From an uncultured Gammaproteobacteria bacterium (GTDB lineage Bacteria > Patescibacteriota > Microgenomatia > CAZETR01 > Amesbacteraceae), in assembly GCA_964502885.1 (NCBI GenBank), contig CAZCXU010000005.1, forward strand, positions 1 to 60,467: a stretch of DNA of 60,467 nucleotides, read 5' to 3'. The notes beneath the pieces are model-generated. The model had not been told where the DNA came from, ran no database searches, and was given only the letters and a program-made list of their open reading frames with translations. This document shows, in pieces, positions 1 to 60,467 of the stretch (positions within the stretch are counted from its first letter, which is position 1; each line of letters opens with the position of its first letter). The translations under genes were made by a program, and so were the position numbers.

Positions 1-507
1 ACTAATCCGGTAAAGATAAAAGCTGTGGAGTTGGGCTTTGCCCAGATGTTTCCAGATGAAGATTTTAAGGTGGAGGGTGTGTCTGCGCCGTCTGGGGTAA
101 GTGACCAGCCGATTGGTGAGGAAGAGACGCTGGCGGGAGCGAATAATAGAGTGGAAAATGTGTCGAGATTGCGGCCGGATGTGGATTTTTGGATTGGAAT
201 AGAGGGGGGAGTGAAAAACGTGGGTGATGAGATGGAGGCATTTGCCTGTGTGGTGGTGAAATCACGAGAGGGTGGTAGGGGCAAGGCGCGATCCGGATCT
301 TTTTTTCTGCCGAAGCGGATTGTGGAACTGGTAAAGAAGGGTAAAGAATTGGGAGAGGCGGATGATATTGTGTTTGGGAAAGTTAATTCTAAACAGGCGA
401 ATGGTACCGTGGGAAATCTGACCGGTGATGCGGTGACGCGAACAAAATACTATGAACATGCGGTGATATTGGCGCTGGTGGCATTTAAGAACTCAGATTT
501 GTATTGA
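1..507 (+). CDS. yjjX: Inosine/xanthosine triphosphatase (YjjX / NTPase I-T family); 5' end runs off the window
   Basis: Frame 1 is open from nt 1 (TNPVKIKAVELGF...), so the GTG at 25 is internal. Family-typical strings are present: SGVSDQP, WIGIEGG, EAFACVVV, GTVGNLTGD. The TGA stop at 505-507 lies 1 nt before the next ATG. Confidence 0.75.
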   Translation, partial: TNPVKIKAVELGFAQMFPDEDFKVEGVSAPSGVSDQPIGEEETLAGANNRVENVSRLRPDVDFWIGIEGGVKNVGDEMEAFACVVVKSREGGRGKARSGSFFLPKRIVELVKKGKELGEADDIVFGKVNSKQANGTVGNLTGDAVTRTKYYEHAVILALVAFKNSDLY

Positions 508-508
508 T

Positions 509-1018
509 ATGAATTTGGAGCAATATAAATCTGGCTTGACTGAACAGCTGGGACGGGCCACTCTGATGTTTTTGTTGCGGGGGGATGAGATTATGCTGGC
601 AATGAAGAAGCGGGGGTTTGGGGCGAATAAGCCAAATGGTCCGGGGGGAAAATATGATCCCACAAAAGATAAGGATATAAGTGATACGGCTATAAGAGAG
701 ACGGAAGAAGAAATTGGTGTGATTCCGGTGGGGGCAAAGCTGGTAGCTGTGTTGAGTTTCTATTTCCCAAACACTAATTTTGGAAAAGAGGTGTGGGTTT
801 ATACTTCAGAAAATTGGGAAGGGGAACCAGTTGAGAGCGAAGAAATGAAGCCGAAATGGTATAACAGGGCAGAAATACCTTTTGATCAGATGTGGCCGGA
901 TGAGGCAATTTGGCTACCTAGAATACTTGCAGGCGCTATGCTTAGAGGTGAGTTTATGTTTGGGGAGAATGACAAAATTGAGGAGTACCATTTGGATGAA
1001 GTAGAGAAGTTGGAGTAG
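509..1018 (+). CDS. NUDIX hydrolase, MutT/MTH1-like
   Basis: Nudix box region GGKYDPTKDKDISDTAIRETEEEIGV. The C-terminal WPDEAIWLPRIL...GEFMF resembles MTH1-type proteins. It is tightly packed behind yjjX. Confidence 0.8.
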   Translation: MNLEQYKSGLTEQLGRATLMFLLRGDEIMLAMKKRGFGANKPNGPGGKYDPTKDKDISDTAIRETEEEIGVIPVGAKLVAVLSFYFPNTNFGKEVWVYTSENWEGEPVESEEMKPKWYNRAEIPFDQMWPDEAIWLPRILAGAMLRGEFMFGENDKIEEYHLDEVEKLE

Positions 1019-1036
1019 GCGACTATTAGGATTTGG

Positions 1037-1855
1037 TTGCAATCTCTGAGAATCCTAGCTTCGGGTTATTTTGACAAGACCATAGATGTAGGAGCGCAAG
1101 TGTCGGGAATAGTTGGCTCGATGTACGAAACCAGGCAAACAAATGAAGAAGAGAAACCAATTGAGCAAGCGAAAGTGGCGTATCTGGATGTTAAGACGAA
1201 TACGATTAAAGCAATCACAACTACCTATGGGGACAATTCAACTGTGGATATGCTTGCTGGGTTAAACGAAGCAGCAAATGCGGGAGGATTACCCATGATG
1301 TTGGTGCATGAACATCCAAGAGATAGTATGTTTTCTCCCGATGATTATTTCCCGCTGATATTTGGTGATAAGCAAACAAATACGAGAGTGGTTAATGGAA
1401 TAATGGTGATGACTCCTGGTATGCAAGTAATGGCACTGGCTACTAATGAAACTCCACTATTTAGCACCATGAATGATGCCGACAACTTAATCGAATCACA
1501 CAATCAGGAGAGGATTGCCGCCAAAACCCAGTTGGAGGATAAAGGGCAGGCAGAAATAGATAGACAGTTGGGAGCGAGGGCGGCGATTGAACAAACAACT
1601 AAGGCGATAGAGGATTTTGCTGCAAAAACGGATACCAGTAATGACCCTAAATTACAGCAACTAATAGCCAATATGGTGGAATCCAAAAATAAAGCAGTCG
1701 CGGAAACAGAACAAAATATCCTGTCCGCAGATCAAGAAGTAAAAAATGGTGTACCCCGATTAGTTAACGCCTCTTTGATAAGTTTGGCTAGGGAAATGCA
1801 TGTAAAACTTTATATAAGTACAGATAAAAGAAACTTTAAGGAATTTAGTGCTTAA
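1037..1855 (+). CDS. Hypothetical protein with a JAB/MPN-like HxH...SxxD motif and a coiled-coil C-terminal half
   Basis: 272-aa ORF with a TTG start. VHEHPRDSMFSPDD resembles the JAMM/RadC motif HxHx7SxxD but has 6-residue spacing. The C-terminal half is Q/E/A/K-rich and helical. Confidence 0.5.
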   Translation: MQSLRILASGYFDKTIDVGAQVSGIVGSMYETRQTNEEEKPIEQAKVAYLDVKTNTIKAITTTYGDNSTVDMLAGLNEAANAGGLPMMLVHEHPRDSMFSPDDYFPLIFGDKQTNTRVVNGIMVMTPGMQVMALATNETPLFSTMNDADNLIESHNQERIAAKTQLEDKGQAEIDRQLGARAAIEQTTKAIEDFAAKTDTSNDPKLQQLIANMVESKNKAVAETEQNILSADQEVKNGVPRLVNASLISLAREMHVKLYISTDKRNFKEFSA

Positions 1856-1897
1856 AAAAATGATATTATTAAATCGTATTAACGATGAAAATGAAGG

Positions 1898-2119
1898 GTG
1901 GTGATATCTGTGGAAGATAATAAATGTGATCATCAGTGGACACAATCAGGTTTGTGGGATGGCAAAGACCCAAATACCGGGGCTAGAACCGGTGGAGCTT
2001 TCTATAGGTGTAAATTGTGTGGTAAGAAAGTTACCTCTATGGAGCAAGTAAAAGCTCTGGGAGGAACTTATGATCCAAATACAGATGTAATGGGGAGACC
2101 AGTAACAAAGTCAGAATAA
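1898..2119 (+). CDS. Small zinc-ribbon-like protein (hypothetical)
   Basis: 73-aa ORF with a GTG start. It carries CDH...(25 aa)...CKLC cysteine/histidine pairs. Confidence 0.4.
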   Translation: MVISVEDNKCDHQWTQSGLWDGKDPNTGARTGGAFYRCKLCGKKVTSMEQVKALGGTYDPNTDVMGRPVTKSE

Positions 2120-2531
2120 TAAGACTTGGTCTTGACACAAAGAACCAGGAGTTTTACCTGATTTTTTGTACAAAAAGATATTGCAATTGATTATAAATCA
2201 AATGATATACAACTAATCAGTCAAACGATTATCCGGTCGTAGTGGGGATTACAGGAGGCGATAGGCCAATACCAAGATCAGAACTTAAACAACTCGTATA
2301 GGTCAACTTTGAGAGCTTTGAAGAATACAAAAAAAGGGGCAGACGAAGATCAATCATTTTTATGAAAAATTATTACTTCTGAAAAACAGGATGCATACAA
2401 AGACGGCAAGGCAAATGGCAGAGGAGAGGCATAAATTTATGGAGAAGTTTTTGGAAGAGTTTTTTGCGGAATGGAATGGCGAGAGATAGAAGTGAGAGGA
2501 CACAAGCTATTTGTGGTAAGATGCTGGTCTG

Positions 2532-3281
2532 GTGACGAACGAAAGTGAATATCTGACATTTAAGCCGCCGGAATGGATGAAAGGAATGCCGAGTGCCAAA
2601 GAGTTGACCGAAGAAAGCAAGTCATTTGCACCGGAAGTTATGATAACGATTATGAGTGCAGCGGTGTGGCAGGTTATTGAGACAGTTGGCCCTAATCAGA
2701 TGTTTAGGACAAATGCAGTGGCCGGGTGGGTGGAGTGGTGGAGACTTTTTTATGCCGAGCTATGTGAAAGGCCTTGCTTTATGGGGAAAGAAGTGGTGGA
2801 AAACCCAAATGTAATGTCGGTAAAGGAAATGGGAGGGCGAATTTTCGAGAAAAACCTGGATGATGGCACCAGTACTGGGGTGTTGTTGATGGCGACTGGT
2901 GATGGAACAGCTGGACATAGATATGCGGCTAATTGGATGAAGAGGTTTGTGCAAATACCCATTGTTCTATTGGAGCAAGACGGGTACTTTAAGCAGAATC
3001 CAGACAGGAGAAAACCATATTTCCCGCCGGAAGTAAGACTTACAATGTGGGCTCATTTTGGGGTGTGGACCGGACTAATACCGGATCGACCGAAAGAATT
3101 AGAAAAAGGGAAGTTTTATGACGACTTGGTGAAAAACCTGGGGGTGGACTATAGTTTTGCCACTGTTGGTGATCCGAATCTGACAACCAAGATTGTGCGC
3201 GGTAAAAAACGGGCAAGCTTTACGACAATTCCGAATGATGAAGCGCCACATGGTAGTGATTTAACGCGGCGATTGTTTTGA
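2532..3281 (+). CDS. Hypothetical protein (ORFan by eye)
   Basis: 249-aa ORF with balanced composition. No motif recognised. Confidence 0.5.
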   Translation: MTNESEYLTFKPPEWMKGMPSAKELTEESKSFAPEVMITIMSAAVWQVIETVGPNQMFRTNAVAGWVEWWRLFYAELCERPCFMGKEVVENPNVMSVKEMGGRIFEKNLDDGTSTGVLLMATGDGTAGHRYAANWMKRFVQIPIVLLEQDGYFKQNPDRRKPYFPPEVRLTMWAHFGVWTGLIPDRPKELEKGKFYDDLVKNLGVDYSFATVGDPNLTTKIVRGKKRASFTTIPNDEAPHGSDLTRRLF

Positions 3282-3302
3282 GATGATTGACAAGATATTG
3301 GT

Positions 3303-3644
3303 GTGGCTATAATGTGTGCATATATGCCGATGGGGAGATTTCCACAAGCAAGTGAATATATCGCTTCACTGCGGGGTGAGGGGGATGCTTTGGACAAGAT
3401 GGTAAGAAGACTGGTGCAAAGTTATGGCGATGCGAATCGGGTACGGAAAGCGATGGATGAAAGATTTAATAAGGGGGTGCGGGTGGTGCCGGCAATTGAT
3501 AGAAACGGCCGGGTGACTAAAATACGAAGAGTGGGAGATTTGGGAAAACGCAGATATCAGATTGAGGGCACTGATGGCAGCTGGTATGAACCTGAGGAAA
3601 AAGTGTGGGCGTTGGCCATGTTTGAGTTGGGACGACAAAAGTAA
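3303..3644 (+). CDS. Hypothetical protein
   Basis: 113-aa ORF, basic, 21 nt after the previous stop. No motif recognised. Confidence 0.45.
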   Translation: MAIMCAYMPMGRFPQASEYIASLRGEGDALDKMVRRLVQSYGDANRVRKAMDERFNKGVRVVPAIDRNGRVTKIRRVGDLGKRRYQIEGTDGSWYEPEEKVWALAMFELGRQK

Positions 3645-3697
3645 CCCCGGGTCTTCATACGAATTGCAAAGTTGTGCATATTGTCTATACTATTCTC

Positions 3698-4384
3698 ATG
3701 CAAAAACATGAGGACAAGAAACACAACCATGAGGAAGCTAAAGAAAAGTTGGTTTTAGAACCGGAAGTTGAAACAGTACCGGGAGTGGAAGAGGTGGATG
3801 CGAGACTAAAAGAGTTTGCGCAGATTTCTGATTCACCCACTTCGAGTATTTCGGAGGTGGCGGAGGTTGGTTCAAAGGTGCGACGAATTCGTCCTCCTGC
3901 TGTGGGACCGTGGATAGCGGCTTCTTTTGTGTTGGGGATCAGTCTGGGAGTGGTGAGCGGTTGGGGGATGTGGGAAAAACAGCTGCTTAATAAATTGGTG
4001 CCTGCTGCATCCGGTCCAGAACCAACCCGGGTAGTGGAAGGCGGTGTCAGTCCAACACTGGCGCCGACGCCAACAGCTGCAGCGGCTATGAAGCGGGAAG
4101 ATCTGAAAATAAAAGTCCTGAACGGAACCGGGAAATCTGGGGTGGCAGCAAAGGGAAAGGATTATCTGGAAGGATTGGGGTATAAAGATGTGCAAACTGG
4201 TAACGCAAAACGTAGCGATTATGGGAGTACTGAAGTGATTTTTAATAAATCAAAAACTGGATATTGGACACTATTGCAGGAAGACTTGGGGAAGAATTAT
4301 GAATTGGCTGCCGGGTTTAGTACCGATGATGAGTTAACTGGTGCGGCTGGGGTAGACGCGATAGTAGTGGTTGGTGCAAAGTAG
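3698..4384 (+). CDS. Membrane-anchored LytR_C (LytR/CpsA/Psr C-terminal) domain protein
   Basis: One TM segment (WIAASFVLGISLGVVSGWG), then LKIKVLNGTGKSGVAAKGKDYLEGLGYKDV...AIVVVG, typical of the LytR_C domain. The ATG at 3698 is preferred over the GTG at 3674. Confidence 0.65.
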   Translation: MQKHEDKKHNHEEAKEKLVLEPEVETVPGVEEVDARLKEFAQISDSPTSSISEVAEVGSKVRRIRPPAVGPWIAASFVLGISLGVVSGWGMWEKQLLNKLVPAASGPEPTRVVEGGVSPTLAPTPTAAAAMKREDLKIKVLNGTGKSGVAAKGKDYLEGLGYKDVQTGNAKRSDYGSTEVIFNKSKTGYWTLLQEDLGKNYELAAGFSTDDELTGAAGVDAIVVVGAK

Positions 4385-4396
4385 TAAGTTGCCAGA

Positions 4397-5686
4397 TTAC
4401 TTGAAATTAAATTCTTCAAAGACAATTTGGGAATTGGGAACGCCAATTTCTGTTAGTTGAGTCTCAAAAGATTTGACAAGACTGATGGGGCCACAGAGAA
4501 AGAAGTGACATTTTCGGGGATCAATTTTTGATTTGGATAAGACATCTTTGACGGTTATTTTCCCTTTGGTTTGAGTGTCGTGAAGGTAGTAGGAAAATTT
4601 TTTGGACTTGGATAACAATTTGAGATTTGTGTGATAATAAGCCGCTTCGGCAGAGCGGACTGAATAAAACAGGTGTGTGGATTTGGGGAATTTGCGTAAA
4701 TCCGATTGAAGCAAACTGAGAAATGGAGTGATGCCGATGCCGCCGGCGATACAAATAGCGGTGTCAGCATGAGGAAATTTTTCAGAGAAGGTGCCGTAAG
4801 GCCCGATAACTTTGGCCTTTGCACCGATCGGGATTTTGGAAAGCAAATTTGTAAAATCTCCGGATTTGGAAATTGCAAATTGCAGTGAGTTGGTTTGCGG
4901 CGATGACGCAATAGTGAAGGGGTGCAGTTCGTCGAGTGCGGGGTAATCGGGGAATTTCAGAAATGCAAACTGGCCAGGAAAGAAATTCAATCTATTTGCA
5001 GCAGCTCCAAGTGTGATCTCCGTGAAATTTCCTTTTGGGGAAACTTTTTCAACAAAATAAGAATAGACCGGGCCGAATTTTTCGTAGAGGAAACGACGAT
5101 AAATAAAACACCCAGTACCGAAAATGGCGAGGCCTATGATCCAGACTTTGAGAGGCAAATAAGAACTGACGTCACTACCTATTAACAATGAATGCAGGCC
5201 GCCCAGGATGACTACTAGGCCCATAAACTCGTGAGTAGCTTTCCAAGTGCGGTAGGGGAGTTTTATCCAGAGGGTTAGTCCCAATAGGGTGAGCATAGTG
5301 ATGAAAGCAAGCACTCCCAAATAGTAGCCAAGATTGGGGGAAACAAACAGATAATAAAAAGGGTTTGCTTCGATGGTGAGTTGGTGAATAAAAAGAAAAG
5401 TGGGGTGGAGAATGAGGAGGACCAGGGAGGTGATTCCCAACAGTCGGTGTTGTTTGTATATTTTGTCCAGTCCGCCCAATAACTTTTCTAAGAAAGGAAG
5501 TCGGCTGCTAAAGAGATAGTTTAGGCTGAGAGAAACAATACCTAGCAGGGCGGTTACTTGGGATCCTGTGAGCAGCAGTTGGTCAGGACGGGCGAAAGAG
5601 AGATTTTGATTTGATAGGACATACATCATCAGGGTGATGATGTAGGAGGTAAAAACAATGGTGGAACCAGATGTGGTGATTTGCAT
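4397..5686 (-). CDS. NOX/ferric-reductase family flavocytochrome (6-TM bis-heme domain plus FAD/NAD(P)H dehydrogenase domain)
   Basis: TM His pairs HRLLGITSLVLLILH (14 apart) and HEFMGLVVILGGLH (13 apart). Also HPFTIASSP (FAD), GPYG, GGIGITPFLS (NAD(P)H) and C-terminal FFLCGP. The start is set at ATG 5686 (MQITT...), 8 nt after the upstream TAA at 5694-5696. The longer track ORF (to 5827) would overlap the upstream gene. Confidence 0.8.
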   Translation of the reverse strand: MQITTSGSTIVFTSYIITLMMYVLSNQNLSFARPDQLLLTGSQVTALLGIVSLSLNYLFSSRLPFLEKLLGGLDKIYKQHRLLGITSLVLLILHPTFLFIHQLTIEANPFYYLFVSPNLGYYLGVLAFITMLTLLGLTLWIKLPYRTWKATHEFMGLVVILGGLHSLLIGSDVSSYLPLKVWIIGLAIFGTGCFIYRRFLYEKFGPVYSYFVEKVSPKGNFTEITLGAAANRLNFFPGQFAFLKFPDYPALDELHPFTIASSPQTNSLQFAISKSGDFTNLLSKIPIGAKAKVIGPYGTFSEKFPHADTAICIAGGIGITPFLSLLQSDLRKFPKSTHLFYSVRSAEAAYYHTNLKLLSKSKKFSYYLHDTQTKGKITVKDVLSKSKIDPRKCHFFLCGPISLVKSFETQLTEIGVPNSQIVFEEFNFK

Positions 5687-5693
5687 TTGATGA

Positions 5694-7316
5694 TTAGTCG
5701 CGACTTGCCCAGATAGTATATGGTATGCCACCACTAATACGCCTAACTTCACTGACAACTTCCATATTGTCGTGTGTGGGACAGCCTTCTGCGTCAACAG
5801 CAATAGCGTTTTTAATCCTGCGGTCAATCAGCTCCTGAGCCGGGCAACGGAACTGGGTAAAAATGTATTTTCCATACATAAATACTTGAGACTTGGAAGA
5901 AGCCAATTCCATATTGAAAGTTTTAGGATTTTGGCGGGTAAGAAACGCGTACCAGGGGTAGGTGTGATCAGGGCGATTGGTGATGTAGATACCGGTGTAC
6001 TTGTCTTCCAGACCTTTAAGTGTAGAAAAGAGTTCGATTGCTCCCGAGTTTCGGGTAATCGTCAATTCATCGCGCACCGGATTGTGGACCATGTACATGT
6101 GAGTGTAGTGGAATAAGTCCAAGATGAGGATGAGCGCGAGAAAAATCAGCGGTAAGCGGGTAAATCTTTTGAGCCAGTAGATGCCTAGACCGACCAGCAT
6201 GGATAAAAAGGGAGACATAAGCAGGCTGCGGTGGAGATTTGGAGCGTCTTCGGTGGTGATGGCAGCCGGGAGGGGGGCAACCAGGAGAAGGGCAAGCGGT
6301 AGAAGGGAAAATTTTTGAGGCCTTTGGGCGAGTGCGATAAGTCCGATGACCAGGAGAAAGAATTCAGTGTAAAGCAGTAGTCCGCGCATAACGGTTTGGT
6401 ATCGGGCGGGTTTGGCCTCCTCAAAATTCAGGAAGAAGCTTCCTGAGAAATAGCGGGTGTACTCATTTAAGAATCTGGAGGAATAAAGAACCACTTTGTT
6501 GTGCAGGGCGCGGGCGAGGAAAACTTTGTTGTTGCCTTCTTCAAAAGGAAGCCGGTCCAGTTCTTTGCGAACCCCGGCATCTGTAAATATGGATACTTGG
6601 GATAGGCGGCCGCGGGCGGCCGGGGTGAGAATAAAGCTTAGAGTCAATAAAGAAACGATGATTAAGACGGAAAACGAGGAAATGATGATTTTTTTGGTGA
6701 CATAAAAATGGTGAACAATGGCTGTGAGCACAAAAAGCGGTACGAGCATGCGGGCTGTATGGTAAAAAAAGAAAGATAAAGTCAATAAAATTGTGGCCAA
6801 AAGGAGGGTGGCAAAGTTTCTGGGAAAAGATGAAAAAGACTTGATAAGAAAGACCAGACCGAAAATGATCAAGGTGGTGGCAATAATTCCTTCCGAAGAA
6901 GCGCGACTTAGTGTGATATGCCAGGGGGATAAAGCGAGTGCCAGTGCTGAAAAAAGTGAAAGCAACCGATTTTTGGTAAGAAAGTATGAAAGAAAGAAAA
7001 CTCCAATAACAGTCAGACTGCCGAAAATTGCGGCAGGAAAACGGACTGCATATTGGGTGAGGCCAAAGGCTGCGAGAGATGGAGCGGTGGCATAAAAAAT
7101 GCCGGTGGGTCGTTGATCCCCAAAAGTGTCGTAATGAAGAGGAAAAGGGTGAAGCCAGTCGTCTGCTCCGGTCTTCCACAATGAATACGCATTCCAGCCG
7201 ATTTTCACTTCGTCGACATGAAATCCGCCGGGAAGATTTGCCAGTTGGCAAAGACGAAAGAATAGCCCCAGAGTCGTGATGAGAATAAGAGGATGAGTAA
7301 TAAAGCGTCTGAACAT
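5694..7316 (-). CDS. GT-C fold glycosyltransferase, family 39/83-like (PMT/ArnT-type)
   Basis: About 12 predicted TM helices. The first-loop motif GGFHVDEVKIGWNAYSL carries the DE dyad typical of PMT/ArnT enzymes. There is a soluble C-terminal domain. Confidence 0.75.
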   Translation of the reverse strand: MFRRFITHPLILITTLGLFFRLCQLANLPGGFHVDEVKIGWNAYSLWKTGADDWLHPFPLHYDTFGDQRPTGIFYATAPSLAAFGLTQYAVRFPAAIFGSLTVIGVFFLSYFLTKNRLLSLFSALALALSPWHITLSRASSEGIIATTLIIFGLVFLIKSFSSFPRNFATLLLATILLTLSFFFYHTARMLVPLFVLTAIVHHFYVTKKIIISSFSVLIIVSLLTLSFILTPAARGRLSQVSIFTDAGVRKELDRLPFEEGNNKVFLARALHNKVVLYSSRFLNEYTRYFSGSFFLNFEEAKPARYQTVMRGLLLYTEFFLLVIGLIALAQRPQKFSLLPLALLLVAPLPAAITTEDAPNLHRSLLMSPFLSMLVGLGIYWLKRFTRLPLIFLALILILDLFHYTHMYMVHNPVRDELTITRNSGAIELFSTLKGLEDKYTGIYITNRPDHTYPWYAFLTRQNPKTFNMELASSKSQVFMYGKYIFTQFRCPAQELIDRRIKNAIAVDAEGCPTHDNMEVVSEVRRISGGIPYTIWASRD

Positions 7317-7359
7317 AAGGAGATTATACGAGAAAATTTTTCGAATATAATGTAGGGAT

Positions 7360-8349
7360 ATGAAGAAAGGTTTTTGGAATAATTTGATAAAACCGTTTGT
7401 GGCACTTGCCCCAATGGAGGGGGTAACGGATAGTGTGTTTCGGCGAATGGTAGGAAAAGCAGGGAAGCCCGATGTGTTTTACACTGAGTTTACAAGCGTG
7501 GATGGAATTTGTTCAGAAGGACTCAAAAAAGTTACTGACAGGCTCTTATTCAGTACTAATGAGAGACCTATTGTGGCGCAAATATGGGGAAAAAATCCGG
7601 ATAATTTTTGCAGGGCGGCGCGGATCATTTCGGAGATGGGGTTTGATGGGATTGATATAAACTTAGGGTGTCCGGTAAGGGAGGTAATGAGGCAGGGTGC
7701 GTGTGGTGCGATGATCGGAAAGAATGATCTGGTGAAAGAGATTGTTGAAGCGACTAAAAAGGGCGCAGGAGGTTTACCGGTTTCGGTAAAGACGAGAATC
7801 GGGAATAAAAAAATTATGACTGAAGAATGGATAGGCTTTTTGTTGTCGCTGAATTTGGCTGAAATTACTGTTCATGGTCGAACGGTGGCGGAACAGTCCA
7901 AAGTTGCTGCGCATTGGGATGAGATTGCCAAAGCGGTTGTTTTGAGAAATCAAATGAAAGTGGAAACATCGATATGTGGAAACGGGGACGTAAAGACGGG
8001 AGTGCAAGCGGGTGAATTGTCGGAAAAATATGGAGTGGATGGAATAATGATTGGGCGGGGAATTTTTGAAAGTCCTGCGGCACTAAGTAAAGATAAAAGC
8101 GAGATGGGGTTTGCGGAAAAGATTGAACTCATGAATGAACATGCCAGAATGTGGGAAGAAGTGTGGCAGGGGAGACGGCCATTTGTGGAGTTTCGTAAAC
8201 TCATAAAAATGTATGTGAATGGTTTTGATGGGGCGGCTGGAGTGCGGGCAAAGTTGATGGAAGCTGCAAATGCGAATCAGGTGGAGGAAGTGTGTCGGAA
8301 TCTTTTAGGTTCGGGTCTTCTGGTACCAGCGAAACAGATTAGCGACTGA
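7360..8349 (+). CDS. dus: tRNA-dihydrouridine synthase
   Basis: ALAPMEGVTDSVFRRM, GFDGIDINLGCP, VSVKTRIG, ITVHGRT, GNGDV. This is the canonical Dus TIM-barrel motif series. Confidence 0.9.
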   Translation: MKKGFWNNLIKPFVALAPMEGVTDSVFRRMVGKAGKPDVFYTEFTSVDGICSEGLKKVTDRLLFSTNERPIVAQIWGKNPDNFCRAARIISEMGFDGIDINLGCPVREVMRQGACGAMIGKNDLVKEIVEATKKGAGGLPVSVKTRIGNKKIMTEEWIGFLLSLNLAEITVHGRTVAEQSKVAAHWDEIAKAVVLRNQMKVETSICGNGDVKTGVQAGELSEKYGVDGIMIGRGIFESPAALSKDKSEMGFAEKIELMNEHARMWEEVWQGRRPFVEFRKLIKMYVNGFDGAAGVRAKLMEAANANQVEEVCRNLLGSGLLVPAKQISD

Positions 8350-8565
8350 AGTGTTGATGGAATCGAGTGCCAATAAGACCTGATCACGGACTTCAAGGGA
8401 TGAAATTTCGACTTTGTTGAGTGAATTGATCCAGTCAGTAAGTTTGTTTACCAGTCGATCTGTTTCGTCGGGTTCCAGGCCGGCGGCTGTGACGACTCTG
8501 GCAATTTTGTCGAGATCAAAAGGCTCTTTTGAGCCATCTCGTTTGATAATTTGCAGATGTTTCAT
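8305..8565 (-). CDS. Stand-alone ATP-cone domain protein
   Basis: MKHLQIIKRDGSKEPFDLDKI... matches the ATP-cone N-terminal signature. About 86 aa from ATG 8565. Its 3' end overlaps the dus 3' end convergently by 45 nt. Confidence 0.6.
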   Translation of the reverse strand: MKHLQIIKRDGSKEPFDLDKIARVVTAAGLEPDETDRLVNKLTDWINSLNKVEISSLEVRDQVLLALDSINTSVANLFRWYQKTRT

Positions 8566-8620
8566 GTGCAGAAAGTATATCATGGAAGAAATTATTCATT
8601 TTTTGTTTTAAAATGATGAT

Positions 8621-9055
8621 ATGGTTGCAAATTTACTGGGGAAATTTGAGTTGGAGCTTTTGACAAGTCTGGGGTTGGCGCTTTTTTGCGGAATAATAAT
8701 CGGAGGGGAAAGGGAGCTTCGGCATAAGCCGGCTGGCCTCAGCACACATTCTTTAGTAATCGGGGCGGCGACGATATTTGCGACAATGGCACGGACGATG
8801 GGAAATGGAAGTGCGTATGCAATAGCTGCACAGATTGTGTCGGGTGTGGGGTTTTTGGGTGCAGGGGTGATTTTGAAATCGGAAAGAAGTGGGGGAATAA
8901 CAAATCTGACAACTGCGGCTTCATTGTGGTTTTCGGCTGCGGTGGGGATGATGCTCGGATTTGGTTATCCAATTGCGGGCATTTTGGCAACAGTGTACGC
9001 GGTAGTTTCTTCGCGGATACCAAAGATCAATAAGCGCGATGATAAAGACGATTAG
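8621..9055 (+). CDS. MgtC/SapB family membrane protein
   Basis: GGERELRHKPAGLSTHSLV, VSGVGFLGAGVIL, TTAASLWFSAAVGM. These are typical MgtC core motifs. Confidence 0.8.
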   Translation: MVANLLGKFELELLTSLGLALFCGIIIGGERELRHKPAGLSTHSLVIGAATIFATMARTMGNGSAYAIAAQIVSGVGFLGAGVILKSERSGGITNLTTAASLWFSAAVGMMLGFGYPIAGILATVYAVVSSRIPKINKRDDKDD

Positions 9056-9561
9056 TGGGGCATAATCGGCGGGATGTGATGGCAGAACGTGACCGACCGT
9101 TTGAATGTGATAGTGATGAGAGGACGTATTTTGCGGATTTTCTGAAGGCTGATTTTGATAATCTGGCGTTTCGTGGTATGCACCAAGCTGCCTGTTTTAT
9201 GGCTTTGTTTATTCGGGATGTGGCGGGTGAGCCGTGGCCAGTTGTGAAAATGGCTAGTGATGCCGGAATGAACCAGAAATTGCGCACGGGGCTGGTTGAC
9301 AGAGTAGGTAAGGCCAATAACTTTTTTGAAGAGTCCAAAAATAAACCTGGTTCTGAATATGATGTATTTAATAACCCCGGGGTGATGGATTTGGCTAGAC
9401 TTTTGTGCAATTTTTTAGTATGTGTGAGAGTTGGCCCCAATAAAGATAATCTGTTGCATGAAGTTTTTGAGAGGATGCATGATGACTACCAATTTAATCC
9501 GGCCATTAATAGTCGGCATGCATATGAGAGCTTTCCGGTGGAAGAGATTCAAAAAAAGTGA
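9055..9561 (+). CDS. Hypothetical protein
   Basis: 168-aa ORF. Its start overlaps the mgtC-like stop. No motif recognised. Confidence 0.45.
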   Translation: MGHNRRDVMAERDRPFECDSDERTYFADFLKADFDNLAFRGMHQAACFMALFIRDVAGEPWPVVKMASDAGMNQKLRTGLVDRVGKANNFFEESKNKPGSEYDVFNNPGVMDLARLLCNFLVCVRVGPNKDNLLHEVFERMHDDYQFNPAINSRHAYESFPVEEIQKK

Positions 9562-9585
9562 AGTAATCCTGTAAACTGGTTTGGT

Positions 9586-10845
9586 ATGAAAAGAATTTTT
9601 GAGATATTTTTGGTGGGTGTGAGCATTTCAGTTCTGGTCGTGGGATATGAAATGACGGCGAACCGGTTTTCTTTGCTATACAAATGCAATGCCGTGAGAT
9701 TTGTGTATGGAGCTGCTGGGGTTTTGGAAAAATTTCGTCAGGGTGATGGGGATATGTTTAAGTGTGTTTTTTTGTCTTCCGGTGGTGATAAACCAGTTCA
9801 AACTCTTCCAGTGGAATATCCAATTCTTTCGCTGGTTCCAATGCTTTTACCTCTCCTGGCTGGAACGAGCGGTTATGATTTGGCTTATCGGGTGCAAATG
9901 GGGCTGGTGTTTGTGGTGATTTACGCAGCGATAAAGAAGTGGAAATCTGAGGGGGCAGCAAAGTATTTTTTGATTTTGGGGGTGCTTGGGGGATTTAGCA
10001 CTTTGCTGGGGAGAATAGATTTGCTGGTAGGTGGACTGATATTGGCGATCGTGCGGGCAGTAGAAGTGAAAAGATTTAATTTGGCTTATGTGTTGGCAGC
10101 TGCGGCAACTCTGATAAAAATTTTTCCGATAATACTTCTGCCCCTGATTTTTATTTTTGAAAATAAAGGGAGACTGCAAAAACTGAAACAAGGGAATTTA
10201 AATGGAGTCGGAATTTTCATGCTAATTTGTTTTGCATCTCTGGCCGTGTCGGTATTTATTAATCCGTTTTTGACTGTTTCGCCGCTAATTTATGCATTTA
10301 ACCGTCCTGTGCAGATAGAATCGATGGTAGCTAGTGTGGCAGGAGTTTTTGAATTTGCGGGATTGGTGAAACTGGAGGTGGTGAATAGTTTTGGCTCGGT
10401 AAATATTTTGGCAGTTCGGGGAGAGCTATTTTTGCAAATGGTACAGACGCTGGCGATCGGCATATGGGCGGGGATTTTTATTGTAATTTGCAGGAAGCTG
10501 GCGATGGGGAGGATGAGCTTTGGACGGGGAGTACTGATTATTTTGGTGTGGCTGTTATTGACTAGCAAAGTATTCAGTGCACAATATTTGCTCTGGGTAA
10601 TCCCACTGATTGCATATCTGGGGCGGAAAAATGGAGAGGGGAAATTGTGGTTGTTGGTTGGATTTCTAACGACTTTGGTGTATCCGTTTTTGACTGGGGA
10701 TTTGTGGATTAACTTGTGGTATAAGCGGGAAGCTTTGGTCGCGGGGGTATTGATACGAAATGCCGTGCTTTTGATTATTGGCATGATGGTTTTGACAAAA
10801 AAGACTGATGACAGGATAATTTCGTCAGATGACGGAAAGGGATAG
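9586..10845 (+). CDS. Polytopic membrane protein, possibly GT-C/GT87 (DUF2029)-like glycosyltransferase
   Basis: At least 10 hydrophobic helices. LIKIFPIILLPL and AQYLLWVIPL resemble DUF2029/GT87 proteins. The assignment is tentative. Confidence 0.5.
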   Translation: MKRIFEIFLVGVSISVLVVGYEMTANRFSLLYKCNAVRFVYGAAGVLEKFRQGDGDMFKCVFLSSGGDKPVQTLPVEYPILSLVPMLLPLLAGTSGYDLAYRVQMGLVFVVIYAAIKKWKSEGAAKYFLILGVLGGFSTLLGRIDLLVGGLILAIVRAVEVKRFNLAYVLAAAATLIKIFPIILLPLIFIFENKGRLQKLKQGNLNGVGIFMLICFASLAVSVFINPFLTVSPLIYAFNRPVQIESMVASVAGVFEFAGLVKLEVVNSFGSVNILAVRGELFLQMVQTLAIGIWAGIFIVICRKLAMGRMSFGRGVLIILVWLLLTSKVFSAQYLLWVIPLIAYLGRKNGEGKLWLLVGFLTTLVYPFLTGDLWINLWYKREALVAGVLIRNAVLLIIGMMVLTKKTDDRIISSDDGKG

Positions 10846-11710
10846 CGGTAATCAGGACGAGAATGCCGGAAAGATCTCGAATGCATATGATTTGATGGTT
10901 GAGAATATGCGTCGCAAGTTACCGATTTTTGCCGATCAATTGCCTGTGAGTTCACGATTTCGACAACCGGCTAGTGGGTTTGGGCAAGACAGTGTATATG
11001 TGGAGAAGAGTGGATCTTTGGTGGAGATTTCCAGAGAGTGGCAAGGGGGTGGAGTATATACGCAAGCCAGTCTGATCTATCCTGCCACAGCGGATGAGCG
11101 AGTGGTGGTACCCAGTGTGGTTTGGCAACAGGTGGGGAGAGGTGTGCAGAGTGGCAGGTCTTTTCAGGTGATACACGATGTGACATTTCAATTTCGGGGA
11201 GGTAGCGATGGAAGGGCTGCTTTTTTGGAGCAGCGAGATCAGGTGTGCCAAATAATTGGTCTGGGAATGAGTGGGGTGCAGGAGTTTTCTCTGCACAGAA
11301 AGGTCACGAGGGAAAATGGGCAGGAAGTGTATGGCAAGGTTGTTGTCCAGAGTGCTGTTTTAGCGGAGATGGCGAGGACGAAAATAGGCGGGGGACGAAC
11401 TACGTTGATAATTGCATACGACAAGTCGGCACCCCGGGAAAACTTGCTTCGTTTTCAAAACGCCGATGGGACACTGTCGGATAACTTGAATTCTGGGATT
11501 TTGCGGGGGTTGGGAATATCTGTGAAGTTTTCTGAGGATGAGGAGGATGCTTGTCTAGATGTAGCGGTTGATCAGTGGTCGTTTAAACTTGAGATGGGTA
11601 AACAACTGGCGCCGAATTATCATGAGCTGATGTTTGCGGATGATCCACAAATAATTACAGAAAGCAGCGATTTAAAAATATATATGGTGGATGGAAGCAG
11701 GAAAAATTGA
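10829..11710 (+). CDS. Hypothetical protein
   Basis: 293-aa ORF overlapping the preceding gene by 17 nt (operonic). No motif recognised. Confidence 0.45.
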   Translation: MTERDSGNQDENAGKISNAYDLMVENMRRKLPIFADQLPVSSRFRQPASGFGQDSVYVEKSGSLVEISREWQGGGVYTQASLIYPATADERVVVPSVVWQQVGRGVQSGRSFQVIHDVTFQFRGGSDGRAAFLEQRDQVCQIIGLGMSGVQEFSLHRKVTRENGQEVYGKVVVQSAVLAEMARTKIGGGRTTLIIAYDKSAPRENLLRFQNADGTLSDNLNSGILRGLGISVKFSEDEEDACLDVAVDQWSFKLEMGKQLAPNYHELMFADDPQIITESSDLKIYMVDGSRKN

Positions 11711-11862
11711 TTGCAGTGTGCGGGGCTTGCGGAGGTGTACTACCTGCAGATCGGGTGAGAATGACCAGTACCGGAGCCTATATGTGGGCGAATGTGGAAA
11801 CATCAGCATGTGCAGCATGTGGGTATCGTGAGATAGAACAGAGAATACAGCCTGTAATTTGA
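11707..11862 (+). CDS. Mini zinc-ribbon ORF (51 aa), not in the supplied track
   Basis: The TTG at 11707 overlaps the upstream TGA (TTGA). Translation reads LIAVCGACGGVLPADRVRMTSTGAYMWANVETSACAACGYREIEQRIQPVI, with CxxC-27-CxxC. Alternative starts are GTG 11716 and ATG 11761. Confidence 0.3.
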   Translation: MIAVCGACGGVLPADRVRMTSTGAYMWANVETSACAACGYREIEQRIQPVI

Positions 11863-11923
11863 TGTGTTTGGTAGAATATGCCCATGATAGTGGGAAAAGC
11901 TGAATGTGTATTGAGACGAGATA

Positions 11924-12514
11924 GTGTCTGGGAGGGTTGGTGGCAGCGAGATGGAGGTGGCAGAAGTGGGCAGGACTGAAATTGAATCTAACTTGTGGGA
12001 GAAAGCGGACGAATGGAAATATATGCCAAGAGAAATCAAGTATCTGGTTGATTTGGGATTTGAAGCGGTCACAAGTTGGCAGCAAATCGGAGGAACAGGG
12101 TTGTATATATCACAAACTCTTGACTACAACATCGGATATATAGATTTTGGTCCTGGTGGTATCTATGATCCACCAACTGATGACCGCTGTGACCGAATGT
12201 TGATAATGGCGAGAAATGTAGGGATGTTTGCAGTCGGGATGTACGAATATATAGAACGAATGGATGCAGATTCGACTTCAGCAAGGAAGCTGATTGGCCT
12301 GACGAACTTTAGGATGGCGAACTTTTTGTGCAAGCTGTTTGGTGAAGCTGCGAGCTGTTATAGGTATGAGGTTGATGATTATGACAGTGAAGTTTGGGTG
12401 GTTCTCGATTTGGCAGCATTTAAAAGTGATCGTGATTCCATGCGAAGAGTAAAAAAAATCGCTAAAGTGGCTAAGAAAAGATGGGGGTGGGAAATGGGAA
12501 TTAAACGAAAGTGA
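11924..12514 (+). CDS. Hypothetical protein
   Basis: 196-aa ORF with a basic C-terminal tail. No motif recognised. Confidence 0.45.
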   Translation: MSGRVGGSEMEVAEVGRTEIESNLWEKADEWKYMPREIKYLVDLGFEAVTSWQQIGGTGLYISQTLDYNIGYIDFGPGGIYDPPTDDRCDRMLIMARNVGMFAVGMYEYIERMDADSTSARKLIGLTNFRMANFLCKLFGEAASCYRYEVDDYDSEVWVVLDLAAFKSDRDSMRRVKKIAKVAKKRWGWEMGIKRK

Positions 12515-13694
12515 GGGCAATGCCAGTTTTGTCAGCGCGTCCGGTGCGGCCGATGCGGTGGATATAGGCGTCCTGACTTTCGGGGAGGTCGTAGTTGATG
12601 ACGTGACTGACATTGGGGATGTCTAGTCCGCGGGAAGCCACATCTGTAGCTAAAAGAATTTTAATTTCATTGCGTTTGAACTTGTCTAATACTGCCTGTC
12701 TTTGACTTTGGCTTTTGTTTCCATGAATTGCACCCGATCTGAAACCGCGCTTACCAAGTTCATCTGAGAGCTTTTGCACTCCCCATTTGGTGCGGCCAAA
12801 AATAAGGACTTTTTCGAATTCGGCTTTGACAAGAAGATCGTGAAGTTGGTCGACTTTGCGGCTTTGGTTGGTGACCTTGACTAGCGATTGGTGGATCTTG
12901 TCGACGGTATTTTTGACCCGGACGGAAACAGTGACGGGGTTTTTGACAAAGGTATTTAATATTTCACGGACCTTGCCGTCAATGGTGGCTGAGAAGAAGA
13001 GGGATTGGCGTGTGGGGGGGAGCTTGGCGATGAGATATTTGATAAGGGGTAAGAATCCAATATCTACCATATGATCTGCCTCATCCAAAACTACGGTATG
13101 AAAAGAGGATAGGTTTAGGGTGTTGTCGCTGGCAAAATCTTTGAGGCGACCGGGAGTGCCGACAACAATGTTGTAGTTTCGGCGCAGATTGTATCTTTGA
13201 GGACTTTCGTTTACCCCTCCGATGCATAGCACTGAAAGAATTTTGAGCCCGGCGCTGAATGCATAAAATTCCTGTTGGATTTGAGTAGCTAACTCACGGG
13301 TGGGACAGATGATAAGGATCTTTTCCTGGCGGTTTTTGAGAATCTTTTGAATCAAAGGGATAAGGAAAGCGGCGGTTTTGCCGGTTCCGGTATTGGCGAT
13401 ACCAATGACATCACGATCTTCCAGAATGGGGGAAATGGCCTGATCCTGGATGGGGGTGGGTTTGGCGTAGCCTTTTTTGACCAAGTTGTTTAAAAGCTCC
13501 GGATTGAGATCAAAATCTGAGAATTGGTGAGTGATAGCAATCTGTTGGGGCGTAGATTTATCTTCGGGGGTGTTTTTGATCATGAGGTGGGGATTAAATG
13601 ACTTAGTTGGCCGCAGGCCACGGGAAGAGAATGACCGTCCGGAATTTGATCTGGACCCACCAAAATGACCACGATGATGAAATTTGTAGCTCAT
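12501..13694 (-). CDS. DEAD-box ATP-dependent RNA helicase
   Basis: Q motif FSDF...GYAKPTPIQ, Walker A ANTGTGKTAAF, PTRELA, DEAD, SAT, HRIGRTGRA. The N-terminal tail is R/S/G-rich. Confidence 0.92.
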   Translation of the reverse strand: MSYKFHHRGHFGGSRSNSGRSFSSRGLRPTKSFNPHLMIKNTPEDKSTPQQIAITHQFSDFDLNPELLNNLVKKGYAKPTPIQDQAISPILEDRDVIGIANTGTGKTAAFLIPLIQKILKNRQEKILIICPTRELATQIQQEFYAFSAGLKILSVLCIGGVNESPQRYNLRRNYNIVVGTPGRLKDFASDNTLNLSSFHTVVLDEADHMVDIGFLPLIKYLIAKLPPTRQSLFFSATIDGKVREILNTFVKNPVTVSVRVKNTVDKIHQSLVKVTNQSRKVDQLHDLLVKAEFEKVLIFGRTKWGVQKLSDELGKRGFRSGAIHGNKSQSQRQAVLDKFKRNEIKILLATDVASRGLDIPNVSHVINYDLPESQDAYIHRIGRTGRADKTGIALTFV

Positions 13695-13830
13695 AATACT
13701 TTATGAAGGAGTCGATTCAGGAGAGTAGCAGGTTTTACTTTGCTTAATCTTTGGAACAATTCCTCGTATCTGCATTATAGTGGTTAATAGTGATGAAGTC
13801 AAAGAAACTATAGGATTATGGGGTCTATAA

Positions 13831-14124
13831 TTGACGGGGACAAACAATTTCATTACAATGAACGTTGTGTTTAAGCTTTATGGGCCAGGGGAATTATTTC
13901 GATTGAACAGTGAATATCAGGTGGCAACATATCTTCCCGATGGGCTTCTTTTGGGTAGTGATGGAGGTGGGGAGGGTTTGGTTATGGATTTGAGGCCGGA
14001 TAGTGACACATTGGGTGAGTTTTATATGGTGCCTTTTGTTCCTATGGGGTGGGCAGACGCTAGGTATGCAGGTAAGTCTTTGGCTGAGGCTAATGAGTTT
14101 TTGAAAAATCGGGTAAACAGTTAA
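13831..14124 (+). CDS. Small SUKH/SMI1-KNR4-like protein (truncated-looking)
   Basis: YLPDGLLLGSDGGGEGLVMDL...GEFYMVPF...KSLAEANEFL matches the C-terminal two-thirds of SUKH-1 domains. The N-terminal part is absent. Start is TTG 13831 or ATG 13858. Confidence 0.4.
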   Translation: MTGTNNFITMNVVFKLYGPGELFRLNSEYQVATYLPDGLLLGSDGGGEGLVMDLRPDSDTLGEFYMVPFVPMGWADARYAGKSLAEANEFLKNRVNS

Positions 14125-14146
14125 GTGCAATGGTTCTTGGATCTGG

Positions 14147-16720
14147 TCAGGATTTGTTGTTGTGCTTGTAATTTTTAATGACCAGCATGACAGTTGCTGC
14201 GGTAAGTGCGGAAACCAGGGTAATCCAAGCCCAGTCCGGGAGATGGCTTTCTCTCATTTCAAGTGTGACTGAGATATTAAATTCCTTTGTAGAGCCTTCG
14301 ACATTTAATTTTTGCGCGACTTTTTTGTTGTCATGATGAACTATTAGAGTGTGAGTACCTTTTTCGACGTCTGCGAATGTGACTTGCCCATACTGATCGG
14401 TTGTCCCGTATTTGGGGTTTGAGTGGAGTTCTACTTGTGCACCCACTACCGGTTTCCCTGACAAAATTATAGTGATGGTTACATCATGGTTGGAAAAAGC
14501 CTGAGGTGTTTCCTGTTTTTCGATTTTGGGAGTGGGTGTGTTTTTCTGTGTTGGCACCTCTGTGGTGATTTTTGTAATGACCAAAGAATCGTCGAGTATG
14601 GTGTTCATTAAAGTAGGCTTATGGGCGGTGACAGAGGATACAATGGAAGACCAGTTGCCGGTAGCACAACCATTTTGGCCCCTGACTTTGAAATAGTAGC
14701 TGGTTTCCGGCTTTAGGAATCCAATCGTGTAGCTCTGCACGCCATCACTTCCAAGAGTTACGTTTACACCATGTTCTTCAGCTGAGGGACTTGGTGAATA
14801 GCTGATATAGTATGAGTTGGTGGAAGAGAGGGGGGTAAAAAATATTTTTGCGGTATTTTCAGTTGTACTAATTTGGAATATGTTTGGAGTACCGAAAGGT
14901 TTTGAGTCTGTGCAGACGGGTGCTGATCCGCCGGAAGTGTTCGTTGTGCCAACCTGAGATGTGGTGGGCGTTGCAGTGGGGGATGGAGTAGCGGTGGGTG
15001 TGGGCGTTGCAGTGGGGGATGGAGTAGCGGTGGGTGTGGGCGTTGCAGTGGGGGATGGAGTAGCGGAGGTTGTAAAACTTTGTGTGGTTGTCCAGTCACT
15101 GTAGACTGTGCCATCGTTCACTCTGGCTCGCCAATAATAGGTGATATCGGCATCCAGTTCCTGTTGAGCAGTATATGTTATTTGATTTCCGGCGGTGAAT
15201 GGACTGGTGTCTGCGCCATTTACGTTATTAGTAAAACCTGCGTCGGTTGGGCTGCCAGCAGATTCAAGAGTAAAAGATTCGTACATGGAAAAATGCAGAT
15301 CCCATTCTGCATGAGGGCCGCTGTTTTCTACGCTGTACCCGTCATGGTAGAGGTTTCCGTTGTGCAGTGCTCCCGCATTCAGGGCGTCGCCGTACCAGGC
15401 CCAAGTATTGTTTTCCAGGTTGTTGTCGGGAATCCAGTCACCACAGACAAGATATTTCTGGCCGGCTCCAAAACGGATTTGATTTGCTCCGGAGGCTGTG
15501 AAATTGAAATTTCCGCTTGCGAAACTGGCACCAAGTGAGACGCCATTTGATATCGCCAACCAGTTTGTGGTGGGGGTACCAGAGGTGGTTTGATTGTTGG
15601 GAGCCCCCGCATTGATTGGGGCGCTGGATGTACCGAAAGTGCCGCTGTGTTCGTAAATTCGCGCGTAGGAAGTTCCACTGGTGTCTGTACGGGAATCTCC
15701 GAGCGGAAATACGGTCTTGGCCCATTTTCCTCCTCTGGCAGTAAAGCTTTGACACATACGATCATCGACTTGAATATTGCCTTGCCATGTCAGCCCTGAT
15801 GGATGTGGTTGAGGATGGAATGCCGCTCCACCTCCACCGCTGAAATTGTCCGTAAGGACCTCTCCGCCAATAAAATCATTTGGATTGTCGGTGATTTGGA
15901 TTTCATAGGTCAGATCATCGCTGTCTGCGTCTGTACCAGTCAACGTGAATGTGGGAGTGGTGCTGACACCGGTAGCGGAATTGGCAGGACTGTTTAGGGT
16001 AATTGCCGGAACATTGTTGATAGGCGATTCTCCGGGAGCTACTGCCCAGAGGATAGATACATAGGGGCTATTGTTGCCGCTGCCGGTAAAGTTTCCTGTG
16101 GCTCCCGCAGTAGTCTGAACACCAGAGTCGGCAGCATATAAATTCAAAGTAGCTGTGTTTGATAAATCAGTATCGGGAGTGTAGACGCTGTCGTTGCTCG
16201 TCCAGTTTAAGCAACCAAGGAGGAGTGCGTCGTTGGTGTTGGTGGTGATGGAATTGTAGACACGGGAGGTTGAAGTTCCGCTAACATTTGAGCTGGGTGT
16301 GGCGTCGCTGGGTGTGGCGTCTGCGCCGGAAATACGCCACATAACTCCTCTCCTGGCGGCGAGATTATTTGTGGAGCTAATTGTGAAAACTGCTGGACTG
16401 CTGTCGCCAGGCTGCCAGAATCGATAAAGCATACCGACTTTGGGACTGATACCGCTGCCGCCAGCTGTAATAACATGTGTCCAACCAGATGCTGACATAT
16501 TTGAGGTGTCGTTTCCGGTGGCGGCCACACAAGCAACTAAAAGATCTCCGGCAGAAACTCCCGTGGGGAGGTTGACAGATAAGGTGGTACCATTGCCGGT
16601 GATTGTGCCGGTGGAAGTGAAGGACTCTATTGTCGGCGATTGGGCTTGTACCGGTGTCGGCAGGTAGGCACTAAACAAAGAGAACAGAAGAGTTATGGCG
16701 AGTATCTTTTTGAGAAGCAT
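14147..16720 (-). CDS. Large cell-surface protein: signal peptide, beta-rich/FN3-like modules, Pro/Thr repeat linker, CarboxypepD_reg-like module, C-terminal TM anchor
   Basis: N-terminal MLLKKILAITLLFSLFSAYLPTPVQA. FN3-like strings YYWRARVNDGTVYSDWT and YYFKVRGQNGCATGNWSS. Linker (TPSPTATPTPTA)x3. GKPVVGAQVELHSNPKYGTTDQYGQVTF. C-terminal WITLVSALTAATVMLVIKNYKHNNKS. Confidence 0.8.
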   Translation of the reverse strand: MLLKKILAITLLFSLFSAYLPTPVQAQSPTIESFTSTGTITGNGTTLSVNLPTGVSAGDLLVACVAATGNDTSNMSASGWTHVITAGGSGISPKVGMLYRFWQPGDSSPAVFTISSTNNLAARRGVMWRISGADATPSDATPSSNVSGTSTSRVYNSITTNTNDALLLGCLNWTSNDSVYTPDTDLSNTATLNLYAADSGVQTTAGATGNFTGSGNNSPYVSILWAVAPGESPINNVPAITLNSPANSATGVSTTPTFTLTGTDADSDDLTYEIQITDNPNDFIGGEVLTDNFSGGGGAAFHPQPHPSGLTWQGNIQVDDRMCQSFTARGGKWAKTVFPLGDSRTDTSGTSYARIYEHSGTFGTSSAPINAGAPNNQTTSGTPTTNWLAISNGVSLGASFASGNFNFTASGANQIRFGAGQKYLVCGDWIPDNNLENNTWAWYGDALNAGALHNGNLYHDGYSVENSGPHAEWDLHFSMYESFTLESAGSPTDAGFTNNVNGADTSPFTAGNQITYTAQQELDADITYYWRARVNDGTVYSDWTTTQSFTTSATPSPTATPTPTATPSPTATPTPTATPSPTATPTTSQVGTTNTSGGSAPVCTDSKPFGTPNIFQISTTENTAKIFFTPLSSTNSYYISYSPSPSAEEHGVNVTLGSDGVQSYTIGFLKPETSYYFKVRGQNGCATGNWSSIVSSVTAHKPTLMNTILDDSLVITKITTEVPTQKNTPTPKIEKQETPQAFSNHDVTITIILSGKPVVGAQVELHSNPKYGTTDQYGQVTFADVEKGTHTLIVHHDNKKVAQKLNVEGSTKEFNISVTLEMRESHLPDWAWITLVSALTAATVMLVIKNYKHNNKS
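14964..15066 (-). repeat. 36-bp in-frame tandem repeat, about 2.9 copies
   Basis: The plus-strand unit gtgggcgttgcagtgggggatggagtagcggtgggt starts at 14964, 15000 and 15036. The first two copies are identical and the third is truncated. It encodes the PT-rich linker of the surface protein. Confidence 0.9.
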
Positions 16721-17268
16721 ATCAGCCTTAATGCTAGCATGTCGTAGGGGTCAGGTCTAATTTTTTAAAAGTGTGATAGTGGTGCAGTCTTTCTGAGATA
16801 CAGAAAATTTGGGGTTCTTTCTTATCTCTCACGCTCAGTTATAAAATTTCGCATGGAGATAGGAATGGCGACTGTGATGACCCAACTTTGATTTCAACTT
16901 TCAGTTTCAGCTACCCTATCTAGGGATTGGTAGAAAGCGTTATGATTAAAAGAAAGCTGGTCATGAGGAGATCCAAATGAGTGTGTTTAATTTGACCAAA
17001 GTTTCCGAATATATGACGGCCAAAGAACGAGCCAAAACCATAATCGGTATGAAGTTAAACATTTGAATTCATTTCCAAAGATGGTGGGGAAAGTTTCAGG
17101 CAGGAGAGGAGTGGGATTTTGTAATACCGGCACAAGCGGAAGAGAAAATGCTGGTAGCTGGCTGCCCGAATACAGACTGGATTAATAACAGCGATTGAGG
17201 ATAAATATTTTTATGGAATATTAATTATTAATCGGGAATCCGGTCAGCCATACTCACTTGGTAATTGC

Positions 17269-17469
17269 ATGACCCCAATGGCGTATTTTGTCCAAACGCA
17301 TAATGGGGATCTTAAAAAGATTAAAACTCTATTTAATATTTTGGATTTTGGCTACAGGGAATATCAGCTGGAAGGGAAGGTGGAATTAATTGTTACAGAA
17401 GAGAGAAAAGCGGATGAGGAGCGGGTGAGCAGGAATCTGGAAATGGTGGAGATGAGTATTAAGGGGTAG
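17269..17469 (+). CDS. Hypothetical small protein
   Basis: 66-aa ORF in an AT-rich, gene-poor stretch. No motif recognised. Confidence 0.3.
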   Translation: MTPMAYFVQTHNGDLKKIKTLFNILDFGYREYQLEGKVELIVTEERKADEERVSRNLEMVEMSIKG

Positions 17470-17732
17470 TTCGTGTCCGGTTTTGTATCCGTTTTGACCT
17501 TGAAAGAAATATCCAGGGGATTATAATAAAAATATGGTTACGAATGGTGAAGTATTAATTCCCGATGCTGCAGCCGATATTTATAAGGATATGCGGCAAC
17601 AATAGGATATGTATTTGGGATGGATCAAAGATTACGAAGTGGTGGTGATAAGAGAGGCTATTACTTATATATGTCTTTAGGCCATTCGAATCCTAATATC
17701 ATTAGGAATGTAAATATTGGGGTTAGCAAATA

Positions 17733-18608
17733 TTGGGACACTCATCCCGCAGCACAGCAAAGAGTGGAAATGTAATGGAAGGTGCTCAAATAGTCGAGGA
17801 ACAAATTTTTAAGCCTTTGTTGGAAAAAGAGGTAACTGTTAGATTAAGAGGAAAAACTGAAACTTTTATTTTTAGGTTTGACTATCCGCAGGTCAAAACG
17901 GACATTAGTAATCGAGTAAAAGAAAATGGTACAGAACCAAATCTGTCATTTGATAACGCCTTGAAAAAATTGGAGGTAAGTTTTGACTCAGACGACACAG
18001 AAGATAGAAATGCTTCAATCGATCAAAAGCTAGTGGCAGCAATAACAAAAGCGGTAGCTAAACCATTTCACAGTTTGGTGAAGCCAACTGAAGATTTTCC
18101 GGGAGGGTTAATCCGGGTGGGGATTGGAGGGGGGTATTTGAATCCAGATGGATCTATCTATTCTTTAGGTATGGCAATTGACATAGGTCATCTATCTCAT
18201 ATGGCTCAAACCTTTTTAGGTCCTAATGCAACAGCGGAAGAGTACAGTTTTATGATGGAAAACATGATAAGGATTACTTATGACCATGAAGCGGAACATG
18301 TAGCTCAAATGGCTGATCCAAGTGTGAAATCAAATGTTGAAGATCCTGGTTTGATAAAAAAAGTTCTTACTCCTCAAAATGCGGGGAGGGCTGGAGTGGT
18401 AATTACAGTGGTTGGAGCATTAATACCTGATCCAAATCAAAAGATGCTTGCGGTAGGTTTAGGTTTATCTTTGGCAGCTGCTGGGTATTCCATGGACTAT
18501 GGAGTTGGTACTGGCACTTTATCTGAAGCTGAGGCAGTAGAGAAACAAGTCAATAGAAACCCGCTATCGTTTTCCAAAGTGTGTACAGTGATTCATAAAC
18601 AAGAGTAA
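17733..18608 (+). CDS. Hypothetical protein with an HExxH motif and a hydrophobic C-terminal region
   Basis: YDHEAEHVAQM contains HEAEH (zincin-type HExxH). C-terminal AGVVITVVGALIP and MLAVGLGLSLAAAGY are TM-like. Start is TTG 17733 or ATG 17775. Confidence 0.5.
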   Translation: MGHSSRSTAKSGNVMEGAQIVEEQIFKPLLEKEVTVRLRGKTETFIFRFDYPQVKTDISNRVKENGTEPNLSFDNALKKLEVSFDSDDTEDRNASIDQKLVAAITKAVAKPFHSLVKPTEDFPGGLIRVGIGGGYLNPDGSIYSLGMAIDIGHLSHMAQTFLGPNATAEEYSFMMENMIRITYDHEAEHVAQMADPSVKSNVEDPGLIKKVLTPQNAGRAGVVITVVGALIPDPNQKMLAVGLGLSLAAAGYSMDYGVGTGTLSEAEAVEKQVNRNPLSFSKVCTVIHKQE

Positions 18609-18741
18609 TTTCAAGGTGAAGCTGGGTTGGTGTTGGTTTCTTGTCTTCAGGGTACAGGTTGGGTGATGACTATAAAGCCAAACGGATTCTATTCAAACAA
18701 ATTATTCAAAAAAACAACGGGTAGAAAAATTACAGGATGGA

Positions 18742-18993
18742 TTGAAAGATGAAGAAGATAGAAATGCTAAAGCATATGGTGCAGGCTTGATGGAATATGA
18801 CCAATTTCAGGAAATGGCTAAAGATGTGCGGAGGGAACGGAAGCTGTGCGAATCGCATGTGGGGGAAATCAGTGGAAAGAACCTAGAAGTGCCTGTTGTA
18901 AGAAATAAAGAGACGGACAAATTAATCTCGGCAACAATAACGGTATTAAAGGAATGGGCTGGGGTAACAAAAAGCAGTTTGTTGGCGATATAA
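18742..18993 (+). CDS. Hypothetical small protein
   Basis: 83-aa ORF. No motif recognised. Confidence 0.3.
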   Translation: MKDEEDRNAKAYGAGLMEYDQFQEMAKDVRRERKLCESHVGEISGKNLEVPVVRNKETDKLISATITVLKEWAGVTKSSLLAI

Positions 18994-19071
18994 TTGAACG
19001 TGTTAATTGTGGTGAAGGAGTCAAACTTGAAGTAAGGGGACTCCTCCATTTATTTATCTAAAAGTGGGGAT

Positions 19072-20094
19072 ATGAACCTATCAGTGGGAATAGTGGGGTT
19101 GCCAAACGTGGGTAAGTCGACACTTTTTAATGCGTTGCTGAAAAAACAGGCAGCGCTAGCTGCTAATTATCCGTTTGCTACCATTGAGCCAAACCTGGGG
19201 GTAGTGGGCGTGCCGGATGAGCGATTGCCGGTATTGGCAAGAGTGGTTAAGACAGAAAAGATAGTGCCGGCAACCGTTCGGTTTGTAGATATTGCCGGAT
19301 TGGTAAAAGGGGCCAGCCAGGGGGAGGGGCTGGGGAATAAATTTTTGCAGCATATCCGAGAGGTGGATGCCATTGCTTTGGTGCTTCGCGACTTTTCGGA
19401 TGAGAATGTGATACGGGCGGGTTCAGAGAACCCCGATGCTGACAGAGAAGTGTTGGAAGCTGAGCTGATTCTTTCTGATGTGCAGACGGCTGAGAAGATT
19501 GTCGGTAGTAAGGATAAGACCAGGCAGATATTGGCAGGCAAGATTCTGGATGGACTAAACAAAGGGATTGCGGTGAGGGAAATGACTTTTTCTGATGAGG
19601 AGTATCTGGAGGTGCGGCAAATGGGTTTTTTGACTATCAAACCGGAGATAGTGGTGCTCAATACCGACGAGAACAATTTGGAAGATACTGGAGATGGATG
19701 TGTACGGATTTGTGCGAAGATGGAAGCGGAGCTGGCAGAATTGAGTGAAGATGAACAAAAGGCATATTTGGCTGATCTGGGAATAGTGAGTAGCGGTCTG
19801 GAAAGACTGATCAAAAGAGGGTTTGAAATACTGGGGCTGCAAACCTTTCTGACCGCGGGGGAAATTGAAGCGAGGGCGTGGACTATTAAGAGGGGTACAA
19901 AAGCTCCACAGGCTGCCGGGGTAATTCACACGGATTTTGAAAAGCATTTTATTAAAGCGGATGTGGCTGATTATGGTGATTTTGTGGCTTTAGGTGGGTG
20001 GGTAAAATGTCGTGAGGTTGGAAAGGTCAGAACAGAAGGAAAAGAGTATGTTATGCGGGAGGGAGATGTGGTTGAATTTAAGATCGGGGCGTAG
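19072..20094 (+). CDS. ychF: Ribosome-binding ATPase YchF
   Basis: GIVGLPNVGKSTLFNAL, YPFATIEPN, DIAGLVKGAS, C-terminal TGS-like GVIHTDFEKHFIKA...EGKEYVMREGDVVEF. Confidence 0.92.
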   Translation: MNLSVGIVGLPNVGKSTLFNALLKKQAALAANYPFATIEPNLGVVGVPDERLPVLARVVKTEKIVPATVRFVDIAGLVKGASQGEGLGNKFLQHIREVDAIALVLRDFSDENVIRAGSENPDADREVLEAELILSDVQTAEKIVGSKDKTRQILAGKILDGLNKGIAVREMTFSDEEYLEVRQMGFLTIKPEIVVLNTDENNLEDTGDGCVRICAKMEAELAELSEDEQKAYLADLGIVSSGLERLIKRGFEILGLQTFLTAGEIEARAWTIKRGTKAPQAAGVIHTDFEKHFIKADVADYGDFVALGGWVKCREVGKVRTEGKEYVMREGDVVEFKIGA

Positions 20095-20099
20095 CGGCC

Positions 20100-20128
20100 T
20101 TGCTAAATGAACAGTCAGCTATTAAAAT
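20100..20128 (+). promoter_or_regulatory. Candidate sigma70-type promoter of rpsF-ssb-rpsR
   Basis: TTGCTA (20100-20105), 17-nt spacer, TAAAAT (20123-20128). The -10 ends 11 nt before ATG 20140, implying a very short leader. Confidence 0.35.
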
Positions 20129-20139
20129 TAGGCGATAAT

Positions 20140-20430
20140 ATGATGGGCAAATACAATTTAACCCTAGTGCTGCGACCGGAAGTAAAGGACGAAGCAAGGG
20201 ACAAATTTGTGACAAAAATCGAAAAAACTCTCAAAGGGTTGGATGGTTCAGTGACAAAAACTGTGGATATGGGACGTAAACAGCTGGCCTATAAAATCCA
20301 AAACCTGACAGAGGGAATTTATGTGAATATGAACCTTGAGGCGCCAAAATCCGCTGTGGTAGAATTGGCTAAGAAGTTAGCAGTTGATAAAGATATTTTG
20401 AGACATCTGCTGGTGAAATCGGAAGTGTAG
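20140..20430 (+). CDS. rpsF: 30S ribosomal protein S6
   Basis: MMGKYNLTLVLRPE...GRKQLAYKI is typical of S6. The ATG at 20140/20143 is preferred to 20107. Conserved rpsF-ssb-rpsR synteny. Confidence 0.9.
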   Translation: MMGKYNLTLVLRPEVKDEARDKFVTKIEKTLKGLDGSVTKTVDMGRKQLAYKIQNLTEGIYVNMNLEAPKSAVVELAKKLAVDKDILRHLLVKSEV

Positions 20431-20506
20431 TTATATGAAAAGTAACTTCCTTTCGCTGACGCTCAAGGGTCTTTTCATGTATCTCGCTTAACAAGTTAAG
20501 CTCATT

Positions 20507-21010
20507 ATGGCGACACGCTCACTAAATAAAGTAATGTTGATCGGGAATCTTACCCGTGATCCTGAGTTGCGTTATACCCCACAGGGGACTGCCGTATGTA
20601 CCATGGGACTTGCTACTAACCGCACATGGGTGACAGATAATGGCGATAAAAAAGAAGAAACAGAGTTTCATCGGATAGTTGCTTGGAACAAGTTGGCGGA
20701 ACTTTGTTCGCAATTGTTGTTTAAAGGGAGACGGGTGTATGTAGAAGGACGTTTGCAGACCAGACAGTGGACAGGTCAGGATGGAGCTGCCAGACAAGCA
20801 ACTGAAATTGTCATTGAGGATATGCTGGTTTTGGATTCGAAGCGACAGGAGGAAGGGAATATGGAATCTGTTGATATGGGGGTAATGCCGGCCGCGGCTA
20901 TGGAAGATGCGGGTACTGCCGCGACTGATGATGCTGTTGCGGCCCCTGTTGCGAAAAAAACTGTTAAAAAAGCTGACGCTACCGAAGTGGCCGAAGATAT
21001 TCCATTCTAA
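20507..21010 (+). CDS. ssb: Single-stranded DNA-binding protein
   Basis: LNKVMLIGNLTRDPELRYTPQG, FHRIVAWNKLAE, GRLQTRQW, acidic tail ending DIPF. Confidence 0.92.
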   Translation: MATRSLNKVMLIGNLTRDPELRYTPQGTAVCTMGLATNRTWVTDNGDKKEETEFHRIVAWNKLAELCSQLLFKGRRVYVEGRLQTRQWTGQDGAARQATEIVIEDMLVLDSKRQEEGNMESVDMGVMPAAAMEDAGTAATDDAVAAPVAKKTVKKADATEVAEDIPF

Positions 21011-21022
21011 TCCTTTAAACTT

Positions 21023-21253
21023 ATGGTACAAAAGAAACGCAAAATTAAGGTTCCAAGAAATTGTTTTTTCTGCAACGAAAAAGTCGACCCGACTTTTCGT
21101 GAAGTGGCAAATCTGTCCCGTTTTGTCAGTGATAGGGGAAGAATCATAGGGCGAGATCGCAGCGGAACATGCGCGTCGCACCAGCGAAAATTGACCATGG
21201 AAGTGAAGAGAGCCCGCCATCTGGCACTGTTGTCTTTTGTGTCGGGGGTGTAA
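21023..21253 (+). CDS. rpsR: 30S ribosomal protein S18
   Basis: CFFC...LSRFVSDRGRIIGRDRSGTCASHQRKLTMEVKRARHLALL. Confidence 0.92.
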   Translation: MVQKKRKIKVPRNCFFCNEKVDPTFREVANLSRFVSDRGRIIGRDRSGTCASHQRKLTMEVKRARHLALLSFVSGV

Positions 21254-21314
21254 CAAAAGTCTTTTGATACTTGTTGGGCGGATTGTTTTTGGTAAACTTG
21301 GGAAGATATTTGTT

Positions 21315-22592
21315 ATGAAAACGCGCAGCACTTTCCTAATTTTGGTTCTGATGATTTTTTCGATGTGGGTAGGGGTGTTTATCGGGCAGCAGAGATTGAA
21401 ACTGGAGTTTCAAAATTGGAAACCAGCGCTAATTGTTAATAAAAACCCGCTTACCTCACAGGTTTCTGAGGAGGATTTCGCTATTTTTTGGAAAGCTTGG
21501 GAAAGAGTGTCTGATTTGTATGTAGATAAAACTCAATTGGATGCAAAGAAGATGGTGGATGGGGCTGTGTCGGGTATGGTTGCTGCTATTGGCGATCCAT
21601 ATACGGTGTATCTGCCGGTGCGACAGAATACTGAATCCAAGGAGGATTTGGGTGGGGAATTCGAGGGGGTGGGGATTCAATTAGGTTTCAAAGAAAAAAG
21701 ATTGGCAGCAATAATGGCTTTAGATGGATCTCCGGCTAAAAAGGCTGATGTGAGGGCCGGTGATTTGATTTTACGGATTAAAGATGAAAAGAATAATGTG
21801 GATCGGCTTACAGACGGGATGTCCATAACAGAGGCTGTGAAGCTAATCAGGGGCAAAAAGGGAACTGAAGTAATTTTGACGATGTACAGAGAAGGAGTAG
21901 AAAAGCCTTTTGATGTGAGGCTGATACGGGCGACTGTGACGGTAAAGAGCGTGACTTTGAAATATGTGCTGGTAAATAAAGATGATGCAAATGGTAAAAA
22001 AGTTGCCTGGATTGAACTGTCGCGATTTGGTGATAAGACGCAAGAGGAATGGATGGCGGCCGTCAATGATGTGGCACGAACTTGCGGGAAGAAGAGTTTT
22101 GAATGTCCAGGAATGGTGCTGGATGTGCGTAATAACCCCGGAGGTTATCTGGATATGGCTGTGCAGATTTCGGGTGAATTTTTGAAGGCAGGAAAACTGG
22201 TGGTGACGCAAAGATATGGTGACGCAAGTGAGGAAAAGCTGTCTGTGAATAAAAACGGGAAGCTTTTGGATATGCCGGTAGTTGTATTAATCAATGAAGG
22301 GAGTGCGTCGGCTTCGGAAATTGTGGCAGGGGCGCTTTCTGACCATTCCCGAGCTAAACTAGTGGGTCAGAAGTCGTTTGGTAAAGGCAGCGTGCAAAAA
22401 CCGGAGGACTTTGAGGACGGTTCCGGTATTCATGTGACGGTAGCCAAATGGCTGAGGCCTTCGGGTGAGTGGATAGATAAACAGGGAATAACTCCGGATG
22501 TGGTAGTAGCTCAGGATGAGTCCAAGAAAGACAGTGCGAGCGAATACGATGACAAGCAGCTGATGACTGCCATAGGACTATTGGCGCAGTAG
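21315..22592 (+). CDS. ctpA: C-terminal processing peptidase (S41) with PDZ domain
   Basis: N-terminal TM, FEGVGIQLG, PDZ GSPAKKADVRAGDLILRI, DVRNNPGGYL, NEGSASASEIVAGAL, GQKSFGKGSVQ. The ATG at 21315 is preferred to the overlapping upstream ATG at 21237. Confidence 0.88.
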   Translation: MKTRSTFLILVLMIFSMWVGVFIGQQRLKLEFQNWKPALIVNKNPLTSQVSEEDFAIFWKAWERVSDLYVDKTQLDAKKMVDGAVSGMVAAIGDPYTVYLPVRQNTESKEDLGGEFEGVGIQLGFKEKRLAAIMALDGSPAKKADVRAGDLILRIKDEKNNVDRLTDGMSITEAVKLIRGKKGTEVILTMYREGVEKPFDVRLIRATVTVKSVTLKYVLVNKDDANGKKVAWIELSRFGDKTQEEWMAAVNDVARTCGKKSFECPGMVLDVRNNPGGYLDMAVQISGEFLKAGKLVVTQRYGDASEEKLSVNKNGKLLDMPVVVLINEGSASASEIVAGALSDHSRAKLVGQKSFGKGSVQKPEDFEDGSGIHVTVAKWLRPSGEWIDKQGITPDVVVAQDESKKDSASEYDDKQLMTAIGLLAQ

Positions 22593-22647
22593 TAGCGCTT
22601 TTGATTTTCAGTTGCTTTTCAGACTAGATGTGTAGTAATAATTAACT

Positions 22648-23817
22648 ATGAAGAAGAAAATAGCGGTGATTGCGGCAGTCCTACTGGTTGCGGCCGGGTC
22701 GGTGTTTGGCGGCGCTGTATCGGACAGGATGTATGGGTTTCGGTTGTTGGACAATTGGTTTCCGAGAAGCAGTGGCGGGGCAGTGACGGTGGAGGGAGGG
22801 GTTAAGCTTTTGAAAGAGGAAAGCGTGGTCATAGACGTGGCAGAGAAGGCTAGTCCGTCTGTTGTGACGGTGGCAATTTCCAAGGTGCAGCGGTTTCGAA
22901 CTTCCCCAAGATTTGATCCGGCTGACCCCTTCGGTTTTTTCCGCCAGCAGCAAGGCTTATTACAGGAAAAGAAGATAGAACAGGATATTGGCACCGGTTT
23001 CGTAATTTCGAAAGACGGTCTGATTGCGACAAACAAGCATGTGGTGGAAGATATGGAAGCCTCGTACAGAATTGTCATGAAAGACGATAAAGAATACGAG
23101 GTACAGCGGATTTATCGTGATCCCACCAATGATTTGGCAATTTTGAAGATTGATGCCAATGACTTGCCGCCAGTGGCTATGGGGGATTCGAGCAAGCTTA
23201 AAGTTGGACAGTTTGTGGTGGCTATAGGAACGGCTTTGGGGGAATTTCGACATACTGTTACCACCGGAGTGGTTTCAGGTTTGGGTCGCGGAATAACTGC
23301 GGGAAGTCCTTATGAGGGGAAGGTGGAACAACTGGATAATGTGATTCAAACAGACGCAGCTATAAATCCTGGCAATTCGGGAGGACCATTGTTAAACTCA
23401 GCCGGTGAAGTGATCGGAGTGAACACTGCGGTATCTGCGGCTGGTCAGAATATAGGTTTTGCCATTCCGATAAATGTTATTAAAGAGGCTATAGATTCCT
23501 TTAATAAGACCGGACAGTTTAGTAGGCCTTGGCTTGGGATTCGCTATCAAATGCTGCCAATGAAGACAGCAATGCAGTATGACGTGCCTACCGGGGCGTA
23601 TGTGCAGGAAGTGATATCTGGATCTCCGGCTGAAAAATCCGGCCTGAAAGAAGGGGATATTGTGACTAAGATCGATGGTAAAAAGATTACTGGCGAAGAT
23701 GAATTGGTCCTGACAAAAGAGATTTCCGGACACAAAGTCGGGGATAGAGTTGAATTGGAGTATTATCGTGGCGGGGATACTAAAAACTTAACAATAACTC
23801 TTGAAGAGGCTAAATAG
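22648..23817 (+). CDS. htrA: HtrA/DegP-family serine protease (S1C) with one PDZ domain
   Basis: GTGFVISKDGLIATNKHVV, NDLAILKI, TDAAINPGNSGGPLLN, PDZ GSPAEKSGLKEGDIVTKIDG. Confidence 0.9.
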   Translation: MKKKIAVIAAVLLVAAGSVFGGAVSDRMYGFRLLDNWFPRSSGGAVTVEGGVKLLKEESVVIDVAEKASPSVVTVAISKVQRFRTSPRFDPADPFGFFRQQQGLLQEKKIEQDIGTGFVISKDGLIATNKHVVEDMEASYRIVMKDDKEYEVQRIYRDPTNDLAILKIDANDLPPVAMGDSSKLKVGQFVVAIGTALGEFRHTVTTGVVSGLGRGITAGSPYEGKVEQLDNVIQTDAAINPGNSGGPLLNSAGEVIGVNTAVSAAGQNIGFAIPINVIKEAIDSFNKTGQFSRPWLGIRYQMLPMKTAMQYDVPTGAYVQEVISGSPAEKSGLKEGDIVTKIDGKKITGEDELVLTKEISGHKVGDRVELEYYRGGDTKNLTITLEEAK

Positions 23818-23874
23818 CAGGTTTTGCCCCAGGGTGATTGTGAAGGAGGCGATGATTTGGTAAAATAGTCGGAC

Positions 23875-24204
23875 ATGAAGGCACAGATTCACCCGAAATA
23901 TACAGATATCACCATAAGTTGCGCTTGCGGGAACACTTTTGTGGCCGGGTCCACAAAGGATAAAATTGATGTGGAAATTTGCGGAAAGTGTCACCCTTTC
24001 TTTACAGGGGAGATGAAGTTTGTGGATACGATGGGAAGAGTTGAGAAGTTTCAACAAAAACAAGCTGCGACTCCCACCGGGACTATGGGGATGTCCAAAA
24101 AAGTTCGTAAAGCGTTGAAGAAGAAAGAAGAAGAGGCTGTTGAGGCTGCAAAGCCCAAGAATCTTAAAGAGATGTTTGATCGGGTGAAGACTTTGGTAAA
24201 TTAG
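23875..24204 (+). CDS. rpmE: 50S ribosomal protein L31 (Zn-binding type) with a K/E-rich C-terminal extension
   Basis: [22 protein letters not shown]...[10 protein letters not shown], followed by about 40 extra residues. Confidence 0.9.
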
Positions 24205-24219
24205 ATTTCCAGGAGCAGA

Positions 24220-25149
24220 ATGGATGAGGCTAAGAAATATTTGCAAGAGGAGCTATTGCGTTTGGAGGCGCAGCTTTCAGAAGCACAAAAGATGGCAAAT
24301 GAGCCGGGTATGGTGGAGCTGGCAACTGAGGAGGCGGCAAGAATCCGCATGGAGATGGACAATGTGCAGAAAGCTATTGACGGCGATGATAGATCTGAAG
24401 AAAAATCCGGTGAGGTAGAAAGCTTTAAAAGTGTATTGGTTGAGGCGCGACAGGGTGTGGGGGGGGATGAAGCCAAGATCTGGGCGGACGACTTGCTTCG
24501 TATGTATTCACGATTTGCGGGGATCCGGGGATGGAATGTGGAAGCTATGGATGAGGGGGTCATAAAAGTTACAGGCAAGGGCGTATTTGAGGCGCTGCAG
24601 TTTGAGACCGGCGTTCATAGAGTTCAGCGGGTACCAGAGACAGAAGCCGCCGGAAGAATTCATACTTCGACAGCATCAATCGTAGTTTTGCCGGTGGTTC
24701 CTGAGAATAGGATAGATGTAAAGGAGGATGATCTGGTGTGGGAGTTTACCCGCGGCGGTGGACATGGGGGGCAAAATGTAAACAAAGTGGCGACGGCGGT
24801 TAGATTGACACATAAGCCGTCCGGGCTGATCATAAACTGCCGACAGGAACGATCGCAGGAGCAAAACCGAAAAGTGGCGTTGTCGATGCTTAGATCTCAG
24901 TTGTGGGAGATAGAGCAGGAAAAGAAGCTGGCGTTGGTTGCCGGGCAGCGGGCGGCTATTGGCCGGGGTATGCGTGCGGAGAAAATTCGCACCTACAATT
25001 ACCCGCAAAATCGGGTAACAGACCACCGATTAGGTAAGAGCTGGCACAAGCTGGAGAGTATCGTGGAGGGGGACTTGGATGATGTGGTGGAGGCCACAGC
25101 AAGTTTGAAGAATGGTGGAGGGGTTGGGATTGTGATGAATGAGGAGTAA
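24220..25149 (+). CDS. prfA: Peptide chain release factor 1 (compact, 309 aa)
   Basis: GVGGDEA, RVQRVPETEAAGRIHTS (PxT-type tripeptide PET), GGHGGQNVNKVATAVRLTH (GGQ), RTYNYPQNRVTDHR. Confidence 0.92.
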   Translation: MDEAKKYLQEELLRLEAQLSEAQKMANEPGMVELATEEAARIRMEMDNVQKAIDGDDRSEEKSGEVESFKSVLVEARQGVGGDEAKIWADDLLRMYSRFAGIRGWNVEAMDEGVIKVTGKGVFEALQFETGVHRVQRVPETEAAGRIHTSTASIVVLPVVPENRIDVKEDDLVWEFTRGGGHGGQNVNKVATAVRLTHKPSGLIINCRQERSQEQNRKVALSMLRSQLWEIEQEKKLALVAGQRAAIGRGMRAEKIRTYNYPQNRVTDHRLGKSWHKLESIVEGDLDDVVEATASLKNGGGVGIVMNEE

Positions 25150-25151
25150 GA

Positions 25152-26087
25152 TCAGGAGGTTTTGGTGTGACGCCGTGGGTAGATTTCAGAGATTGTTATA
25201 CCGGCCAGGATTATGAGACTTCCGATTATGAATGGGAGAGTAATCTGCTCGCCTAGCCAGAGGTGTGAAATAGGAACGGAAAAGACGGGGGAAAGATACA
25301 GAAAGATATTTGCTTCGGAGACCTCTATCAATTTTTGGGCTTTTTGATACAAATAATAGGCGATTGTTCCGGAGAAGACGGCCATATAAAAAATGCTGAG
25401 ATGTGCGGATAATGGAGCTGAGGTGAGGTGGTCAATTATTTCGACTGAGGGCATTCGGTAAAACAACAGGATCGATTCGGCAATGAAGCCAATAATGAAC
25501 ATGTTTGTGGTAAGGAAAAGAGGGGTAATGTTATGTTTGAGCTGTTTTTTTGTGAGAATAACGTAAAAAACCCAGGCAAATGTGCCGCTTAAAACAAGCA
25601 GATTGCCCTGCAAACTTCCGGATAGAAGCGACTGTCCTTCGAGTAGGGGTTGGATGGTAATAATGAAAGTGCCAGCCGCTGCGGTAAGCAAGCCGATAAC
25701 TTCATTTTTGGATAAGTGTTCGCGGAGAAAGAAGTATCCGGCAATAGCTACAAAGACCGGGGAGGTGGCGTTGATGACAGCGCCATCTATTGCTGTAGTA
25801 AGATCCAATCCCATGAACAGCAAGGTGAGCTGTACGGTGGAACCGAGGAAACCGGCCAAAATGAGCCAAAACCAGGTGGCTGGAGTCAGGCGAGAGAGAA
25901 GTGCGGCGGTGCGGGGCTCCAGGTGAAACAGTAGGGGGACCATGATGACGATTGAGATTAAGAATCGATAGGAAAGATAAAGTAGTGGAGGAAAATGGGG
26001 CAGCGAGAACTTGATGATCGGGGAGGCTAGTCCCCAGATGAGGGCGACGCCCAAAAGCATGAGATAAGCGCGATGGCGGGCAGACAT
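25152..26087 (-). CDS. EamA/DMT-family transporter
   Basis: 10 TM helices in two EamA-like halves. Convergent with prfA (2-nt gap). Confidence 0.8.
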   Translation of the reverse strand: MSARHRAYLMLLGVALIWGLASPIIKFSLPHFPPLLYLSYRFLISIVIMVPLLFHLEPRTAALLSRLTPATWFWLILAGFLGSTVQLTLLFMGLDLTTAIDGAVINATSPVFVAIAGYFFLREHLSKNEVIGLLTAAAGTFIITIQPLLEGQSLLSGSLQGNLLVLSGTFAWVFYVILTKKQLKHNITPLFLTTNMFIIGFIAESILLFYRMPSVEIIDHLTSAPLSAHLSIFYMAVFSGTIAYYLYQKAQKLIEVSEANIFLYLSPVFSVPISHLWLGEQITLPFIIGSLIILAGITISEIYPRRHTKTS

Positions 26088-26223
26088 TTATCAAGTTTAC
26101 TATAGCGAACACAAAATGAAATGTCCGATTTTTGTGTGAGATATATAGTCATCTTGTGTTTTGACATGACTATATAATAAGTAGGTGGATGAGCAGCAGT
26201 TGGAGGCCTGGGGAAAGCGAAAG

Positions 26224-27021
26224 ATGTCCCGGCGGGATCTTTTGAAGTTGGGGGGTGTAAGTTTGGCCGCACTGTTTCTGGCTGGCTGTCTGCCAGAGCA
26301 GAGCCGGAATACACGAACGGAAATGAATGAAAAAGAGCTGGCTGTGATAAAGAAATCAGTGATTCTCTTGGAAGTGGAGCGGGAGGATATCAAGTTGGGG
26401 ATTACCGGATGGGTAGCGGAAATGGATGATCTGGATGCTTATGTGGTGTTGTCGCAGCATGTAAAGACGAGGATGCCGGATGGGTCGATTGGCCCAGCCA
26501 AGGATTTGAAACGAATAAAGTTTATGATGGCAGATGGGCAGAGCGCTGAGTGCAACAATATGCAAATGGTAAGAAGTGTGGAAGATGTGGAGCGGGATAT
26601 CATGATGATGAAAATACCGAAAATATTGCTGGGTGATTTGGGGCTTCAGGCTGCGCCGTGGAACTATTCGGCGGTAACTGAAGGGGAAATAGTCACAGTG
26701 ATTGGATTTCCAGCAAAGGATCAGGATTTTTCGGCCGGAAAAGCTAATCTTCAGGTTGATAAAGCTTTGGTGGCCAGTGTGAGCTCAAAAAGGCCGCGGT
26801 TTGAAATTGTCGAGGCGGAAAAAGTGGGTGAGGGGTCGAGCTCTTCGGTGGTGGTCAGAATAAACCCGAATTTGGATAGGATGGAGGTAGTGGGACAGGT
26901 TTCAACTCAGGGAGAGAAAGAAATGAAAGTAGAGGTGGGGGGCAAAGAATACAGTGGGAAAATTGTGGGGGCTGTCTTTTTGGACATCAGAGGGATGATC
27001 GGTCAGCTGAAGAATGCTTAG
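26224..27021 (+). CDS. Putative Tat-signal lipoprotein, divergent trypsin-fold serine protease-like
   Basis: MSRRDLLKLGGVSLAALFLAGC combines a twin-arginine motif SRRDLLK with a lipobox LAGC. Candidate triad contexts are LSQHV, RDIMMMKI and GEGSSSSVVV, plus VIGFPA. Confidence 0.5.
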   Translation: MSRRDLLKLGGVSLAALFLAGCLPEQSRNTRTEMNEKELAVIKKSVILLEVEREDIKLGITGWVAEMDDLDAYVVLSQHVKTRMPDGSIGPAKDLKRIKFMMADGQSAECNNMQMVRSVEDVERDIMMMKIPKILLGDLGLQAAPWNYSAVTEGEIVTVIGFPAKDQDFSAGKANLQVDKALVASVSSKRPRFEIVEAEKVGEGSSSSVVVRINPNLDRMEVVGQVSTQGEKEMKVEVGGKEYSGKIVGAVFLDIRGMIGQLKNA

Positions 27022-28235
27022 GTAGTTTTGATTTGATTTGCCAGTTCGGATAGGCTTGTTTGTGTTTGAGTGCCGCCTCGCATGTTTTTGAGATTGATAC
27101 TATTTTGAGCGGCTTCATCGGGGCCGATGATTACAACAAAAGGAATGTTTTTGCGAGATGCATATTTGAGTTGCTTATCGAGGCGGGTATTAGGGTCGGG
27201 ATAGACTTCTGTATTTATTCCAGAAGTGCGAAGTGCGGAGGCTGTCTCGAGAGATTTGGGGAGGAGTTCGGGGGAGAAGATGGTGACCAGGACTTGGGTA
27301 TCGGTGTCGAAGCCTGGGACTAGATTTAAGGATTCACAGGCTTCCAGTGTGCGGTCAAAACCTAATCCAAATCCCGTAGCGGGGATTTTTTGACCGGAAA
27401 CTTTTTCAGCCAGAAGATCGTAGCGTTCACCGCCTAAGACGGAGCTGGCGCTTTGGGTTTCGGGAAGTTTAATTTCCCAGATGGGTCCGGTGGAATAGGA
27501 AAAGGAGCGGGCGAGAGTGGGCTCAAACTTGTACATTTCTTCGGAAAAACCGCAGGATTTGAGATAGTCGAAGATGGCAGTGAGTGTGGCATTTGGTTTA
27601 ATATTTTTGACATAGTTGAAATATATTTCGGCCTGGGCTTTCATGATGCCTTTTTTGACCATGTCGGCAATGACACCGTTCTCGCCAATCTTGTCGAGTT
27701 TGTCGATTGAGGCGATGGCGGTGTAGGGGACACTTTGCAATAAAGACCGGTCGTTTATAAGAACCAGAGGTTTTTGGAAACCCAGTCGGCGATAGATATC
27801 TAGAGATAGGGCGATGACTTCAGCGTCGGCGATGGGAGAACTGGAGCCGAATATGTCTGCGTCTGCCTGGAGGAATTCGCGATAGCGACCCTTTTGGGTG
27901 TTTTCAGCACGGAATGCAGCTTGAATCTGGAAACGGCGGAAGGGATTTGTGAGAATTTGCCAATTTGCGCCTACTACTCGGCAAGTGGGGACTGTCTGAT
28001 CGTAGCGAAGGGCGACTTGGCGGCCACCGTTGTCCTCGAATTTATAGAAAAGTTTTTCGTCTTCACCGATTTGGCCGGCAAAAAGTTCTAGAGGCTCGAG
28101 GGTGGGGGTTTCCATGGGGTCAAAACCCCAGAGGGCAAAAATTTCTTCGAGACGGTTTTTCAGCCAGCGGCGTTTGAGAGCCTGGGTCGGCAAAAAATCG
28201 CGGAAGCCTTTGAGTGGTTGGATTATTTTGGTCAT
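27018..28235 (-). CDS. hisS: Histidine--tRNA ligase
   Basis: LKGFRDFLP, LRYDQTVP, FRAENTQKGRYREFLQ, GGERYD, GFGLGFDR, plus a C-terminal anticodon-binding domain. Confidence 0.92.
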   Translation of the reverse strand: MTKIIQPLKGFRDFLPTQALKRRWLKNRLEEIFALWGFDPMETPTLEPLELFAGQIGEDEKLFYKFEDNGGRQVALRYDQTVPTCRVVGANWQILTNPFRRFQIQAAFRAENTQKGRYREFLQADADIFGSSSPIADAEVIALSLDIYRRLGFQKPLVLINDRSLLQSVPYTAIASIDKLDKIGENGVIADMVKKGIMKAQAEIYFNYVKNIKPNATLTAIFDYLKSCGFSEEMYKFEPTLARSFSYSTGPIWEIKLPETQSASSVLGGERYDLLAEKVSGQKIPATGFGLGFDRTLEACESLNLVPGFDTDTQVLVTIFSPELLPKSLETASALRTSGINTEVYPDPNTRLDKQLKYASRKNIPFVVIIGPDEAAQNSINLKNMRGGTQTQTSLSELANQIKTT

Positions 28236-28251
28236 AGATCAATTTAAACAC

Positions 28252-28274
28252 AAAAAAAGGAACCTTGCGGTTCC
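28252..28274 (-). terminator. Intrinsic terminator hairpin 17 nt upstream of the hisS ATG
   Basis: The minus strand reads GGAACC-GCAA-GGTTCC followed by TTTTTTT. That is a perfect 6-bp stem, a GNRA loop and a U7 tract. The stem lies at 28259-28274 and the T-tract at 28252-28258. Confidence 0.6.
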
Positions 28275-28383
28275 AGCCATTATTAGCGCTTTTTGACTAT
28301 TTCGGCAGTCTATCCGGTTAGTATTTGGCTAACTCCTTTGGGGTCGTGACTCCCATGCAAGCGGATTTATAAATTGTGTGGGA

Positions 28384-28413
28384 AGTGTAGCACCAGTGTC
28401 CTGTAGTTGTCAA
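28384..28413 (-). promoter_or_regulatory. Candidate promoter upstream of the hisS leader
   Basis: On the minus strand: TTGACA (28413-28408), 18-nt spacer, TACACT (28389-28384). This predicts a leader of about 140 nt that contains the terminator. Confidence 0.35.
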
Positions 28414-28419
28414 GAAAGC

Positions 28420-29067
28420 TTAGATTTTGTGGATGTTTAGGGCGGAGGTGGTTGATCCGGAAGTGCGGTAAATGATGACGACTTTATCTCCAGCTTTGAG
28501 GGTGGCGGCTTTGACTTTTTCTGCCTTGCCGTCGACAGTTGCGCTTACTCCGGTTCCGGAAGTGATTTTGGCTGTTATGCTGGCTTTTGATGCAGTTTCG
28601 ACTGTGATAGTAGAAGTTGTGATAGTGGTGATGATGCCCACAGTCGATGATCTGCGGTCTTCGACAGGCTGATCAATGACGAGAAGGCGGGAAGTGGTCA
28701 TGGTGTTTTGGCTGTCCACATCACCCATTACTAAAACATATTGACCGGAAGACAAGTCTTTGAGGGTACCGTCTTTACCGTTTTTCAGCTTGATGGTGGT
28801 ATCGGTGCTGACCAGAGCGGTGCGAGTCTGGTTGTGATAATTGGTAATGGTAATTTGCGCTTCGCTTTTGGAATTGATAGATCCTAAGAAGGCTTTTTTG
28901 GAAACAGCCTGTTTGATGGCGGCCAGCTCCATGGCAACTTTCTCTTTGACTGAATCACGGAGTGCCTGGGCACTGGGGGAAGCTGACTGGGCTAATACGG
29001 ATGTAGCTGAAAACAGAGATAGTGATATGACGGCAATTGATATGGTGAGCAGTTTTTTAGTAGTCAT
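28420..29067 (-). CDS. Secreted hypothetical protein (signal peptide, beta-rich repeats)
   Basis: MTTKKLLTISIAVISLSLFSATSVLAQS. T/S/V-rich with repeated G(D)xV...I segments. Confidence 0.55.
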   Translation of the reverse strand: MTTKKLLTISIAVISLSLFSATSVLAQSASPSAQALRDSVKEKVAMELAAIKQAVSKKAFLGSINSKSEAQITITNYHNQTRTALVSTDTTIKLKNGKDGTLKDLSSGQYVLVMGDVDSQNTMTTSRLLVIDQPVEDRRSSTVGIITTITTSTITVETASKASITAKITSGTGVSATVDGKAEKVKAATLKAGDKVVIIYRTSGSTTSALNIHKI

Positions 29068-29526
29068 TTATATTTTTGACGTGGTGTAGGTAACTATCAG
29101 ATCTGTCGATTTGGAATTGCCGTTTTGGTCAAAAGCTGTGATGGTAATGCGATTGTATCCGCCCTCAAGTTTGATAACCTGAGAAAAAGTACCAGTGGAG
29201 TCTGAAAGAGTGATAGTTTCGCTGGATTCGTAGGAGATGGCAACGGGAATTAGAGGGGCGGTTTTTCCGGTAAGCGTAATGCTGGATTCAGAGGAAATAG
29301 ATTCATATTCAGGAGATGAGATTGTCAGGGGAATTGCTGATGTGGGGGTCGGGCTTGTGGTGGCAGCGGGAGCTGGGGAGGGAGAGGTATTCGTGCTGTC
29401 GCTGATGGTCCCTAGTGAACCGGAGTCTGGTTTTTTGAGAGTTTTATTTGCGGTCCAGATGCCGAAAGTAATGACCAGCCCCAGTGCAAAACCAATAAAT
29501 ACGGCAAAAAATACTTCCTTTTTCAT
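29068..29526 (-). CDS. Membrane-anchored protein with a P/T/S linker and an Ig-like C-terminal module
   Basis: The ATG at 29526 gives MKKEVFFAVFIGFALGLVITFGIW (TM). This is followed by TSPSPAPAATTSPTPT and then GTFSQVIKLEGGYNRITITAFDQNGN. It directly abuts the downstream gene. Confidence 0.5.
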   Translation of the reverse strand: MKKEVFFAVFIGFALGLVITFGIWTANKTLKKPDSGSLGTISDSTNTSPSPAPAATTSPTPTSAIPLTISSPEYESISSESSITLTGKTAPLIPVAISYESSETITLSDSTGTFSQVIKLEGGYNRITITAFDQNGNSKSTDLIVTYTTSKI

Positions 29527-29601
29527 ATGTAAATCTTCCAGAAGATTAATTGACGTATCAAATCTTGTCAAGACAATCGATCTGGTGTATGTTGTTACGG
29601 T

Positions 29602-30240
29602 ATGGAAATAGTATATTTGGGCCATGCATCTTTCCGACTAAAGGGTAAACAGAAAACTGTGGTTACTGACCCATATGGAGAAGATGTGGGGAAATTTCCT
29701 AAGGATGTGGAAGCGGATGTGATGACGGTTTCTCATGGCCATTTTGACCACAACGCAAAAGAAAAAGTGAAAGGTACTCCGTTTGTAATTGATGGGCCGG
29801 GTGAATTTGAAGTTGGGGGTGTGTCTGTAGTGGGGATTCCGTTGTTTCATGACGACAAACACGGAGAAGATCGTGGAGCTAATACTGCATTCGTAATAGA
29901 GATGGATGGTCTGAGAGTTGCGCACCTGGGAGATTTGGGGCATAAGCTGAGTGAATCTGAATTGGAGGAGATTGGATCTATTGACATCGCGCTGGTACCA
30001 GTCGGGGGAACATATACTATTGGTGCAAAACAGGCAAAAGAAGTGGTTTCACAAATTGATCCAAGTTATGTAATTCCTATGCACTACAAGCAAGAAGGAA
30101 TAACTATTGAGGGCCTGGCAGGTCTGGATGAATTCCTGAAAGAGATGGGGAAGCCGGATATTGTTCCAGTGGCGAAATTGAGTGTAGTGGCCGATAAGGT
30201 ACCAGAGGAACTAACTGTGGTAGTATTGGAGCCAAAGTAG
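29602..30240 (+). CDS. MBL-fold metal-dependent hydrolase (UPF0173-like)
   Basis: MEIVYLGHASFRLKG...VVTDPY, VSHGHFDH, HLGDLGH, VPVGGTYT. Confidence 0.85.
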   Translation: MEIVYLGHASFRLKGKQKTVVTDPYGEDVGKFPKDVEADVMTVSHGHFDHNAKEKVKGTPFVIDGPGEFEVGGVSVVGIPLFHDDKHGEDRGANTAFVIEMDGLRVAHLGDLGHKLSESELEEIGSIDIALVPVGGTYTIGAKQAKEVVSQIDPSYVIPMHYKQEGITIEGLAGLDEFLKEMGKPDIVPVAKLSVVADKVPEELTVVVLEPK

Positions 30241-30252
30241 AATACTTTTGGT

Positions 30253-31572
30253 ATGTCTAAGATATTGGTACCTCCCCATTCGGATGTGGCTGAAAGATCA
30301 GTGCTAGGTGCACTTCTAATGGACAAGGACGCGCTGATTTCGGTTGTGGAGTTTTTGCGTCCGGAGCATTTTTATGATGAGAGACATCAAAAAATCTTTG
30401 AAGTGATTCTGGATCTGTATCAGGAAAGAGATCCGGTGGATGTGGTTTCGGTGATGGAGCGACTAAAAAAGAATAAAACCCTGAAGAATATCGGAGGCGG
30501 AGAGTATCTGACTGAGTTGGTATCCAATGTACCAACGGCAGCTCATTCGGAACATTACGGGAAACTGGTAAAAGATGACTATACCAAAAGGCAGCTGATC
30601 GGGGCGGCGGCGCGAATTTCAGAATCGTCATTTGACGATAGTGGGGATGTGCGACAGATATTGGATATGGCAGAGTCCACGGTATTTTCGCTGGCACAAC
30701 AGCATTTACGGCAGGTTTTTACTCCGGTAAAAAGTATTTTGGCTGAGTCGTTTGACCGATTGGATGAGCTACACAAGTCAGCCGGAAGCATGAGGGGGGT
30801 ACCGACAGGTTTTGTGGATCTGGATGACACCTTGGCGGGTATGCAGGATTCAAACCTGATAATTCTTGCGGCGCGTCCGGGAGTGGGTAAAACGGCTTTA
30901 GCACTAAATATCGCTCAGAATGCGGCGTTTAAGCATAAAATGCCGGTGGGATTTTTCTCTCTGGAAATGAGCAAGGAAGAACTGATGGACCGTCTTCTAG
31001 TGTCGCAGGCGGAGATTGACGCCTGGAAAATGAAAACGGGCAGATTGGACGAGGACGAATTTGCAAAATTGTCAGATGCGATGGGGGAATTATATGAAAC
31101 GCCACTATATATAGATGACACTCCGGGGATGTCTGTATTGGAAATGCGTACCAAAGCACGGAGATTGAAAGCAGAGCATGGATTGAAACTGGTGGTGGTG
31201 GACTATCTACAACTTGCCCGGCCAAGCAGAAATATGGATAGCCGGGTGCAGGAGGTTTCTGAAGTGTCTCAGGGGCTGAAGAATCTGGCCCGAGAGTTGA
31301 AAGTGCCAGTTCTGGCTTTGTCACAGCTGTCACGTCAGGTGGAACAGCGAGGGATAAAGCGGCCGCAACTGGCAGATTTGCGTGAGTCGGGGGCGATTGA
31401 GCAGGATGCTGATGTGGTTATGTTTTTATGGCGAGAGAATGACGATGATCTTGAAAATATGAAGCTGGATATAGCGAAACATCGTAATGGAGCACTGCGG
31501 TCAATAGACTTGCGGTTCAGGGGAGACAAAGTGAAGTTTTATTCGGTGGAAAAGAGGCACGGAAAAAACTAA
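30253..31572 (+). CDS. dnaB: Replicative DNA helicase DnaB
   Basis: PPHSDVAERSVLGALL, GFVDLDD, ARPGVGKTALALNIA, FSLEMS, VVVDYLQL, ALSQLSR, ESGAIEQDADVV, KHRNG. Confidence 0.95.
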   Translation: MSKILVPPHSDVAERSVLGALLMDKDALISVVEFLRPEHFYDERHQKIFEVILDLYQERDPVDVVSVMERLKKNKTLKNIGGGEYLTELVSNVPTAAHSEHYGKLVKDDYTKRQLIGAAARISESSFDDSGDVRQILDMAESTVFSLAQQHLRQVFTPVKSILAESFDRLDELHKSAGSMRGVPTGFVDLDDTLAGMQDSNLIILAARPGVGKTALALNIAQNAAFKHKMPVGFFSLEMSKEELMDRLLVSQAEIDAWKMKTGRLDEDEFAKLSDAMGELYETPLYIDDTPGMSVLEMRTKARRLKAEHGLKLVVVDYLQLARPSRNMDSRVQEVSEVSQGLKNLARELKVPVLALSQLSRQVEQRGIKRPQLADLRESGAIEQDADVVMFLWRENDDDLENMKLDIAKHRNGALRSIDLRFRGDKVKFYSVEKRHGKN

Positions 31573-31617
31573 TTTTGCCTAAACTGCAGGTTTCTCTCAA
31601 AAGAGAAGAGGTGTTGG

Positions 31618-31773
31618 TTATTTGTATCTGCTGACTTCAACACTTTTTGCCGAAGCTTTGGTGGAAGTGGATTGGGCAATGGACATGAAAGTGACACCCA
31701 CTGCCAGGCAGATGACAAAAACCAAGAGGAACAACAGTTCGAGGAACTGGGGTTTTTCTTTGGCTTTGGCCAT
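31618..31773 (-). CDS. Small single-TM protein (about 51 aa)
   Basis: The ATG at 31773 gives MAKAKEKPQFLELLFLLVFVICLAVGVTFMSIA.... The longer track version adds an unlikely N-terminus. Confidence 0.3.
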   Translation of the reverse strand: MAKAKEKPQFLELLFLLVFVICLAVGVTFMSIAQSTSTKASAKSVEVSRYK

Positions 31774-31789
31774 GGTTTGAATAAATAAA

Positions 31790-31933
31790 TTAACGAATAA
31801 CTGTATCAATAGCAGCACGGGCAACCTGTTCATCAATCAGCAGAATGGCGAAAGATACTACAAACAGGGTGGCGACGATGATCATGATTCCATAAACTCG
31901 ATACTTGGCTACTGAACGATTTTGTTTGGTCAC
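31790..31933 (-). CDS. Small single-TM protein (47 aa), not in the supplied track
   Basis: The GTG at 31933 gives VTKQNRSVAKYRVYGIMIIVATLFVVSFAILLIDEQVARAAIDTVIR, ending with TAA at 31792-31790. Confidence 0.25.
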   Translation of the reverse strand: MTKQNRSVAKYRVYGIMIIVATLFVVSFAILLIDEQVARAAIDTVIR

Positions 31934-32111
31934 ATATTCAGTATGCGGAGAGGGGGCAACTATTGTCAAGAGGGGAGAAACGGGGGGACTGTTACTTATA
32001 GGTTTTTGGTAACTCTGCCATCAAATACCTGAAAGCCATTGTTTTCGTAGAATTTCCGGAGGGCTTTGGGGTCGATGGAAGAATCGGGAGAAAAATCGCC
32101 GGACTGTTGAA

Positions 32112-32537
32112 CTATTTTAGCCATTTGGATTGGCAGAGGGAAAGATCCTGACTGCACTTGTTCAGTTGTAGGATTGTGCTATCGAATGACATCTCTGTAA
32201 GGAGAAAGCTGGTGAAATTGGAAATGATGGCAACACCTAAAATGAGAATAGTGATGAGCAAGGGGTAAATGGTAATCAGGGCGGAGAGTTTGTTTTTCAC
32301 TGAAAGCCAGAGAGAAACTAGTGCAAGGAGAGGGGTAATAATTATGGCGGTGAGATAGAGTAAGCTGAGCACATTTGCCACCTCAGGACTCACAGATGAG
32401 AATTCGGGAGGATTTATCAGACGGGGGAGAGATTGAAGAGTAAAAGTCTGATGATTGGTAAAAAAAATATAAAAAGCGAGGAAAAAGGGAAAGAGAATCA
32501 GTATGTGGCGAAGAAGTGAAATGTTTTTTAATATCAT
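32112..32537 (-). CDS. Hypothetical polytopic membrane protein
   Basis: 141 aa with 4 hydrophobic segments. It starts 5 nt downstream of the tRNA-Leu 3' end. Confidence 0.45.
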   Translation of the reverse strand: MILKNISLLRHILILFPFFLAFYIFFTNHQTFTLQSLPRLINPPEFSSVSPEVANVLSLLYLTAIIITPLLALVSLWLSVKNKLSALITIYPLLITILILGVAIISNFTSFLLTEMSFDSTILQLNKCSQDLSLCQSKWLK

Positions 32538-32541
32538 TTTG

Positions 32542-32626
32542 TGCCGAGGGACGGACTCGAACCGTCATGAGCTTTTAGGCTCACAGGTTTTTGAGACCTG
32601 CGTGTCTACCATTCCACCACCCCGGC
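32542..32626 (-). tRNA. tRNA-Leu (anticodon CAA), type II with a long variable arm; no encoded CCA
   Basis: The minus strand reads GCCGGGG-tg-gtgg..acac-g-CAGGT-CTCAAAA-ACCTG-(variable arm tgagcctaaaagctcatga)-GACGG-TTCGAGT-CCGTC-CCTCGGC-A. The 7-bp acceptor stem has one G-U pair. The anticodon loop is CU-CAA-AA. Confidence 0.9.
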
Positions 32627-32637
32627 TTGTAGCTCTA

Positions 32638-32666
32638 ATTATCTCACGGAGGAGGGGAGTTTTGAA
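32638..32666 (-). promoter_or_regulatory. Candidate promoter for tRNA-Leu
   Basis: On the minus strand: TTCAAA (32666-32661), 17-nt spacer, GATAAT (32643-32638). The -10 ends 11 nt before the tRNA 5' end. Confidence 0.3.
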
Positions 32667-32719
32667 GTTTGAGCCTGAGCAGGGAAAGCAGGAGGAAATA
32701 TATGAGGTAAAATGGTGGA

Positions 32720-33370
32720 GTGTCTAATTTTTATGTATATGGTTTTACTATGGTGCTCGTGTGGTTCGGGCTAAGTTTTTCTTTGTGGAGGAAGCTGCGT
32801 GAGGAGTATCACAATGAGGAGATACTTACTTTTACTCTGATAATTACTTTGGCAGTGGTTACGGGTTTGGGACTTAGTGGAGTAATTGAGACGGGGAAAT
32901 TGGGGGGAGTATCGGGTTGGGGAATGGTGCTTGGGTTGCTGTATGCGGTAAGAAAGTGGTCTGAAGGAAGAAATTGGGATGTCTGGGAAATCGCTGATCT
33001 GTTGGGAATATATGGTATGCGAGCCTGGGTGATTATTTCTGCTGTCAGATTTGTGCTGGGGTGGGGTATGTGGGAACTGGTATTTGCTTTGGGCGGGTGG
33101 GCAACTGTGGAGTTGGTCAGCCGGGGTTACCGAAAGTTTTTTTGGTATCCCAGCGGTAAGGCGGGATTGGCTGGTTTGACGGCACTTCTGGTGTATTGTG
33201 TGTATGAAATAGTCGTTGCCTTTTTGACGAATGCGCCTGTATACTGGTGGGGTTTGACGGGAGGACAAACTGTCGCAGGATGGTTGGCTGGATTTACCCT
33301 GATAACAATATACGTCCGAGGGGGCCAAAAACTCTTTGGAAGTGTTAAAATGTACAGGAGGAAACGCTAA
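32720..33370 (+). CDS. Hypothetical polytopic membrane protein
   Basis: 216 aa, W/G-rich with about 6 TM helices. No motif recognised. Confidence 0.5.
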   Translation: MSNFYVYGFTMVLVWFGLSFSLWRKLREEYHNEEILTFTLIITLAVVTGLGLSGVIETGKLGGVSGWGMVLGLLYAVRKWSEGRNWDVWEIADLLGIYGMRAWVIISAVRFVLGWGMWELVFALGGWATVELVSRGYRKFFWYPSGKAGLAGLTALLVYCVYEIVVAFLTNAPVYWWGLTGGQTVAGWLAGFTLITIYVRGGQKLFGSVKMYRRKR

Positions 33371-33781
33371 ATGAGTAATAAACAAAATAAACCGGAAAAA
33401 ATTGAAAAAAGCAGATCACCGTTTTTGTATCCGCAGGAAGTTTTACGACCGGTGAAAGAGTATTTGTCGAGTAAGTTGTTTGGTCTGGAAAAAAGAAAAC
33501 GAGAGCTTTCGAAGGAGGACCCGTTTGAGGATAGAAGCAGACTTAATGACAATGCAGCCATTGATGCTGATGCCGCTGAGAGAGTCGGACATATGCAGGT
33601 TTCGGCTTTGAAATCTACCATGGATAGAAGCATGATTCAGGTGAGAAAAGCTTTGTCGATGATTAAAATCGGCAAATATGGATTGTGTGAGAGATGCGGA
33701 AAAATGATTGACACTGACAGGTTGATGATTGTTCCGGAATCGACTTTGTGTGTGGAGTGTGAGAAGAGCAGAGAAAAATAA
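33371..33781 (+). CDS. DksA/TraR-family C4 zinc-finger protein
   Basis: Coiled-coil N-terminal region, then GKYGLCERCGKMIDTDRLMIVPESTLCVECEK (CxxC-17-CxxC). Confidence 0.85.
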   Translation: MSNKQNKPEKIEKSRSPFLYPQEVLRPVKEYLSSKLFGLEKRKRELSKEDPFEDRSRLNDNAAIDADAAERVGHMQVSALKSTMDRSMIQVRKALSMIKIGKYGLCERCGKMIDTDRLMIVPESTLCVECEKSREK

Positions 33782-33783
33782 TT

Positions 33784-34485
33784 ATGATGCCGGGAGTAAT
33801 TTTTGAGGATGATTCTATCTTGATCATCGATAAACCAGCGGGCATGGTGGTGAATGATGCAGCAACGACGGCAGGGGATTTGACTGTCCAGAAGTGGTTT
33901 AGAGAGAGATACAAATTGGATCTTTCGGGTGTATCAGAGTTTGCTGCAAAAGGTGGAGTGGTGCACCGGTTGGACAAAGATACCAGTGGGCTTTTGGTGC
34001 TAGCCAAGACGGAAGCTGCCTATGAAAAATTGAAGGAACAGTTTTTGACAAGAACTACTGAAAAAGTCTATCTGGCTCTGGTGCATGGATGGATTGATCC
34101 AGAGAAAGGTCTGATTAGTGCTGCAATTGTCAGACATCCTAAAGTCTGGGGCAAATTTATGGTGGGTGAGGACCTGTCGCGAACTGCCGTGACTGAGTGG
34201 GAGACTGAAAAAAGGTACACCAGACCTGAGAAATTGACTCTTCTGCGCCTTTATCCGAGAACGGGAAGAACACACCAGTTGCGGGTGCATTTGAAACATC
34301 TGGGTCATGCGATTGTTTCTGATCCAATTTATGCGGGAGAAAAAGTAAGTCGTGCGGACAGGAGATGGTGTCCGCGGTTATTTCTGCATGCTACTAAATT
34401 GAAGTTTGCGCATCCAATAACTGAAAAAGAGGTCAGTTTTGACTCTCCGCTGCCGGCTGATTTGATGTCGGTAGCCCTATCATAA
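33784..34485 (+). CDS. RluA-family pseudouridine synthase (no S4 domain)
   Basis: ILIIDKPAGMVV, HRLDKDTSGLLVLAK, YLALVHG, RTGRTHQLRVHL, LHATKLKFAHP. Confidence 0.9.
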   Translation: MMPGVIFEDDSILIIDKPAGMVVNDAATTAGDLTVQKWFRERYKLDLSGVSEFAAKGGVVHRLDKDTSGLLVLAKTEAAYEKLKEQFLTRTTEKVYLALVHGWIDPEKGLISAAIVRHPKVWGKFMVGEDLSRTAVTEWETEKRYTRPEKLTLLRLYPRTGRTHQLRVHLKHLGHAIVSDPIYAGEKVSRADRRWCPRLFLHATKLKFAHPITEKEVSFDSPLPADLMSVALS

Positions 34486-34504
34486 AGTTTGCTGCCTGTT
34501 TGAT

Positions 34505-35338
34505 ATGAAGAAGATTTACCAATACAAACCCCCCTGGCGGTTTGCAGTGTGGATATTGCTGTTGATCAGTTTAACTGTGGCCGGATATGAGGTATGGCAG
34601 GCAGTAAGAATGAGCAAATGGGATGGAAAGACAAGGTTTACAGTTTTGGACTTCCGTGATAGCGGAGTTCGGTTGGTGAGCAGTGAGCCGGATGGGGAGG
34701 CCCTGGAGATGGAGCTGCCTAAAAATATGGAAATTGTGACGATCGGTAGGGGTATATGGACGGCAGGAGCCATGCGAAGTCTGGCAGAGAAATATGGGTT
34801 TGAATGGGCGGCAGAGTCGGTTGCTTCCCATCTCGGAGTACCGTATACAGCTGTATGGCAGAAAATGTCAGTAATTGATCGGGCAAAATGGGAGATTCTG
34901 GTCTGGAAAAAAGAAATTCGAATATTGCAACTGATAAATAGCGTATTTTTGGTAGAAAAAACGGCCACAGATGGGGAAAAGACACTCAGTCTGTCAGCTT
35001 TGTGGAATAAGCGGGCAGGGGAGCTATTTTATTCTTCAGCTATAGCGCAGAATACTTGGCAGCTTTCTGTGATAAACGGGACTTCGGTGGATGGTCTGGC
35101 GGCAAAAGTGAGCAGGATTGCCGAAACACAGGGATTTAAGGTGGTAAGCCTGGTTCGTGATGAATCAGATTTGGAGGGGTGTCTGGTTTTGGGAAAAGAA
35201 GAGTGGCAAAAAGAATCAGCCCTTGTGTGGTTGGTTGGCTACTTTGGCTGCGATTATGTGACGGGGGACTCCGAAAGTGATGTGATTGAACTTAGGATAG
35301 GGAAAAAATTTGTGGAATGGATGGGGAATGGAGATTAG
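34505..35338 (+). CDS. Membrane-anchored LytR_C domain protein
   Basis: N-terminal TM FAVWILLLISLTVAGY. C-terminal LSVINGTSVDGLAAKVSRIAETQGFKVVSL...VIELRIG. It is the second LytR_C protein in the window. Confidence 0.6.
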   Translation: MKKIYQYKPPWRFAVWILLLISLTVAGYEVWQAVRMSKWDGKTRFTVLDFRDSGVRLVSSEPDGEALEMELPKNMEIVTIGRGIWTAGAMRSLAEKYGFEWAAESVASHLGVPYTAVWQKMSVIDRAKWEILVWKKEIRILQLINSVFLVEKTATDGEKTLSLSALWNKRAGELFYSSAIAQNTWQLSVINGTSVDGLAAKVSRIAETQGFKVVSLVRDESDLEGCLVLGKEEWQKESALVWLVGYFGCDYVTGDSESDVIELRIGKKFVEWMGNGD

Positions 35339-36135
35339 TCGTCATCTATTGGTGAAAGGGGGAGGTTGTCATTATCGTCGTCCATTTTATCTTCGCGGAT
35401 GCGGTTGTCACCAGTGTCTTCTTCGGGAGTGGAGATATCCGGTTTTTCGGTGTGAACTAGTTCCGGGGGCGTAAAGGCGGCGTAGGATAAGCGCTCGACT
35501 GACGGGAATGACGGGGTATTTTTATATTTGGGGGCACGATGTATTTCCCGTATAAAAACCCGAACAACTTGTTTGCTGGGGTTTTTGGGGTTGGCCTCGG
35601 CCGCTTTTATCCAAAGACGATAAGAGTTTCCTGCTTTGAGCAATGGATGCAAACGAGAGGCTAAATCGTCAGGTAGACGGCCTATTGTATCTCCGGTAGA
35701 GGTAGTGATGGATACACAATGTTCCCTGGCTACCATAAAGACTTCGTCCCCGGGTTGTAGATGGGAAATGAGTGTAGCATCACTGATCCGGGTGAGTGTG
35801 ACTGTTTTGGTGGTACCTGGTTCTTCGATAAAGGCGGTGGTAAATTCTATTTTTCTGGTTGGTCTGGAGTGGCCGCTGCGTTCAACTTTGTATGATTTCA
35901 GTGCTTCAAGAGCTTTGGTAGCGATAGGGTTGAACTTGTCGAGTTTGAGGACTTTTTTATAGGTAAGTTCTGATTTGGTCTTTAAACCCATTTGAAGATA
36001 CGCTTTGGCGAGGCGATTGTGAGCATCAACGTTATCGGGATCCTCTTTGATAACCTTTTGGTTGAGGCTTACAGCGAGTTTCCAGTCATGCTTGAGGGCG
36101 GCATTGATGGCCTGATTGGCGAGCGAACTATCCAT
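35335..36135 (-). CDS. TPR-repeat protein with a HIRAN-like central domain and an acidic tail
   Basis: The ATG at 36135 gives MDSSLANQAINAALKHDWKLAVSLNQKVIKEDPDNVDAHNRLAKAYLQMG (TPR). LQPGDEVFMVAREHCVSITTSTGDTIGRLPDDLASRLHPLLKAG resembles HIRAN. The longer track start would overlap divergent yebC. Confidence 0.5.
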   Translation of the reverse strand: MDSSLANQAINAALKHDWKLAVSLNQKVIKEDPDNVDAHNRLAKAYLQMGLKTKSELTYKKVLKLDKFNPIATKALEALKSYKVERSGHSRPTRKIEFTTAFIEEPGTTKTVTLTRISDATLISHLQPGDEVFMVAREHCVSITTSTGDTIGRLPDDLASRLHPLLKAGNSYRLWIKAAEANPKNPSKQVVRVFIREIHRAPKYKNTPSFPSVERLSYAAFTPPELVHTEKPDISTPEEDTGDNRIREDKMDDDNDNLPLSPIDDD

Positions 36136-36207
36136 ACAATTACAAGTGGAAAGTATACGGGGTGCAAACCGGATGTCAACAGGGGATTTTTGGGGTAGAA
36201 TTAGCGC

Positions 36208-36933
36208 ATGTCCGGTCATTCAAAGTGGGCGACAATTCATAGGGCGAAAGAGGCAAAAGACGCTAAAAAAGGGGCAATTTTCACCAAAGTGGCGATGGCA
36301 ATATCCGTGGCTGTAAAGCAGGGGGGCGGAATAGGCGATCCGGATAAAAACTTCAGACTAAGGTTGGCTATGGACAAAGCCAGGACTGTAAATATGCCCA
36401 AAGAAAACATTTCCAGAGCTATCGAAAAGGGTATGGGTGGGGGAGGTGGGGCAGCTTTGGAGGAGCTTAGTTATGAGGGATTTTTGCCAGGGGGTGCGGC
36501 AGTCATTGTCGAGGTGGTGACTGATAATCGGGCCAGGACCTCACAGCAGGTGCGGAACGTATTGGAAAAGGGGGGAGGGACTATGGGAAATTCCGGATCG
36601 GTGAGCTATATGTTTTCTCCGGTGGGGGTGATAGTGGCTGACTTGTCCGGTAAATCAATTGATGAGGCAGAGATGATTTCGATTGATGCCGGAGCGACAG
36701 ATTTTGAGGCTGATGAAGCGAAATTGATAGTCTATTGCAATAAAGATGATACCTTTACGGTGAAAGAGAAGCTGGAACAGGCTGGCCTACGGGTAGAGTC
36801 TGCTGAGATGGTGATGAAGCCGTCTACGGAAGTGGAAATTGCAGATGCGGCAGTACGGCAGAAAGCAGATGAGATAGTTGATGCTTTGGATGAGCTTGAT
36901 GATGTGTCGAAAGTTTGGACTAACCTAATATGA
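36208..36933 (+). CDS. yebC: YebC/PmpR-family transcriptional regulatory protein
   Basis: MSGHSKWATIHRAKEAKDAKKG, NMPKENISRAI, YEGFLPGGAAVIVE, DNRARTSQQVR. Confidence 0.92.
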   Translation: MSGHSKWATIHRAKEAKDAKKGAIFTKVAMAISVAVKQGGGIGDPDKNFRLRLAMDKARTVNMPKENISRAIEKGMGGGGGAALEELSYEGFLPGGAAVIVEVVTDNRARTSQQVRNVLEKGGGTMGNSGSVSYMFSPVGVIVADLSGKSIDEAEMISIDAGATDFEADEAKLIVYCNKDDTFTVKEKLEQAGLRVESAEMVMKPSTEVEIADAAVRQKADEIVDALDELDDVSKVWTNLI

Positions 36934-37700
36934 GGAAACGGCAAAAGATGGTAATTACGGCCCTGGTTCTGTCGGTCGGATTACTTCTGGTCCAGTCAAT
37001 GGGATTGGAGCTTCGGTATATTCTGATTGCCGGTATGGCACTACTCTCATGGGTGCTTTCGGCATGGTCGCTGCGGGAAGGTCTTTCGGGAATTGAGTGG
37101 TTGACCGTTCCCTTGCCTGCGTCATTGTTTACGGCTTCAGTAGGACTTTTTTATATACTTTTACCTCAGGAGTGGTGGGCTAGGGCCGTAATTGCTCTGG
37201 TGTTTGCGGTGGGACAATATGCACTGCTTTTGACCGGGAATATCTTTTCGGTCGCAGCTATCCGGACTATCGCGTTGTTTCGTGCGGCATCGGCAGTAGG
37301 GTTTGTGATGACACTGGTTACGGGTTTTTTTCTGTTTGATACCATTTACTCGTTTAAACTGCATGCGCCGTTTGTGGGGCTTTTGGTGATGGTGGTGAGC
37401 TTTGCTCTAATCCTGCCTGCTTTGTGGTCAGTCGAGCTTTTGACACGAATATCCAAGCGGGTGTGGGCATATACGATGGGAATCTCTTTTTCTCTGGGTG
37501 TAATGGCGATGGCGGTGACATTTTGGCCGGTAAGCATAGCTGTGGCTTCGCTTTTCCTGTCTACAATCATGTATGCGCTTTTGGGAATATCACAGCATCA
37601 TTTTGCGGATAGACTATTTGGCAGGACAGTATGGGAATATGTGACAGTGGGGTTGGTGGTGACGGTCACGATGATGTTGACGGCGGGGTGGGGGGTGTAG
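36930..37700 (+). CDS. Hypothetical polytopic membrane protein
   Basis: 256 aa with about 7 TM helices. 4-nt overlap with the yebC stop. Confidence 0.5.
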   Translation: MRKRQKMVITALVLSVGLLLVQSMGLELRYILIAGMALLSWVLSAWSLREGLSGIEWLTVPLPASLFTASVGLFYILLPQEWWARAVIALVFAVGQYALLLTGNIFSVAAIRTIALFRAASAVGFVMTLVTGFFLFDTIYSFKLHAPFVGLLVMVVSFALILPALWSVELLTRISKRVWAYTMGISFSLGVMAMAVTFWPVSIAVASLFLSTIMYALLGISQHHFADRLFGRTVWEYVTVGLVVTVTMMLTAGWGV

Positions 37701-37902
37701 AGATGTATTCTCGTTGGACAGCGGTACCTTGTTCATCGTCGTATTCGGTAACAACTACACGGTGACCCTGTCGGGCCATTTCTTCTGCAAACTGATCAGC
37801 TAAAGATTTTTCTTTAGCATCGGGGGGTGTAGGTTTGGGTGCTCGTTCATTTTTCATAAAGTCGATTGTAGCACAAGGGGAGAGGGGACGGACCTTACTC
37901 AT
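37666..37902 (-). CDS. Hypothetical small protein
   Basis: The ATG at 37902 gives MSKVRPLSPCATIDFMKNERAPKPTPPDAKEK.... Convergent 35-nt overlap with the previous gene. Weak support. Confidence 0.3.
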   Translation of the reverse strand: MSKVRPLSPCATIDFMKNERAPKPTPPDAKEKSLADQFAEEMARQGHRVVVTEYDDEQGTAVQREYISTPPTPPSTSS

Positions 37903-38056
37903 TTTAGCCTCACACGTAGAATTATAGGCTCTTTTCACACGGGGAGAGGAGTAGTTTTCACAAAATTACACCCTATAGGATGCACTTTTCTTAAGTAATT
38001 AGCCTCAAATGATACAGTTTGATGCATAAATTATTACACTATCGGATATCAGTGGC

Positions 38057-38065
38057 TGTGGATAA
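38057..38065 (-). promoter_or_regulatory. Perfect DnaA-box 9-mer (TTATCCACA on the minus strand)
   Basis: The plus strand reads tgtggataa at 38057-38065. Two 7/9 relatives lie at 38319-38327 (tgtggatgc) and 38410-38418 (ttatccatt), inside the longest non-coding stretch of the window. Confidence 0.3.
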
Positions 38066-38622
38066 GTGCTAACGGGTTGGAGCAGGAGGTGCCGGGTGCC
38101 TCTGGAAGAGATTGGAAATAGCCGGAGAAGGGGCAGGAATGAGTGCGGAATAGAGTGCTATGAGTGTTACTTATTTGGAAATTGTTTCTGAAAATAGAAA
38201 AGAGAATAGATATCCCTTCCCCGGTTGTTTTGGTGTCTCTTTTTTAAGGATAAAGAAACTGAGTATAATATCTCTAACGCTCAGTTTGGTGCCGTGGGAG
38301 AAGTGGTTGGTTAGGCTTTGTGGATGCTTCTTATCTTGTTCGGGGCCTGTCAGTCCAGGCATGGTTTTTAAACATCTAATACTTCCCTGTTTGTGTGTGC
38401 ATGGTATTTTTATCCATTCCCAAACAAACCCGAATGCATTTTTTGATTATTATCAGTTGTGATAACTACTGGTCTATAAAATTCGCCGTTGTGGTCTTTT
38501 GGGCTTAGCGAAGACCTTATTTGAGGTCCAACTAACCGTCCGGGTGTGCAAATAGCCGTTGTAGAGGCTTACAGCGGGTCGCAGCTTTGACTTAGGCTCG
38601 GATTAGGATTAAAATTGGCGGG

Positions 38623-38877
38623 ATGAAAGAGAACGACAGAGCTCTTCGTTGGAAAGAACTTCCATTGGGAACCAAGGTGATTATTTTGACGGGAGTAGTA
38701 TTGAGCATGTTGGCTTGTGTGGGGCCGGTTGTTGGCGGTGAAGGTACAGATGGACCAAAGACTACCGGTGTACCCCGAGCTCCGGAAATTGTGCCGACTC
38801 AAGATACCCATAATGATATTAAGCCGGTTAAGGCAGAACAGCCACATGTTACGCCGATACCTATAGCTCCTAGATAA
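38623..38877 (+). CDS. Small membrane-anchored protein (hypothetical)
   Basis: 84 aa. TM segment VIILTGVVLSMLACVG followed by a P/T-rich tail. Preferred over the overlapping junk-like 167-aa minus-strand ORF. Confidence 0.35.
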   Translation: MKENDRALRWKELPLGTKVIILTGVVLSMLACVGPVVGGEGTDGPKTTGVPRAPEIVPTQDTHNDIKPVKAEQPHVTPIPIAPR

Positions 38878-38883
38878 ATTGAC

Positions 38884-39084
38884 ATGAAAGAAAAAGCCGG
38901 TTGCTGTTTGAGTGTTGTTGGCGGGGCATTTGTGGTGGCTGGGCTGATTTATGGCTTTGTGAGTGAATTTTCCGGTCAGCTGGATAGAATGAGGCAGGAA
39001 AGACTTCAGGAGATGCAGAATCGGCCGAATGTCCACCAGCTTCATGATCAGAAATTGCCTGGGTCTCCCCATAAGATTCCGTAG
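38884..39084 (+). CDS. Small membrane protein (hypothetical)
   Basis: 66 aa. TM segment CLSVVGGAFVVAGLIYGFV. It starts 6 nt after the previous stop. Confidence 0.35.
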   Translation: MKEKAGCCLSVVGGAFVVAGLIYGFVSEFSGQLDRMRQERLQEMQNRPNVHQLHDQKLPGSPHKIP

Positions 39085-39099
39085 TCTATAATCAAAACA

Positions 39100-40038
39100 A
39101 TGAGCAGGCTGCCCAAGGTGGACGATTTTTTGCTTTTTCTAAAGACGCAGAATTACAGCCAGGAAACGGTGTATAACTATGAACGGGATTTGCAACAGTT
39201 TGAGGTTTTTTTAGAAGACGAGAAGTTGAGCTTTGCGAAGCTGAATAAAGAGGGATTTATCAGATACAAAGCGTATTTGATCAGCCGTGACCGGAAACTG
39301 CCGGTAAAGCTGACTATAGCTACCGGGAAGTTGGATCCGGCAAGTATAAATAGAAACCTGTCGTCAGTGCGAAATTATCTTAAGTATCTGATTGATATGG
39401 ACCAAAAGGTGCCGGTGCCGCCGGAAGCGATAAAAATGGTGAAAACCGACAAGAAACATGGTCAGGTGGCAGAACTTCCGGAATTGGTAAAACTGGTAGA
39501 ATCCCCTACCCGACTGGAAAAAGACGAAATGATTGGGCTAAGAAACCGGGCAATGCTTGAAGTGTTGATGTCCACCGGCATGCGTATTTCAGAATTGATG
39601 TCTTTGAATCGGGCTCAGCTTGATGGTTCAGGAAGACTGTTTATTCGGGGAAAGGGCAAGAAAGAGCGATTTGTGTATTTGACTGAGCGGGCGACTAAGA
39701 TTCTGGAGGATTATTTGGGCAAGCGGGATGATTCGGCTCCGGCCATGTTTGTCCCCTACCGTGGGCCGAATGGAGGAAAAACTACCAGACGGATCTCTAC
39801 GAACTATTTACAGGCAAAAATAAAGCAGTATAGGGAAAAATTGCGCATAAATGTTCCGACTTCAGCTCATTCGCTGCGACACGGATTTGCGACATATCTG
39901 GCGGAATCAGGGGCTAATCCGGCTGCAATTCAGGTACTTTTGGGGCACGAATCACTGGATACGACTACTCGTTATGTACACGCCTCTGACAAATTTGCTG
40001 AGGAGACGCATCGGAAGTTTCATCCGGTGAGAGACTAG
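39100..40038 (+). CDS. Tyrosine recombinase, XerC/XerD type
   Basis: SAM-like N-terminal domain (YSQETVYNYERDLQQF). Catalytic residues in STGMRISEL (R), HSLRHGFAT (HxxR) and LGHESLDTTTRYVH (H, Y). Confidence 0.88.
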   Translation: MSRLPKVDDFLLFLKTQNYSQETVYNYERDLQQFEVFLEDEKLSFAKLNKEGFIRYKAYLISRDRKLPVKLTIATGKLDPASINRNLSSVRNYLKYLIDMDQKVPVPPEAIKMVKTDKKHGQVAELPELVKLVESPTRLEKDEMIGLRNRAMLEVLMSTGMRISELMSLNRAQLDGSGRLFIRGKGKKERFVYLTERATKILEDYLGKRDDSAPAMFVPYRGPNGGKTTRRISTNYLQAKIKQYREKLRINVPTSAHSLRHGFATYLAESGANPAAIQVLLGHESLDTTTRYVHASDKFAEETHRKFHPVRD

Positions 40039-41300
40039 GAGGAAACGGTAAGTTCAGCTTGTGGCAGCTGGATTTTGCGCGGAGTGATAAATAAAGAAAT
40101 CAGGGAGTATGCGGCGAGTATGATTCCTAGAACAGCAAATGATTGACGATTGCCTACCAGAGAGGCCAGAAGTCCTGCCAGAATCGGTCCTAATATGTAT
40201 GAAAGACTGCTTGCTGAACTCTGGAGGCCGATCATGGAAGATCCTGATTTGCCGAGTCGATCGATGTAGTCTTCAAATACTGCAGAGATTTCCGGGAATG
40301 AGATGGCCATAAAAGATGAGGATAGAAATACTGCTATTAGCAGCACGGGGGTGGAGTGAGAAAAGGCGGTGAGGGCAAGAAAAATACCGGCAAAGAGGCC
40401 GGCTGTAAATGCAACCTGTTTTTTTCGATAGGGTGGGAAAAGTCGTCCCAGAAAAAATCCTACAAACATAGAGGGCAGCGAGAAAACAGGCAAGAATAAA
40501 ATGCCGAGGCTGCTTTGCTGGCGTAATTCTTCTGATACGAGAGTGCCGATTGTCCAGAATGAGGCGTCTATCAGAAAAAGCAGGAAGAGAAAAGTGTAGA
40601 CGGGCCAGATGCGTCTGATTAATATCAGCCAGACTTTGAGCTCACTTCCCCAATCGAAACTTATGTCTGCAGTTTCGTTTGGTGCGTAAGATTTTCGATG
40701 GGGTAAAGTAAACCAGTAAATGGCGAGTATGATTCCTGCTACCATGTAGATTAGTATTGTGGACCAGAATGCAGGAAAATAACTGGTGCCAATCAAATTT
40801 CCGGCGATAAGGGGGCCTAAAAAATATGCCAAAGACTTGAAAGAACCGATAATCCCCCACCCTGCATGATAGCTGTCATGAGGAAGAACATTTTTGATGA
40901 AGTTGAAGTCGGAAAACAGGAGAAGTTCATAGTAAATGCCCCAAATGGCCATGCCAAGCAGGAAAATGCCGAGTATCGGGGGCAGAACTATATATGTGAG
41001 CGGGAATAGTCCGGCGGTGAGCAGGGCTGACCAAAGAAAAAAAGTAAACCTGCGGTTTTTAAAAATTTTGGAGAATGTCAGATCACATGCAATGCCGACT
41101 ACTGAGGAGCTGGAAATAACCATACCCATAAGTGTCTGATTTTTGATGTGATCTTCAAGATAAACTGGAGCGACATAGGACATGATGGCGTCACCGAAGC
41201 TGATGAAAAAGTAAATGAGTGAATATGGCAGAACCAAACGAAAAACTCCGGACAGTGAAAAAAAGTGTGAGTGAGAGATGTGAGGATGGCGACGAGACAT
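40035..41300 (-). CDS. MFS-type transporter
   Basis: 421 aa with about 12 TM helices in two halves. 4-nt convergent overlap with the recombinase gene. Confidence 0.7.
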   Translation of the reverse strand: MSRRHPHISHSHFFSLSGVFRLVLPYSLIYFFISFGDAIMSYVAPVYLEDHIKNQTLMGMVISSSSVVGIACDLTFSKIFKNRRFTFFLWSALLTAGLFPLTYIVLPPILGIFLLGMAIWGIYYELLLFSDFNFIKNVLPHDSYHAGWGIIGSFKSLAYFLGPLIAGNLIGTSYFPAFWSTILIYMVAGIILAIYWFTLPHRKSYAPNETADISFDWGSELKVWLILIRRIWPVYTFLFLLFLIDASFWTIGTLVSEELRQQSSLGILFLPVFSLPSMFVGFFLGRLFPPYRKKQVAFTAGLFAGIFLALTAFSHSTPVLLIAVFLSSSFMAISFPEISAVFEDYIDRLGKSGSSMIGLQSSASSLSYILGPILAGLLASLVGNRQSFAVLGIILAAYSLISLFITPRKIQLPQAELTVSS

Positions 41301-41327
41301 GGACTTTTCCCCTTTGATTATGACATA

Positions 41328-41975
41328 TCAAAAGTTACCCAAGAAGTTCATGATTTCATCGCTGACGCTGGTGGTGAAATATTTCGGAACATCTGCGGCA
41401 GGTACCCATTTGATTTCGGAAAAATCGTGACCGGGTCTGGCTGTGCCGCTCAAAATTTTGCAATGATAGTAAATAGCAATTATCTTTATTTTGCGTTTTG
41501 GAGAGTCCGGGATAACTCTGGCGTGAACCAGACGGAGAACTTTGGCTTGAAAACCAGTTTCAATACGAATAGTTTTTTCCATATCATTTTCAAAGTCCAG
41601 TGAAGAAAATTTTCCTGAAGGAAATGTCCAGGAAAGATTGCGAATGAGATTATCTTTTTGTTTGCGAAGTCCCACAAGAACACGATCTTTTCTGTTTATG
41701 ACAGCAATGCCAATAACCAGCACTGGCGAGTGGGGTGATGACTGAATCAGTTCAAAATATTTTTTGAGAACATAGTTTTCTGAAAACATGTTTTCAGAAA
41801 TATTTGAGGATTGTTTAACAGAAGAAATGGGAACTGGAGTATTTTTTGCATATAAATTCACTATGTCGCGAATTAATTGTGAACGGTTTTTCTGAAATTT
41901 GTTCTGAAGTTTTGATAAAAGATTTAACGTATCTTGGGACAGTGAAATGGCTGTAATGTTTGGTTTTTTGTTCAC
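41328..41975 (-). CDS. Ribbon-helix-helix (CopG/Arc-like) DNA-binding domain fused to a degenerate NUDIX domain; putative ligand-sensing regulator
   Basis: GTG start. ITAISLSQDTLNLLSKLQNKFQKNRSQLIRDIVNLY fits the RHH pattern. The Nudix-box position reads GKFSSLDFENDMEKTIRIETGFQ and lacks the REUxEE catalytic glutamates. Confidence 0.6.
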   Translation of the reverse strand: MNKKPNITAISLSQDTLNLLSKLQNKFQKNRSQLIRDIVNLYAKNTPVPISSVKQSSNISENMFSENYVLKKYFELIQSSPHSPVLVIGIAVINRKDRVLVGLRKQKDNLIRNLSWTFPSGKFSSLDFENDMEKTIRIETGFQAKVLRLVHARVIPDSPKRKIKIIAIYYHCKILSGTARPGHDFSEIKWVPAADVPKYFTTSVSDEIMNFLGNF

Positions 41976-42005
41976 TCTTATTAATTATTAATAATTCTTA
42001 TTAAT
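41976..42005. promoter_or_regulatory. Direct repeat TCTTATTAAT x2 phased 20 bp apart (candidate operator) in a divergent promoter region
   Basis: tcttattaat occurs at 41976-41985 and 41996-42005, separated by tattaataat, which contains the ATTAAT palindrome. It lies immediately upstream of the RHH-Nudix gene start and upstream of ATP-grasp gene 1. Confidence 0.3.
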
Positions 42006-42157
42006 ACTAACATGTTTTATGGATTATTGAAATATTATTTAATTTTTTGTAGCTAAATTGCATGTATTTTGTCTATTTACAGCTGTTTTATTTCTTGACA
42101 ACGAATGTACAAATAATTCAGACTCAGTATTATCTATATAGATGCAGTTTGATTTCT

Positions 42158-43219
42158 ATGCTGAAAGATGAAATGTTTTCCTATCCGATTAGCATTGCAA
42201 TACTTTATTATTCGAGTGATGCAAAGGACACTAAAGACACTGAAATATTTGTAAAAAGTCTTTCCGACACTTTGAAGAAACTCGGTCACATGGTTCGAGT
42301 TGTGCAAGTTACTCACAGAAATTGGCTAAAAACAGTGGGTACTCCGGGAGATGTGGTGTTTAATCTGGTGGAAGACGAAAAATATGAATTGTATGTAAAA
42401 GTTGCGAATAAGTTGTCTATGATGGGAAGGACTCAAGTTGGAATGGGCCCGGAAGGAATGAAGTATATAGTTCGCAAGGCACAGATTAAAAGGAAAATGC
42501 ATTCTGAAAATATTTCCACTCCAAAATTCAGAATTCTAAATAAACGAAGTAATCCAGAGACTATCAAGTCGATGAAATTTCCACTAATAGTAAAACCGTC
42601 CGGTCAACATGCTGGTGTGGGTATAAATCAGGACTCGGTAGTCATTGATAAAAATGAACTGCGAGAACGAGTAAATTTTTTGAGAAAAAATTACCCAGGT
42701 GAGGTGTTGGTGGAAGAGTACATCGACGGACGCGAAATTCAGGTGACTGTGATGGGAAACGGCAGGAAGATTTTGATGCTGCCCCCGGCCGAAGTAGTGT
42801 TTTCAGGAGAATTTCAGGATAACTGGAATGTTTATACTTATGAAGCAAAATGGGAAAAGACTTCATGGGAATATTGGGATGCTAGAATAGCTTGTCCCGC
42901 CAGGATGAGTATAAAACTGGAAAAGCGAATCGAAAGTCTGGTGACCAAAGCGTATCGTGCATTTGAGTGCCGGGATATCGCTAGGTTTGATCTGCGGGTA
43001 GATGAGAAGGACAGAGTTTTTATTATTGATGTGAATATGAGCCCGGGGCTCAATGGTTTGGATGATGAAGAGGCGGCGGTGAGGTCAGCAAAAGCGATGG
43101 GTTGGACGTATCCGCAGCTTTTGGAGAGATTGGTTGCCATTGCTTATAAACGAAGTTATGGTTCTCTCCCCGATCGGATACGCGAGAGGCAGTTTTTACT
43201 TAATGCCCCCGAAATATAG
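42158..43219 (+). CDS. ATP-grasp ligase 1, diverged D-Ala-D-Ala-ligase-like
   Basis: FPLIVKPSGQHAGVGINQDSVV, VLVEEYIDGREIQVTVMGNG, ARFDLRVDEKDRVFIIDVNMSPGL. The ATG at 42158 (MLKDEMF...) is preferred to 42062. Confidence 0.8.
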   Translation: MLKDEMFSYPISIAILYYSSDAKDTKDTEIFVKSLSDTLKKLGHMVRVVQVTHRNWLKTVGTPGDVVFNLVEDEKYELYVKVANKLSMMGRTQVGMGPEGMKYIVRKAQIKRKMHSENISTPKFRILNKRSNPETIKSMKFPLIVKPSGQHAGVGINQDSVVIDKNELRERVNFLRKNYPGEVLVEEYIDGREIQVTVMGNGRKILMLPPAEVVFSGEFQDNWNVYTYEAKWEKTSWEYWDARIACPARMSIKLEKRIESLVTKAYRAFECRDIARFDLRVDEKDRVFIIDVNMSPGLNGLDDEEAAVRSAKAMGWTYPQLLERLVAIAYKRSYGSLPDRIRERQFLLNAPEI

Positions 43220-43223
43220 ATTT

Positions 43224-43607
43224 ATGATAATGCAAGATGGAACGACGACAGATGATTTTGGGCAGGAACTGGTTTTGAATCTGTATGAGTGTGATTTACA
43301 GAAGATCTCTGATGGAGATCATATAAAGGAGTTTGTAGTAAAACTTTGTGATGAGGTGATTTTTATGAAAAGGTACGGTGAAGCACTGGTGCCACACTTT
43401 GGGCATGAGAGTCCAATAACCTCAGGATATTCTCTGGTGCAGCTGATCGAAACCAGTTCAATTACGGGGCACTTTTCTGAATACAAGCGGTCGGTGTATT
43501 TGAATATCTTTTCCTGTAAGTGGTTTGATACTAAAAAGGCTAGGGCATTTTGTAAAAGATGGTTTGGCGCAAAGAAAGTGACAGCCAAGTTTATCCAGAG
43601 AATATAA
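43224..43607 (+). CDS. S-adenosylmethionine decarboxylase (SpeH/AdoMet_dc)-family protein with an atypical cleavage motif
   Basis: GQELVLNLYECD...SGYSLVQLIETSSITGHFSEYKRSVYLNIFSCK aligns by eye with SpeH G.h...dlygC...GvsgvvlisESHltiHtfPE...idvftCg. ATG 43224 lies 4 nt after the ATP-grasp 1 stop. Confidence 0.7.
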   Translation: MIMQDGTTTDDFGQELVLNLYECDLQKISDGDHIKEFVVKLCDEVIFMKRYGEALVPHFGHESPITSGYSLVQLIETSSITGHFSEYKRSVYLNIFSCKWFDTKKARAFCKRWFGAKKVTAKFIQRI

Positions 43608-44629
43608 AGATAGTGTTGAATAAGATTCTGGTCATCTATAACGCAGCTGACCGAAGTGATCCAACCGAGGAAGAAACTAAGATTGGAGCGGAAAAGATAT
43701 TCAATTATTTGAGGGGGGGAGGTTGCGATGTAAGTATTCGGAAAGTCTTTAAGAACAGAATTTCTGAATTTGTGCGGGAGGTAGATAGGAATACTCTAGT
43801 GTTTAATTATTGTGAGTGGACAGGAAAGAAATGTAAATATGAAATTGAATTGCTGGAAAGAATGGCGAAACGCGGAATTAGTTTTACCGGCTGTAATGCC
43901 AGACAACATGAAATTCTTTTGGATAAGACTTTGATGGTAGAAAAGTTTAGAAGTTTTGGTGTACCCATGCTTGGTTCGGTAATGATGAATGCGAATGATG
44001 ATGCGGCAAAATTGGCGCATATAAAATATCCGGCGATTGTAAAGACTACACTGGAGCATTGTAGTATAGGACTGACAAAAAACTGTGTGGTGTACGATGG
44101 GGTCAGCGCTGTGCGACAGGTCAGAAGACTATATAAAAAGTTTCGACAGCCGATAATGGTGGAAGAATTTGCGAATGGTAATGAATATCAAGTATTCGTA
44201 TTTCGGACCAGAAGAGGAGTGAGGACACTGCCAGTCTACGAGACGCAATATAGGAAGCTGCACGAGCCGGTGCTGATTACTTATGCCGAAAATTGGCTGG
44301 GAAAGTCGATAAGCAAAAAAGTGAAGAGAATAGGTGTGACAATGAACCAGATGATGGATAGGAAAATTCGTCGGATGGGGGTGGAATTGTTTAAAAAGTT
44401 GGGCAGTATCGGATATATCAGGATGGACTTGCGGGTACGGGATAGCAGGCTGTATGTACTGGAAGCAAATCCAAACCCGTCTATTGCCTGGACCGAGGAT
44501 CTGGACTTTATTAAGGTTTGTGCCGAAGCTGCCGGTAAAGATTTTGGACAAATAATTGAGTGGATAATTTCAGGATCAGCTTCGAGAGCTCAAGTAGTGT
44601 TTGGTGGTCGGGATACGATAGCGGGGTAA
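43559..44629 (+). CDS. ATP-grasp ligase 2, diverged D-Ala-D-Ala-ligase-like
   Basis: YPAIVKTTLEHCSIGLTKNCVV, IMVEEFANGNEYQVFVF, IRMDLRVRDSRLYVLEANPNPS. An alternative GTG start at 43613 lies 5 nt after the decarboxylase-like stop. Confidence 0.8.
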   Translation: MVWRKESDSQVYPENIKIVLNKILVIYNAADRSDPTEEETKIGAEKIFNYLRGGGCDVSIRKVFKNRISEFVREVDRNTLVFNYCEWTGKKCKYEIELLERMAKRGISFTGCNARQHEILLDKTLMVEKFRSFGVPMLGSVMMNANDDAAKLAHIKYPAIVKTTLEHCSIGLTKNCVVYDGVSAVRQVRRLYKKFRQPIMVEEFANGNEYQVFVFRTRRGVRTLPVYETQYRKLHEPVLITYAENWLGKSISKKVKRIGVTMNQMMDRKIRRMGVELFKKLGSIGYIRMDLRVRDSRLYVLEANPNPSIAWTEDLDFIKVCAEAAGKDFGQIIEWIISGSASRAQVVFGGRDTIAG

Positions 44630-45169
44630 ATGTTTCGGATCTTTTGCCAGAACTAACATCAGACGATTGTGCCAGCGACGGTATAGTTTGTACCTACGGA
44701 TGGCAGTTTTGTTTTTTATGCGTTTATAATCGTAGTCATACCAACGGTCCAGAAAGTCTGTCCATAAATAGGATTTTTTCTTTCCGGAATATGAGTCAAA
44801 AAGAACAATGCGGCTATTTCTGGCAGAGTATTTGGCCACAACTGCGTAGTGGCCCGTTTCTTCAGGCGGTTCGGTGTCTTTGTAAAGATAGTCGACTATC
44901 ACGGCTCTGGGCTGGCCGGGCCTAAACTTGATGGCGTTTTGGATATGGGTGAGAGTGGCCCATTGGACGCTGAGGACGGAAATACCCAGCTTGTTGGCAG
45001 CACGAATCAGGTTGGTGACGCTAGTGCCGTTTTTGTTGGTTTTACATAGAGAATATAACTCCTCATAAGATCGGCTGTCCCCTAAAATTCTCAGTGCTGT
45101 TTTGAGGGCAGCTGGTCCACATGCTTCCTCGTCCGGCTGGGTAAAAGTTTTGGTTTTTGAGCGTGACAT
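44576..45169 (-). CDS. Stand-alone C39-like (papain-fold) cysteine peptidase domain protein
   Basis: QPDEEACGPAALKTALRILG (Gln-x5-Cys), GHYAVV (His), LFDSYSG (Asp). No ABC-transporter domains. The 3' end overlaps ATP-grasp 2 convergently by 54 nt. Confidence 0.7.
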   Translation of the reverse strand: MSRSKTKTFTQPDEEACGPAALKTALRILGDSRSYEELYSLCKTNKNGTSVTNLIRAANKLGISVLSVQWATLTHIQNAIKFRPGQPRAVIVDYLYKDTEPPEETGHYAVVAKYSARNSRIVLFDSYSGKKKSYLWTDFLDRWYDYDYKRIKNKTAIRRYKLYRRWHNRLMLVLAKDPKHLPRYRIPTTKHYLSSRS

Positions 45170-45230
45170 GAGGGTATTTTACCGCTCTGGAGGTGTTTTG
45201 GCTAATCTAAAACGAATAAAACCCGAAGTA

Positions 45231-46748
45231 TCATTTTTTTCCAAAAAGTGTAAAGTTGGAAACGGAATTTGAATAGACAGGGTAAAAATTGTCAGGAATT
45301 TTTAATGTACTGTCGGGACGACGAACAATTATCCAGCCGAATGTATCATGTGGTTTTGCATAACTGTCATGGATAAAACGAAAATCGGCGTAATAAAGAT
45401 TGTTGATTCCGGATACAAGGACGGTATCGTCTGGTCCAATATATTTTGGCAGCTCCTCTGTCGTATCGAAAAAATCGCCGAACTGAAAGTTGAGGTGAGC
45501 TTTGAGAAATTGTGTCTGGGATATATCCCCGGTGATAACGGGCAGGTATTTAAAATTGGCAGCCAGTCGGTATAGGATAGAAAAAATTGCAAGGAGAAGA
45601 ACGAGACAAAATAAGGTTTTGCGGATAAGCTGGTCTGATAACTTTACAAATGTATATACGGAAATTATTGACAGGGCTGGTAAATATGGCAATACAAAAC
45701 GACTGGTGCCTGAGTGAGGCAGTATGAACCAGAAAGAAAGAGATAGAAGTGTATAAAGAAAAATTTCTCTCACTCCCCTACTCTGTTTTTCAAATACGGC
45801 TTTGAAGATTAGCGGTGCGGAAATTAAATATATGGGATTTACAGGATCGGGATTGCGAGAGAAAAAGAAAAAAAGATCGAGTGGGTTTAGGGAAATTGGG
45901 AAAGGCTCCAGAACGGGAGAAAAAATGGGATAGAGGGGGTTTGCGGTAGTGAGATAAGCAAAAATAAACCAGGGAGCTGGGACCATTAGAGCTAGAAACG
46001 CAAAACGGAAGGCGGGCAATAATCCCCGTGTGGGCTTGTTGAGAAACTGGAGAATTAAAAAAACCGGTAATGATGTTAGAGAGAGAATTTTGGTAGTAAT
46101 TGCCAGGCCTAGTGTAAGCGCGCTTTGTGGGTATTTTCGCTCAATAAATAATAGTAATGCCAACACCTCAAAAAACGTCCTGGCGAGGTCTACATAGGCG
46201 CTGCCGGACAGCCAGGAAAAAACTAAGTTTGAAGAAAAGATAAGAACAGCAAATAGCGAGTACTTTGTGTTTAAGAATTTGCGGGCGAGTTGATATGTAA
46301 GAATGAGTGAGAGTTGGCCGAAAATAAAATGCATTAGCTTGGGGAGAAAGGCCAGGCCGGCTGAGAGCACTGCGGCATATAGCGTTTCAATGAGTTTCGG
46401 CATGACAGAATAGCGAAAGGTGGCGCCGGGCAGAAAACGGATTAGCTCTTCCTGAAGCCAGATTTTTGGGAGAGAGAGATGGTACCAGAGGGCATCAAAT
46501 CCCAATTCGGGGGCAAAGACCGGAAGAAGATTGACCAATTGCTGGATTATCAATACCCCCAAAATTGTTTGGGCAGTTCGTGATAAATTAACCCGGGGAA
46601 TTTGGGGGAAATGCAGGTGGGCGAGGAGGGCAATGAGGAGAAAAGAAAGTGAAAACCCGGCGATATTTAAGGGAGTGAGAATTCCTAATAAACCTAAGGC
46701 GAAAATTCCGTAAGAATAAATGCCGATAAGAATAGCTACTGTAAACAT
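45231..46748 (-). CDS. Polytopic membrane protein, GT-C glycosyltransferase-like
   Basis: 505 aa with at least 11 TM helices. First-loop string PELGFDALWYHLSLPK. C-terminal soluble tail. Tentative. Confidence 0.5.
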   Translation of the reverse strand: MFTVAILIGIYSYGIFALGLLGILTPLNIAGFSLSFLLIALLAHLHFPQIPRVNLSRTAQTILGVLIIQQLVNLLPVFAPELGFDALWYHLSLPKIWLQEELIRFLPGATFRYSVMPKLIETLYAAVLSAGLAFLPKLMHFIFGQLSLILTYQLARKFLNTKYSLFAVLIFSSNLVFSWLSGSAYVDLARTFFEVLALLLFIERKYPQSALTLGLAITTKILSLTSLPVFLILQFLNKPTRGLLPAFRFAFLALMVPAPWFIFAYLTTANPLYPIFSPVLEPFPISLNPLDLFFFFSRNPDPVNPIYLISAPLIFKAVFEKQSRGVREIFLYTLLSLSFWFILPHSGTSRFVLPYLPALSIISVYTFVKLSDQLIRKTLFCLVLLLAIFSILYRLAANFKYLPVITGDISQTQFLKAHLNFQFGDFFDTTEELPKYIGPDDTVLVSGINNLYYADFRFIHDSYAKPHDTFGWIIVRRPDSTLKIPDNFYPVYSNSVSNFTLFGKK

Positions 46749-46861
46749 TACAGGCGAACTATTAACGAGGAAAAGTAAATACAGAGAATGACAATGGTCC
46801 AGATTAAAAATAGAGCCCGGTGCATCGAAAAGATTTTATCAGAAGGTGGTGATATTATTGG

Positions 46862-47482
46862 ATGATGCTGGAGATTTATTTGGCACGGCATGGGCAAGAT
46901 TTAGATAATGTAAATGGAATTTTGAATGGGAGAAGAGACATGCCGTTGTCTGAAAAGGGACTTGTTCAGGCTAATGAAGCTGCCGAAATGATGGTGGCAA
47001 CAGGTCTGAAGTTTGATCGAATATTTACCTCGCCATTGCAGCGGGCTAAACGTACTGCGGAGATAATGGCGGAAAGATTGGGGATGCCAGAGCCGGAAGT
47101 TATTCCCGATCTAATAGAAAGAGATTTTGGAGTGTTAACGGGTGAGCCTAAGAGCAAGATAGCAGAACTGTCTGGCGGAAGATTTTTGAAGACGGAAACG
47201 GTGGATTATTTTTTGGATCCAGAAGGGGCAGAAACATTTGATGAGTTGGTGATAAGGGGAAGGAGAGTTCTGGATAAGGTAAAGGCATCGCATCCATCCG
47301 GGTCAGTGTTACTGGTAACACACGGAGATTTTGGAAAGATGATTTATGCGGCTTATTACAATCTGGATTGGAAGAAGGTTTTGGAGCAGTTTCATTTTGG
47401 CAATTCGGAAGTATTGAAATTGTCACCAAACTCCCCTGCCGAAGAAGCTCATGTTTTCAAAATACGGCAGTTCAATAATTAA
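46862..47482 (+). CDS. Histidine phosphatase family protein (phosphoglycerate-mutase-like)
   Basis: IYLARHGQ (RHG), SPLQRAKRTAE, ERDFG, LLVTHGD. Confidence 0.85.
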   Translation: MMLEIYLARHGQDLDNVNGILNGRRDMPLSEKGLVQANEAAEMMVATGLKFDRIFTSPLQRAKRTAEIMAERLGMPEPEVIPDLIERDFGVLTGEPKSKIAELSGGRFLKTETVDYFLDPEGAETFDELVIRGRRVLDKVKASHPSGSVLLVTHGDFGKMIYAAYYNLDWKKVLEQFHFGNSEVLKLSPNSPAEEAHVFKIRQFNN

Positions 47483-47541
47483 AAAGTAGAGGGATTCTTC
47501 CGTTTTGGCCGGAATGACAGGCCAGAGGTGATAACTGTACT

Positions 47542-48291
47542 TTATTTGGTTTCGAAGAAGAGGGTGACTGAGGAGTTGATGTCTGTGGAACCGGCTTCGA
47601 TGTTAGTGTCTGCAGCTGCGCCTCCCCCGCCCATACCGCGGGCTTCGGCAACCTTGTACATCATGGGAACTGGCGTGTTCATACCGGATTCCTGTACATT
47701 GACGATACGGCCAAGTGAAATACCTGCAGCAGCGGCTAGGCTTTCGGCTTTGGTTTTGGCTTCTTTGATGGCTAACTCGCGGGCTTGTTGTAACAGCTGT
47801 TTTTGTCGGTCGTCATCGACGGTTAATTGAATGCCAGAAACGGTGTTGGCGCCATTGGCGGTAGCAGCATCTACAACTTCATTGATTTTTTCAAGATTGC
47901 GGACTTTGAGGGTAAGTGAAGCAGAGACACGATATCCGGTAATGCGGCCAGTGCCAGTGCGATAGTCGTATTCAGGATAGATGGAATAATCGCTGGTTTT
48001 GATATCTTTGGCTTCAACAGTAAGTTTTTTGGCGGCTTCGGAAATCTTATTGATGATGGTGTTGACTTCGGTCTGTGCGGATTTTACTGAGGGGCGGGTA
48101 AGATTGATGCCTACATTGATGATGCCGGTGTCGGGGACAACGGTGACTTTACCTTCGCCGGAAACAGCGAAAAGCTCAGTCTTTTGGGTGACTACGGAAG
48201 ATACGGGAATGGGAGGCGAAAAACGAGTGACTCCCAGAACAGCGAGAGAGATAATTATTGTGGCGAAGAGAAATTTAACCGGCCATGACAT
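47542..48291 (-). CDS. SIMPL-domain (DUF541) protein
   Basis: N-terminal TM. GYRVSASLTLKVRNLEKINEVVDAATANGANTVSGIQLTVDD...AIKEAKTKAESLAAAAGISLGRIVNVQE. The ATG at 48291 is preferred to the TTG at 48318. Confidence 0.75.
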   Translation of the reverse strand: MSWPVKFLFATIIISLAVLGVTRFSPPIPVSSVVTQKTELFAVSGEGKVTVVPDTGIINVGINLTRPSVKSAQTEVNTIINKISEAAKKLTVEAKDIKTSDYSIYPEYDYRTGTGRITGYRVSASLTLKVRNLEKINEVVDAATANGANTVSGIQLTVDDDRQKQLLQQARELAIKEAKTKAESLAAAAGISLGRIVNVQESGMNTPVPMMYKVAEARGMGGGGAAADTNIEAGSTDINSSVTLFFETK

Positions 48292-48335
48292 AAAAATTAA
48301 TATACAATATATGTGCAAGTGGAGGCAAGGGGTGA

Positions 48336-48998
48336 ATGGTATCCCAAAAGAAAAAATTATTGGCTGGAGTAGCGGGATTTGTGATGGTTTCTACGGCGGG
48401 AGCATTCTGGAAACTGAATGCTGCGGTTCCGGCGTATGAAGTATTGAGGGTGATTGATGGGGATACTTTTGAGACTAAAGAAAGACAACTTATTCGTCTG
48501 GATGGGGTGGATGCGCCAGAACTGGGACTCTGCGGCGGTGAAGAGGCCAAAAAGGAATTGAAAAAAATGGTAATGGGAAAGCCGGTATATCTAAAAGTGA
48601 ATTATCGGGATAAATATATGCGGCTTCTGAGTCTGGTATATACACCTGATGGTTTTGTGAATGAAAGAATGGTGGAAAAGGGCGTGGCGGTGTATCGGCA
48701 ATCCGGGATAAAAAATGACACTACTCCCCTACTTCAATCAGCACATGCCAGGGCGACTAGTAACAAGCTGGGTATATATGGTAAAGAATGTACACAAATT
48801 ACTAATTTGGAAAAGCCAAAATGTTTAATAAAGGGGAATATTCGTGAGGGAGGAAGCGCTAAGATATATTCATTGCCGGGATGCGAGTCGTACGCGGCTA
48901 CCAAGGTACAGTTGTACTATGGAGATCGATGGTTTTGCAGCGAAAATGATGCTAAAAAGGCGGGTTTTGTGAAGGCAGGCGGGTGCAATGGAAAATAG
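48336..48998 (+). CDS. Thermonuclease (SNase-like) with a C-terminal Cys-containing IKGN-type domain
   Basis: N-terminal TM. VLRVIDGDTFET...IRLDGVDAPE. C-terminal CLIKGNIREGGSAKIYSLPGCESY...RWFCSENDAKKAGF. Confidence 0.85.
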   Translation: MVSQKKKLLAGVAGFVMVSTAGAFWKLNAAVPAYEVLRVIDGDTFETKERQLIRLDGVDAPELGLCGGEEAKKELKKMVMGKPVYLKVNYRDKYMRLLSLVYTPDGFVNERMVEKGVAVYRQSGIKNDTTPLLQSAHARATSNKLGIYGKECTQITNLEKPKCLIKGNIREGGSAKIYSLPGCESYAATKVQLYYGDRWFCSENDAKKAGFVKAGGCNGK

Positions 48999-49379
48999 TT
49001 GTTTATTTTTTATCTGGGGTGCTATTCTGAATCCGGAATGCAAAAAAGAGTGGTATCCAAATGGTTTTGGGTTGTGTTGGGATTATGTGTTGCAATTTTT
49101 TCTTCGGCGTTTTTTTATCAGCTGCGATTGTTTTTCTTTTTGGATTACTATGGCGTTGGTCTTTTTGATATGAGCATTAAAGGGAGTGAATCTGTATTGT
49201 CATGGTATGGAATGCATATCTGTCAACTACTGACCCTCATTGCCCCAACGGGAGTTTGGTGGCTTTTGAAGAAGGCGGGAGTATTTAGGTATACAGGCAG
49301 ATTATTTTATGTAATTTCGATCCTTTATATTACTTCGCCGCTGTGGTTTTATCTGATTCTGTATTTTTGGGGTAGGTAG
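48999..49379 (+). CDS. Hypothetical membrane protein
   Basis: 126 aa with 3-4 hydrophobic helices. Confidence 0.4.
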   Translation: MFIFYLGCYSESGMQKRVVSKWFWVVLGLCVAIFSSAFFYQLRLFFFLDYYGVGLFDMSIKGSESVLSWYGMHICQLLTLIAPTGVWWLLKKAGVFRYTGRLFYVISILYITSPLWFYLILYFWGR

Positions 49380-49439
49380 TGAACTTCTTCAGAAGTGCCA
49401 GGTGTGAGTTGATTTAATCTATTATCTGGATGGCTAAGT

Positions 49440-49637
49440 TTAATGTGTCTTGGCGGGTGCACTCATTATTCCAGCTGCCAAAGCTCGTAGTATTTGGTCG
49501 GAAGTTACGCAGTGGAATCGTGATGCATCAGGAGTATCGGTTGCTTTTGTGAATTTTTGCATATATTCGGTACCAACCAGTAGTTGGGCGTCGTTTGCCA
49601 GGTCGGTGAGATAGCGTTGTTGTTCAGAAATAGCCAT
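49440..49637 (-). CDS. Hypothetical small protein immediately downstream of gyrA
   Basis: 65 aa. The ATG lies 2 nt after the gyrA stop, so it is presumably co-transcribed. Confidence 0.4.
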   Translation of the reverse strand: MAISEQQRYLTDLANDAQLLVGTEYMQKFTKATDTPDASRFHCVTSDQILRALAAGIMSAPAKTH

Positions 49638-49639
49638 AT

Positions 49640-52153
49640 TTAGATCAATTTTTGCTGGGGAGAAGTTTCGATTTCCTTTTCCAGACAGGTGACAGAGGCG
49701 ACGCTGTCCCCTTTCTTGCTAAAGCGCATGAGGATAACTCCCTGGGTGTCGCGGCCGAGCTGGGGAATATTTTTGAGCGGAAGCTTGATTATTTGAGCGG
49801 ATCTACTTGTCAGAACTACCTGATCAACAGTTTCGTCTACGCCGACACAGGAAATCAGTTTTCCGGTCTTGTCGGTAAGCTGGGCGGCTTTTACACCTTG
49901 ACCGCCACGTTTTTGGAGCGGCCAATTGCGAACCGAAGTGCGCTTACCCATGCCATTTTCGGTGATGATGAGAACATCTTCGAAAGTTTTGCGGCGTTTG
50001 TCGGTGGGAGCTTCTTTGCTGCTGGGGAAAATTTCCATGCCGACAACATAATCCCCTGCCTTGAGTTCGATGCCGCGGACCCCCATGGTGTCTCTGGCGG
50101 TGGGGCGAACATCTTCTTCATTGAAGCGAATGGATTTGCCTTCGCAGGATACTAAGAGCGTCTGGTCTGAGCCGGTGGTGGGTTTGACCCATTCCAAACT
50201 GTCCCCTGCTTCGAGTTTGATAGCAATAATTCCGGATGTCCTGATATTGTCATAGTCTGAGAGCTTGGTTTTTTTGATGGTGCCTCTTTTAGTTACCATG
50301 AGCAGGTATTTGGTGGGGTCGGCCTTGTTTAACGTGACGACAGTTTGCAGTTTTTCGTCCTGATTGATATTGATGAGATTGACTACTGCCTGGCCTTTGG
50401 ACTGACGAGAACCCTCAGGGAGATCGTAAACTTTGAGCTTGAATACTCTGCCGGTACTGGTAAAGAAAAGAATGTCGTCATGAGTATTTGCGGCGATGAT
50501 CTGGGCGATGTCATCTTCTTCTTTTGTGGACATGCCCGTGACGCCTTTGCCTCCTCTGTGCTGAGTGCGGAAGACGGACGGATTTTGTCTTTTGATGTAG
50601 CCGGTGGCAGTGATGGTGATAACGGTTTCTTCGGATGGGATAAGGTCTTCTTCGGAGAATTCTCCCAAAGGCATTTTGTAAACTTTGGTGCGGCGGGGAT
50701 CGCCAAATTTTTCTTTGAGTTCGGCCAGTTCGGTTTTTATGACAGTAAGAATTTTTACCGGATGAGCCAGCAGATCCTCCAATTCGGAAATCAACTGCAT
50801 GACCGCTTTGTATTCATCTTCGATCTTTTTACGCTCCAGGGCGGCAAGTCTTCGCAGCTGCATATCCAGAATGGCGGTGGCTTGAAGCTCGGAAAGACCA
50901 AATCGCTCCATGAGGTTTTTCTTGGCGACATCGGAATCCGGAGATTCACGGATTGTCTTGATGATGGCATCCAGATGATCGAGGGCGATTTTTAACCCTT
51001 CTAAAATGTGAGCCCGAGCTTTGGCGACTTTGAGTTCGTATTCGGTACGACGGGTAACAATCAATTGACGATGTTTGATGTATTCGTGCAAGATGGTTTT
51101 GAGATCGAGAGTCTGGGGCGTACCATCTACCAAAGCGACAAAGTTTGCCGGAAAAGACGTCTGCAGAGCGGTGTGCTTGTAGATGTTGTTTAGCAGGGCT
51201 TTAGGTTTGGCATCCCGTTTGAGTTCAACGGCGATACGAATACCGTGACGGTCAGATTCATCGCGCAGGTCTGAGATGCCTTCAATCTTTTTTTCGTGAA
51301 CCAGATCGGCGATGCGGGAAACTAATTCAGCTTTGTTTACCTGGTACGGCAATTCGGTAATGATGATTTGGGATTTGCCGGATTTGGTTTCCTCGATTTC
51401 GGCTTTGCCGCGAACAATTATGCGGCCGCGGCCGGTGGCATACACTTCGGCAATTGCCTTGGCATCGTAAATGCTGCCGTAGGTGGGGAAATCCGGGCCT
51501 TTGACAAACTGCATGAGGTCGGTCACTGTGGCTTCGGGGTTGTCGATGAGGTGGGAAACGGCGTCGATAACTTCTCCGAGGTTGTGTGGGGGAATCTTTG
51601 TGGCCATGCCGACGGCGATACCTTCACTGCCCATGAGAAGTAAATTGGGAAGTTTGGCGGGGAGGAAAACGGGCTCTTTAAGGGTGGCGTCGAAATTGTC
51701 TACAGTATCTACTGTTTCTTTATCTATGTCTGTCATCATCTCATCGGAAATTTTGGCTAACTTGGCCTCGGTATAACGCATGGCGGCGGGAGAGTCTCCG
51801 TCGATGGAGCCAAAATTTCCCTGGCCATCAACGAGCGGGTAGCGCATGGAGAACTCCTGAGCAAGACGAACCAGGGCATCGTAGACAGAAGAATCGCCGT
51901 GAGGGTGGTATTTACCTAAGACTTCACCGACGATTTTTGCGGATTTGGTGTGTTTGCTATTCGAGCGCAAACCCATGTCGTGCATGGCAAACAGGATGCG
52001 TCTGTGTACCGGTTTCAGTCCGTCACGAACGTCCGGAAGCGCGCGGGCGACGATGACTGACATGGCGTAATCCAGGAAGTTCTTCTGCATTTCTGCAGTG
52101 ATTTCAATGGGAAAAATTCGACCGATATCGTTTGTTTCTGGTACTTCTGGCAC
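49640..52153 (-). CDS. gyrA: DNA gyrase subunit A
   Basis: [58 protein letters not shown] (catalytic Tyr), C-terminal beta-pinwheel repeats. GTG start at 52153, since an in-frame TAA lies 4 codons upstream. Confidence 0.97.
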
Positions 52154-52159
52154 TGCGCT

Positions 52160-52188
52160 ATATTACGCTTTTTTTGAGGTCAAGACAA
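52160..52188 (-). promoter_or_regulatory. Candidate gyrA promoter directly abutting the start codon
   Basis: On the minus strand: TTGTCT (52188-52183), 17-nt spacer, TAATAT (52165-52160), then AGCGCA-GTG. The -10/discriminator string TAATAT-AG-CGCAG is shared with gyrB. Confidence 0.3.
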
Positions 52189-52283
52189 GGGGAATTGGAG
52201 GTGGCGATGCAATAAATAATTTCAATATGTTAATATAATTAGACCTTGAAGGATGTAAAAATATTGACTCAAATAATTATTGA

Positions 52284-53249
52284 TTATGTCTGCACATCAT
52301 CATAGTTTGCGGCCATTATTTCTCCCATAATAAAAGAACTATCTGAGAAGCTGACTAAGGGGTTTTCTCCCTTTCTTCCGGTTGTTGCGGCAGGTACACT
52401 TTTTTTGTAAAGGCCACTTTGCTGATCAGGATAATGCTCTAGGGTGATTTTCTCATACCTCTCATCAACAAATTTAGTATCTTTTTTCACAGGTATTCCC
52501 CTGTCTAACTCAACGATAACTTTCAATTTTCCGTCAGCTGTTATATCCTTTTTAACGATTACTTCAGATCTGACAAATCTTATGGGGGGACCTTGTCTTG
52601 ATGGTAAATAAGTGAAATATCTCAAACTATTTTTTTTCTGATCATTTGGATCAAATTGAAAAACTTCCTGAAAACTTAACGGGTTGTTACTCTGATAAAT
52701 GTGTTGAATCTGTTCTGCTGATATACATGTTGACTTATCTCTATTCAATACCCCGCTTAAAATTTCAATGTCAGAGAGATAATCCCATGGTTCTGTCAAA
52801 TATTGTTTGATCCATAGGTAATCATTGCCCAAATTCATAAAAAAGTTCAGCATTTCTATTCCCAGTTTTTGCAGTTCGGCGGCATTCAACTCATTGCTAT
52901 ATTCAATATCGGGGGTTATTATTTTGTTCAGTTCAGTAATCTCTCCAACGCAGAGGCATTGCGATGTATGTTCCCGAACTTCAGTTAAGGAGCCATCGGG
53001 TGTGTGCGGAAAGTGTTGGTAGTGTGTCAAATAGAAAAAACCAAACTTTGAACCTGGATTATAAGTGAGTGTGGTTTTATCTCCTTGAGATGTGGAAATA
53101 TTAAAGCTATCAAATACTAGAAAGCGAGTTTGTGATTGTGGATCGCTTTGATTTTCTCTGAGAAATGTCGAAACATTTACAATTGTAAGACTTCCATGGT
53201 CATCTTTTGTTGTAAAGCGAATTGCTTGTGCATCCCCATGCTTCTCCAT
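52284..53249 (-). CDS. AT-rich ORFan (321 aa as listed), probably the C-terminal part of a longer frameshift-interrupted gene
   Basis: No motif recognised. The reading frame stays open for 70 further codons upstream of ATG 53249 without any ATG/GTG/TTG. Confidence 0.55.
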   Translation of the reverse strand: MEKHGDAQAIRFTTKDDHGSLTIVNVSTFLRENQSDPQSQTRFLVFDSFNISTSQGDKTTLTYNPGSKFGFFYLTHYQHFPHTPDGSLTEVREHTSQCLCVGEITELNKIITPDIEYSNELNAAELQKLGIEMLNFFMNLGNDYLWIKQYLTEPWDYLSDIEILSGVLNRDKSTCISAEQIQHIYQSNNPLSFQEVFQFDPNDQKKNSLRYFTYLPSRQGPPIRFVRSEVIVKKDITADGKLKVIVELDRGIPVKKDTKFVDERYEKITLEHYPDQQSGLYKKSVPAATTGRKGENPLVSFSDSSFIMGEIMAANYDDVQT

Positions 53250-53452
53250 TATGAAATTTTCAAATAAAAAGTTTTCGTCAGGAGTTTGCTGTAGTCCAAC
53301 TAGGTGTGAAAGAAGTTCGAGGCGTGAATATCTATTCGCAGAGATTGGTTTTCTCAGATGTCCACCTACTTCCTCATCATAATTTGAAGGTAGCGTTTTG
53401 AAAAAATTTATGACGCTAATTCCATTACTAAGAGCACCTTTGGTTTCCTGAG

Positions 53453-53460
53453 TTTTTTTT
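53453..53460 (-). other. A8 homopolymer (A_AAA_AAA slippery-type run) at the junction of two reading frames
   Basis: The ORF from ATG 53503 (MTELVDSPNNSKNIEKK...) reads ATT GAA AAA AAA CTC and stops at 53410-53408. A -1 slip, or one extra A in the run, continues as ACT CAG GAA... into the 321-aa ORF frame. Confidence 0.5.
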
Positions 53461-53581
53461 CAATGTTTTTACTATTATTTGGACTGTCGACTAGTTCAGT
53501 CATGGTTGATAGATGTAATGTGTCGACTTTGGATAATTCCAAAAAGAATATTGTTTTTCTGTCAAAAAGTTTATTTTAAAT

Positions 53582-54124
53582 TTAACTAATTTTTGAAAAG
53601 TGGTTCTGGTAGCGTTTGATGGATTCTTCCACTGTCTTAATGGATTCGGCGCGAGGTAAAAATCCGGTAACTTTTACCCATTTGCCGGGCTCGATACTCT
53701 TGTAGTTTTCGTAGAAGTGCTTGATCTTGTTTCGTAAGAATTCGGGCAACTGGTCAATATCTTCGACGTCTTTGAATGAGGGGTCAACTTTTACTTTGGG
53801 AAGAGCAATAAGCTTGGCGTCTACCCCTTCTTCGTCTTCGGTGGCCAGCATACCAATAAGACGGCATTCAATGAGAGTACCTGTGGAGACGGGAACGCTA
53901 CTTACCACAACGATATCTATCGGATCCTCATCTTCACTCCAGGTGCCCGGGATGAAGCCATAGTTGAAAGGATAAGTGAAAGCGGTGTAAAGAAAACGGT
54001 CAGCTTTGATGATCTGCAGATCTTTATCGTATTCGTATTTGATCTGAGAACCAACCGGGATTTCGACTATGACATTGAGGTGTTTGTTGGCGTCGCCAGC
54101 AGGTATGTCGTGAAGAAGATTCAT
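53582..54124 (-). CDS. ppa: Inorganic pyrophosphatase (family I)
   Basis: NVIVEIPVGSQIKYEYDK, YPFNYGFIPGT, DEDPIDIVV, DAKLIA. Confidence 0.93.
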   Translation of the reverse strand: MNLLHDIPAGDANKHLNVIVEIPVGSQIKYEYDKDLQIIKADRFLYTAFTYPFNYGFIPGTWSEDEDPIDIVVVSSVPVSTGTLIECRLIGMLATEDEEGVDAKLIALPKVKVDPSFKDVEDIDQLPEFLRNKIKHFYENYKSIEPGKWVKVTGFLPRAESIKTVEESIKRYQNHFSKIS

Positions 54125-54220
54125 GCTAGGTTAGGATTTTAGTCTACCAGAAGGGATTGATGCAAGCAGCAACCTTGTTTATCCCCTTTCGCATAGAGCT
54201 GGGGTGTGAGCCCGGGGAGA

Positions 54221-55447
54221 TCATGAGCATTTTAGGTAAATTCCCTGTCCGCGGCGGACACAAAGATTTTCTTTGCCAATTTTTTGGCGCAGGCGGGATA
54301 TTTGTTTGTCCAGAGCCCAATCAGACGGTACGGTTTCAGCGTCCCAGATGGTGTCCATAATTTCTTCGCGACTGAGGACTTTTCCCGGATTAGTTATTAA
54401 CAATTTAAGGATTCTGAACTCTTTATTGGCCAGTGTTTTTTTGAGTCCGTATCCAAGGTGGTATATTTCGTCCAGTTCTCCGTCGTAGCAAAGAGTGGGA
54501 ACGAATAGGGTGTTGCGGTCCAGATAATTTTTCAGGAGAGAGGAAAATATCTGAACCTTATTTTCCTTGATGCGAACCTGGATACCTAGATTTTGGAGTA
54601 AGGAGTCGGCATGGTTGGCCTTTAGTTTGGCTTTTTCCAAGTCAGTAAATTGTGACAGAATGCGGTGACATTGAAAGTCCAGGTTTTCTGCCGGATTAGT
54701 TTTGGCGGATGAAGCCAGGTTTTGTACCAGAAATTTGATGGTACCGGCGTGTCCTCCGGATAAACTGACGATTTCGTCTCTTTGTTTTTGTGTCAGATTG
54801 ATGTGGTAGCCACTTTCGTGGCGTGAGACTAACTCTGTGGCATCGATTCCGGAGAATGGTGTCATCCAGACAATTTTTTGAAACAGAAAGTGCGGAGAGG
54901 TGAATGGTCTGGTGCCGGAAAATATATATTGGACTGGGAGTGGGGCCGATTGTCTAATAGCTACGAGATGGTGGTAAATAATTTCCAGATCCAATTTCCT
55001 GACCAGATCGAAATTATTGAACGCGAATACCAGGGTCTGGTGGGAATTTGAAATAATTTCCTGAATATCTGCCTCCACCGCCTTGATCAGCATGGCTGGT
55101 GACATTTGAGCTTGGTTAGACAGGTAGTGCCAATCCCCTACCTGTCTCGGAAAATGTTTTGCGAGATTAGCTCCGATAAGATGATAAAAACCCGAGAGTG
55201 AAATTTCGGTAATCTCATCAACATTTATAAAGATCCAGCGGAAATTCTGAACTTTTGAGCCCAGGTAGAGTTTTTGAATATCGGGGCGGGTACAGATAAA
55301 ACGCAGTGTGTTGATTTTGCAGTTGTCTTTGACGCCGATCAGCGAAATGGATTCGCCATTTTCAACACCTGTACAGATTTTTGAGACGATATCCTGACGG
55401 TAGGTCTGCGGATAGTTTTGTTCTGAGACAAAACCGGAGCTGTCCAT
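54221..55447 (-). CDS. Degenerate-P-loop STAND/AAA-like domain fused to a C-terminal OmpR/PhoB-type winged-helix DNA-binding domain
   Basis: C-terminal KEFRILKLLITNPGKVLSREEIMDTIWDAE...LDKQISRLRQKIG...RRGQGIYL. The N-terminal Walker-A position reads GVKDNCKI. Also LVFAFNNFDLV (Walker-B-like) and LSGGHAGTIKFL. Confidence 0.65.
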   Translation of the reverse strand: MDSSGFVSEQNYPQTYRQDIVSKICTGVENGESISLIGVKDNCKINTLRFICTRPDIQKLYLGSKVQNFRWIFINVDEITEISLSGFYHLIGANLAKHFPRQVGDWHYLSNQAQMSPAMLIKAVEADIQEIISNSHQTLVFAFNNFDLVRKLDLEIIYHHLVAIRQSAPLPVQYIFSGTRPFTSPHFLFQKIVWMTPFSGIDATELVSRHESGYHINLTQKQRDEIVSLSGGHAGTIKFLVQNLASSAKTNPAENLDFQCHRILSQFTDLEKAKLKANHADSLLQNLGIQVRIKENKVQIFSSLLKNYLDRNTLFVPTLCYDGELDEIYHLGYGLKKTLANKEFRILKLLITNPGKVLSREEIMDTIWDAETVPSDWALDKQISRLRQKIGKENLCVRRGQGIYLKCS

Positions 55448-55528
55448 TAGGACATTATCGCATTATGAGGCAATATATACTAACATGAGTATGTCAGGGA
55501 ATGTCAGGTTTCCGACAAGCAGTGTCGG

Positions 55529-55864
55529 ATGGCACGGTGTTTAATGTGGAACACGATGACAAGTTTTTTCGAGTGCGAAAATGGTATGGCAATCCGAGCG
55601 GTGGCTACTTATCCGGAATGTAGCGGGTGCAGACTGCAAGCAAGTGCGGCGAAACTTTTAGATAACAGATTGAAAGCAGAGGGGGTTGAGTCTGTATTAG
55701 CAGAGCAAATGAGGTTGGTATGTGTGACGCTGGTGTCTATGAATTTTTTGCATATGGTAAGCGGTAGATATTCAAAACATGGAGATTTGGGTGAGGAGAT
55801 AAGGGTGTCTGGGGCTTCGGGAATATGTGCACACTTTGCTGACGAACTGGAAAATTATCAGTAG
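55529..55864 (+). CDS. Hypothetical Cys-rich small protein
   Basis: 111-aa ORF between the two wHTH genes. No motif recognised. Confidence 0.3.
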   Translation: MARCLMWNTMTSFFECENGMAIRAVATYPECSGCRLQASAAKLLDNRLKAEGVESVLAEQMRLVCVTLVSMNFLHMVSGRYSKHGDLGEEIRVSGASGICAHFADELENYQ

Positions 55865-55891
55865 CGGGAAGCGTTTGTTTGCCAATTTTTA

Positions 55892-56926
55892 TCAAGATAT
55901 CAACAGATAGCCTGTGCCGCGGTGGGCCTGGATGACTTTGCGGGGAATGCCCTGATTAGCCAACTTACGGCGCAGTCGTTCAACCTTTTTGGTAATGGCG
56001 GAATTGGTGATTTCCGGCTGATTTGGCCAGAGATGGTTGGCAATGGTGTCGTAGGATAAAGATTGGTCTTTGTGATCGACTAGGAAGTTGAGGAGCTGAG
56101 ATTCGGACAGGGAAAGATTGTTAATGGGTTGATTTGCATAATAAATGGTGTGACCAGAGATGGACCAATGCTGGTTGGGATTGGGCATGTGGAGTTTTTT
56201 TATAAAACGCTGACTGGCGAGGCGGAGATCCGCGGGGTATGGAGAGTCAAGGCATTGCATTACGGAAGAGGTATATTTAATGCCACAGTTCAGGTTTGTA
56301 AAGTGCAGAAGAAAATCGATGGAAATTTGGCAATCACGCCAGGAAAACCCGGCAGATTCCATATGCGGCCGGAAAATACAGGTAAGTATTGACCAGATAA
56401 GATCGCTGATTGCCGCGTCGCTTCTGAGGTAAATAGTGATGTCTGTGGTGCCTGGTTTGGCGAGGCTGAAGGTAGAAAGCGGACCGTAGTCGCTGGTGTA
56501 GACATTGATAGTTTTTAGGTGGTTGGGAAATATTGGAGAGATGTTTTTGAGCGTTGACCAAAAAGTTGGTTCCACTCTCCCCCACTCTTTTTGTAATTTG
56601 TGAGTTAAAAGACTGTGTTTTTTGAAATCTGCTTTTGGGCGGAGCAAACTGGCGACTTGGGATATGAGTTTGGGTGGCGCCTGGATTGGGGTTTCCCATT
56701 TGAGTTTTCCTGTTTCCGGCCAGAAGTTGGGAATGGTGTGGTAGGCCAGATCTGGGAAATAAATAACCGGAGTGGAAGATTTCTTGGGCAAAAACGGAAG
56801 GATGATAAAGCCACGTTCCTGAAGAGCATTTGAAGGTAAACGCGAAGCCAAATAGATAATTCGGCGAGCTTCCATTTCCAGGGAATAGTTAAAGGTGACA
56901 AGAGGATGGGTCGAGAATGACGTCAT
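55892..56926 (-). CDS. Receiver-less OmpR/PhoB-type winged-helix protein with an unknown N-terminal domain
   Basis: C-terminal LSESQLLNFLVDHKDQSLSYDTIANHLWPN...ITKKVERLRRKL...HRGTGYLL. The roughly 250-aa N-terminal part was not recognised. Confidence 0.6.
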   Translation of the reverse strand: MTSFSTHPLVTFNYSLEMEARRIIYLASRLPSNALQERGFIILPFLPKKSSTPVIYFPDLAYHTIPNFWPETGKLKWETPIQAPPKLISQVASLLRPKADFKKHSLLTHKLQKEWGRVEPTFWSTLKNISPIFPNHLKTINVYTSDYGPLSTFSLAKPGTTDITIYLRSDAAISDLIWSILTCIFRPHMESAGFSWRDCQISIDFLLHFTNLNCGIKYTSSVMQCLDSPYPADLRLASQRFIKKLHMPNPNQHWSISGHTIYYANQPINNLSLSESQLLNFLVDHKDQSLSYDTIANHLWPNQPEITNSAITKKVERLRRKLANQGIPRKVIQAHRGTGYLLIS

Positions 56927-56973
56927 AATTTGTCATGCTATTTTACCTTTTAGGATTACTATTGAGTAGACGT

Positions 56974-58434
56974 ATGCCAAAAGAGGCCGAAAATACAGGC
57001 GTAAACGAGGACTTATTTTTTGTTGGTCGGGAATTTGAAATCGGAAATGCATTGGGGATAGTTCGGCGCTTTGGCGAGAGAAATACTGCTGCAGGAGTTT
57101 TGTTTTTTACGGGATGTGCCGGGTCAGGAAAAACCACTCTAGTAAGAGAGATCGACAAACGATTGGAGGGTCAGAAGCGGAATCATGTCTTGGTAGACTT
57201 TGTAGATGAGGATAAAGAGGCTGTGGAGCGAATGGATGCTGATAAGCTGTTGGTAGTAGAAAAAATAATATATGGAATGGAAAAGGGTGAGACGAGGGAG
57301 AAAGCGCTAGAGATGTTGACGGAGGCAAAAGTAATTACAAAAGATTACTCGAGTGAGGAAAAAGCGGACTGGGCAAATAGACTGTTTGAGGAAATCGTGA
57401 GCATGGAATCCGGGAGGGGTAAGAAATTGGTTTTGGGAATTTGCGGTTTGGATAACTTGACGCAAAAGACACGAGAGTGGATTTTTGAAGGGATGGCAGG
57501 TAACGCTATAGTATCGAGAGATTTACTGATTATTGCCGAAGGCTCGGCCGGTGTGTATATGAAGCCTCCGGTAAGAAGAAGATTGGAAACAGTGCGGATA
57601 GGCAATTTGGATAAGAAAGCAGCGCAGGAAATTTTTACTGATAAAGAGGTGTTTGAGGAGGTATACAACCTGACTGCTGGACATGTGGGGATGCTGGGGT
57701 TTGCGGCGGATATTGTGAAGAAGTGGAGAATTGCAGGAGTGGAATATTCTCTGGGCAAATTGGCTGGGGAGATAAAGAGGCAGTATATCGATGGGGTGAT
57801 ACTGGATGGATTGGGGGTGGAAGCTGCGGGAAAATCATTAATTGGAGTGGCCGGAGTGGGACGGAGTTTTGGTCCCAGGAGCCTCCAGGATAATTTGAAG
57901 ATTTTCGGAGTGGAGTTGGGTGGGGATTTTCGATGGATAATGCGTGTGGGAAACATTTTTCATGATGCCGGGATTACTTTGCGAGGAATGACGTTTAATG
58001 ATAACTCTTTGGCTTTGGCTTATAGGCAAGTGTTGCAATTGTGGATGAAAACTGAGTATCCAGAACAGTGGCTAGAGTGTCATCGCGCGGCAATATCCAG
58101 AATAGAATCTCAGCCAACGAGTGATACCCGCTGTTTGTCGGCCGAAGTTGCTAGGGAATGCTGGTATCTGGAAATGCAATTGCCGGTTCAGGAAAGGAAA
58201 ACTTTTGCGCAAAGAAAGCAGTGGCTCGTAGATGGTGGAAAGACTGATATGTCAAAGCTGGTGAAGCATCAGCCGGAGGAATATTATAACTATCTGTTCT
58301 ACTTAGGGCTTGGTTGGGATGATGATAAAGAACTGACTGATCTGTTGGGGGTTGCGGAAGCTAAAGATGTAGCCGAAGCCATTAGAATCCGCAAACTTGA
58401 AGTAATGAAAAGGCTGGATGAAATGAATGAATAG
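56974..58434 (+). CDS. P-loop NTPase of STAND/AAA_16 type with a helical C-terminal half
   Basis: FVGREFEIGNALGIV...VLFFTGCAGSGKTTLVREI (Walker A), LVLGICGLDNL (Walker B). Alpha-helical C-terminal region. The ATG at 56974 is preferred to 56935. Divergent from the wHTH gene across 47 bp. Confidence 0.7.
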   Translation: MPKEAENTGVNEDLFFVGREFEIGNALGIVRRFGERNTAAGVLFFTGCAGSGKTTLVREIDKRLEGQKRNHVLVDFVDEDKEAVERMDADKLLVVEKIIYGMEKGETREKALEMLTEAKVITKDYSSEEKADWANRLFEEIVSMESGRGKKLVLGICGLDNLTQKTREWIFEGMAGNAIVSRDLLIIAEGSAGVYMKPPVRRRLETVRIGNLDKKAAQEIFTDKEVFEEVYNLTAGHVGMLGFAADIVKKWRIAGVEYSLGKLAGEIKRQYIDGVILDGLGVEAAGKSLIGVAGVGRSFGPRSLQDNLKIFGVELGGDFRWIMRVGNIFHDAGITLRGMTFNDNSLALAYRQVLQLWMKTEYPEQWLECHRAAISRIESQPTSDTRCLSAEVARECWYLEMQLPVQERKTFAQRKQWLVDGGKTDMSKLVKHQPEEYYNYLFYLGLGWDDDKELTDLLGVAEAKDVAEAIRIRKLEVMKRLDEMNE

Positions 58435-58453
58435 TCTTGTGCTACAGCGTAAT

Positions 58454-60407
<1,954 letters not shown>

Positions 60408-60467
60408 GGCTCACAGCCTTTCCTGGATAGTGATGCGGCGTAAGCCCACCCGCTGCAGGATGCTTGT

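Follow-up and report, generated by a model that had tools for sequence, protein, structure and literature searches.

The locus analysed here raises the question of what is made by two ATP-grasp ligases encoded on either side of a small pyruvoyl decarboxylase. The window (the whole 60,467-nt stretch of DNA analysed) derives from the lineage Candidatus Amesbacteria (CPR, Microgenomates). An initial annotation had proposed that the two ligases, the decarboxylase, a C39-type peptidase, an RHH-Nudix regulator and an MFS transporter form an undescribed amide-ligase/decarboxylase system. Our analysis indicates that the locus probably encodes an undescribed pathway for making and trimming an amide conjugate, which we infer to be one of putrescine.

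Organization of the locus

The six genes were real, with open reading frames and junctions as initially annotated, and a Pfam search returned every domain that had been called. The features are as follows.

40035..41300, minus strand: MFS transporter, 421 aa (Pfam MFS_1, 1.7e-27), a variable accessory gene
41328..41975, minus strand: putative RHH-Nudix regulator (NUDIX, 3e-5; RHH_1, 0.005, under the cut-off)
41978..42004, strand unassigned: candidate operator, three AT-rich TTATTAA repeats read from the sequence
42095..42124, plus strand: sigma-70-like promoter of the ligase operon (TTGACA, 18 nt, CAGACT), kept in 7 relatives
42158..43219, plus strand: ATP-grasp ligase 1, 353 aa (Pfam Dala_Dala_lig_C, 3.3e-33)
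43224..43607, plus strand: SpeDC-type pyruvoyl decarboxylase, 127 aa (Pfam AdoMet_dc, 9.3e-16)
43613..44629, plus strand: ATP-grasp ligase 2, 338 aa from GTG 43613 (Pfam Dala_Dala_lig_C, 1.1e-13)
44576..45169, minus strand: C39-like papain-fold cysteine peptidase/amidase, 197 aa (Pfam Peptidase_C39, 1.5e-13)

The reading frame of ligase 1 is open over 42062-43219, and its most likely start is ATG 42158, because the conserved promoter lies inside the longer frame and the homologues begin at the matching position. A 4-nt gap separates ligase 1 from the decarboxylase, which runs from ATG 43224 to its stop at 43607. Ligase 2, ending at 44629, could start at GTG 43613, 5 nt past that stop, or at ATG 43559, and the N-termini of its homologues favour the GTG. 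The C39 gene converges on ligase 2 with an overlap of 54 nt. The AT-richness first noticed by eye is real though modest: the GC content of 41328-45169 is 0.406 vs 0.452 for the window, and among segments of equal size this block ranks in the lowest 3% for GC and in the top 5% for tetranucleotide distance. Neither an acyl-donor pathway nor downstream polyamine genes were found in the window.

The ligase pair retains acyl-phosphate residues in an altered pocket

Ligases 1 and 2 are paralogous, cytoplasmic ATP-grasp enzymes of the Ddl fold, with about 21% identity to each other (alignment A4). The AF2 model of ligase 1 (pLDDT 84) showed a Ddl-like three-domain fold, and its top Foldseek matches were Ddl (TM 0.7-0.87, 17-24% identity). 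The ATP/Mg and acyl-phosphate residues are retained in both ligases. Ligase 1 keeps the Ddl residues K97, K144, E180, E187, R255, D257, E270 and N272 and carries Glu, Ala, Trp and Glu at H63, S150, Y216 and S281, respectively. Across the ligase clade, the D-Ala-binding positions E15, H63, S150, Y216, S281 and L282 are replaced; S281 becomes Glu or Asp, leaving an acidic nucleophile-side loop, and the ω-loop is invariant and aromatic-rich (W-x-V-Y-T-Y-E-A-K-W...W-E-Y-W). The acidic loop, the aromatic ω-loop and the replaced D-Ala residues would be compatible with a cationic amine as substrate. From its residues, the core of the locus appears to be a two-enzyme amide-ligase module in which acyl-phosphate chemistry is kept and the pocket is unlike that of Ddl. 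The reported absence of the N-terminal GEDG string holds for the strict Ddl form, but a family-specific FNLVE(D/E) motif occupies the same position.

Orthologues of ligase 1 occur in Amesbacteria and Gottesmanbacteria. Ligase 2 is the fast-evolving partner paralogue, here moved downstream of the decarboxylase: it shares 45-47% identity with the partner gene that precedes ligase 1 in the nearest relatives (L013, L095) and clusters with the partner clade in an NJ tree. Its ATP/Mg residues are kept; Asn227 replaces the equivalent of Ddl Lys215, and for this reason ligase 2 of the window may be impaired.

The ligase pair is the conserved core of a variable cassette

The neighbourhood is conserved in many Amesbacteria, although not as the single six-gene unit first proposed, since only the ligase pair is constant among relatives. 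All 19 syntenic Amesbacteria carry the pair. Of 16 relatives compared at species level, seven have the decarboxylase, seven the C39 gene, five both and seven neither, each gene directly adjoining the pair whenever present. The conserved core is the tandem ligase pair, with the decarboxylase and C39 as accessories and the MFS and RHH-Nudix genes rarer. The pair works without the decarboxylase and C39, as most related cassettes lack the decarboxylase, most lack C39 and seven of 16 have neither. The order ligase-decarboxylase-ligase is unique to the window; every relative has the partner ligase, ligase 1 and then the decarboxylase.

Other genes occupy the accessory slots in relatives. An APC amino-acid/polyamine permease lies upstream of a decarboxylase-less pair, in its operon (L032), and SET-domain proteins are encoded in four related cassettes (L021, L023, L026, L032). 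Read by eye and without Pfam matches, one slot protein is GNAT-like (L019) and one in the C39 slot is α/β-hydrolase-like (L024). The SET, GNAT and C39 families all act classically on proteins. In another CPR genome, a Peptidase_S66 gene follows a ligase pair (L011). Gottesmanbacteria have a single ligase only; they and L019 carry, instead of the MFS transporter, a 115-aa protein with four transmembrane segments as read from its sequence. A ribosomal-protein operon adjoins the single Gottesmanbacteria orthologues and one pair in another CPR genome. More distant pairs, at about 30% identity, stand with lysine-2,3-aminomutase-like genes at about 14 loci in Planctomycetota, Lentisphaerota and Bacteroidales, the distant pair of Victivallis has a GNAT neighbour, and Peribacteraceae encode a fused double ligase with a methyltransferase and an MFS gene. 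Across relatives the slot genes are functionally coherent, which supports the pathway proposed below; together with the aminomutase beside the distant pairs, they suggest that the nucleophile is an amine of the Orn/Lys type.

The decarboxylase is of the SpeDC type

The middle gene had been suspected not to be a canonical AdoMetDC. An AdoMetDC identity was rejected, with a TIGR03330 score of 25 bits against a cut-off of 76 and the AdoMetDC proline absent. It belongs instead to the SpeDC ornithine-decarboxylase clade of polyamine metabolism, with L-ornithine as the predicted substrate. The diagnostic residues of the published SpeDC signature are present (Gln73, Thr77, Phe84 and Tyr). Ser78, His83 and Cys98 align with T. 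maritima S63, H68 and C83, and self-cleavage is predicted at Thr77|Ser78 (Ser78 codon 43455-43457). Identity to the ODC half of a characterised SpeD1SpeD2 fusion is only 39%. Fusions to spermidine synthase (SpeE) are found among relatives sharing 43-54% identity, and SpeDC-type relatives also occur fused to AdoMetDC.

Where present, the decarboxylase is always directly 3' of ligase 1 (about 20 metagenomic loci and the 7/16 species representatives). In other CPR genomes most of its close homologues (60-76% identity) stand alone, away from ligases, so its link to the ligases is lineage-specific. This raises the possibility, which we find doubtful, that the link is one of position only: a housekeeping ODC would make free putrescine in one Amesbacteria sub-lineage, and the ligases and the hydrolase would be unrelated to polyamines. 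The adjacency in Amesbacteria could then be merely inherited synteny, the YebC-Xer...SIMPL-GyrA region being conserved as a whole anyway. The decarboxylase stands alone in about 58 of 80 metagenomic loci seeded with it, and the solitary CPR homologues adjoin a secreted SGNH-like protein; in 21 of 26 longer loci, a secreted SGNH/GDSL-like gene and then one for a 170-aa secreted protein follow. It is also far more conserved (60-80% identity) than the ligases (45-60%), and its absence from most related cassettes fits the same account. However, the junction with ligase 1 is tight (often a 4-nt overlap in relatives, the 4-nt gap in the window) and survived the relocation of the partner ligase. Also against a link of position only are the APC permease in the operon of a decarboxylase-less cassette and the tie of distant pairs to lysine 2,3-aminomutase, another Orn/Lys-type amine maker.

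The C39-like protein and the divergent regulator

The Gln/Cys/His/Asp set initially read as intact is borne out in 22 family members, Gln11, Cys17 and His107 being invariant and Asp125 nearly so. The C39 family is small and Microgenomates-restricted (64 clusters). Its gene adjoins ligase pairs in both syntenic and non-syntenic settings, the latter comprising L094 and a weaker version in Ignavibacteriales (L009). The AF2 model (pLDDT 87) matched the ComA and PCAT1 peptidase domains best in Foldseek, then PeiR (pseudomurein endoisopeptidase) and Alr0975 (phytochelatin-synthase-like), so the modelled fold also resembles isopeptide and γ-glutamyl amidases. The protein is a stand-alone one and has no signal peptide.

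The RHH-Nudix gene is divergent from the ligase operon, and its product combines an N-terminal ribbon-helix-helix with a C-terminal degenerate Nudix domain (NUDIX, 24.5 bits vs a cut-off of 21.1). Read directly, the Nudix box GKFSSLDFENDMEKTIRIETGF is missing the REx2EE catalytic glutamates. Six of 18 relatives have this gene in the same divergent position; an MFS gene was in its slot in 2 of 18, and at four loci overall (the window, L004, L021, L104). The TTATTAA repeats directly upstream of the regulator start codon, with ATTATAA/TTATTAA-like repeats at the equivalent site in six relatives (L095, L001, L004, L016, L099, L132), are by inference only a candidate operator. The promoter elements are TTGACA (42095-42100) and CAGACT (42119-42124), and TTGACA...CA(C/G/A)ACT precedes the first ligase gene in L095, L001, L004, L016, L015, L020 and L099. 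Scanning the region with a generic promoter search returned no more matches than chance.

Proposed pathway and competing explanations

In the pathway we propose, the SpeDC-type enzyme would self-cleave at Thr77|Ser78 and convert L-ornithine to putrescine, and the ligases would acylate the ω-amino group(s) of this ornithine-/lysine-derived amine in two ATP-dependent steps. The cytoplasmic C39 hydrolase would cut the amide so formed, in turnover, recycling or maturation; the MFS protein would carry the product out or a substrate in, and the RHH-Nudix protein would repress the divergent promoters. To this tentative sequence, with putrescine made on site, acylated twice and the product then hydrolysed or exported, we assign a probability of roughly 0.4.

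It is unlikely that the ligases instead act on cell-wall peptides, adding residues to the Lys/Orn ω-amine of a peptidoglycan precursor or salvaged muropeptide while C39, or S66 in other genomes, trims or recycles such peptides and fragments enter through the MFS protein. A precedent is the ATP-grasp D-aspartate ligase of Enterococcus faecium, which acts on the Lys ε-amine, and AmpG and LdcA have roles in recycling. With this precedent agree the Ddl family as nearest to the ligases in fold and sequence, the Peptidase_S66 gene, of the LD-carboxypeptidase family, after one CPR pair, the PeiR match of C39 and a weak match of ligase 2 to an archaeal pseudomurein ATP-grasp model (1.6e-4). However, mur, ddl, ftsW and ftsQ were not found in the window or any related locus inspected; the absence of mur, ddl and ftsQ among the window's large ORFs agrees with the initial remark that mur/ftsQ genes are missing nearby. 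C39 lacks a signal peptide, Gottesmanbacteria have one ligase only, and the decarboxylase, aminomutase, SET and methyltransferase genes would be unexpected partners of peptidoglycan synthesis.

A RimK-, TTL- or graspetide-like modification of a protein or peptide also seems improbable. The ligases would add residues or form cross-links, C39 would process, and SET and GNAT proteins would modify the same lysine-rich target. This would fit C39, the double-glycine leader peptidase family, with ComA and PCAT1 as top structural matches, as well as the four SET-bearing cassettes, weak Pfam matches to TTL (7.7e-5) and the abutting ribosomal-protein operons. Against it, a conserved small precursor-type ORF was not found in or beside the cassette at any locus, graspetide and RimK models in Pfam and NCBIfam went unmatched by the ligases, an ABC exporter is absent, and in fold the ligases match the closed Ddl type, which takes small substrates. 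Small-molecule transporters (MFS, APC, the 115-aa protein) and amine-making enzymes, moreover, recur beside the pair.

That the pair consists of ordinary D-Ala-D-Ala ligases, a duplication of the Ddl of this organism, is very improbable: orthologues are automatically annotated as such and Ddl and Van ligases head the PDB and NCBIfam matches, but the NCBIfam Ddl scores of 122 and 76 bits are half or less of the cut-off of 243, the N-terminal domain does not match Ddl significantly in sequence and the whole clade has other residues at the D-Ala-binding positions, so that, as the initial annotation supposed, the ligases are orthologues of neither Ddl nor RimK.

Comparison with known systems

The initial annotation had pointed to the butirosin side-chain enzymes (BtrJ/K/H) and to glutathionylspermidine synthetase/amidase as analogues of the cassette; the likeness of logic stands, and membership in either system does not. 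The amide cleavage proposed for the C39 protein would resemble that by the amidase of glutathionylspermidine synthetase or by a phytochelatin-synthase-like enzyme.

Gene organization of the locus

The ORF map and the sequence bore out all coordinates of the initial annotation, and its domain calls agreed with Pfam matches, with the NUDIX match being marginal and RHH_1 falling below its cut-off.

Features of the cassette (the ATP-grasp ligase pair and its accessory genes) and its surroundings, with Pfam matches and E-values
40035-41300, minus strand: MFS gene; MFS_1, 1.7e-27
41328-41975, minus strand: RHH-Nudix gene; NUDIX, marginal, 3e-5; RHH_1, 0.005, under its cut-off
42062-43219, plus strand: ORF of ATP-grasp 1 (ligase 1), probable start ATG 42158; Dala_Dala_lig_C, 3.3e-33
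42095-42100 and 42119-42124, plus strand: promoter, TTGACA and CAGACT separated by 18 nt, inside the long ORF of ligase 1; conserved in seven relatives
43224-43607, plus strand: decarboxylase, starting 4 nt past ligase 1; AdoMet_dc, 9.3e-16
43613 (GTG, 5 nt past the decarboxylase stop) or 43559 (ATG) to 44629, plus strand: ATP-grasp 2 (ligase 2); Dala_Dala_lig_C, 1.1e-13
44576-45169, minus strand: C39 gene, convergent on ligase 2 with a 54-nt overlap; Peptidase_C39, 1.5e-13
45231-46748, minus strand: 505-aa polytopic membrane protein, beside the cassette in many Amesbacteria; no match in Pfam or NCBIfam

The start of ligase 1 was placed at ATG 42158 because the conserved promoter lies inside the longer ORF and the N-termini of homologues agree; homologue N-termini also favored GTG 43613 for ligase 2. 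A generic promoter and terminator scan gave matches no better than chance. The remaining genes of the window were housekeeping genes (GyrA, DnaB, HisRS, RF, YchF, Dus, and proteases), and the rest of the window contained no mur, ddl, or polyamine genes, consistent with the earlier remark that no cell-wall genes are nearby. The block, described as AT-rich by eye, had a GC content of 0.406 compared with 0.452 for the window, a value within the bottom 3% of windows of equal size, and was moderately atypical in tetranucleotide composition. The best homologues of the cassette proteins all came from Candidatus Amesbacteria and other Microgenomates (CPR/Patescibacteria).

Two further features of the contig were observed. 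Across positions 1-60467, the plus strand contained 28.9% G and 16.3% C, a GC skew of +0.28 irrespective of gene strand; the skew was +0.13 to +0.27 in syntenic loci of other Amesbacteria, and no such skew was seen in Gottesmanbacteria or non-CPR loci. Upstream of the Xer gene, the 1.4-kb stretch 37700-39100 yielded no convincing ORF, tRNA, or Rfam match even at E ≤ 1, and two short segments within it, at approximately 37925-38075 and 38253-38305, showed 73-97% identity with the corresponding position in other Amesbacteria. An unannotated RNA or a recombination site may account for this stretch.

The ligase pair is constant and its accessory genes are changeable

The ligase 1 family, used to scan GTDB species representatives, gave 79 loci, and the decarboxylase family, used on metagenomes, gave 80; all cassette proteins were then run by tblastn against both locus sets. 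In Amesbacteria the surrounding region was conserved, with the gene order YebC, a DUF5656-like gene, Xer, the cassette, the 505-aa membrane protein or SIMPL, and GyrA. The partner ligase, the relatives' counterpart of ligase 2, was present in 19/19 Amesbacteria representatives with enough upstream sequence, showing that the neighborhood is conserved in related genomes. The accessory genes varied. Among 16 species-level representatives found via ligase 1, seven had the decarboxylase and seven had the C39 gene (both in five, neither in seven). The RHH-Nudix gene was found in 6/18 and the MFS gene in 2/18, the latter occurring in four related loci overall (L004, L021, L104, and the window). Hence, of the six genes proposed as a single unit in the initial annotation, the ligase pair was constant, and the other four were not.

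Where present, the decarboxylase was always directly 3' of ligase 1 and often overlapped it by 4 nt; the C39 gene was always convergent on the operon. All relatives had the order partner ligase, ligase 1, decarboxylase, whereas the order in the window (ligase 1, decarboxylase, ligase 2) was unique, with the ligase 1-decarboxylase junction kept. The C39 gene also converged on a ligase pair in an unrelated context (locus L094), and one genome had it without the pair (L093). Gottesmanbacteria carried a single ligase 1 orthologue beside a 115-aa protein that reads as four TM segments, at the end of a ribosomal-protein operon. In L004 (6051-6945), the partner ligase was broken into three short ORFs (80, 36, and 106 aa), which represent either a pseudogene or sequencing frameshifts.

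In the window (39100-45169) and in the related loci L015-L032, the pair lay in a variable region directly beside an Xer-type tyrosine recombinase; the genes occupying the slots were RHH-Nudix, SET-domain, MFS, APC permease, IS200-like transposase, decarboxylase, C39, α/β-hydrolase-like, and GNAT-like genes. In L032, an APC-family amino-acid/polyamine permease was directly upstream of the pair and co-directional, and a SET-domain protein was directly downstream; SET-domain genes occupied the divergent upstream slot in L021, L023, and L026. The C39 slot of L024 held a 196-aa protein with an α/β-hydrolase-like GTSAGG nucleophile elbow by eye, and L019 contained a 265-aa protein that looked GNAT-like by eye, neither with a Pfam match. 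Another CPR genome had two such ligases followed by Peptidase_S66.

The locus is therefore a conserved Ddl-fold ligase pair with changeable accessories, which in the window include a predicted polyamine-type ornithine decarboxylase and a putative C39-like amidase. The observation in the initial annotation was confirmed, and its interpretation as one amide-conjugate unit was supported in part. We tentatively propose, with a probability of roughly 0.4, that the pair is a two-step amide ligase that would acylate an ornithine- or lysine-derived amine. In this genome, the amine would be putrescine made by the SpeDC-type decarboxylase; the C39-like protein would hydrolyze the amide product, and the MFS and RHH-Nudix proteins would serve in transport and control, respectively.

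The decarboxylase falls in the SpeDC clade

The decarboxylase was highly conserved, with more than 1000 homologues, the best 120 at 66-80% identity, and an exhaustive search of 1.84 billion representative proteins returned 1141 relatives. No Thermotoga maritima AdoMetDC match and no PDB match were obtained by phmmer. Against the T. maritima reference, which was checked against PDB 1tlu, the invariant Ser78, His83, and Cys98 aligned with the pyruvoyl serine S63, H68, and C83. The cleavage site was Thr-Ser, not Glu-Ser, and the AdoMetDC proline was missing. With TIGR03330, the score was 25 bits at a cut-off of 76, which speaks against a genuine AdoMetDC; this score, the missing proline, and the lack of a Glu-Ser site ruled out a canonical AdoMetDC (SpeH/SpeD), so the middle gene is not a canonical SpeH. 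Phage-type SpeD homologues, at merely 25-28% identity, were also rejected.

The conserved residues Gln73, Thr77, Phe84, and a Tyr correspond to the four residues that Li et al. (J Biol Chem 2023, PMC10407285) use to recognize SpeDC, a group of AdoMetDC-derived pyruvoyl L-ornithine decarboxylases; the position of the Tyr was taken from figure text rather than from coordinates. The supplementary alignment of the same study holds the ODC halves of characterized SpeD1SpeD2 fusion proteins (Li et al. 2023, PMC10407285). The decarboxylase was 39% identical to one of these halves (E 3e-28), with the common motif ..LVQLIETS..GHF..Y.(D/N)IFSC, and its own motif VQLIET|SSITGHFSEY..VYLNIFSC matched validated SpeD2 domains (..LVQLIETSLVSGHF..AYIDIFSC). 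Eight of ten longer matches examined were spermidine synthase fusions in either domain order, at 43-54% identity, and one was a GNAT fusion; the SpeD1SpeD2-type fusions bore the same Thr-Ser signature. A Rosetta-stone search for fusions of the decarboxylase to an ATP-grasp or C39 domain found none, the fusion partners being spermidine synthase, AdoMetDC, and one GNAT. The SpeDC residues, the likeness to the ODC half, and the fusions with the Thr-Ser signature together place the decarboxylase in the polyamine-pathway SpeDC clade, and this membership suggests ornithine to putrescine as its reaction.

A decarboxylase of this kind could also be a housekeeping ornithine decarboxylase whose link to the ligases is purely positional, an explanation that we consider unlikely but the strongest of the alternatives. 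Of the 80 metagenomic loci found with the decarboxylase family, approximately 58 had the gene alone, at 60-76% identity, with no ligases or polyamine genes nearby; in 21/26 of the longer loci of this type, a secreted SGNH/GDSL-like protein and then a secreted 170-aa protein followed 3' of it. These loci indicate a widespread stand-alone gene in related CPR genomes, with attachment to the ligase operon, always directly after ligase 1, being specific to Amesbacteria. The decarboxylase-alone loci (L005, L110-L168) often had EamA, APH-kinase, epimerase, and aminotransferase genes 5' of the decarboxylase.

The C39-like protein has a papain-like fold and a complete catalytic set

The C39-like family was small, with 64 clusters, all from Microgenomates. 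The Gln/Cys/His/Asp set noted earlier was borne out across the family, with Gln11, Cys17, and His107 invariant and Asp125 at least 90% conserved. The protein is stand-alone (197 aa), with no signal peptide and no ABC transporter fusion, and a conserved basic C-terminal extension is part of its fold. Its best structural matches by Foldseek were the peptidase domains of ComA (TM 0.86) and PCAT1, followed by the pseudomurein endoisopeptidase PeiR and then the glutathione-cleaving phytochelatin-synthase-like Alr0975. These matches indicate that the C39-like fold serves both leader-peptide cleavage and the hydrolysis of small isopeptide or γ-glutamyl amides. The papain-like fold and catalytic set of bacteriocin-processing C39 peptidases were present; neither an ABC transporter nor a conserved small precursor ORF of the double-glycine type was present in the window locus or in relatives' cassettes.

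Two other roles for the ligases and the C39-like protein were weighed here. Protein or peptide modification would fit the ComA and PCAT1 matches; no window protein matched the RimK or graspetide models at E ≤ 0.01, a precursor ORF was also not found, and we regard this role as improbable. A RiPP/graspetide cluster in particular was ruled out: neither a precursor ORF nor an ABC exporter was found, and the models gave no match. The second role, cell-wall peptide branching or salvage, would fit the PeiR match and the Ddl-like ligases; the genes beside the ligases are not cell-wall genes, and its chances appear equally low. An anti-phage defense system was rejected as well, PADLOC having returned merely a weak Nudix-domain match.

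The ligases are distant members of the Ddl branch

Within the ATP-grasp superfamily, both ligases were remote members of the Ddl branch, matching VanA/Ddl at approximately 1e-17 (ligase 1) and 1e-10 (ligase 2). The ligase 1 family profile reached Ddl at 7e-26, over the central and C-terminal domains only, whereas the AlphaFold model of ligase 1 (pLDDT 84, pTM 0.84) superposed on Ddl structures over its full length (Foldseek TM 0.7-0.87, 17-24% identity). The family scores were far below the Ddl cut-offs: ligases 1 and 2 had 122 and 76 bits for PRK01372 (cut-off 243) and 109 and 69 bits for TIGR01205 (cut-off 246), and for every NCBIfam Ddl/Van model, the scores were at most half of the cut-off.

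The ligases were aligned with E. coli DdlB (alignment A4; reference identical to PDB 2dln/1iov). The ATP/Mg and acyl-phosphate residues K97, K144, E180, E187, R255, D257, E270, and N272 were kept in both ligases, whereas the D-Ala residues were changed throughout the clade: H63 to Glu, S150 to Ala/Cys, Y216 to Trp, S281 to Glu/Asp, and L282 to Ala/Phe. DdlB E15 was unaligned in ligase 1 and opposite Ser15 in ligase 2, and the N-terminal GGxSxEHEVS motif was absent from both. Invariant motifs peculiar to the family were FNLVE(D/E) and an enlarged aromatic-rich ω-loop, W-x-V-Y-T-Y-E-A-K-W...W-E-Y-W. The acidic nucleophile-side loop and aromatic cage would suit a cationic amine substrate. In ligase 2, Asn227 occupied the position of the Ddl catalytic ω-loop Lys215; its closest relative, in L095, had the same Asn, and the partner ligases of other Amesbacteria retained the Lys215 equivalent. 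Ligase 2 of the window may be catalytically altered or a regulatory subunit.

The family scores and substrate residues ruled out a canonical Ddl or Van ligase, and an ordinary Ddl, despite the shared fold and ATP-site residues, is hardly tenable. The Ddl scores below cut-off and the lack of a RimK match speak against orthology of the ligases to Ddl or RimK, which the initial annotation had named as a point that would count against its reading.

Distant ligase pairs and significance of the amide-ligase reading

The ligase clade was spread over Microgenomates, other CPR lineages, Planctomycetota, Lentisphaerota, Calditrichia, and Bacteroidales. Distant pairs at approximately 30-34% identity, from Gemmataceae and other Planctomycetota, Lentisphaerota, Calditrichia, and Bacteroidales, also consisted of two paralogues, and a lysine-2,3-aminomutase-like radical-SAM gene stood beside them in approximately 14 loci, together with a GNAT gene in Victivallis. 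In a Peribacteraceae genome, methyltransferase and MFS genes accompanied a fused double ligase. In an Ignavibacteriales locus, a weak C39-like gene stood with a related ligase, and a membrane protein fused to spermidine synthase was encoded 2.5 kb away. The slot partners share a common theme of enzymes or transporters for ornithine/lysine-type amine supply, primary-amine capping enzymes, and non-homologous hydrolases.

In L043, L050, L067, and other Planctomycetota/Lentisphaerota loci, a conserved operon had the order lysine-2,3-aminomutase-like gene, small two-helix membrane protein, ligase, 237-aa protein without a family match, and second ligase; in Victivallis, it was ligase, ligase, GNAT, aminomutase. 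No description of this aminomutase-ligase operon was found.

A broader form of the amide-ligase reading is possible but doubtful: the ligases would be founding members of a widespread Ddl-fold clade acylating the ω-amino groups of ornithine/lysine-derived amines, and the Amesbacteria pair with its ornithine decarboxylase would make a new mono- or bis-acylated putrescine conjugate with its own cysteine amidase, transporter, and ligand-sensing repressor. Such a conjugate, if real, would be the first polyamine conjugate made by ATP-grasp enzymes and, in these ultra-small CPR bacteria, a lineage-specific metabolite. A functional decarboxylase link would also make this the first case in which a SpeDC-type ornithine decarboxylase feeds amide formation rather than spermidine/homospermidine synthesis, and the first time that ATP-grasp enzymes lead to a putrescine conjugate. 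Because the genomes of CPR bacteria are very small and encode few biosynthetic pathways, the retention of the pair in all Amesbacteria genomes examined suggests that it probably serves an important cell function. The locus is of interest mainly because it offers a tractable way into amine-conjugate chemistry in CPR and PVC bacteria, for which the lysine 2,3-aminomutase link in Planctomycetota and Lentisphaerota offers cultivable entry points (Gemmata, Singulisphaera, and Victivallis).

Comparison with known systems

Searches of the literature on ATP-grasp enzymes together with AdoMetDC, putrescine, aminomutase, or Patescibacteria turned up no description of the cassette or the ligase clade, although a mention in the amidoligase survey of Iyer et al. 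2009 is possible. Compared with Ddl/Van enzymes, the pair has the same three-domain fold and ATP/Mg/acyl-phosphate residues but differs in its low identity, its scores below all cut-offs, the replacement of both D-Ala1- and D-Ala2-binding residues, its own FNLVE and W..YTYEAKW..WEYW motifs, its occurrence as paralogues, and the lack of a cell-wall gene context. The decarboxylase has in common with SpeDC the AdoMet_dc fold, the Ser/His/Cys processing triad, the four diagnostic residues, the missing AdoMetDC proline, occurrence in CPR genomes, and relatives fused to SpeD and SpeE; it differs in its 39% identity to the validated domain and in having ATP-grasp ligases, not hss, speE, or casdh/casdc, as operon partners.

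Glutathionylspermidine synthetase/amidase and trypanothione synthetase-amidase combine an ATP-dependent ligase, which acylates the amino groups of polyamines (twice for trypanothione), with a papain-fold cysteine amidase that reverses the reaction. The likeness to the window lies in this ligase and amidase logic. In those enzymes, a CHAP amidase and a GSP_synth-type domain are joined in one bifunctional protein, whereas the window has separate genes for Ddl-like ligases and a C39-like amidase, and no window protein matched GSP_synth or CHAP in Pfam. The initial comparison with butirosin BtrJ/BtrK/BtrH held for the combination of ATP-grasp, decarboxylase, and papain-fold enzymes. It failed in that the butirosin pathway depends on the acyl carrier protein BtrI and on a PLP decarboxylase, whereas the locus had no carrier protein and no BtrH_N match in Pfam, and its decarboxylase is pyruvoyl-type.

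The bacilysin (BacD/BacE), rhizocticin (RizA/RizB), and NAGGN (Ngg, AsnO, and a peptidase) systems use stand-alone ATP-grasp ligases to build small peptides from free substrates; some of these ligases occur in tandem, accompanied by an MFS exporter or a dedicated peptidase, and NAGGN also includes a GNAT. The window ligases had a weak central-domain match to only one L-amino-acid ligase (3vot, 1.8e-10) and no LAL_C2 domain, and the other pathway genes of these systems were not present. In methanofuran synthesis, the decarboxylase MfnA is followed by the ATP-grasp enzyme MfnD, which γ-glutamylates tyramine; in the rhizoferrin system FslA/FslC/MFS (LbtA/LbtB), putrescine or ornithine is citrylated, and the exporter is of the MFS type. 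As described, both resemble the locus in that an amino-acid decarboxylase supplies an amine for a ligase to acylate, but both use PLP decarboxylases, rhizoferrin synthesis relies on an NIS synthetase rather than an ATP-grasp enzyme as its ligase, and they have no sequence relationship to the window proteins. The locus thus consists of known kinds of enzymes in an undescribed combination.

Follow-up and report, generated by a model that had tools for sequence, protein, structure and literature searches.

A probable SpeDC-type pyruvoyl-dependent ornithine decarboxylase with a Thr-Ser processing site in an Amesbacteraceae genome

Introduction

The stretch of DNA analysed here, hereafter the window, comprises 60,467 nucleotides from a bacterium of the Amesbacteraceae. 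On its forward strand, at 43224-43607, it carries a short gene whose product resembles S-adenosylmethionine decarboxylase (AdoMetDC), lies between two ATP-grasp ligase genes and seems to lack the Glu-Ser pair at which enzymes of this family process themselves. A first-pass annotation, which aligned the protein with AdoMetDC by eye, placed Glu76 opposite the canonical Glu and found Thr where the cleavage serine was expected, followed by two Ser. Three possibilities were then proposed: cleavage shifted to one of the following serines, a Thr-derived prosthetic group, or a non-processing, non-catalytic paralogue such as a substrate-binding subunit for the flanking ligases. The locus therefore raises the question of where this protein would cut itself, if at all, and which reaction it would catalyse.

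Results

The open reading frame runs from ATG 43224 to the TAA at 43605-43607 and encodes a predicted proenzyme of 127 aa. Both the frame and the peptide quoted for it, LVQLIETSSITGHFSEYKRSVYLNIFSCK (residues 71-99 of the translation), are exactly as first described. With 134 aa, the database copy of the protein (P0001) exceeds the product of the ORF from 43224 by 7 residues, as would be expected if translation began at the upstream ATG 43203 (window 43203-43223), a start that overlaps the end of the first ATP-grasp gene. The MI..DG N-termini shared by relatives favour ATG 43224 over ATG 43203 as the putative start.

The assignment to the AdoMetDC family was confirmed. The Pfam AdoMet_dc family (PF02675) matches the protein at 58.5 bits (cut-off 25), and an AlphaFold2 model computed from an alignment of 25 relatives reached a mean pLDDT of 90.4. 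Foldseek retrieved T. maritima AdoMetDC (1vr7/1tlu/1tmi) as the best match of this model, with a TM-score of 0.78 and an rmsd of 1.9 Å, and Aquifex 2iii was also among the best structural matches. Given the Pfam score and the structural matches, we consider the AdoMet_dc fold assignment sound. A single-sequence search of solved structures returned nothing relevant, whereas the family profile did reach the T. maritima chains. In the model, a strand (residues 68-75) leads through a turn (76-77) into a second strand (78-85), which is opened by Ser78.

The candidate that the family name itself suggests, a bona fide AdoMetDC, was rejected. The protein scores 25.4 bits against the TIGR03330 equivalog model, whose cut-off is 75.65, and its site reads T-S-S and HFSE, not E-S-H and HTWPE.

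We then asked which residue occupies the position of the cleavage serine. Aligned by HMMER to the T. maritima chains, the family profile pairs S78 with S63, H83 with H68 and C98 with C83, leaving T77 opposite E62 and E76 opposite S61. The same pairing was obtained with hhalign (probability 98.1%, E 9.7e-14) when the family was compared with canonical SpeD domains, namely the N-terminal domains of natural SpeD-SpeDC fusions and the SpeD of the genome itself. It was unchanged, at a probability of 95.8%, after two stray rows, the SpeDC-like P0249 and the odd P0243, had been left out. In all three profile alignments it is thus T77, and not Glu76, that sits opposite the canonical Glu: the by-eye register was one residue out. 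Ser78 lies directly opposite the canonical Ser, which refutes the register first claimed.

The spacing of the downstream residues gives the same answer. In T. maritima the His and the Cys follow the processing serine at +5 and +20, and the window protein matches this spacing only when counted from Ser78, with H83 (codon 43470-43472) and C98 (43515-43517) as the counterparts of H68 and C83; that both residues have counterparts had been recognised from the start. Natural SpeD-SpeDC fusions carry an AES-H site and an IETS site in one chain, with identical Ser/His+5/Cys+20 spacing.

The motif is strongly conserved. E76 (43449-43451), T77 (43452-43454), S78 (43455-43457), H83, F84, Y92 and C98 are invariant in the 25 aligned relatives, and ETS was present in 65/65 loci where an HFSE-anchored scan found the decarboxylase gene; H83 and C98 do not vary among these 65 loci either. 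The Thr after Glu, followed by two Ser, had been read correctly and is not a chance feature. Residue 79 (Ser79, codon 43458-43460), on the other hand, varies among S, C, A, N and L in the relatives, and Ser79 therefore cannot be the cleavage serine. Taken as the positional homologue of the canonical cleavage serine, Ser78 would define a predicted scissile bond Thr77|Ser78, encoded by the two codons at 43452-43457; neither residue varies within the close family. Self-cleavage at this bond is a prediction that homology supports well. Of the first proposal, cleavage at one of the following serines thus stands, with Ser78 as that serine; a shifted register does not, Ser78 being the canonical position, from which His and Cys follow at +5 and +20.

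On the basis of the profile alignments, and of S78 facing S63, the predicted beta chain would consist of residues 1-77 and end in Thr77 (43224-43454), and the predicted alpha chain of residues 78-127 (43455-43604), with Ser78 converted into its N-terminal pyruvoyl group. The calculated masses are 8,753 Da for beta and ~5,964 Da for alpha; cleavage at E76|T77 would give 8,652 and ~6,082 Da, and cleavage at S78|S79 8,840 and ~5,894 Da.

A Thr in front of the processing serine already has a precedent. Li, Liang, Phillips and Michael (2023, J Biol Chem 299:105005; PMC10407285) described SpeDC proteins as a clade of class 1b AdoMetDC homologues in which AdoMetDC activity has given way to decarboxylation of L-ornithine, with the equivalents of T. 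maritima S63, H68 and C83 kept. More than 1,000 homologues were reported, including some from the candidate phyla radiation. The validated ornithine decarboxylases (ODCs) also include enzymes of that radiation, and one enzyme each from Kaiserbacteria and Peribacteria was among those assayed with L-ornithine (PMC10407285); phage examples of SpeDC have been described as well (PNAS 2023, PMC9992855). SpeDC is recognised by four diagnostic residues (Gln, Thr, Phe, Tyr) and bona fide AdoMetDC by the Pro of HTWPE (PMC10407285). The Thr before Ser is this published diagnostic Thr, so that the site is not unusual for the clade, contrary to what had been supposed for every reading of it.

The window protein carries the SpeDC pattern Q..ETS....HF.......Y..FSC. 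Gln73 (43440-43442), Thr77, Phe84 and Tyr92, which fall within 43440-43499, are all present and invariant in the family alignment, the Phe and Tyr positions having been mapped by inference from Fig. S5 of PMC10407285. Ser85 takes the place of the Pro of canonical HTWPE. In the same figure, the ODC domains of two validated fusions read LVQLIETSLVSGHF...AYIDIFSC and MTQLIETSLISGHF...VYLDVFSC. For one such SpeD2 domain, that of D. phosphitoxidans, the S229A exchange left ODC activity undetectable, and the wild type was fully processed (PMC10407285); by our count along the numbered Fig. S5 alignment, S229 would be the Ser of IETS.

The similarity extends beyond the motif. Across its C-terminal 79 residues, the window protein shares 42% identity (E 5e-22) with the validated SpeD2 domain of Omnitrophica, here represented by the 79-residue fragment in Fig. 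S5 of PMC10407285 and not by a full-length validated SpeDC. A profile search of 1.8 billion representatives returned 1,634 relatives with E values of 0.001 or below. Among the best 150 of these, 143 show the Ser/His+5/Cys+20 spacing and 123 sites read ETS, with ESS, TTS, HTS and QTS as minor variants. At least 11 relatives are natural fusions with a canonical SpeD domain, and several relatives carry an entire spermidine synthase domain, which scores 129-221 bits with Pfam where it is complete. Among the SpeDC-spermidine synthase fusions, P0273 shows 54% identity to the window protein, and an 18-residue stretch, YSLVQLIETSSITGHFSE, is identical in the two. In a phage collection we found distant matches alone (25-28% identity), and a motif search for the two published fusion proteins yielded no exact copies.

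In a quick maximum-likelihood tree (IQ-TREE), which took in no full-length validated SpeDC, a branch with 100% support parts the canonical SpeD domains from the ETS clade. The family of the window protein (support 99) is nested in the ETS clade, where it groups with SpeD and SpeE fusions (support 89).

Other domain combinations were also seen among the relatives. P0192 (303 aa) and P0166 (284 aa) join an N-terminal SET domain of the lysine methyltransferase type to a C-terminal ETS-type SpeDC domain, and in P0274 the SpeDC domain is fused to a CxxCxxCC zinc/iron-chelating domain. One decarboxylase match within the same taxonomic family (G128:C5:17533-17895) contains an in-frame TAA and may be a pseudogene or an assembly error.

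Compared with described systems, the window protein is closest to SpeDC, with which it shares the core signature, the Ser/His+5/Cys+20 spacing, a size of ~120-130 aa, the clade of the SpeD-SpeDC and SpeE-SpeDC fusions and an occurrence in the candidate phyla radiation. It differs in two respects. After the His, its Microgenomates subfamily reads HFSEYK, whereas the assayed SpeDC domains compared, those of the two validated fusions, read HFAN; and published SpeDC genes cluster with speE, hss or casdh/casdc, whereas the window gene does not. With the class 1b AdoMetDC of T. maritima, TM0655 (1tlu, 1vr7), it has in common the fold, the Ser/His/Cys positions and the predicted serinolysis. The identity is only ~22%, however; Thr replaces Glu before the Ser, Ser replaces His after it, and the marker Pro of HTWPE is lost in HFSE. 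SpeDA (Sulfolobus, Marinimicrobia and pelagiphage HTVC201P) is likewise a class 1b AdoMetDC homologue that has taken on a new function and uses pyruvoyl chemistry, but it stays close to bona fide AdoMetDC and lacks the Gln/Thr/Phe/Tyr set (PMC10407285) that the window protein has.

Published SpeDC enzymes have kcat/Km values between about 1e2 and 4e3 per M per s. The wider clade is not uniform in its substrate: one arginine decarboxylase and one true AdoMetDC have been published as exceptions. The homologue of phage phiN3 was reported to be a true AdoMetDC and groups with ODC-like phage proteins; its site reads QDSH, without the Thr.

Both neighbours of the gene are divergent Ddl-like ATP-grasp proteins encoded on the same strand, and a canonical ddl gene lies elsewhere in the genome (contig 13). 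A fourth Ddl-like gene was seen on contig 3. Ligase 1 (42062-43219; Pfam Dala_Dala_lig_C, 115 bits) ends 4 nt before the decarboxylase gene. Its relatives align from residue 37 onward, and translation probably begins at Met33 or Met38, near 42158 or 42173. Ligase 2 (43559-44629; Dala_Dala_lig_C, 51.7 bits) could start at ATG 43559, overlapping the decarboxylase gene, or at GTG 43613 or TTG 43616, directly past its stop.

Adjacency of decarboxylase and ATP-grasp genes is limited to the Amesbacteria lineage; it was seen in ~9/69 loci and also in 8 genomes of the taxonomic family. Within this family the tandem ATP-grasp pair occurs in 24/27 genomes and the decarboxylase in 13/27; genomes that are 97-100% complete carry the pair without the decarboxylase, and in 3 genomes the two are on different contigs. 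From these distributions we conclude that the ligases do not need the decarboxylase, which speaks against its being a subunit of them. There is only a modest chance that this lineage uses the amine product of the decarboxylase in the ligase reaction.

The order of these genes also varies. In eight related loci (L001-L006, L018 and L019) both ATP-grasp genes lie upstream of the decarboxylase gene, whereas in the window the second one lies downstream, so that the lineage shows a local rearrangement. The closest counterpart of ligase 2 stands upstream of ligase 1 in relatives. One match to ligase 1 (G049:C1:149708-150814) has four in-frame stops and may be a pseudogene or an assembly error.

Across the 69 related loci, the downstream gene is a GDSL-like hydrolase in 45. 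In Gottesmanbacteria-type relatives this is a 298-aa GDSL-like lipase/acylhydrolase on the same strand, at a median distance of ~50 bp (for example L044:630-1526, forward strand), and a PsbP-like protein of 171 aa follows further downstream on the same strand in 41 loci. To our knowledge, neither the GDSL-like lipase/acylhydrolase nor the PsbP-like neighbour has a link to polyamines.

The window belongs to a 1.0-Mb genome of the Microgenomates type, rated 100% complete. A second AdoMet_dc gene, of canonical type, lies on contig 12 and encodes 118 aa, including AQSHLAIHTWPE (L070:1483-1839, reverse strand). Its processing site reads Gln-Ser and not Glu-Ser. It overlaps by 26 nt an aminopropyltransferase-like gene, BpsA_C (branched-chain polyamine synthase-like; 308 aa, 154 bits; L070:1814-2740, reverse strand), and on the numbering of contig 12 the two lie at about 28.3-29.6 kb. 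From their sequences and overlap, the two genes are likely to form a pair that supplies decarboxylated AdoMet (dcSAM) and transfers its aminopropyl group.

We found no gene for arginase, arginine deiminase or ornithine carbamoyltransferase in this 100% complete genome, and no deoxyhypusine-synthase-like gene. With no ornithine route found in the genome, ornithine would have to be imported. In a sample of 151 genomes of the class, 11 carry the decarboxylase, only 2 of these 11 have a second AdoMet_dc gene, and of the 11 only the window genome has BpsA. As so few carriers have either gene, a downstream polyamine pathway is usually not evident, and for most carriers the pathway may end at putrescine. 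Weak PF01564-like matches were found in 98/151 genomes of the class, with and without the decarboxylase alike, so that co-occurrence with spermidine synthase carries no information.

Discussion

The apparent anomaly at the processing site is explained by an alignment that was off by one residue, together with a signature that was published in 2023. Considering the register, the invariant residues and the clade placement, the window gene probably encodes a SpeDC-type pyruvoyl-dependent L-ornithine decarboxylase, a class 1b AdoMetDC homologue that would self-cleave at Thr77|Ser78, with L-ornithine as the likely substrate. The protein is in this sense an ordinary, uncharacterised representative of an already described branch.

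In the mechanism that we propose, the 14.7-kDa proenzyme would cut itself between Thr77 and Ser78. The hydroxyl of Ser78 would attack the carbonyl of Thr77 to form an ester intermediate, and beta-elimination followed by hydrolysis would release the beta chain (1-77) and an alpha chain (78-127) starting with a pyruvoyl group. His83 and Cys98 would take the roles in processing and catalysis that PMC10407285 gives for T. maritima H68 and C83. The alpha-amino group of L-ornithine would then condense with the pyruvoyl carbonyl to a Schiff base, and loss of CO2 would be followed by release of putrescine. This putrescine could feed the separate SpeD and BpsA-like aminopropyltransferase pair on contig 12.

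A rival reading concerns the substrate. The same fold and the same Thr77|Ser78 processing could serve L-arginine, lysine, 2,4-diaminobutyrate or an amino-acid or peptide intermediate in place of ornithine, and in the Amesbacteria lineage such an activity could be tied to the adjacent Ddl-like ligases and a C39-like peptidase. We consider this rather unlikely. The genes are tightly packed, with 4 nt to ligase 1 and with ligase 2 either overlapping or starting 5 nt past the stop, and ligase adjacency recurs in ~9/69 loci and 8 genomes of the taxonomic family; but a GDSL-like hydrolase adjoins the gene instead in 45/69 loci, and the ATP-grasp pair is found in 24/27 genomes, including near-complete ones without the decarboxylase. 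The lack of ornithine-producing genes in our search of the genome, the other substrates used by enzymes of the wider clade and the HFSEYK of the subfamily in place of the HFAN of the two validated fusion domains would all be in keeping with another substrate. Against this, the four mapped ODC-diagnostic residues are present and invariant, and a fusion with an identical site segment bears a spermidine synthase domain. A more specific version, in which a SpeDC-type decarboxylase was recruited in the Amesbacteria lineage beside the Ddl-like ATP-grasp pair and a stand-alone C39-like peptidase, its amine product being ligated to a carboxylate, appears distinctly unlikely to us. If true, placing putrescine or another diamine on an amino acid or peptide would yield an amide-linked polyamine conjugate or a modification of the cell wall that has not been described before.

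The remaining two proposals concern the site itself. A non-processing, non-catalytic paralogue that acts as a binding subunit for the flanking ligases would accord with the tight packing between two ATP-grasp genes, and degraded SpeD2 domains are indeed known in some fusion proteins (PMC10407285 Fig. S5). Those published domains, however, are without the Ser/His/Cys residues that are invariant across the present family; about half of the taxonomic-family genomes have the ligase pair without the decarboxylase, and most family members have no ATP-grasp neighbour, which makes such a subunit very improbable. Cleavage at Glu76|Thr77, which would convert Thr77 into a 2-ketobutyryl prosthetic group, draws on the invariance of Thr77 in the close family and on the Glu-anchored by-eye alignment that puts Thr in the serine position. 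Profile alignments put Ser78 there instead, and the His +5/Cys +20 spacing fits Ser78 alone. Moreover, in the homologous IETS domain S229A by itself abolished ODC activity although the neighbouring Thr was intact, and relatives with ESS at the site exist. A Thr-derived cofactor is therefore an idea to which we attach almost no weight.

The reading that we prefer, a SpeDC-type ornithine decarboxylase, bears on the annotation of many proteins. Well over a thousand sequences now labelled 'S-adenosylmethionine decarboxylase' or 'hypothetical', from Microgenomates and other candidate-phyla bacteria, could be better annotated as probable pyruvoyl ornithine decarboxylases. For the organisms themselves, it suggests that bacteria with these very small genomes import ornithine and turn it into putrescine. 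In the genome of the window, the SpeD/BpsA pair could extend the putrescine formed by this enzyme.
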